Shown: in pieces, positions 1 through 26,708 of the stretch
How the letters are laid out: each line of letters opens with the position of its first letter
How positions within the stretch are numbered: the first letter of the stretch is position 1
IMG/VR virus record: IMGVR_UViG_3300042923_000692
Span: 1 to 26,708 of that record
Length of the DNA stretch: 26,708 nucleotides
Strand: one strand, 5' to 3'
Origin: a virus
Lineage: Duplodnaviria; Heunggongvirae; Uroviricota; Caudoviricetes
Notes under the pieces: generated by a model
The model's input: only the letters and a program-made list of their open reading frames with translations
Database searches by the model: none
What the model was told of the DNA's origin: nothing
Position numbers and translations under genes: made by a program

Positions 1-329
1 CCAGTATCGCGAATGTCGACCGCGGCCTTGGTGCCCTGGACTTCGTGATTGCTCGTGCCGGGTACGGCGACTGTTCCCGCGGAGGAAATGCGATACCAAG
101 TAACGCCGTTCCAAACGCGAGTGTCGTAGACACGTCGACCGTTGATGTTGCCAGCGGTGACATAGCGCGAACGGAAGATAGCTTCCTGCTCGGCGTAGGT
201 CCGGATGGCCGACGACACGATGATGTGCAAGCCGAAGCGTGCAAAGAAAGCCGCATCGAGTCGATTGATCTGGTAGAGCATGTACGGCGTTAGCCGCTGC
301 CCATCTCGAGTTACGAAAGTGAGAGACAT
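1..329 (-). CDS. Endolysin, N-terminal peptidase M15-type domain (runs off window edge; not in ORF track)
   Basis: Manual translation from ATG at 329: MSLTFVTRDGQRLTPYMLYQINRLDAAFFARFGLHIIVSSAIRTYAEQEAIF...AVPGTSNHEVQGTKAAVDIRDT. Shows the S-x-x-R-x-Y-x-EQ, PGTSNH and AVDI motifs of M15 Zn peptidases. Starts 2 nt after the upstream stop. Confidence 0.8.
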   Translation of the reverse strand, partial: MSLTFVTRDGQRLTPYMLYQINRLDAAFFARFGLHIIVSSAIRTYAEQEAIFRSRYVTAGNINGRRVYDTRVWNGVTWYRISSAGTVAVPGTSNHEVQGTKAAVDIRDT

Positions 330-331
330 GA

Positions 332-610
332 TTAGACCTCAACCAATTCGTGGTCGATCATGTCGTCACCATCGGAAACATACACAGTGTCCTTGAGCTT
401 AACGCCCGTGACAAAGATCACATTGTCGAAAGCGTCGAGTCCATAAGAGTCGGTCTTGCCGTCACCGTTGATGTCAACGTTGGACGGAAGAAGAGGATTG
501 GCAACGCCGTCCTCACGCCAGGCGATGAGCACTTCACGGATCGCGATATAGTCTTCCCTAGAGAGGAAGCTCGCAGCCGACTTGTTGACTGGTTCCGATG
601 AGTTGGTCAT
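332..610 (-). CDS. Hypothetical 92-aa protein with EF-hand-like DINGDGKTD loop
   Basis: ORF; start reassigned to ATG 610 (GCAGGTGAAAGCC-ATG); abuts endolysin start. Confidence 0.65.
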   Translation of the reverse strand: MTNSSEPVNKSAASFLSREDYIAIREVLIAWREDGVANPLLPSNVDINGDGKTDSYGLDAFDNVIFVTGVKLKDTVYVSDGDDMIDHELVEV

Positions 611-701
611 GGCTTTCACCTGCTTTCCTAATAGTTTCGTAAAGATGTATAACACTTGTTGACGACTTCTACAGAGTTAAGTAAAAGTGTATAACGCGTG
701 T

Positions 702-783
702 TGGTGGGTCCACCTGGATTCGAACCAGGGCGTGGTATACCTGATTTACAGTCAGGCGCGTTCGTCCTCTCCGCCATAGACCC
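702..783 (-). tRNA. tRNA-Tyr (GUA), CCA encoded
   Basis: Acceptor stem GGGTCTA/TGGACCC, anticodon arm CCTGA-CTGTAAA-TCAGG, T arm CCTGG-TTCGAAT-CCAGG, discriminator A + CCA. Confidence 0.92.
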
Positions 784-870
784 ATTGAAGCAACCCGTAC
801 GACCGCTGCATAGTGCAAAGGTCTCTTAAAAAATCTCCCCCGGGGCATTTTTGGGGAGGGAAGCGATGCA

Positions 871-902
871 GGAGGGGGGTCACTTTTACGAGACCCCCCT
901 CC
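871..902. repeat. Perfect 11-bp inverted repeat with 10-nt spacer; candidate cos/packaging site
   Basis: GGAGGGGGGTC (871-881), ACTTTTACGA, GACCCCCCTCC (892-902); intergenic; neighbouring CCCCGGGG palindrome (838-845) flanked by A/T tracts. Confidence 0.5.
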
Positions 903-936
903 CCCCATCGCGTGTCGCGACAGATTTCGTCGATCG

Positions 937-1203
937 TTAAGCTGCGACAGATCCCATTACAGAATCTGGGGAGACTTTACGATGCATTCCAGAAGCATTC
1001 TCAGTAACGATTTCATCAATCGCCTTGATAATGTCTAGCTCCTGGTCATACTCGGACAGCTCGTTACTACTGACAGTTACCCTAGCGAGCAATGCATTAC
1101 TGTAGTAGCCGTGTGCCTCGTCAAAGGCCAGCCACTCATCGTAATGAGTGAAAGGCGACCAAGGATTGTCGATAGTTGTAAGCATCACATCGTCGATAGC
1201 CAT
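937..1203 (-). CDS. Conserved small phage protein (LTTIDNPWSPFTHYDEW motif)
   Basis: RBS GAAAGGAG before ATG 1203; motif recalled from 1706-like phages, where it follows the large HTH protein. Confidence 0.75.
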   Translation of the reverse strand: MAIDDVMLTTIDNPWSPFTHYDEWLAFDEAHGYYSNALLARVTVSSNELSEYDQELDIIKAIDEIVTENASGMHRKVSPDSVMGSVAA

Positions 1204-1214
1204 AGTCACTCCTT

Positions 1215-3998
1215 TCACTTGAGTGCGTCGTTGAGGGTGGAGGCGGGTACTCCAAGCATGTCAGCAATCTCACTCTGAGGATAGCCATTAGCCTCCAGCT
1301 GTCGAGCACGGAGGATCTTAGCATCACTCATAACAGTACGCTCACGAGGGGTAGCCAGTTGACGTACCTGATCCATGTCAGCATTCTGTAGGATAGCTGT
1401 CAGCTTGTTGGTAGTGATAGCACCTGCCTGGATGGCATCCCATTCACGCTGTGTGAACGTGATTACTTCCTTGCCTGCACCAACACGGGCTCTAGCCTCA
1501 TTAAGCGCTAGAGCCTTCTCCTTCTTGAGATCATCCTTGTCCATGTCAGGGTTTGCCTGCTTACGGGCCTGGATCATAGTGTTGGCTAGCAGCTGAGCTT
1601 GCCTCTCACGAGGAGCATTCATCTGTGCTGTACGCAGCTTGGCGTTGAGGGTACCCACTTCTTCGGCATAGGTCTTTCTAGCGGACTCGCTATAGAGACG
1701 GGGCTTAGTAAGGATGTACTCTTTACGGGCTGCGTTAGCAAGGGACTTCATCTTGTTGGCGTGATCTGCATAAACGTTCTCAATAGGAGTGTTCCTATCA
1801 GAGATCAGCGAACGTGCATCCTCAGCCTCGTCCATCTTAGTAGAACGGGACTGCTTACGCACAGTGGACACAGTCTCTACACCAGTACGCTTGTTCACCT
1901 TAGTGACCGTATACTCTTTACCGGTGGGGGTATGAATCCGCTTTCCGGTAGCAGGGTCTACGTTGCGTGTAGTGAGAGTGGTAGCATCCTTACGCTCGTC
2001 TACATACTGCGTAGACTTAGCCTTAGAGATGAGTGTAGAAGCGCCGGCCTTGGGGCCGCCCTGATATTTAGTCTTTAGCTCAGAGATGTTGTTGTCTAGA
2101 GCCGACTGACGGAAGTTGAGGTTGTGCTTTTCAGCATCGATTACAACCATCGAATGACGCACCGCACGAGCAATCTCGTTGTCGTTTGCGCCCTTGATCG
2201 TCATATCAGTGATGAGATTCGAGATGTCACCCATCTGCTTCTGCTTACCCTTAGGCGTGAGCCCATTGGGGCGATCCATCTTGTAGGTCGTCTGAGGATC
2301 GAAGTTCTTCAGACCAGCAAGGGAACCCTTTGTCTTGACACTCTTGTTGTTGTTCGGGATTACCAGGACGGTGTCGCCGTCGAAGTCAGCTCCAGAAAGG
2401 CGAGCAGCAACCCTAGAGTTAATGCCAACCGCATCCGCTGCATTTTTGATAACACGATTCGCCTCTCTGTTGCGGTTATTAACCACCAGCTCAGGAATCT
2501 CGAATATACCACCATGGGGATGGCGAACGAGAACTACGGTTTCACCATCACGATAGTTAGGTGCGTAGATTTCGTTATCCTTCAGACTGTTGATCGGAAG
2601 AATAACCTGATTCCTTGTGCGAGGGAGACCTGCGGCTTTGAGATGCTTAGCCGAAGAATCCGCGCCATCGGCGAACTCCTTGAGGAGCTGCTTCTTGACT
2701 GCCGGATTGGATAGTGCCATGATCTCGTCGAATTCAGACTTCTTAGCATCATACGAGAGACCGAGCTGCTTCTTGGCCAGAGCCGGAGGCTGCTTAGAAA
2801 GCATCTGGCTGGAGAGGGTGCGAGACCACTCGTTCCAACCGCCTTCTTCACCAGATATCCGACCTTCTGTTCCAACGATGTTGATAGGCGACAGGTGCTT
2901 CTTGCCCTTAGCGTCTGTATATTCACGCTGACGAACAATAGAACCGAAGGGGAGGACTTCGTCCACCTCGCCAGTCTGCTTGTTCTTCTTAATGGGCTTC
3001 ATAGCAGCGAGCTTGTCGTCACCGATATCCGCACGCTTCTTGTTGGTGTTGAACATCATGTCGACGCCAGGCGGGAAGTCCTTGTCGTCTCCATACATCG
3101 CCATACCCTTAAGGTAGTGCGTGCCGTTCACACCGATTCGAACCTGTGCATACTGTGCTCCACCAAGGGAGATATCATCAACTCCTCGACGAAGCTGAAT
3201 GACACCATCCATATCCGCGCCGCCTTCTTCAGCGTAACGGACACCGACACGCTTAGTGTCGACATGCTGGGGAGGCTTAGTTGGAATCCACGAACGTCCG
3301 CCATCTTCGCTGTGACCAGTGACAGAACGAATCTTATCCTGGTTCTTCATGACGTCGGGGAAGGTAGTTCCAGGAGGAGCCAGAACCATTGTGTTGGTGT
3401 TCTTTCCTGTGCCCAGCTGTTGGACAGGAACGTAGAAGACTTTGTAGCCTTCCTCTTCCAACGCAGCGATTGCTACTTTCTTCTTGGACTCGGCAATACC
3501 GAGATGAGCCTCAGTACCCTTACCGATGTCAAGATATCCATCATCGCCGAGCATGCGCTTAAGCTCGCCGGCAGTAGCCATGATGATATCGTTGCGCTCA
3601 CGAAGCGAAGGGTTAAGAAGGGAGCGAACCGAAGATTCCGGAATACCCATCTGCTTACCGATCGCAACATTGGACATGCCCTTGTTGCGCAGGTTGATGG
3701 CGTTGGTGATATCGGCTTCGCGATTCTGGGACTTGGCGATAGCCTTCAGTGCACGGATATCCGAAGACGAAGCGCGAGGGTTGTCGGGAAAGATCGCCTT
3801 AGCAATCTCAGCCTCAGACATACCACCCTTGGCCATGTCGTCCACATACTGAAGGAATCCCTTGTTGCGCTGGTAAGGTGTTTCACCAGAACCCCAAGGA
3901 TAACGACCGGACTTACGAAGAACTCCTTCGTGAGAGAGTTCTCCATTCTCTGAACGCTCAGCGAAGAGACGGTCAAAGAGATCAAGCGAGGTTTCCAT
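1215..3998 (-). CDS. Single-subunit two-barrel (DPBB) RNA polymerase candidate, RdRP/YonO-like, with N- and C-terminal HTH domains
   Basis: RLSGADFDGDTVLVIP (D538-D542, nt 2373-2387); VLVRHP (R492); AQVRIG...YLKGMA (Q285/R287/K297); HTH-like segments at ~aa 99-128 and at the C-terminus (YPQSEIADMLGVPASTL); RBS AAAGGG. Confidence 0.82.
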   Translation of the reverse strand: METSLDLFDRLFAERSENGELSHEGVLRKSGRYPWGSGETPYQRNKGFLQYVDDMAKGGMSEAEIAKAIFPDNPRASSSDIRALKAIAKSQNREADITNAINLRNKGMSNVAIGKQMGIPESSVRSLLNPSLRERNDIIMATAGELKRMLGDDGYLDIGKGTEAHLGIAESKKKVAIAALEEEGYKVFYVPVQQLGTGKNTNTMVLAPPGTTFPDVMKNQDKIRSVTGHSEDGGRSWIPTKPPQHVDTKRVGVRYAEEGGADMDGVIQLRRGVDDISLGGAQYAQVRIGVNGTHYLKGMAMYGDDKDFPPGVDMMFNTNKKRADIGDDKLAAMKPIKKNKQTGEVDEVLPFGSIVRQREYTDAKGKKHLSPINIVGTEGRISGEEGGWNEWSRTLSSQMLSKQPPALAKKQLGLSYDAKKSEFDEIMALSNPAVKKQLLKEFADGADSSAKHLKAAGLPRTRNQVILPINSLKDNEIYAPNYRDGETVVLVRHPHGGIFEIPELVVNNRNREANRVIKNAADAVGINSRVAARLSGADFDGDTVLVIPNNNKSVKTKGSLAGLKNFDPQTTYKMDRPNGLTPKGKQKQMGDISNLITDMTIKGANDNEIARAVRHSMVVIDAEKHNLNFRQSALDNNISELKTKYQGGPKAGASTLISKAKSTQYVDERKDATTLTTRNVDPATGKRIHTPTGKEYTVTKVNKRTGVETVSTVRKQSRSTKMDEAEDARSLISDRNTPIENVYADHANKMKSLANAARKEYILTKPRLYSESARKTYAEEVGTLNAKLRTAQMNAPRERQAQLLANTMIQARKQANPDMDKDDLKKEKALALNEARARVGAGKEVITFTQREWDAIQAGAITTNKLTAILQNADMDQVRQLATPRERTVMSDAKILRARQLEANGYPQSEIADMLGVPASTLNDALK

Positions 3999-4101
3999 AT
4001 TTTCCCTTTGTACAGGCGATCCTCAGTAGCTTACCTGAGAACCTCAAGAGTGGATTGTCGATATTCAGTTGTGTTCGTGGCGTTAGCCAGAGGGGTGAGA
4101 A

Positions 4102-4749
4102 CTACTTCTTCTTAGAACGAATCCGAAGTTCCCTATCGATTTCATGAACCTGAAGACTGTTGTTGGCGGCTTTGATACCCTTGATTTCGGAAACCATGAT
4201 CTTTCCACCGATAGCACCAAGTACTGCGACGGTAGTCATTTGACCCTGTCTCTGAAGAGCCGGGCTTCCTCCTGCAAGTTTGAGAGCGCCCATTGTACCG
4301 ATCATGGCCACACCAAGTCCAACACTCTGTCCGATCAGAGCCTTTCGAATGGCTCGACTCTTATCGGTAGGCCTCTCCAAAGCATATATCTTCATACGCT
4401 CGCTGGATGTGAGCAGTCCGTATTCAGACTTCTCTTTGATACCTTGATCGTCCAACTTCATTGCTATCTTTTGAGACTTAGACAGCTTCACGCCAGCCGA
4501 GGCGTTAAAGAAGATATCATTGCCGTCGGCGTTCTTAAGCCTGTTCTGAAGTTTGGCTTTGGCTGCCTGTAGTTCTGGAGTGGTCATTTTCGACCACTTA
4601 GTATCTTCAGTAGCTAGGCGATTCTTAAGCTTGTCGTAATTAGCGGCTCGAGATTTCTCAAGCTGAGCAGTCTTACGCTCAATCTTACGCTTTCCCCACT
4701 TCATACCCTTAACGCCAAAGTGGGCGAGAAAGTCATCCACATCGGTCAT
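4102..4749 (-). CDS. Phage protein with N-terminal LAHFGVKGMKWG motif and two C-terminal hydrophobic segments
   Basis: 215-aa ORF with RBS AAGG; motif typical of this phage lineage (recalled). Confidence 0.75.
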   Translation of the reverse strand: MTDVDDFLAHFGVKGMKWGKRKIERKTAQLEKSRAANYDKLKNRLATEDTKWSKMTTPELQAAKAKLQNRLKNADGNDIFFNASAGVKLSKSQKIAMKLDDQGIKEKSEYGLLTSSERMKIYALERPTDKSRAIRKALIGQSVGLGVAMIGTMGALKLAGGSPALQRQGQMTTVAVLGAIGGKIMVSEIKGIKAANNSLQVHEIDRELRIRSKKK

Positions 4750-4766
4750 TAGAGATATAGCCTTTC

Positions 4767-5363
4767 TTAACCGAAGACTTCCATACGGCGCTCGGTAATG
4801 ATTTTATCGAAGTGAAGGGTGCGACCCATGATCGTCATAATGTCAGCGCCAAGATTCTCATCCTCGAGAGAGTTCGTAATCACGACGTCATCATTCTGAT
4901 AGATACGCAGTTCGATGAATATGTCATTCGGGTTAACAGCATACTCGATACAGAAGTAGGCAGCGTAGATCTTGAGTTGATCCATCTTTGCAGTATGGAC
5001 ACCATTCTTAAGATCGTGAATCCGAAGAGTCATCAGCTTGTCCTTAGGACGCTCCCTGCGATAGGAGATTGCGTCGGCCGTACCGAACGCATTATAGCTA
5101 GCCATTAGCTGAACCTCAGGAGACATGCGGAAACCAATGGCATCATTGACATACATGTTGAGGGTCGTGCGATTAGGCGGAAGATTTAGACCGAGCTCAA
5201 TAAGCTCAGAGGCTACCGCGTGAAGACGCGTACCATGCTGAGCCGACATATGAGTTTCTAGGCGATCAAGGATCTTGTCGTCAGTGTAACGAATCCAGTG
5301 ATAGCCGGAAGCAGATAGGAACGCGTGCTTTCCTTCCAACTCGGGGTGTCTGTTAAATTTCAT
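4767..5363 (-). CDS. PD-(D/E)xK exonuclease, DUF2800/Cas4-like
   Basis: HAFLSAS..HW N-terminal motif; FGTADAI...LRIHDLKNG catalytic motifs; QLKIYAA. Confidence 0.7.
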   Translation of the reverse strand: MKFNRHPELEGKHAFLSASGYHWIRYTDDKILDRLETHMSAQHGTRLHAVASELIELGLNLPPNRTTLNMYVNDAIGFRMSPEVQLMASYNAFGTADAISYRRERPKDKLMTLRIHDLKNGVHTAKMDQLKIYAAYFCIEYAVNPNDIFIELRIYQNDDVVITNSLEDENLGADIMTIMGRTLHFDKIITERRMEVFG

Positions 5364-5384
5364 CGATTTTCTCCTTGCACGAGT

Positions 5385-5678
5385 TTACGCGGTTCCGAAG
5401 AACTCTCTAAGAGCCGACAGTACCTCGTGCTCATTCTCCGGGTAGATGCACGCAGAGAATGACATATCGCGAAGACGTTTGATCCAGTGTTCCTGGTTTG
5501 GACGAAATGGTGCGCTCTCGGTAGCTTTCACTTCGAGGCACGCCCAAGCGTCGTTAAACAAAACCAAAAGGTCAGGGAAGCCCTGACGGTAGTTGGGATC
5601 ATTCTTCATGATCACGCATCCGTTGAAGTCTCGCTCCAACCTCTTGATGAGTCTTGCCTGATAGGCACTCTCCAGCAT
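5385..5678 (-). CDS. VRR-NUC domain nuclease
   Basis: ESAYQARLIK...GFPDLLVL...LEVKA...PNQEHW pattern; RBS GAAAGGAGG. Confidence 0.85.
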   Translation of the reverse strand: MLESAYQARLIKRLERDFNGCVIMKNDPNYRQGFPDLLVLFNDAWACLEVKATESAPFRPNQEHWIKRLRDMSFSACIYPENEHEVLSALREFFGTA

Positions 5679-5738
5679 GCTTGCCTCCTTTCAAGAAACA
5701 AATGAAAAAGGCAAGACGTGAGTTGCGTCACATCCTAC

Positions 5739-5770
5739 TCCTTTCATTATAGCACGTGTGTTATTCGCTA
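5739..5770 (-). promoter_or_regulatory. Conserved phage promoter copy (class B, TATAAT-GAAAGG)
   Basis: TAGC-GAATAACACACGTGC-TATAAT-GAAAGGAG; degenerate second copy with -10 at 5825-5830. Confidence 0.6.
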
Positions 5771-6200
5771 CCCATAAAAGTGACCAAAGTTGCGAATGTT
5801 ACAAGTGTTCTCTAGCGAGATGGGATTATATAGCATGCGTAAATTGCGCTACCCACAAAAGTGACCCATTTGGTCAATTGGCCATTTATTTGGGCAAAAT
5901 CCATTAGCTCCTGGAAAAGCCCATTTTAACTACTTTCATCAAATCTATAAAAAAAAGTGACCATTTGACCATTACCCATAAAAGTGACCAAGAAAACCGC
6001 GTAATTCCGGGGTTTTTGGGCCTTAAAATCGTGGCCACTTTTGATTTCAGATTTGACCATTTGGCCACTTATTTGACCAAAACGACCTTTCGCGACGAGG
6101 CCGACCAAAATTTTCAATTTCAGATTTGACCATTTGACCGGATTTGACCGAGATTTTATGGGTAGTTTTGTCCTTTTTTTGGGCCACTTTTTGGCCATAA
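5769..6200. repeat. AT-rich iteron-like region; candidate replication origin
   Basis: TACCCAYAAAAGTGACC at 5769, 5850 and 5973; inverted GGCCACTTTT at 6033 and 6182; ATTTGACC at 5963, 6051, 6071, 6124, 6132 and 6142; no credible gene. Confidence 0.6.
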
Positions 6201-6228
6201 TCAGCCGTCCGATCGACTTATACGATCC

Positions 6229-6370
6229 CAAATGACCACCCATGTCCCACCCATGACGCCCCCAAACCACCACCATGACACCCACATGACCACCAATCTA
6301 CGGCTACGCAGCATCGAAAATGCCAATTTTTTCATAGCCCACATCGTCGCGTATCCTCCATGACCACCCA
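6229..6370. repeat. C/A-skewed short repeats ATG(A/T)C-C/A-rich
   Basis: ATGACC/CATGTC/CATGAC at ~6232, 6241, 6252, 6274, 6285 and 6359. Confidence 0.55.
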
Positions 6371-6377
6371 AAATGCC

Positions 6378-6401
6378 AAGAAGAAAGCCTCCGTAGAGGC
6401 C
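6378..6401 (-). terminator. Intrinsic terminator
   Basis: GGCCTC-TACG-GAGGCT-TTCTTCTT directly after the stop at 6410. Confidence 0.7.
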
Positions 6402-6409
6402 TCTTCTTA

Positions 6410-6565
6410 CTACTCCTTGATGGTAACTCGAGGATTGTAATGCGACATGCCGCTGTCCAGAAGAGTCTGGATGATGGCTCGAGCGCTTGCTTCTGTGTGC
6501 ATTGCGCCCGGGATGGGATCCAGATCTACGTAGACCTCCAGCATGATTCTTTTACGGTCAGGCAT
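6410..6565 (-). CDS. 51-aa cassette protein (not in track)
   Basis: MPDRKRIMLEVYVDLDPIPGAMHTEASARAIIQTLLDSGMSHYNPRVTIKE; RBS GAAAGGA; own promoter and terminator. Confidence 0.75.
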   Translation of the reverse strand: MPDRKRIMLEVYVDLDPIPGAMHTEASARAIIQTLLDSGMSHYNPRVTIKE

Positions 6566-6584
6566 GAGTTTTCCTTTCATAGAG

Positions 6585-6616
6585 AGGTATCATTATATCG
6601 TGTGTGTATTACGCGG
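6585..6616 (-). promoter_or_regulatory. Conserved phage promoter copy (degenerate)
   Basis: CCGC-GTAATACACACACGA-TATAAT-GATACC. Confidence 0.6.
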
Positions 6617-6752
6617 TCTGACGTTTCTCGTAGTTCTTGCACTCACACAGATATCCGCTGCAGTCGCCAATCACTCCTTTGTGTGTATGGGTGTTGACAG
6701 TGTGTTCGCAGTTCTTACAGATATCCCAATCTGTGGCGGACGGTCTAGCCAT
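6609..6752 (-). CDS. Small Cys/His-rich protein (47 aa)
   Basis: MARPSATDWDICKNCEHTVNTHTHKGVIGDCSGYLCECKNY...; start overlaps upstream stop. Confidence 0.6.
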   Translation of the reverse strand: MARPSATDWDICKNCEHTVNTHTHKGVIGDCSGYLCECKNYEKRQTA

Positions 6753-6939
6753 TGCTGTTTGGCCTCCTGAATAGTAGGTGATCTTGCAGAGCCGCTCGAA
6801 AACCATGAGGCAGACAATATAGCGATCCGGCGATTCGCTCTTCATCACAGCTCACCCAATAACACACATCGGGATAAGCATTCTGTCGAGCATCCATGTC
6901 AGCTTTGAGCTTCTCGTATGCTTCAAAGTTGAATGTCAC
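6745..6939 (-). CDS. Hypothetical protein (64 aa)
   Basis: GTG start in GTGA overlap with upstream stop; RBS AAGGA. Confidence 0.6.
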   Translation of the reverse strand: MTFNFEAYEKLKADMDARQNAYPDVCYWVSCDEERIAGSLYCLPHGFRAALQDHLLFRRPNSNG

Positions 6940-7205
6940 GAACGTTCCTTGCTCAGTCGATGGTACTCGGTGAAATCGACTTCGAGCTCCACGAACTTCT
7001 GTCCCCAACGACGCTTGACGGTGTGTCCACAGTCGATGCAGATGGGCGGGAGATCGAACCTGTACTTCACATCGGTGATGGTTCCGTTGAATCGACGGAT
7101 CTTGCTCATCATAAAGATGACCACGTATTCATGCTTGTGATCAGCCTTCGGCGGGGTCGTCTTCGTCGACGACTTACGGTACGGAGTTTCCTGTTCATCC
7201 AGCAT
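6936..7205 (-). CDS. Hypothetical protein with CxxC (89 aa)
   Basis: RBS TAAGGAG before ATG 7205; CIDCGH. Confidence 0.65.
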   Translation of the reverse strand: MLDEQETPYRKSSTKTTPPKADHKHEYVVIFMMSKIRRFNGTITDVKYRFDLPPICIDCGHTVKRRWGQKFVELEVDFTEYHRLSKERS

Positions 7206-7232
7206 GATGCTCCTTAGGGAAAAGATATTGTC

Positions 7233-7260
7233 AAAAGAAGAAAGACCCATGGGCTGGGTC
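7233..7260 (-). terminator. Intrinsic terminator
   Basis: GACCCA-GCCCA-TGGGTC-TTTCTTCTTTT. Confidence 0.7.
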
Positions 7261-7268
7261 TAACTCCG

Positions 7269-7460
7269 TTACTTCTCTTCGTGGTTGATCTTGGCCATAC
7301 GTTCTTCGTGCTCGTATCGCATCTTCTGCTGCTTGAGGAGCTGACGGTTGTGAACGTAGTTGTTGATGGTTCCGTGGAACGGAATTCCGAAGAACAATAC
7401 GTATGCACCGAGAGTGCCGGCAGCAGCGACGATGATCGTCTGCTTGGTGGTTGAATCCAT
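7269..7460 (-). CDS. Small membrane cassette protein (63 aa)
   Basis: One hydrophobic helix plus charged tail; RBS GAAAGGA; own promoter. Confidence 0.75.
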   Translation of the reverse strand: MDSTTKQTIIVAAAGTLGAYVLFFGIPFHGTINNYVHNRQLLKQQKMRYEHEERMAKINHEEK

Positions 7461-7480
7461 GGTGATGATTCCTTTCAGAG

Positions 7481-7512
7481 GGGTGTCATTATATGCCTTG
7501 TGATTAGTGCGA
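7481..7512 (-). promoter_or_regulatory. Conserved phage promoter (class A)
   Basis: TCGC-ACTAATCACAAGGCA-TATAAT-GACACCC. Confidence 0.8.
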
Positions 7513-7539
7513 AAAAGAGAAAGGCCCAGGTTAGGGCCC
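7511..7539 (-). terminator. Cassette-boundary terminator fused to promoter
   Basis: GGGCCC-TAACCT-GGGCC-TTTCTCTTTTT running directly into TCGC. Confidence 0.65.
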
Positions 7540-7545
7540 GGCTCT

Positions 7546-7755
7546 TTACAGAGTGATGGGGATTTCGATCAGTTCAAAGCTGAACTTGGGCGGGACGCCG
7601 ATGAATTTGTCTGGTCCGAATCCGTCGGTGGGACTGAGCCACAGCAGCACCTTCTCCTGTTCGTTGTCGAATGTGGAGTTGATGACGTGGTGGGTCTCAC
7701 CTTGGAATCGGATGGTGTTCATCCAAACGACGTCCTGAGCTTCAACATGTTTCAT
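7546..7755 (-). CDS. Hypothetical cassette protein (69 aa)
   Basis: RBS GAAAGGA; flanked by promoter and terminator. Confidence 0.72.
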   Translation of the reverse strand: MKHVEAQDVVWMNTIRFQGETHHVINSTFDNEQEKVLLWLSPTDGFGPDKFIGVPPKFSFELIEIPITL

Positions 7756-7772
7756 GATTGATGTCCTTTCGG

Positions 7773-7804
7773 GGGTGTCGTTATAGCACTTGTGAAATGT
7801 GCGA
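7773..7804 (-). promoter_or_regulatory. Conserved phage promoter (class A)
   Basis: TCGC-ACATTTCACAAGTGC-TATAAC-GACACCC. Confidence 0.78.
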
Positions 7805-7834
7805 AAAAGAGAAAGGCCCGCAGTTAATGCGAGC
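7803..7834 (-). terminator. Cassette-boundary terminator
   Basis: GCTCGC-ATTAACT-GCGGGC-CTTTCTCTTTTT. Confidence 0.7.
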
Positions 7835-7842
7835 GAAACTCT

Positions 7843-7983
7843 TTACTTCTTGGGCTTGTAACCTTTACCGTTGAATGCGACGTCGAAGGCGTGCTGCGTG
7901 ATCGCCTTGATTCCGATGGTCGCGCCGATGGTGGCAGCGACGGTGACGGGGATGGCGATGGCAAGAGCCTGCTTGGTGTTCAT
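7843..7983 (-). CDS. 46-aa membrane cassette protein (not in track)
   Basis: MNTKQALAIAIPVTVAATIGATIGIKAITQHAFDVAFNGKGYKPKK; RBS AAAGGA. Confidence 0.75.
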   Translation of the reverse strand: MNTKQALAIAIPVTVAATIGATIGIKAITQHAFDVAFNGKGYKPKK

Positions 7984-8008
7984 TTCAATTCCTTTGGTTG
8001 TGTGCTTG

Positions 8009-8040
8009 GGGTGTCATTATAGGCCCTGTGATTCGTGCGA
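8009..8040 (-). promoter_or_regulatory. Conserved phage promoter (class A)
   Basis: TCGC-ACGAATCACAGGGCC-TATAAT-GACACCC. Confidence 0.8.
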
Positions 8041-8070
8041 AAAAGAGAAAGGCCCGCTAGATATGCGAGC
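8040..8070 (-). terminator. Cassette-boundary terminator
   Basis: GCTCGC-ATATCTA-GCGGGC-CTTTCTCTTTTT. Confidence 0.7.
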
Positions 8071-8079
8071 GATCCTCTT

Positions 8080-8379
8080 TTACTGCTTTGCCGTGAGGAT
8101 GTACTTGGGTCCGGCGAAAGACCGCTTCCATACGAGTTCAGCGTCGTAGTGCTTGGCGACTTCCTCAGGGGACAAGACGTAGTACATTTCGATCGTCGAC
8201 AGATACGGCCGAGGACCAGGGACTATCGAGTCAACGCTGATGTTGACGTATGTGATGTAGTCCCCGACTTTCGGGGTTCTGTTGTGATGCCTGTGTACCA
8301 AGATCTTGGGATCCTGGAGGAAGTTCGTCCAGTACTCGAGGCTGTTTCGCGTGACGCGGTGTGCTTCGGGCTTGAACAT
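8080..8379 (-). CDS. Hypothetical cassette protein (99 aa)
   Basis: RBS AAGGAG; own promoter and terminator. Confidence 0.75.
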   Translation of the reverse strand: MFKPEAHRVTRNSLEYWTNFLQDPKILVHRHHNRTPKVGDYITYVNISVDSIVPGPRPYLSTIEMYYVLSPEEVAKHYDAELVWKRSFAGPKYILTAKQ

Positions 8380-8402
8380 TGGGTCTCCTTGGTAGGTAAA
8401 GT

Positions 8403-8434
8403 GGGTGTCACTATAGCCCTTGTGATATATGCGA
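8403..8434 (-). promoter_or_regulatory. Conserved phage promoter (class A)
   Basis: TCGC-ATATATCACAAGGGC-TATAGT-GACACCC. Confidence 0.78.
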
Positions 8435-8468
8435 AAAACAGAAAGGCCCGCGGATTAGGCGAGCTTTT
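8433..8468 (-). terminator. Cassette-boundary terminator
   Basis: AAAAGCTCGC-CTAATCC-GCGGGCCTTT-CTGTTTTT. Confidence 0.7.
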
Positions 8469-8473
8469 CTGAT

Positions 8474-8704
8474 CTACTTCTTCTTGCTGGTGAGCTTCTT
8501 CCAGAGGGGTCGGTCGGCGAGGATACGCTGGTGACGGGCTTCGTAGCAGATCTTCGTGATCAGCGTGTAGTTCTCGAGCAGGTCGTCGAACTGGTCCGTG
8601 GTGGTGGACGGGTTCGAGATCGCTGCGCGGAACATGTTCGCTGCCAGAGTCATTGCTGCCTGCTCGTCTTGAGTGTAAGGCGCAACCTTCTTCTTGTTGG
8701 GCAT
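8474..8704 (-). CDS. Hypothetical cassette protein (76 aa, helical, basic termini)
   Basis: RBS GAAAGGA; own promoter and terminator. Confidence 0.75.
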   Translation of the reverse strand: MPNKKKVAPYTQDEQAAMTLAANMFRAAISNPSTTTDQFDDLLENYTLITKICYEARHQRILADRPLWKKLTSKKK

Positions 8705-8723
8705 GATGCTTTCCTTTCAGAGG

Positions 8724-8755
8724 GGGTGTCATTATAGGAGCTGTGATTCTTGCGA
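8724..8755 (-). promoter_or_regulatory. Conserved phage promoter (class A)
   Basis: TCGC-AAGAATCACAGCTCC-TATAAT-GACACCC. Confidence 0.8.
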
Positions 8756-8777
8756 AAAAGAAAGGCTCCGAAGAGCC
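8754..8777 (-). terminator. Cassette-boundary terminator with UUCG tetraloop
   Basis: GGCTC-TTCG-GAGCC-TTTCTTTTT. Confidence 0.78.
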
Positions 8778-8783
8778 CCTCTC

Positions 8784-9035
8784 TTACTTCCGGAAAAGCT
8801 TCTTCCAGAATGGCTTGGGGGGATTGCTCCTGTACTCTTGGATGCGCACGATCTTCTCATCCAACCACTCGATGTCGTCCAGATATTCGTTGTACTCACG
8901 AAGCTGTTCGTCAGTCGGGTCGACGTCATTAGCTTTGAGTACCGCGAAGATCTCTTCGTGTGCCTCGGTGGCGCGGATGAGGAGAGACATGCGTTCGATC
9001 AAGAGTTGGAGGTGTTTTTCCTTCTTGCCAAACAT
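8784..9035 (-). CDS. Hypothetical coiled-coil cassette protein (83 aa)
   Basis: Start reassigned to ATG 9035 (RBS GAAAGGA): MFGKKEKHLQLLIERM... Confidence 0.75.
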   Translation of the reverse strand: MFGKKEKHLQLLIERMSLLIRATEAHEEIFAVLKANDVDPTDEQLREYNEYLDDIEWLDEKIVRIQEYRSNPPKPFWKKLFRK

Positions 9036-9052
9036 AGATGTTTCCTTTCTAG

Positions 9053-9084
9053 GGGTGTCATTATATACCTTGTGATATGCGCGA
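9053..9084 (-). promoter_or_regulatory. Conserved phage promoter (class A)
   Basis: TCGC-GCATATCACAAGGTA-TATAAT-GACACCC. Confidence 0.8.
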
Positions 9085-9131
9085 AAAAGGGAAAGCCCCT
9101 GCCAGATCCGCGAAGACCTGGCAGGGGCTTT
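9083..9131 (-). terminator. Strong terminator ending the long operon
   Basis: Perfect 14-bp IR AAAGCCCCTGCCAG (9092-9105) / CTGGCAGGGGCTTT (9118-9131) plus U-tract. Confidence 0.8.
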
Positions 9132-9133
9132 AC

Positions 9134-9352
9134 TCACTCGTCGACCATGTCGACCTGTCGGTTGGGGTAGTGAGCCTGTCCACGGACATATCCACTAACC
9201 TGAGGACGCTTATGCACCGAGAACGAACTGTCGATGCTGTAGTTCGTGTCGTTGGCGGCCTTCTCGAGCTCGAGGATCTTTCCGACAGCCTTCTTCAGCT
9301 TCTTCTCGAGCTTGGGGTCGACACTCTGGACGTTGATGGTGAGGTTGATCAT
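9134..9352 (-). CDS. Hypothetical protein (72 aa)
   Basis: RBS TAAGGAG. Confidence 0.7.
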   Translation of the reverse strand: MINLTINVQSVDPKLEKKLKKAVGKILELEKAANDTNYSIDSSFSVHKRPQVSGYVRGQAHYPNRQVDMVDE

Positions 9353-9364
9353 CGGTTCTTCTCC

Positions 9365-9538
9365 TTAGTCGGTGGTGTAACGAGCTACTTCTGCTTCATT
9401 GAGGACGCGAGCTACTTCCTTGGCGTTCTCAATGCTGATCGCATCTTCGATGAAGTTGAACCAATATCCATCGTCATCGATCTGAATTACCTTGTACTTA
9501 CCAGTGGCACTGTCGTAATATGCCGCGTACTGACGCAC
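9365..9538 (-). CDS. Hypothetical protein (57 aa; not in track)
   Basis: RBS TAGGAG + GTG: MRQYAAYYDSATGKYKVIQIDDDGYWFNFIEDAISIENAKEVARVLNEAEVARYTTD; fills the operon gap. Confidence 0.7.
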   Translation of the reverse strand: MRQYAAYYDSATGKYKVIQIDDDGYWFNFIEDAISIENAKEVARVLNEAEVARYTTD

Positions 9539-9545
9539 GGTTCTC

Positions 9546-9734
9546 CTATCGGGCCTTCATCATGGGAAGGAAGTCGAGAATGGCTTTACGATCGGTGAGG
9601 TCCATATCCACGCTCGTGTTGTTTCCTTCCTCGTCATAGACAATCATCTCCACATGATTATCTACGGTCTGGAACAATACCTTTCCGCGACTGACTGGAA
9701 TCTCGACCACATATGGTCTACGCGAACCAGCCAT
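9546..9734 (-). CDS. Hypothetical protein (62 aa)
   Basis: TAATG overlap with Nampt-like stop. Confidence 0.65.
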   Translation of the reverse strand: MAGSRRPYVVEIPVSRGKVLFQTVDNHVEMIVYDEEGNNTSVDMDLTDRKAILDFLPMMKAR

Positions 9735-11227
9735 TACTTCCCCAAGAATGCTCGAGAAGCAGCCAGGTGCTTGCGCACATCAGCCAGCGACTGGTACTGA
9801 AGGAACTTCCCATTCTCCCACACCGGCTGAAGAACAGAGTTAGCCTCATCCTCGGGCGTGGCCTTCTCCACCAGACGCAGGCTACCCTGTCCATCGGGAA
9901 GGACAGCCAGACGTCCGGTCGCGCTCTTCTTGAGCCCACTGTCGGTCACAGGGGACTTCTGAATATCACGCCCAACACCCAGAATGTCCACCCAGGTAGC
10001 CTTCATGGCACTACCGAAGGTGTCACGCGTGATGTACTGGTAGCTGTACGAGCCCACGCCGAACACCACGTTGCCAGAGGCAAAGCCCTTCAGTGCGAGA
10101 CGAGACGTGATCTGGGCCGCCCGATCGAGTGTGATCGAGTCACCATAGATGGCACCGATATGCGAGTCCAGCTCCATGTAGCCGAGATCGTTGATCGTTC
10201 CACCGAACTCCTCCCACAACAGCTGGACGACACCCTTCTCGGACGGCGTAGCGTAGTCTTCGCCCCAACCGACAACGGTACCGCACAGGATATCCACAGG
10301 ATCGCCCGAGTCAGGACGGATGACTACCTTTCCTTCGCGAGCCATGATCTTCTCGCTCAGCTGAGGAAGGATCTCAGTGATAACCTTCCACAGGTCCCAG
10401 GTATCCGAGACGATGCTGACGATGCCAGAAGGATACAGATCCAGAAGGCGATCGTAAGTACCGAACTCGTCATCCATTCCACCAGCACACATGACCGAGT
10501 GCTCAGTGGCTGCGACGGACGCCAGCACAAGACCGTTGTCGCCGGCGTAGAACCGACGCGCATAGTCGAAGCAGGGCAGCGTGTCCGATCCCTTGAAGCT
10601 CAGCAGGTGACCGAGACCCGAGATAGCCGCGGCCTCAGTACCGACCTGCCCACGATATGAGAAGTCGTGCAGCTGGAAATCGACAGCTTCGAAAGGAGTT
10701 CCCGTGAGAGCAGCAGCATTCTCAAGCACCGTACGATATGTGCTCGCGATCGTCGCTACCGTCGAGGGGTGCCACACGTGTGCACTCACGACAGTCTCGA
10801 TGAAATTCGTCAGCCAGAAGAACTCGGGAAGGGTGTTCTCGATGGTGAAGCTAGGTACTCGTAGAGGGACCAATGTACCTTCGGGAACTGCCGAGAAGCG
10901 GAGCGGAAGGAATCCGAGTCGGTGAAGGGCCCGGATATGTTCTTCTCCGACCTCGTTCGGTCCGATGATGTTGACGATGGCGTCCTTGTAGAGCTCAGCC
11001 ACCTCGTCTTCGGATGCCGCGAAGAACGGCTCGAAAGCTTCGATGCAGTAGCTCTGGAGGAAGGCCTGGAGTCCGAAGTGGACAACATGATCAATACCCT
11101 CGATTCGAGATCCTCGGTTGGTGTAGTTGGAGTAAACGGCCTTGGTTCCGTCCGGATACTGCCGGCGGTGATCGATCTTGTATGCGTCGGTCTGAAGAAG
11201 AGGGAAGATGGGACTAGCGAGGGTCAC
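9734..11227 (-). CDS. nadV: Nicotinamide phosphoribosyltransferase family protein (Nampt; likely NARP1 Namat)
   Basis: TDAYKIDH, HDFSYRG, ATEHSVM, SIVSDTWD, VIRPDSGDP, IYGDSIT, FGVGSY and KKSATG motifs. Confidence 0.92.
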   Translation of the reverse strand: MTLASPIFPLLQTDAYKIDHRRQYPDGTKAVYSNYTNRGSRIEGIDHVVHFGLQAFLQSYCIEAFEPFFAASEDEVAELYKDAIVNIIGPNEVGEEHIRALHRLGFLPLRFSAVPEGTLVPLRVPSFTIENTLPEFFWLTNFIETVVSAHVWHPSTVATIASTYRTVLENAAALTGTPFEAVDFQLHDFSYRGQVGTEAAAISGLGHLLSFKGSDTLPCFDYARRFYAGDNGLVLASVAATEHSVMCAGGMDDEFGTYDRLLDLYPSGIVSIVSDTWDLWKVITEILPQLSEKIMAREGKVVIRPDSGDPVDILCGTVVGWGEDYATPSEKGVVQLLWEEFGGTINDLGYMELDSHIGAIYGDSITLDRAAQITSRLALKGFASGNVVFGVGSYSYQYITRDTFGSAMKATWVDILGVGRDIQKSPVTDSGLKKSATGRLAVLPDGQGSLRLVEKATPEDEANSVLQPVWENGKFLQYQSLADVRKHLAASRAFLGK

Positions 11228-12114
11228 TTGATATATCCGTTCATGGTTGCAGCGAGTGGGATGATGTTTGCTCGGCTCGGATTGATGAGCTGAGACTTGG
11301 CGCGAACGATGAATGCGTCTGCCGAATGGAGAGAATCTGTCGTCCAGATCTCGTCATAGTAAGCAAACAGGTTGCTGGCGTTTCCGGAGAATACACCGTG
11401 TGAGACGTAGAGTCCGAGACGCTCCATGGGGAGACCTGTTGCCTCAGCCAATCCCATGAAGGTGCCTCCACCATCACAGATATCGTCCACCACGAGGAGT
11501 TTGCCCTCGTCCGGAAGACCTCGACAGGTGAACTCAGAAAGCTTGCCGGTGTCCTTATCCCTATGTTTCTCCGCCAGATACAACGGCAGATGACATGCGT
11601 CGGACACGGCCCGAGCCCTAGCAATCGCACCCTTATCCGGAGCGATAATTCCCTGATAACGCTGAGGATGCTCGTCGTCATCCTTGCCTACGACATGCTG
11701 TCTCACCAGACGAGTCGAGTCGATGGCTGTGCAGTTGTTCAGAAGTGACGGCATGACGGGGCTGTGCGGATCGAAGCAAATAACCTGATCGATAATCATC
11801 TCATTGACGAATCTCGCATAGACCTCCGCTCCTCGGGGGACGAAGTCCGAGTGATCTGCTCGAGCACCTGGCAGATATGGCATGAGAAGAATCGTCTTCT
11901 CCTCACGACGCCAGCATGCATCCGCCCACATTGCGACCGTCATTAGGTCATTTGCGTCGGCGGAGTCAATCCTGGCGATCTGCGTGAGCGGACCCGAGTT
12001 CTCGATCTCCTTGACGATCTTGATGTGGGCTTCGCCGGCAGGGAAATACATCGACTCGAACGTCGGCCCCGGAACGAATCCAGGGCCGACGCGAGTGGTG
12101 AATGTTACGGTCAT
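11224..12114 (-). CDS. prs: Ribose-phosphate pyrophosphokinase family protein (likely NARP1 Adps)
   Basis: FPAGEAHIK, MPYLPGARAD, DPHS, IAPDKGA, VVDDICDGGGTF and SHGVFS; ATGA overlap with the Nampt-like gene. Confidence 0.9.
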   Translation of the reverse strand: MTVTFTTRVGPGFVPGPTFESMYFPAGEAHIKIVKEIENSGPLTQIARIDSADANDLMTVAMWADACWRREEKTILLMPYLPGARADHSDFVPRGAEVYARFVNEMIIDQVICFDPHSPVMPSLLNNCTAIDSTRLVRQHVVGKDDDEHPQRYQGIIAPDKGAIARARAVSDACHLPLYLAEKHRDKDTGKLSEFTCRGLPDEGKLLVVDDICDGGGTFMGLAEATGLPMERLGLYVSHGVFSGNASNLFAYYDEIWTTDSLHSADAFIVRAKSQLINPSRANIIPLAATMNGYIK

Positions 12115-12117
12115 CTA

Positions 12118-12330
12118 TTACCTCCGTATTACTTGATATCCATTGTCTTTTAGGTACTGGCTGATGGCGTCTACTACACTCCAACTGTAGACATCCGGAT
12201 ACAATCGGGTGGCCATCGGTATCTTGTCGATAGCTTCCTCGACAATAAGGTCCAACGTGTCTTCATCGCGATCGTCCGGTCGACCCAAGGGATATCCATT
12301 GGCCACCGTCGTGTTGTTCGGAGATGCCAT
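12118..12330 (-). CDS. Hypothetical protein (70 aa)
   Basis: Start reassigned to ATG 12330 (RBS AGGAGG). Confidence 0.65.
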   Translation of the reverse strand: MASPNNTTVANGYPLGRPDDRDEDTLDLIVEEAIDKIPMATRLYPDVYSWSVVDAISQYLKDNGYQVIRR

Positions 12331-12452
12331 CAATCCTCCTCGGATGGTCGCCATTTCGGATACTGCCTGCCGATGCAGACCATGCCATCGTCCCCCAACT
12401 CGTGTTCGTCGTGAGGCTCGTCGTCTTCGCAGTTGGTGTAAGTGATCTCCAT
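12330..12452 (-). CDS. 40-aa C-H-H-C peptide (not in track)
   Basis: MEITYTNCEDDEPHDEHELGDDGMVCIGRQYPKWRPSEED; TGATG overlaps at both ends. Confidence 0.65.
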   Translation of the reverse strand: MEITYTNCEDDEPHDEHELGDDGMVCIGRQYPKWRPSEED

Positions 12453-12877
12453 CAGATATCGAGATTGAGCATGCGAGGGAAGGTGATGCGAAATCCCCCG
12501 TCATGGAGGTGATGAGTGACGGCCCATACCGACAAATCGGCCCATCCATGTTTCATGTCCTGGAATTCACTCGGTAGGGACAGAAGCGTCTTGAGATCTG
12601 CAACCGTCGCATAACCGTAATTCGCGATCTGTCCCGAGAGCCCATGGATGATCATTTCGGCATCTCTACGAGTTTTGTAGATATGAGTGAAGGGGTCCGG
12701 ATTCTCGTCATCCTCGTCATCATCAACCTCGATCGCATCCCTGATGCTTCGGACAAAGGCGCCGTTCTTTGGATTGCGGGAAAAGAACTCGCGAACCGTA
12801 TCTTCGATTCGCTTGTTGAGCTCGTCGTAGTAGACCTCGTCGTTACTTGGGGAAGTGATCTTGATTTCGAAACCCAC
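12452..12877 (-). CDS. Conserved 1706-like phage protein (TRRDAE...YGYATVADL...GW)
   Basis: Motif pattern recalled from this lineage; GTG start with RBS AAGGAG. Confidence 0.7.
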   Translation of the reverse strand: MGFEIKITSPSNDEVYYDELNKRIEDTVREFFSRNPKNGAFVRSIRDAIEVDDDEDDENPDPFTHIYKTRRDAEMIIHGLSGQIANYGYATVADLKTLLSLPSEFQDMKHGWADLSVWAVTHHLHDGGFRITFPRMLNLDI

Positions 12878-12896
12878 GGTTTGTCTCCTTGTCGAT

Positions 12897-13496
12897 TTAT
12901 GATTGGGCGTCGAGGACGGGCGAGTATCCCTCTATCCAAGCAGAGATCTCGCCCTCCCCGATCAGTCTTCGTCTGGCGTCCCAGGACACACAGAACTGAG
13001 ACGTGTCGCCATTGAGATGCACATCGTCATGATGAGTGTGGCCGTGGATCAGAGGCAGACCCATGTCCTGCAGTCGGTACTCATGGTAGCGAGAGGTGGT
13101 TCGGTTTCCATCTCCACTCCTGCTGTACGGGTAGTGAGACATCAGAACCTGACGCCCACCGATGCGAATCCTACCGAACTGCTGAATCGAGTTGAATACA
13201 CGCAGCCACTCCTTCTGCTTCTTGTAGCCATCCCTGTGGATCGAGCTCGCACCATCGTGATTTCCTGCGATGAGCTCCAGGCTGGCTGGAACCTCGCTAA
13301 GGAGGGCGAGCGCCATCTTCTCCTCCTCGGGACGTCCGGAGGAGATATCGCCCAGAACCCAAAGTTGGTCCTGAGCGGTAAGCTTCATCAACTGACTCAT
13401 CAGATGGTCGTTATGCGCCTCGACACTTGCGAATCCTCGAATAACGGACACACGCAAATGCCAGAGGTGCAAGTCAGCTATCCAGTACCTGGTCAT
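12897..13496 (-). CDS. Calcineurin-like metallophosphoesterase
   Basis: ADLHLWH, LGDIS, GNHD, SHYPY, IHGHTH; start at ATGA overlap 13496. Confidence 0.88.
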   Translation of the reverse strand: MTRYWIADLHLWHLRVSVIRGFASVEAHNDHLMSQLMKLTAQDQLWVLGDISSGRPEEEKMALALLSEVPASLELIAGNHDGASSIHRDGYKKQKEWLRVFNSIQQFGRIRIGGRQVLMSHYPYSRSGDGNRTTSRYHEYRLQDMGLPLIHGHTHHDDVHLNGDTSQFCVSWDARRRLIGEGEISAWIEGYSPVLDAQS

Positions 13497-14338
13497 CCTT
13501 CTCCTTTCCACGTCCTTAGTTCGAGCTTCAGTCCTGCAGCACCCAACACCCTTGAAAGAGTGCGGATGTCCATGTCGAGAATATCCTCGAGGTCGAGCGT
13601 CCAGCTATCACGATCATCGATGAAGCTGATGTGCTCGACGTCCTGAGGATCCGGCTCGATGTAGATGCTTACCGACTCGGAGTCGACCTTCGTGATGTCG
13701 ACATGCGGGCGAGTCAGCAAACCCTCGGTTCGAGTCTCGACGAGATCCCCCTCGTATGGAGGAAGGCCGGCACGAGACGAATTCGCCATGGCCTCGGCGA
13801 TACCCACCACGTGCTCGGAATGGTCGATTTCTTCGTCCTTCTCCTTGCGCTTGGCCACCTGCTCGAGACGCTTTGCTCGATTTGGCGACACATAACCGTG
13901 GATCGCCTGTCGGTGTCGACCAAGTGCGCTCGCCCTAAAGAACGTCTTGTTGCAGTCTGGACACTTGATCATGCCCTCATGCTCGACATCGATATGGACG
14001 TTGAGCGCCTCTTCGGTAGCAAACGCCTTGGGACATCCGGGCCTCGGGCACGAATGCTTCTGAATGACGGTCTTGACTTTCACCGGGACCACCTCTTCCT
14101 TACCTTGCGCTTTGTTGTAACGCCTAAGATCCTCGGAGAGGTACTTAGCGCTACTGGGGTTTCGGCTAGCCCCCAATCGGGTCTCGCCGTCTGGCGCAAG
14201 AAGCATGACATGGTTTTTGCTCGAGCGTTGTGCTCGCCAGCCATCCTTCTGCATTTCGAGAATCAGCTTGATCGTGTCCGCAGGGAAGTCGAGGATATCC
14301 TCCCTTCGAAGCTGCATTGAGTCTCCGATTGCTACCAT
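13493..14338 (-). CDS. HicA-like N-terminal domain fused to two tandem C2H2 zinc fingers
   Basis: GWRAQRSSKNHVMLLAPDG; CPRPGCPKAFATEEALNVHIDVEH; CPDCNKTFFRASALGRHRQAIH; RBS TAAGGAG. Confidence 0.7.
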   Translation of the reverse strand: MVAIGDSMQLRREDILDFPADTIKLILEMQKDGWRAQRSSKNHVMLLAPDGETRLGASRNPSSAKYLSEDLRRYNKAQGKEEVVPVKVKTVIQKHSCPRPGCPKAFATEEALNVHIDVEHEGMIKCPDCNKTFFRASALGRHRQAIHGYVSPNRAKRLEQVAKRKEKDEEIDHSEHVVGIAEAMANSSRAGLPPYEGDLVETRTEGLLTRPHVDITKVDSESVSIYIEPDPQDVEHISFIDDRDSWTLDLEDILDMDIRTLSRVLGAAGLKLELRTWKGEG

Positions 14339-14347
14339 GAGCTCTCC

Positions 14348-14677
14348 TTAGAGTGTCTTTTGTGGTCTGGGGATGCCTTCGACCAGAATGCCGTATCGGT
14401 TGAAGTCGATATCGTAATCGGAATACGTCCCGACGAACAGAAAACCGAAGTCGTACGGGATGAGTCGAAAGAGTTCTTCTTTGGCTTCATCGTAGGCCAA
14501 CTTGACCATGTTAACATACGACGCATTCATGGCGGCTCTGTCGATATACTTCTTGACATACACCACATGCTTGGTTTTGTAGAATAGAAGAGGGCCGATC
14601 GAGAATCCTATTTTGAATCGCTCGAAATAACCGTATCTCTTCATATAACCGAAGCGGAACCTAAGTTTCCAAAGCAT
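14348..14677 (-). CDS. Hypothetical protein
   Basis: RBS TAAGGAG; operon packing. Confidence 0.65.
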   Translation of the reverse strand: MLWKLRFRFGYMKRYGYFERFKIGFSIGPLLFYKTKHVVYVKKYIDRAAMNASYVNMVKLAYDEAKEELFRLIPYDFGFLFVGTYSDYDIDFNRYGILVEGIPRPQKTL

Positions 14678-14689
14678 CAAGTTCTCTCC

Positions 14690-14929
14690 TTAGATTAGGT
14701 ACCTAGTGCATTCGCCGTAATGACCCTGGACACCAGCACATCTCGGCGTGATCATGCAATATGGCAGGTCTTCGTCATCATGAGTCGGTTCCCACTTGAT
14801 TCGATCATCTCGCAGGGTAACCTCGGTGGTTCCATATCCGGGGTTGTAGAACTCCAGACCATGTACCACCATTTGACCGAAAAGAATCTTCCGGATCAGA
14901 TGCAGACGCTTTCGCCACTTCATTTGCAC
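14690..14929 (-). CDS. Hypothetical protein with C-terminal Cys/His motif
   Basis: YCMITPRCAGVQGHYGEC; overlaps upstream gene. Confidence 0.6.
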   Translation of the reverse strand: MQMKWRKRLHLIRKILFGQMVVHGLEFYNPGYGTTEVTLRDDRIKWEPTHDDEDLPYCMITPRCAGVQGHYGECTRYLI

Positions 14930-15147
14930 ATCACCATCACTGCCTCGAGTTTCCTCTTGATATCACTCTTAAGCGACAGAATCCTTTCCGTGTTAACTGC
15001 TGTCTCAGCCATCAACCCCTCCCGATATACGACGGGAATGGGGTAGTGCGATGCGAGGATGGTCTCGTTCTCGCGATTCCGCTTCTCGAGAATCTCGATC
15101 GAGCGATATCTCTTCTGAAGATAGTCGTAAAGCTCGTCGGTAATCAT
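14920..15147 (-). CDS. Hypothetical protein (75 aa)
   Basis: ATGA overlap. Confidence 0.62.
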   Translation of the reverse strand: MITDELYDYLQKRYRSIEILEKRNRENETILASHYPIPVVYREGLMAETAVNTERILSLKSDIKRKLEAVMVMCK

Positions 15148-15644
15148 GAGTTCAGATACGCATTCATCTCGACGATGTCCTCTTCACTCCGCTTAGGGAG
15201 CATTTTCTTGAGCTGTTCGAGCGACTTACCCGGCCACACAAACAACACCATCATCTCCGCCTGAGACCAACGACGCTTCGATGTCTCGTCGAGATATGCA
15301 TCCATGCGACGCATGAAAGACGCATCGTCCTTCTTCTCGAGAGTTGTGCACATCCGAGACATGAAGTCCTGGAATGACATATCTCGGACATCCTTCGAAG
15401 GCGCGGGACTCGCCACCTTCTCCAGATCGCGCTCCTTGTAGATGCGACGGAAGAAGTAGTTATCGTCGATCATGATGAACGGTGCTGTCGGATTGCTGGT
15501 GATCACGAAGTCCGTCCGAGCGGCTTCCCAGCCCACACAGGCACCGATCTGTCGCTTCATATATAGTTCGCTGACGTCAATCGTCTCTGCGATGGCTGCC
15601 CAGTTCTTCTCGGTAATGGGCAGCCACATCCGTACTTCATTCAT
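15144..15644 (-). CDS. Hypothetical protein; C-terminal Myb/SANT-like W-S-x-x-E...R-S pattern
   Basis: RRWSQAEMMVL...LKKMLPKRSEEDI; RBS AGGAG. Confidence 0.62.
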   Translation of the reverse strand: MNEVRMWLPITEKNWAAIAETIDVSELYMKRQIGACVGWEAARTDFVITSNPTAPFIMIDDNYFFRRIYKERDLEKVASPAPSKDVRDMSFQDFMSRMCTTLEKKDDASFMRRMDAYLDETSKRRWSQAEMMVLFVWPGKSLEQLKKMLPKRSEEDIVEMNAYLNS

Positions 15645-15646
15645 AG

Positions 15647-15940
15647 TCACTCCTGGTTCTTCTCGAGTCGGCGCTTCATGTAGTTCTCGACGGTGGTGGG
15701 CTCGACGATGAAGTATTCGCCTCTGTAAGCCTCGATCGTATCGAAATCGAAGTTCTCGTAGAGAGCGTCGTAGGTGAAGATGAGCGGGAAACTCACCCCG
15801 GGAAGCTCGACGAAATAACGCCCATCGAGTCGCTTCAGATCTTCCTCACTCAGATCGGTCAGCGGAACATCGAACTTCTTGCTGATCCGCTCCACCGTGT
15901 GAGGCTTGATGATATATGCGGTGCCCTTCTTGTCAGTCAT
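15647..15940 (-). CDS. Hypothetical protein (97 aa)
   Basis: Overlapping stop/start in operon. Confidence 0.65.
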   Translation of the reverse strand: MTDKKGTAYIIKPHTVERISKKFDVPLTDLSEEDLKRLDGRYFVELPGVSFPLIFTYDALYENFDFDTIEAYRGEYFIVEPTTVENYMKRRLEKNQE

Positions 15941-16265
15941 TCTCGAATCCTTCGGTCTTTAGGTTGGACTTCAGTCCCCGACGGGAATGTTCATGCACGC
16001 TGAGCGAACGAAACAGTAGACGCATGTCTTGAGTGAGGGAATCGTAATCCCATTCAGAGAAGACGAAGTATCCACCATTGACACAGATGACATTTCCGAT
16101 GTTGACATCCACTACCGGAATCTTGATGCCGTCGGAGTCGATCGATGTTTTCACCTTCTCGGTCTTCTGCTTTGTGCGCTCGATACTACGTCCGAATCGA
16201 ATACCGAGGTATCCGGTGGCCAGTGTGATGAGCATCGCCAGCATATAACTGATTCCGTGGTCCAT
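15933..16265 (-). CDS. Membrane-anchored hypothetical protein (110 aa)
   Basis: Start reassigned to ATG 16265 (RBS GGAGGAG); N-terminal TM helix. Confidence 0.68.
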   Translation of the reverse strand: MDHGISYMLAMLITLATGYLGIRFGRSIERTKQKTEKVKTSIDSDGIKIPVVDVNIGNVICVNGGYFVFSEWDYDSLTQDMRLLFRSLSVHEHSRRGLKSNLKTEGFEND

Positions 16266-16267
16266 AC

Positions 16268-16528
16268 TTACTCCTCCATACTCTCTATGAACATGCTCCA
16301 TACCCAGTCTCCGAGCATGATGTTAGCCACAACCGCAATGGCTAGGTATATCAGGTTAGTGGCGATCGTTCCGGCGAACTGCCAGCACCAAGCCCACGTG
16401 CGACGTTCGATCTTTCCCCAGGTCACCTCATCCACCCAGGTGTAAAGGATAAGCGCCAGAATGAAGACGTCGAACAGGAACAGACCGGCGGTGGTGATCA
16501 ACGCCAATATCAGAAGCCCGACCTCCAT
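16268..16528 (-). CDS. Two-TM membrane protein (86 aa)
   Basis: Two long hydrophobic helices; RBS AAGGAGG; TAATG overlap. Confidence 0.7.
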   Translation of the reverse strand: MEVGLLILALITTAGLFLFDVFILALILYTWVDEVTWGKIERRTWAWCWQFAGTIATNLIYLAIAVVANIMLGDWVWSMFIESMEE

Positions 16529-17547
16529 TAATCCTCCTTGTGAGTGTTACGACGGTGGGCCTCGAACTGCAGATTGAACGTCACACGATCCTTGGTGACG
16601 GTTGCGTTTCGCTGAGAGGTGTGGACTCGCCAAAGCCAGTCATCGCCATATCCTTCACCGAAGACATTCTCGAACACGGCGCTATCGACGACGCTGCGCA
16701 GCAGGTGCTCACGTGCATCCTCGAGCTCTTCCAGCATGTACTCGACAAGGAGCTCGCGATCGTTCAACGCCTTCTTGAGATGACGGCGTACGGTCGACTC
16801 ACTGACCCCTAGCGTCTTCCCGATGGATACGTTGCTCTCACCCTTGCGCTTCAGCTGACGCATCCGCAGGACCAGAGATGAAACGCTGCTGGTAACCACC
16901 ACAGGCTCAGGAAGAGTGTTCGTCTGCACCGTGGTGATGGTACGACGACTCGGCCGGCCCTTGGTGGTTACCTCGTTGGATCCCAGCATGTAGATGTTGG
17001 CACGATTCTCATAGACCTGCGGGAAGGTCCAGTCGTTCGGAGCGAGTACCCTCACCGTAGTCGATCCAACCTTGATGTAGAACTTCTTGTATCCTCGCTC
17101 AGCAAGAAGCTCGACCGCCTGGATGAGAGTCGACACGGACACCCCCAGAACCGGGAGAATTGCCGGACCCACATTCAGCAGAGAGTGCTTCTTCAGTTCG
17201 GTCTCGAGGCGATCAGCGACGATTTCGTACTTGTGCATGGTGTCCCTTCGAATCGTATGGGTCTTTCCCGTCGTGCTCTTCAACATCTTGATTCCGACGG
17301 TGCGATCCTCGAGCAGGGCACGAACCGTCGACTCGGTCTTACCCATGACCTTTGCGATCTCTTTGTTGGAATATGCCTGCACCTTGAGGCTCTTCGCTCG
17401 ACGGACGTCCTTCTTGCGCTGCGCCGCCTTGGCGATGGCGGTCTGAGCTCGTTCTTCGGAAATGGTCATTTCTTCTCCTTTGGGATGTTGGTGGTCGTAA
17501 ACGTCCATGTCTTTCACCGCACGTTTACACGTGTCGCAGTAGAACAT
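16528..17547 (-). CDS. Multi-HTH DNA-binding protein, paralogous to the RNA polymerase N-terminus
   Basis: YSNKEIAKVMGKTESTVRALL and ESNVSIGKTLGVSESTVRRHL HTHs; GYKKFY...VLAP...TFPQV segment matches RNAP; alternative start ATG 17469. Confidence 0.8.
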   Translation of the reverse strand: MFYCDTCKRAVKDMDVYDHQHPKGEEMTISEERAQTAIAKAAQRKKDVRRAKSLKVQAYSNKEIAKVMGKTESTVRALLEDRTVGIKMLKSTTGKTHTIRRDTMHKYEIVADRLETELKKHSLLNVGPAILPVLGVSVSTLIQAVELLAERGYKKFYIKVGSTTVRVLAPNDWTFPQVYENRANIYMLGSNEVTTKGRPSRRTITTVQTNTLPEPVVVTSSVSSLVLRMRQLKRKGESNVSIGKTLGVSESTVRRHLKKALNDRELLVEYMLEELEDAREHLLRSVVDSAVFENVFGEGYGDDWLWRVHTSQRNATVTKDRVTFNLQFEAHRRNTHKED

Positions 17548-17765
17548 CAGCTCTTGAGTCGAAACGGGTGATCCTGATGCAGATCCAGATGGACCATGAA
17601 CGCGCCACCATCAACATCCTTGGCGAATGCCTTGACCTTGAGGATTTTATCGGTGCTGGTCTTGAGCACGTCGACCACCTCGTATTCGAAGCCGGCGAAG
17701 TCGAAGATATCACCGCGCTGGAGATTCTCGGCGGTTATGTAGTGAGTTTCGGTTTCCGTGGTCAT
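17547..17765 (-). CDS. Small beta-rich (KOW/SH3-like) hypothetical protein
   Basis: ITAENLQRGDIFDFAGFEYEVVDV; TGATG/TAATG overlaps. Confidence 0.62.
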   Translation of the reverse strand: MTTETETHYITAENLQRGDIFDFAGFEYEVVDVLKTSTDKILKVKAFAKDVDGGAFMVHLDLHQDHPFRLKS

Positions 17766-18013
17766 TACATTCTCCTAAGTTCGTGAATAAGGCGCTCTGC
17801 ATAAATCGCTTGGCTCATGCACAGTATGGCGATTGGATTTGCCAAATCGTTTCCATCATCGATGGCCGCTTTGGCGAATTGTAGCTCATTGAGATAACCG
17901 AGCTTGAGATCAAACAAACCCTGGATTTGAGCATTAATCGTCGGCTCGAGATTCTGCTTGATCAATTTCCAAGCCAGATCATTCTCGACTTGCGCCTTCG
18001 CGTCAGTCTCCAT
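17765..18013 (-). CDS. Hypothetical protein (82 aa)
   Basis: TGATG overlap with upstream small ORF. Confidence 0.65.
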   Translation of the reverse strand: METDAKAQVENDLAWKLIKQNLEPTINAQIQGLFDLKLGYLNELQFAKAAIDDGNDLANPIAILCMSQAIYAERLIHELRRM

Positions 18014-18156
18014 CACTCAGTCCTAGACGGAATCTTCTCGAGAAGACCGTCCAGCGACTTCAGAAGCGATCGAGTGCCGCCCCTGAGAAATGCCAGACCG
18101 ATGGTGATCGAGATGGCGCCGGAAATGATGTGCTTGGAAAGTTCCTTGTTGTCCAC
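18013..18156 (-). CDS. 47-aa membrane peptide (not in track)
   Basis: GTG start after AAGGGA: MDNKELSKHIISGAISITIGLAFLRGGTRSLLKSLDGLLEKIPSRTE. Confidence 0.6.
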   Translation of the reverse strand: MDNKELSKHIISGAISITIGLAFLRGGTRSLLKSLDGLLEKIPSRTE

Positions 18157-18160
18157 TGTT

Positions 18161-18643
18161 CTATCCCTTGTTGAAAGTGATTGATTTGGTCATCTGGCTG
18201 AAAAAGTTGGCCAGCTTGAGAGTGACGTCGATGTTGCCATCTATGTCTCGAATGTTGTCGATTCGGTACGACGTGCCGTCCATTACGACAACGTCGCCGA
18301 TCTTACCCAGAGGAGAGTTCGGCGGCTCCGTTTCGACTTTCGCCTCACCCTTAGGTCGATATGGGCAGGAGTCCCAGTGACCGTCGTACTGCTCCTCGAG
18401 CCAATCGCCGTAAGGACCGTTACAACTTTCGCAGAACTGCACACCACTCCACACCTTCGCCTCGAAGGTCGGAACGTGCTTCATGAATTCGACGACGAGG
18501 TGCTCGGGAATAACCACGCTGAGCGTCTTGTCGAGCGATGGTGAATAGATCTTCACCTCAAGATGGAGGTCTTCCGAATTCGATGGGCGGTTGTCATGTA
18601 CGACTCCGTTGAAGAACTCGGTTACTGCCTTCCAATCAACCAT
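18161..18643 (-). CDS. Hypothetical protein with CxxC...H...C motif
   Basis: FCESCNG...YDGHWDSCPY; RBS AAGGAG. Confidence 0.68.
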   Translation of the reverse strand: MVDWKAVTEFFNGVVHDNRPSNSEDLHLEVKIYSPSLDKTLSVVIPEHLVVEFMKHVPTFEAKVWSGVQFCESCNGPYGDWLEEQYDGHWDSCPYRPKGEAKVETEPPNSPLGKIGDVVVMDGTSYRIDNIRDIDGNIDVTLKLANFFSQMTKSITFNKG

Positions 18644-18910
18644 TTACTGCTCCTTAATAGCGTCGTTGTACAGCTCCTCGGCCCGCTCCTTCAGACGCGC
18701 CTTGATCGCGTCCAGATGATACTGACCGTCACAGTTATTCCGAGCACCCTCCTCGAAGAAGAACCACAGGCGGGTAAAGTTGCTACCCTCCAGGCGAGAG
18801 ACGGCCAGGTATTCCGCGGCAGACTCAAAGGCCTTCTGGTTGTCCTTTGCTGCGACCAGCCGACCCATGGTCTGCATGCGGTCCAGATCAGAGTTGGTGA
18901 TGGTGGGCAT
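18644..18910 (-). CDS. Hypothetical protein (88 aa)
   Basis: Start reassigned to ATG 18910 (RBS AAGGAG). Confidence 0.68.
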   Translation of the reverse strand: MPTITNSDLDRMQTMGRLVAAKDNQKAFESAAEYLAVSRLEGSNFTRLWFFFEEGARNNCDGQYHLDAIKARLKERAEELYNDAIKEQ

Positions 18911-18912
18911 GA

Positions 18913-19161
18913 TTATCTCCTTGCTTGGATCGGGATGCTGGCGTACCAGAACCAATCGGGGTCGCCATGAATATTGAGATTCCCACCGTTCTTGAAACGA
19001 TTGAGAAAGTTTCGCTGGTTCCGAGGATTTCTCTGCTTGACAAACATCCGTCGGTAGTTACCTCGAGTGATTCGAATATCGGCCCCACATCCATCACATG
19101 CGAAGTACAGCGTCCGATTGGTGTTCTTGTCTTTGACGTTCCTGAGCATGTGATGATGCAT
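18913..19161 (-). CDS. Hypothetical protein with CDGC
   Basis: RBS AAGGAGG. Confidence 0.6.
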   Translation of the reverse strand: MHHHMLRNVKDKNTNRTLYFACDGCGADIRITRGNYRRMFVKQRNPRNQRNFLNRFKNGGNLNIHGDPDWFWYASIPIQARR

Positions 19162-19170
19162 GATTCCTCC

Positions 19171-19560
19171 TTAAAGCATTTCGACCCGACTGAGATAAAG
19201 TTTGGATCCGGACCTGTTAAGATCGTCTCGATATCGCCAGGGCTGCTCTACGACAGTAACTCGAGCCCTTTGATTGTCGAATGTCTGGCGTCGATAGAAG
19301 TTGTCGAGACCAGATGCCTTGTTGATGACAGTGATCCCGAGATATAGCACGTAGTCTTCCTCGACGCGCCCACCAAGAAAGGATTCATCCTTGACCTTCG
19401 CTCCGACTTTCCAACCGTTATCGAGCATCGAGACCGCCTGCGCGTTGGTTAGACCGATGACGAGTGTGTAATCGTTGGTGAATCGAGGGTTTCCAGGACC
19501 CATATATAGAAGCTCAACGTTTTCGAGCGTGTGAGTTTCCTCTCGACCGAGTTCAAACAT
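19171..19560 (-). CDS. Putative divergent ssDNA-binding protein
   Basis: MLDNGWKV and QPWRY...SGSKLYL resemble recalled motifs of 1706-like SSB-type proteins; lacks an acidic tail. Confidence 0.4.
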   Translation of the reverse strand: MFELGREETHTLENVELLYMGPGNPRFTNDYTLVIGLTNAQAVSMLDNGWKVGAKVKDESFLGGRVEEDYVLYLGITVINKASGLDNFYRRQTFDNQRARVTVVEQPWRYRDDLNRSGSKLYLSRVEML

Positions 19561-19563
19561 CGG

Positions 19564-19770
19564 TTATCCTTTCATAGCTCCCAGGGGAAGCAGACCTTGC
19601 AGGAGTGCTTCCGGGGACGTTCGAGTATTGAATGTGAGTTGCTCGAGAGAATATGCGATGTTCATCCCGAGTTGTAGGGCTTCTGGCTCATCAGGCAGCC
19701 AACCCCAGGTCTCACAGAGGTGGGCCGCAATGATCGCAGCCCACCTCTGTCGTTCGTCGTGATCGATCAT
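19564..19770 (-). CDS. Hypothetical protein (68 aa)
   Basis: ATGA overlap. Confidence 0.62.
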   Translation of the reverse strand: MIDHDERQRWAAIIAAHLCETWGWLPDEPEALQLGMNIAYSLEQLTFNTRTSPEALLQGLLPLGAMKG

Positions 19771-20147
19771 GACTTCTTGCGTGACTCCGCGTGATCCAGA
19801 ACCATCTCGAAGACCTCATCGAACTGCGCGATAAGCTTCGCGTTCGTGTCTTTCTTCGACTCGAGCTCGTATCGACCCATCCGAACTGTACTCAGCCTGG
19901 CTCGCTTAGCAAGCTCTTTGTCGATTCGAACCATCAAGCTCAGCGGTTCGGCGATGATGTGCCGATGATGCTCTGCTCGATACCGAACTGTGCCTGCTAG
20001 ACTTTCTCGCTTATCCTTCAAATCCTCATCGCTGTACGCTTGGAACTCGTGACGAGAGATGAGCTGCAGCTTCTGTACCAGCAGACACAGACCATAACCG
20101 CTGACCAGACAGAACACCATCAGAATAATGGCGGCGTTGATGTCCAT
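19767..20147 (-). CDS. Membrane-anchored hypothetical protein
   Basis: N-terminal TM helix; RBS AAGGAG. Confidence 0.68.
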   Translation of the reverse strand: MDINAAIILMVFCLVSGYGLCLLVQKLQLISRHEFQAYSDEDLKDKRESLAGTVRYRAEHHRHIIAEPLSLMVRIDKELAKRARLSTVRMGRYELESKKDTNAKLIAQFDEVFEMVLDHAESRKKS

Positions 20148-20156
20148 CACTTCTCC

Positions 20157-20399
20157 TTATAGGTTGTCTCGTTCTTTCTTGAGTCGAGTCAGCGATTTCT
20201 CGAGGAACTCGATCTGTTTGTTGAGGTCGTTCAGTTTCTCACGCTCTTCGAGATCGATCCCATCCAGCGCGCCGGCCTTGCGAACATCGTCCAGCGAGCA
20301 GCCGATCAGCATCGCGATCTTGAACGCTTCGAGATTTGTCTCATCCAGAGCTTCCAGGATGAGTTTCTCTTTGATGGTTATTTCTCGTGCGTCGGTCAC
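20157..20399 (-). CDS. HTH + coiled-coil small protein (80 aa)
   Basis: LEAFKIAMLIGCSLDDVRKA followed by heptad-like repeat; GTGA-type overlap. Confidence 0.6.
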   Translation of the reverse strand: MTDAREITIKEKLILEALDETNLEAFKIAMLIGCSLDDVRKAGALDGIDLEEREKLNDLNKQIEFLEKSLTRLKKERDNL

Positions 20400-21736
20400 T
20401 TCGTCTCCTTAATGAGCTTCTCGATCTCCTTAGATGCAGCCACCGGGTTCTCCATGTGGCGCTTCATGATTTCCGCGATCATCGCCGTGCTGATCCCACG
20501 ATCGACGAACGCGTTCTGACCGATGCGTCCGATCTTGTACGTGTCGCCATAAAAATGAACGAACATGTCCTGAACCGTCTCGAGCGTCGGATATCCGAGC
20601 TCCTCCACGAGATCCATTCGCCCAGCCCGAGTGAGAGCGGGATCCAGGATATCGAACCGATTGGTGGTCATCACCGTGATGAGACCATGAGGAGTTGCCA
20701 CACCATCCAGTGTGTTGAGCAGCGAACCCATGCTGATCTGACCCTGCTCCGATGCGTCACGATCGTGAGTGATCTTGATCGTGTCGATATCCTCGAGAAG
20801 CAGCATGCTACGAGGACCCACATCCGCCAGCAGACCCAGAAGCGAATGCTCCGACTTCAGGTCTGACAGCGAGATATACCACAGGTCCAGGTTGAACTGG
20901 TTCGCGAGCGCCTTGACCAGCGACGTCTTACCGGTTCCGGGAGGACCGTAGAACATGTACCCACGGTGCCACGGGATTGCCAGACGGTTATACTGCTCCT
21001 CGGAATCCAGGAAGTTGCTCAGGTCACTCACCACACGATTCTTCTGATCCTTAGGCAGACTCACCGAATCCATGGTGCGAGGAGGCAGATCGCTGCGGGT
21101 ACTCCACGATCCCCACTGGTTCATCATCTTGAGAACAGCCTTGCGTGTGGTGGCACGCTGCTGGTTGAGCTTCTCGAGCTGACGAATAACCGCCTGCTGA
21201 CCCTCATACGAATAAGTGTCGAAGATGATCTCGGAGTTCGCCTCACTGAACATCATCGACACCTGCTTCTCCCGATCAGCGTTCTCGGGAGTGATCAGCG
21301 TGATGGTGACCTTGTGACCCTCGACCATGATTGAGCGCGAGGACTTGTCATTGAATCGAACCTGGATGGGATCGATCTTGTCACCAGGCCCCTTCTCCTC
21401 CGTGGCTGACGACTCGTAGGGCCGGCGATTGATTCGACGTGCGGTCGCGACCTCGAGCGACTTGTGCTTCTCGTGGGGCAGCACATCCATGAGCCAGGCA
21501 TGGACGTCCGAATACAGCGCATCCTTCTCGCACACCTTGACCGAGTAGTTGAACCTTCGACGGTAGAAGCCACGACCCATGTTGTAGAGCTTCAGGGTCT
21601 CATTTCCGAGAGCGACACCGGTTTCGATCATCTGGAGCACGTTGGCTCCCTTGTCGATCTTCTTGTTGATTCGCTTTTTGGGACGACGGACGAACGGCTC
21701 GGGGGCGACTGTGTTCTGGAAGAAGAGATCGATCAC
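20396..21736 (-). CDS. BCS1-like AAA+ ATPase
   Basis: IPWHRGYMFYGPPGTGKTS (Walker A), LLLEDID (Walker B), LLNTLDG, MTTNRFDILDPALTRAGRMD (SRH); start reassigned to GTG 21736 (RBS AAAGGA, GTGA overlap). Confidence 0.85.
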   Translation of the reverse strand: MIDLFFQNTVAPEPFVRRPKKRINKKIDKGANVLQMIETGVALGNETLKLYNMGRGFYRRRFNYSVKVCEKDALYSDVHAWLMDVLPHEKHKSLEVATARRINRRPYESSATEEKGPGDKIDPIQVRFNDKSSRSIMVEGHKVTITLITPENADREKQVSMMFSEANSEIIFDTYSYEGQQAVIRQLEKLNQQRATTRKAVLKMMNQWGSWSTRSDLPPRTMDSVSLPKDQKNRVVSDLSNFLDSEEQYNRLAIPWHRGYMFYGPPGTGKTSLVKALANQFNLDLWYISLSDLKSEHSLLGLLADVGPRSMLLLEDIDTIKITHDRDASEQGQISMGSLLNTLDGVATPHGLITVMTTNRFDILDPALTRAGRMDLVEELGYPTLETVQDMFVHFYGDTYKIGRIGQNAFVDRGISTAMIAEIMKRHMENPVAASKEIEKLIKETK

Positions 21737-22119
21737 TGAGATTCCTTTTCTTTCTTGTTTCGCTCGTACTCGATGAGGTTGGGGGCTGCGTAGGTTGATC
21801 GGCACGTCATATGTCCGTCTTCGTGGATCCAAACGGTTCCTCTGCCGGCGACGATGGCGGTCTCGACTGGTTCTTTACAGTGGACGCAGAGAATCTTGAG
21901 AGGCTTATCCTCGGTCAGCTTCCACGCCGCCCACGGAGGAATGACAGTCTCGCTGTAGATGATGTTCTGCTTGCTGAGCAATCGAACCATGCTCTTGATG
22001 CGATCATCCGACTCGGTGGGAAGTAGTTCGATCAGCCGATTGGTGGTGACACCGTTCGGGTTATTCTTGAGGTGGTTGAGGATCTCCGCTTTCAATTCTC
22101 GAGGAGACAGGTCGTCCAT
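21733..22119 (-). CDS. Winged-helix-like domain plus CxxC...H...C motif protein
   Basis: ILNHLKNNPNGVTTNRLIELL...VRLLSKQNII; CVHCKEP...WIHEDGHMTC. Confidence 0.65.
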   Translation of the reverse strand: MDDLSPRELKAEILNHLKNNPNGVTTNRLIELLPTESDDRIKSMVRLLSKQNIIYSETVIPPWAAWKLTEDKPLKILCVHCKEPVETAIVAGRGTVWIHEDGHMTCRSTYAAPNLIEYERNKKEKESQ

Positions 22120-22274
22120 CAGAAACTCTTTTCGTTGAGTTCGTCCATGCGGTCGTTGTGTTGTTTGTGTTTCTTGTCCGTCACATATCTCTCGATCGCA
22201 ACGGATGCTGCAGCACCCAATAGGACCAATATCGCGAGGGTGAAGACCCAGGTCAGGGGCTCACTGAAATCCAT
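22119..22274 (-). CDS. 51-aa membrane peptide (not in track)
   Basis: MDFSEPLTWVFTLAILVLLGAAASVAIERYVTDKKHKQHNDRMDELNEKSF; TGATG overlap. Confidence 0.68.
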   Translation of the reverse strand: MDFSEPLTWVFTLAILVLLGAAASVAIERYVTDKKHKQHNDRMDELNEKSF

Positions 22275-22277
22275 CGA

Positions 22278-22559
22278 TTACTCCATTGGGTCGAGGAACA
22301 AATGCCGTTCTGCTTTACCTCCGAATGACTCGATTCGAATATCGATGCTTCGAGTGCCAGCGAACTTCTTGATCTCCATCACCTCGTAGACGACACCATC
22401 GATCCGGACACCATCACCCACGCCGATTGGGAACTCGTCCAGGACGGGCTCCGGAACAATCCCTCGGCAATACCAAAAGGCGCTTCGTCCAGCCTTGTCG
22501 GTGACGTGCCAGGTATGTGCCTTGTGGGTGGTCTTCATCTGACACGGTTCAACGTCCAT
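22278..22559 (-). CDS. C-H-H-C motif plus beta-rich domain protein
   Basis: CQMKTTHKAHTW...WYCRG. Confidence 0.65.
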   Translation of the reverse strand: MDVEPCQMKTTHKAHTWHVTDKAGRSAFWYCRGIVPEPVLDEFPIGVGDGVRIDGVVYEVMEIKKFAGTRSIDIRIESFGGKAERHLFLDPME

Positions 22560-22746
22560 CGAATATTCCTTTCAGTACATAGAATGCAACAAAACAGAGA
22601 ATGAACAAAACTGCCGGCACGAAAGCCGCGAAAGATCCGACGGTCAGATCTCTCTTATTGAAGATGAGTCCGATGATCAGTCCGCCCCCGCTGATGATCA
22701 GCAGGAATATCGCGAACATCAGAGCAATTGGGATTTGAATGATCAT
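22549..22746 (-). CDS. Two-TM small membrane protein (65 aa)
   Basis: RBS GAAAGGA; hydrophobic. Confidence 0.7.
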   Translation of the reverse strand: MIIQIPIALMFAIFLLIISGGGLIIGLIFNKRDLTVGSFAAFVPAVLFILCFVAFYVLKGIFDGR

Positions 22747-22929
22747 GAGGGTCCTTTCAAATTATTGCCTCAGAATAGGTGTTCAGAAGCCACAGGAGGC
22801 GATCTGAGAGGATTTCTTTTTAAAACCTGGAACGGGGATGTCTAGATAAAGAAAACTCGTCTATGAGTCTCTCATCTTTTCTGGGGGAAAAGTCGCAGCA
22901 GAGCACTTTTGCCACTCCAGTAACATAAC

Positions 22930-22947
22930 TACCCATAAAAGTGACCA
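22930..22947 (+). repeat. Isolated exact copy of the 18-bp iteron-like motif
   Basis: TACCCATAAAAGTGACCA, identical to 5769-5786 and 5973-5990. Confidence 0.8.
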
Positions 22948-22980
22948 GAAAAAGAAAGGCCCGCGTGTTAGGCGAGCTTT
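22948..22980 (-). terminator. Cassette-type terminator
   Basis: AAAGCTCGC-CTAACAC-GCGGGCCTTT-CTTTTT; same family as 7803, 8040 and 8433. Confidence 0.72.
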
Positions 22981-22990
22981 TCTTTACATC

Positions 22991-23230
22991 TCAGATGAGA
23001 TCGTAGGGATCGAGTCGGGTGAGCGCTTCGACTTCGGTGGCCATCTGCATGCCGTCGATGAGCGGTTCGAACATAGAGATCATCTGGTCAACAGTCTGCT
23101 CCAACTGTTCCCTCTTGACGAGGTGCGAGTTGTGCTGAATGTACTTCCAGTTCTCCATGTTTGCCTTCGCCATGGCGAGGGAATGCATGAGGTCCTTGAT
23201 GTCGTCTTTGCTCATGTCGTCAAATGCCAT
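22991..23230 (-). CDS. Hypothetical cassette protein (79 aa, helical)
   Basis: RBS GAAAGGA; own promoter and terminator. Confidence 0.75.
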   Translation of the reverse strand: MAFDDMSKDDIKDLMHSLAMAKANMENWKYIQHNSHLVKREQLEQTVDQMISMFEPLIDGMQMATEVEALTRLDPYDLI

Positions 23231-23247
23231 GAGAAATCCTTTCAGAG

Positions 23248-23279
23248 GGGTGTCATTATAGGCCCTGTGATTCTCGCGA
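23248..23279 (-). promoter_or_regulatory. Conserved phage promoter (class A)
   Basis: TCGC-GAGAATCACAGGGCC-TATAAT-GACACCC. Confidence 0.8.
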
Positions 23280-23280
23280 A

Positions 23281-23413
23281 AGACAAAAACTAAAATCGGG
23301 GATCAGTCCTCTCACGAGGGTGATCCATGAACTCGTACGGAGCACTCCGGCTTCCTTACCGGAGCGGAGGCTCCACCTGAGTGGAGAGTTCCTCCAGATG
23401 GTTCGTACGTTAT
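23281..23413 (-). ncRNA. Putative structured small RNA (~130 nt)
   Basis: Own promoter, no RBS-led ORF, three hairpins (one with a GTGA GNRA loop) enclosed by CGTACG copies, ends in a U-rich tract. Confidence 0.5.
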
Positions 23414-23444
23414 AGTTTCATTATAGCGTGTGTGATTTGTGCGA
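23413..23444 (-). promoter_or_regulatory. Conserved phage promoter (class B)
   Basis: TCGC-ACAAATCACACACGC-TATAAT-GAAAC. Confidence 0.75.
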
Positions 23445-23496
23445 TGACAGGAGTAACTTCTTTAACATTAGTCACACCAGTAACACGCGTAACAGT

Positions 23497-23542
23497 AAAA
23501 ATTGGAAGCCCCTGTCAGTCTCGCGACAGGGGCTTCCAATTT
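23497..23542 (-). terminator. Strong (possibly bidirectional) terminator
   Basis: Perfect 18-bp IR AAATTGGAAGCCCCTGTC / GACAGGGGCTTCCAATTT. Confidence 0.8.
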
Positions 23543-23841
23543 CAGTACAGAACCTGTGAGGGATCGACTCTTTCGCAGCTGAACATCACATACTTCGTGA
23601 TATAGTACGCGCCCTCATTCCCTTCCCGATACGACACCTCATAGACGCTTTCGGCATCGTCGTCGGTAGAGAATAGTCCCGTCCAGTTCTCTCCATCAAG
23701 GGAGTCCCCGATCAGACGCACCTCATCTTCAGCAATCGGATCCTCGTGGTTAAGGTCCCGAATATCCAGAAGATACTTGTGCGCGATCAGCGTGGTGGCG
23801 TCTCGACGGAGATCGTTGACGTTGAGTGATGATGTTTCCAT
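23542..23841 (-). CDS. Hypothetical acidic protein (99 aa)
   Basis: Start reassigned to ATG 23841 (TGATG overlap). Confidence 0.68.
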   Translation of the reverse strand: METSSLNVNDLRRDATTLIAHKYLLDIRDLNHEDPIAEDEVRLIGDSLDGENWTGLFSTDDDAESVYEVSYREGNEGAYYITKYVMFSCERVDPSQVLY

Positions 23842-23981
23842 CAATATACCCCCATGTCTCGGAACGGATAGCACAGATACGGTAGGCTGTGATATAGGTT
23901 GTTCGGCGGAACTACATGGAATTTTTGATCTGACAGAATCTCCAGCCCGCAGGACGAGCAGAAGATACCTTTCAGCGCCAT
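23841..23981 (-). CDS. 46-aa CxxC...H...C peptide (not in track)
   Basis: MALKGIFCSSCGLEILSDQKFHVVPPNNLYHSLPYLCYPFRDMGVY; exactly fills the gap, TGATG coupling. Confidence 0.6.
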   Translation of the reverse strand: MALKGIFCSSCGLEILSDQKFHVVPPNNLYHSLPYLCYPFRDMGVY

Positions 23982-23994
23982 AGGCGTTTCTCTG

Positions 23995-24759
23995 TCAGAC
24001 CTCGTAATATCCCATGAACGGCATTCGAACGTAGTCTAGGCCGTACCCTTCTGTTCCGTCTTCGAATACAACAGGCGTCAGGGTTACCTCGAGAGGGAAT
24101 CCGTCTGTCCAACCTAGGATTTCGCCCAGTTGAGTCGTTCGAGCACCAACACGATCGTAGAAGTAGTTCAGTGAGGCAAATCCTTCTTCCTCACACTTCA
24201 CATTGGTGTCGTCCATGGCCTTGTGTACGGTCTCATCGTCGGATCGGAACTGCTGTCCGGAGAAGACGTCGAGATATAGCGTGCCCTCAGCGTCCTTAGC
24301 GAACACGTTCGGGTTCACCACCGTCTCGCGAGCTACATCCTTGATGACTTCCTCACGAATATGAGACTCTGCGTTGAAGCCGGCGAACTCGGTGATCTTC
24401 GTCCGATACTTGGCGATGGTTCGTTCGGCCAGAGCATATGCGCCCATCAGCGTTGCTTGACGCTGCGAGCTGAGCACGGTAGCGGATATCATGCATGTGG
24501 CTGTTGCGATACCGATCGAGAGTGGAATGATGTAGTAGTGCCACGTGAATTCAGCTTCTTCAAGCCGTGTGGGGAAACGCTCTTCGAATTCCTCATTCAC
24601 GCGAACTTCGTGCTGGATATGACGTTCTGCTTGTCTCCCGGCACGATGGAAAAGGTATGCGGTTGCCCCGATACCAATGACTGAAAAGGCCGTTAGTATC
24701 GATGGCGCGTGACGATTTAGTTTCTTGGCAGCGTCACTAGCCAGTTGTGATAGTTCCAC
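23995..24759 (-). CDS. DUF6353-like conserved phage protein
   Basis: HAPSILTAFSVIG...RQATLMGAYAL...YLDVFSGQQF...SLNYFYD...GEILGW pattern (recalled); RBS AGGA. Confidence 0.7.
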   Translation of the reverse strand: MELSQLASDAAKKLNRHAPSILTAFSVIGIGATAYLFHRAGRQAERHIQHEVRVNEEFEERFPTRLEEAEFTWHYYIIPLSIGIATATCMISATVLSSQRQATLMGAYALAERTIAKYRTKITEFAGFNAESHIREEVIKDVARETVVNPNVFAKDAEGTLYLDVFSGQQFRSDDETVHKAMDDTNVKCEEEGFASLNYFYDRVGARTTQLGEILGWTDGFPLEVTLTPVVFEDGTEGYGLDYVRMPFMGYYEV

Positions 24760-24809
24760 AAGAGTTTCCTATCTTGGTCGACAAAAAAGAAAGAAGAGTC
24801 TGAGCGACT

Positions 24810-24841
24810 TCCTTTCATTATAGCCCCTGTGATTCTTGCGA
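24810..24841 (-). promoter_or_regulatory. Conserved phage promoter (class B) followed at once by hairpin + T7
   Basis: TCGC-AAGAATCACAGGGGC-TATAAT-GAAAGGAAGTC-GCTCA-GACTCTTCTTTC-TTTTTT. Confidence 0.75.
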
Positions 24842-24884
24842 AAAACGGAAGGACCTGTAGCTTTCGCTAGAGGCCCCTCCGTTT
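24840..24884 (-). terminator. Cassette-boundary terminator
   Basis: AAACGGAGGGGCCT...AGGTCCTTCCGTTTTT. Confidence 0.65.
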
Positions 24885-24887
24885 CTT

Positions 24888-25124
24888 CTACTTCTCTGCG
24901 GCGTCAGATGCCTTGGTCAAGATCTTTCCGAGGAGTCCTTCGAGGTGCGCGGCGTACGTCTCGTTCTGCTTGGTGAGGTACTGCGCGTAGTTCAGCTGCG
25001 TCGTCTTCGTGTGGTTGTAGTACACGAGGGTGACGGCGGCGAGCGTTGCGACAGTACCGCCAACGATGATGGCGAGTCCGTGCTTCTCGATGAACGATTC
25101 CTTGACGGGTTCGTTTTCGGGCAT
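24888..25124 (-). CDS. Small membrane cassette protein (78 aa)
   Basis: TM helix GLAIIVGGTVATLAAVTLVYY; RBS GAAAGGA. Confidence 0.75.
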   Translation of the reverse strand: MPENEPVKESFIEKHGLAIIVGGTVATLAAVTLVYYNHTKTTQLNYAQYLTKQNETYAAHLEGLLGKILTKASDAAEK

Positions 25125-25142
25125 AGCGATTTCCTTTCAGAT

Positions 25143-25174
25143 GGGTGTCACTATAGGCCTCGTGATTAGTGCGA
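25143..25174 (-). promoter_or_regulatory. Conserved phage promoter (class A)
   Basis: TCGC-ACTAATCACGAGGCC-TATAGT-GACACCC. Confidence 0.75.
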
Positions 25175-25597
25175 ACGAGGAATATCCGACTGAGTAAACT
25201 GCGCCACACGTTCGGCATCGTAGCTCATCTCGCCCGATCGAGTTTCAGGCTCGTTGATGGTTTCGAGATATACCTTCGGTGTTTCGGCAAGTTCTCCAGG
25301 GAAGATCTCCCACAGATGCAGAACCACCTCTCGAAGCGGAAACACAGTTCCCAAATATACCGAATGATCCAGAACCTCGAACCCAGTCCCAACAAACCAG
25401 AACGTCCGATCGACTTTCTGGAGCTGTGACTTATCCAGGTGGAACCACAACTCAACCTTTGGAAGAATTCTATGCATGGCCGCGCCCGGACCAATCTCGA
25501 CCATGCGCAGATTCAGAAATGTTGCGCCGAGAGGAATTGAGCGTTCATGCTGAAGTCCTTCATCAAGATCCAGCGTGTACTTCCATACTGTATTCAT
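25166..25597 (-). CDS. Conserved phage protein (VWKY...GTG...YLGT...VLHLWE type)
   Basis: Start reassigned to ATG 25597 (RBS AAGGAG). Confidence 0.7.
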   Translation of the reverse strand: MNTVWKYTLDLDEGLQHERSIPLGATFLNLRMVEIGPGAAMHRILPKVELWFHLDKSQLQKVDRTFWFVGTGFEVLDHSVYLGTVFPLREVVLHLWEIFPGELAETPKVYLETINEPETRSGEMSYDAERVAQFTQSDIPRSH

Positions 25598-25625
25598 CGT
25601 TTTCTCCTTCTTGCTATATAGCAGA

Positions 25626-25844
25626 TTAGACGGCCACGATTTGGTCGCCTTCAATTCGATGAGTTACGGGCAGAGAAATGATTCGAAACGAACCAAACTC
25701 TTTATACTCATCGAAGTCTTCACTGATGTGGTCCCAGTATGTATTTAGATTCTGGAGACCGAAGTCGTCCACCCAATACACACCCCATGTATCGTTAGTG
25801 CGTTGAATTATGGTGTATCGAGGAAGATCTTCAAGTTTCATCAT
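25626..25844 (-). CDS. Hypothetical protein (72 aa)
   Basis: Start overlaps end of the 2H gene. Confidence 0.6.
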   Translation of the reverse strand: MMKLEDLPRYTIIQRTNDTWGVYWVDDFGLQNLNTYWDHISEDFDEYKEFGSFRIISLPVTHRIEGDQIVAV

Positions 25845-26382
25845 CCAAACCCAAGTTCAACGCCGTGGGATACAGAATACGGTTTGCGTAATGGACGTTC
25901 AGACGATTCAGCCACCGATCGATGTTCTTATCGCCCTTGATGTATGCCAGGGTAATATGTGGCTTGTACTCAGTGAACTGATTGGTGTGAGGCAGAGCCT
26001 GAAGACGCTTGTTCGCGTTCAGCAGGTTAGCCGAGGGGACAACCTCCAGGACAATACATTTGTAGTCCTGACCCTCGACAGTGCTGGGGAAATAAGACGC
26101 CTTACGAACGTAGATCTCGTCCGGCGTCCAACCGTCCAGCGCAGCCATGACATCGTCTACATACGTCTCGCTCGGGTGAATGCCGAATAGGAGCGTGACG
26201 TGCGCGTTCTTCTCCGCCACTGGGCCTTGAGCATACGAGAGCTCCGGAACATCACCGTAGAAGAAATGCTTCTCCTTAAGGTCCGGACCGAAGGCCGCGT
26301 GTACATCCAGTGGGGCCAGGTCCAACATGACACATTCAAGATCGGGGTTCTCCAATCCTTCGGGCATGGGAATATTAGCCAT
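25831..26382 (-). CDS. 2H phosphoesterase, Acb1/T4 57B-like candidate
   Basis: Two HxT motifs: AHVTLLFG and YKPHITLAY. Confidence 0.75.
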   Translation of the reverse strand: MANIPMPEGLENPDLECVMLDLAPLDVHAAFGPDLKEKHFFYGDVPELSYAQGPVAEKNAHVTLLFGIHPSETYVDDVMAALDGWTPDEIYVRKASYFPSTVEGQDYKCIVLEVVPSANLLNANKRLQALPHTNQFTEYKPHITLAYIKGDKNIDRWLNRLNVHYANRILYPTALNLGLDDET

Positions 26383-26406
26383 TTTCGGCCTCTTCTCTCT
26401 CCATTG

Positions 26407-26703
26407 TCATTTCTCAATTGCCTTTCGTTCGATAAACTCGATCTCGTCCGTCTGAACAACCTGAGTGACAGGCTTCCATCTGGGTTTCCACTCAATAAGC
26501 ATTCCTCGTTCGCTCGGCTTTAGAGATTCAAACTGAGCAAACTGGAGATTCGGGAATCTAATAAGTAGCTCGTGGAGTAGATAATTCAGCGCCTTGATTT
26601 TATCGCTACCCAAATCGGTCCACGAGATGTCCTCGATGAAATAAGAGCCAGACGAGTCGTTACTCATACCACTCTTGACCATGGCGTCAATCTGCAGATC
26701 CAT
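26407..26703 (-). CDS. Hypothetical protein (possibly 5'-truncated by window edge)
   Basis: Open frame continues to the window end. Confidence 0.55.
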   Translation of the reverse strand: MDLQIDAMVKSGMSNDSSGSYFIEDISWTDLGSDKIKALNYLLHELLIRFPNLQFAQFESLKPSERGMLIEWKPRWKPVTQVVQTDEIEFIERKAIEK

Positions 26704-26708
26704 GGAGA

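Follow-up and report, generated by a model that had tools for sequence, protein, structure and literature searches.

A stand-alone phage protein related to the N-terminal DNA-binding module of a single-chain RNA polymerase, and the small, clade-confined family to which it belongs

The 26,708-nt stretch of DNA analysed here (the window) opens a phage record that is 95,562 bp long and carries direct terminal repeats. One of its genes, P0001, encodes a protein that, judged from its sequence and its structure model, is a paralogue of a single module of the RNA polymerase (RNAP, P0002) of the same phage and is not a polymerase itself, because its match to the polymerase profile phrog_4291 ends at profile position 219 of 909, its sequence has no DxDGD and its model has no barrel. 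This agrees with the first-pass annotation, which had described P0001 as a catalysis-less paralogue of the RNAP N-terminus encoded about 13 kb away (the spacing between the two genes is 12.5 kb). P0001 belongs to a small and undescribed family of putative accessory regulators that is confined to one phage clade; sequence comparison places the family-defining part in its second HTH and an acidic C-terminal domain, common to about 24 short proteins. The features of both genes are as follows.

16528..17547, minus strand: P0001 ORF; 339 aa if read from the first ATG, but probably 313 aa with M27 (~17469) as the start
17308..17457, minus strand: HTH1 of P0001 (aa 31-80), a long helix plus a sigma-region-4-like HTH; Pfam Sigma70_r4_2 and HTH_29; pI 10.3
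16993..17232, minus strand: winged helix of P0001 (aa 106-185), homologue of RNAP aa 142-223; pLDDT 94-98
16774..16887, minus strand: HTH2 of P0001 (aa 221-258); Pfam Sigma70_r4, E 5e-10; near-invariant in the family
16531..16761, minus strand: acidic C-terminal domain of P0001 (aa 263-339); family-specific; pI 5.0
1215..3998, minus strand: RNAP P0002, 927 aa; GADFDGD; phrog_4291 end to end, E 0
3345..3767, minus strand: RNAP N-terminal DNA-binding module (aa 78-218), i.e., helix, HTH, helix and winged helix; counterpart of P0001 aa 31-185

The colinear alignment that the first-pass annotation had made by eye, with peptides and coordinates that are exact, is upheld by BLASTP, which aligns P0001 residues 2-185 with RNAP 51-223 at 29% identity (E 2e-16); the further HTH copy that it had pointed out in P0001 is also found, as HTH2 (232-276) aligns with RNAP 103-147 at 42% identity (E 3e-7). 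The recognition helices of these two HTHs are near-identical (ESTVRRHL in HTH2 versus ESSVRSLL in the polymerase). The similarity is better than that to generic sigma-region-4 HTHs, since the winged helix alone, without any HTH (P0001 100-195), matches RNAP 142-223 with an E value of 1e-9 and 34% identity, and the phrog_4291 profile matches P0001 12-196 at 3e-23 as compared with 7e-10 for the best generic HTH PHROG. Likewise, when the P0001 model was compared with the AlphaFold-DB clusters, the top match was to the N-terminus (79-231) of a 936-aa protein, which is the length of the RNAP family (E 7.7e-7), followed by a generic HTH at 2e-4. The order of the structural elements in residues 78-218 of the RNAP model is the same as in P0001, and in the whole 95.5-kb genome the matches are limited to the P0001 and RNAP loci. 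When a profile of HTH2 and the C-terminal domain was compared with the N-terminal modules of the RNAPs using hhalign, a match of 98.7% probability (E 3e-16, 53 columns) was obtained that covers only the HTH together with half of the helix that follows it; because it is confined to this stretch, HTH2 is read from sequence as a further, though incomplete, copy of the polymerase head, and the remainder of the C-terminal domain is regarded as family-specific. In a tree from a short alignment, the winged helices of the family and those of 64 RNAPs part on one branch with modest support (SH-aLRT 86), and P0001 is no nearer to its own RNAP than to other RNAPs. From this separation, the duplication appears to be old, and the head of P0001 would not have been taken recently from its own polymerase.

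The minus strand carries 115 of the 154 called ORFs. Translation of P0001 from M27 is likelier than from the first ATG because the M27 codon (~17469 in the window) is preceded by AAGGAG and 5 nt, M27 is the sole invariant N-terminal column in the family alignment A2, and residues 1-27 are disordered in the structure model. This model (pLDDT 78) has four folded units with disordered linkers between them. The three predicted DNA-binding units, i.e., HTH1, the winged helix and HTH2, are basic (pI 9.0-11.8), and the C-terminal domain has a pI of 4.6-6.8 across all 24 family members. The Pfam HTH matches fall in two stretches (aa 56-79 and aa 225-262) and score above the gathering thresholds (39.1 versus 24.1 bits for PF04545 and 36.7 versus 25.7 bits for PF08281). 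Sigma70_r2 and Sigma70_r3 are absent according to Pfam at E values of up to 1, and the PHROG sigma families match region 4 weakly; its region 4-like HTHs without a region 2 place P0001, as far as sequence can tell, outside the sigma factors of the sigma-70 family. The winged helix resembles only generic winged helices (TFIIIC tau138, Z 8.2; GntR-type, Z about 7), and HTH2 superposes on the HTHs of DeoR/SorC and of sigma-F region 4 with Z values of 6-7. The C-terminal domain is modelled as a long helix, two short helices and a long beta-hairpin; it gave no match in Pfam, the PDB (by sequence, Foldseek or VIA-align), the AlphaFold-DB clusters or the Atlas features, and the fold lists were dominated by the winged helix. 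The similar-looking topology of this domain raised the possibility of a degenerate second winged helix, which found no support, as the hhalign match runs no further than half of the helix following the HTH.

P0002 is a single-chain two-barrel RNA polymerase, as already predicted for this phage group; this is concluded from the end-to-end match to phrog_4291 and from a Foldseek search with its AlphaFold model (pLDDT 83, pTM 0.72), in which QDE-1 ranked first (E 1e-8), followed by the RNAPs of phages P74 (gp62) and P32 (gp64) and by plant RDR2. In the model, a disordered linker (229-242) lies between the DNA-binding module and the catalytic body. Single-chain RNAPs had been predicted in an actinophage supercluster and in the Lactococcus 1706 / Faecalibacterium phage group (phrog_4291), with HTH domains described at both RNAP ends along with the DxDGD motif (bioRxiv 10.1101/842583). 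Directly upstream of the RNAP gene (window 4102-4749, minus strand) there is a gene for a 215-aa protein with the N-terminal DUF7211 motif DDFLAHFGVKGMKWG (Pfam E 4e-14). The N-terminal consensus of the RNAP family, L.HYGT.R.SGRYPWGSG, resembles this motif by eye and has no Pfam match; if DUF7211 marked capsid-loaded proteins, the RNAP might be packaged.

A profile search against 1.84 billion representative proteins added about 22 short proteins, 130-310 aa long and with E values from 1e-13 to 1e-125, and the family was defined as 24 clusters at 50% identity (alignments A2 and A3). Over 60 polymerases, 880-1000 aa long, align with profile positions 22-190 only, through their N-terminal heads. 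The RNAP-like winged helix is optional, being present in 13 of the 24 members; seven members consist of HTH2 and the C-terminal domain alone, and some others have an extra HTH. HTH2 is near-invariant in the family alignment (SNVAIG, ESTVRRRL), and the complete family motif, which P0001 also shows, includes SNVAIG..LGVSESTVRRRLK.PL, a long helix with ARE, F..VFGE and a beta-hairpin that ends in F.LEF.A. The RNAP has no counterpart of the acidic C-terminal domain. When the family alignments were used to search IMG/VR for loci, they picked up N-termini of RNAPs or bare HTHs and no family members; therefore, few members are present in IMG/VR. HTH regulators as such are ordinary. In the accessible parts of bioRxiv 10.1101/842583 and PMC7302621 there is no mention of a stand-alone family of polymerase heads that is restricted to one clade and accompanied by an operator-like box of its own. 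Other stand-alone proteins related to the head were also observed. Record G016 (L235 1803-2306, minus strand), from a related RNAP phage without the family, encodes a stand-alone winged helix of ~91 aa similar to RNAP residues 172-235, so that the polymerase head has given rise to free-standing copies of more than one kind; weak matches of the same kind were seen in G010 and G012, and P0025 has a winged helix and an HTH with a different tail.

In all the contigs that are long enough to be judged, a family member co-resides with the RNAP, the remaining family contigs being too short for judging RNAP presence. Besides the window, these are L003, where P0004 (35% identical to P0001 and without HTH1) is encoded with the RNAP 9 kb downstream; L100, where the RNAP lies 2 kb downstream of P0021, a minimal form; and Microbacterium phage Count, with the family protein gp128 and the RNAP gp132. 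On the other hand, no family member was found within 10 kb of the RNAP in about 80 RNAP-bearing IMG/VR loci, nor in five complete RNAP genomes of 80-90 kb or in the isolates Streptomyces phage Kardashian and Microbacterium phage Camille. G003 and G020 are complete genomes that have the RNAP and the 33-nt repeated promoter described below and lack the family. Thus, to the question of whether the paralogue and the RNAP always co-occur, the answer is affirmative for the members, all of which are found with an RNAP where this can be judged, and negative for the RNAP, given G003 and G020. Since these two genomes carry both the RNAP and the repeated promoter without the family, the family is an accessory factor, and the temporal switch that had been proposed from paralogue, RNAP and promoter together is reduced to, at most, an accessory layer. 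In a quick RNAP tree, used for the clade of interest only because six outgroup loci entered it with a longer non-RNAP ORF, the family-bearing window, L003 and L100 group with the fragment G017 in a single, fully supported clade whose branches are very short; Count is not included in the tree, and its RNAP is 87% identical to that of the window. Within the family-bearing clade the polymerases are 85-89% identical. The identity of 35% between P0001 and P0004 is the lowest among the genes shared by the two phages (35-70%), the RNAP being at 85%.

The 33-nt promoter has the consensus TCGCA..AATCACA.G..CTATAATGACACCC and, in a position-weight scan, 21 copies in the genome, always on the coding strand. 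A strict pattern gave multiple copies in family-bearing loci only and single matches in two others; over IMG/VR, a degenerate pattern returned mostly single chance matches, and a stricter one four stretches. The position-weight scan detected arrays of the promoter in some 15 additional IMG/VR contigs; the RNAP is present in eight of their records, which include two complete genomes, and the family in none of these eight. These records led to rejecting the idea that the promoter tracks the family and not the RNAP; because the array records with an RNAP all lack the family, the promoter goes with the polymerase. In the cassettes at window positions 7460-9100 and 22949-25180, the promoters and the intrinsic-type terminators before them are fused, a GC hairpin being followed by a T-tract that runs directly into TCGCA. 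A different word, TTCAAAATGGGAG, occurs directly before start codons of the late region (genome 57581, 63965, 73745, 84150 and 91904, among others, minus strand) and, instead of being a promoter, probably extends the ribosome-binding context.

Two non-coding elements accompany the family, and both are candidate targets only.

5769..5785, minus strand: 17-nt box GGTCACTTTTATGGGTA at the RNAP-operon promoter, with its end 17 nt upstream of the TATAAT; candidate target only
5850-5866, 5973-5989, 22930-22946 and genome 37736-37752: further copies of the 17-nt box; candidate target only
5740..6400, minus strand: repeat-rich non-coding hub of ~660 nt upstream of the RNAP operon; clade-specific; candidate target only

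The box has the general form GGTCAC(TT/AA)TTATGGGTA, with five copies in the genome, seven in L003, two in L097, one in L100, two in Count and four in G017. Of the 15 promoter-bearing records searched, 14 do not have it, and the exception, G017, is a fragment of the Count-like clade. In L100, Count and G017 the box is likewise located at the RNAP-operon promoter, and it stands at the head of the operon containing the family gene in L003 and L097. The copy at genome 37752, which is followed after 10 nt by a ribosome-binding site and has no TATAAT promoter there, might itself be a second promoter type. The hub, which looks like an origin or a regulatory hub, contains 7 of the genome's 13 GG[TC]CAAAT words, three 17-nt boxes and repeats of the GGTGGTCATGG type; it is also found in L003 (17600-18200), L100 (10575-11404) and L245 (9485-10200), and is conserved in exactly the family-bearing genomes, i.e., the Count-like phages. 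Camille has neither box nor hub. Its RNAP-operon promoter region (L246 18990-19100) is homologous to that of Count, with only the GGGTAGC half of the box and with TTATGTT in place of TATAAT, which makes it a natural box-less comparator. Because all the genomes with family, box and hub form one clade, this co-occurrence counts as a single evolutionary event and is a lead, not a proof.

Regarding function, we consider it an even chance that P0001 is a DNA-binding transcription regulator that acts promoter-proximally at polymerase-related sites, a proposal built on its sequence and model. P0001 would be a sequence-specific DNA-binding transcription factor and not an enzyme, with three basic domains (HTH1, winged helix and HTH2) descended from the module that also forms the N-terminal head of the RNAP, and an acidic C-terminal domain that would most likely serve for oligomerisation or for contact with another protein. 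Its gene is in the middle of a long, tightly packed operon without repeated promoters, downstream of early-looking cassette arrays, which suggests that it is expressed after the cassettes; the protein is probably made after those of the cassette genes. It would then bind phage promoter-proximal DNA of the type read by the polymerase head: the sequence TCAC is common to the 33-nt promoter (ATCACA) and the 17-nt box (GGTCAC), and the near-identical recognition helices together with this common TCAC fit shared or related sites for P0001 and RNAP. By occupying or modifying promoter-proximal sites, most plausibly, P0001 would retune polymerase-dependent transcription; DNA binding, targets, timing and the sign of the effect are in this scheme predictions. 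In favour of a regulator are the homology with the RNAP head beyond the HTH, in which HTH2 and the next helix also take part; the confident model with the order HTH, winged helix, HTH and C-terminal domain, similar to that of RNAP residues 78-218; the basic DNA-binding domains with an acidic C-terminal domain in 24 of 24 members; the conservation of the family with its near-invariant HTH2, gp128 of the cultured lytic phage Count included; the presence of the RNAP in every judgeable contig with a member; and the box and hub found only in the Count-like clade, with the box adjoining the RNAP-operon promoter. Against it, family, box and hub mark one tight clade of the RNAP tree and do not count as independent support, and the RNAP and the 33-nt promoter work without the family in the complete genomes G003 and G020. 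In addition, the conserved HTH residues are also present in RNAPs of phages without the promoter and may be structural rather than specificity-determining, and the fast divergence of the orthologues (35% versus 85% for the RNAP) together with the domain shuffling is unusual for a core regulator.

Part of this evidence can be read differently. P0001 has the polymerase's own module, its acidic C-terminal domain resembles a protein-contact surface, its relatives occur in RNAP-encoding genomes only, and the box is similar to a compressed promoter core, 10 nt before the ribosome-binding site at genome 37752; hence the possibility that P0001 is a trans-acting polymerase subunit, i.e., a sigma-like or anti-sigma-like partner whose C-terminal domain or winged helix docks on the RNAP while the HTHs block it or redirect it to a second promoter class, such as the box sites. 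This seems unlikely to us: RNAPs that are 85-89% identical pair with members that are 35% identical and differently built, which does not suggest a co-evolving RNAP interface, and most RNAP-bearing phages have no such protein. The 660-nt hub, with its 7 of 13 GG[TC]CAAAT words and three boxes in exactly the family-bearing genomes, raises the alternative of an origin- or iteron-binding protein that acts there in replication initiation or genome organisation, as multi-winged-helix Rep proteins do; in Count and L100 the family gene is just upstream of the hub with only an HNH gene between, and P0001 has a winged helix and multiple DNA-binding domains. Nevertheless, no Rep or initiator match was obtained in Pfam, PHROGs or the PDB, the fold lists being full of generic winged helices; the minimal members have no winged helix; the distance from gene to hub is 7-10 kb in the window and L003; and all the detectable homology is to a transcription enzyme, so that we hold this role to be improbable.

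It could also be argued that P0001 is an ordinary phage HTH regulator of host or unrelated phage genes, and that its likeness to the RNAP is a trace of domain shuffling. Shuffled modular architectures and fast divergence are typical of accessory phage genes, and stand-alone winged-helix proteins (the G016 ORF) or winged-helix and HTH proteins (P0025) with other tails do exist; however, the confinement of the family to RNAP-encoding phages and a near-invariant HTH2 very close to the RNAP HTH make this explanation doubtful. Finally, the lack of any catalytic part would be expected of a functionless, decaying remnant of a duplicated RNAP gene, a reading that is highly improbable in view of the intact ORF and its confident fold, the conserved family-specific C-terminal domain that is not in the RNAP, the 24 diverged relatives, one of them in a cultured phage, and the old split from the RNAP module.

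Beyond the promoter-proximal regulator that we favour, a more specific role is conceivable, with the chances leaning clearly against it: the family could be a trans-acting specificity partner that displaces the RNAP head at the 33-nt promoters or recruits the enzyme to box-type sites. If this were true, the Count-like clade would gain a temporal switch that its relatives lack, and the family would provide the first known sigma-like or anti-sigma-like factor for single-chain two-barrel RNAPs, as well as the first such factor derived by duplication of the polymerase's own DNA-binding module. The actinophage single-chain two-barrel RNAP is a predicted enzyme, and a stand-alone head protein offers a small soluble handle on how it finds promoters: the DNA targets of P0001 can be mapped without purifying the 927-aa enzyme, and an overlap of the sites of P0001 and polymerase would identify the promoter-reading surface. 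Count is a cultured lytic relative with the family (gp128), the polymerase (gp132), the promoter and the box, so the hypothesis can be tested directly with standard phage genetics. If P0001 were only a generic regulator, the gain would be modest, i.e., one new HTH family. What is new here is the family defined by HTH2 and the C-terminal domain, the homology of HTH2 with the RNAP HTH, the confinement to one clade, and the clade-specific box and hub.

The closest known protein is gp128 of Count, a lytic phage of cluster EL (PMC7302621). Gp128 (AWN03449.1, annotated as 'DNA binding domain protein') has the same HTH2 and acidic C-terminal domain as P0001 (tblastn, 38% identity over 86% of this part, E 6e-11), and the genome of Count is like that of the window, with an RNAP 87% identical and the same 33-nt promoters, box and repeat hub. 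In contrast to P0001, gp128 has 155 aa without HTH1 and winged helix, and its visible likeness to the RNAP head is limited to the HTH. The N-terminal module of the phrog_4291 RNAPs is similar to P0001 in its colinear HTH, helix and winged helix (29-34% identity); P0001 differs from these enzymes in the lack of barrels and DxDGD, in its extra HTH and acidic C-terminal domain, and in being a stand-alone protein encoded 12.5 kb away. The accessible part of the report on these polymerases makes no mention of a stand-alone paralogue of the RNAP head (bioRxiv 10.1101/842583). Both HTHs of P0001 reach the gathering scores of the sigma-70 region 4 and LuxR-GerE HTH regulators (PF04545, PF08281, PF00196); unlike these, P0001 lacks sigma regions 2 and 3 as well as any receiver or ligand domain, and its winged helix and C-terminal domain are foreign to those families. 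In other phages, phi29 p4 and T4 MotA/AsiA are switch regulators that act at promoters of the earlier class, on the host multisubunit RNAP. To our knowledge, none of them is a paralogue of a polymerase domain, and what they have in common with the role proposed for P0001, i.e., a small post-early DNA-binding factor that would retune promoters, is a functional analogy only.
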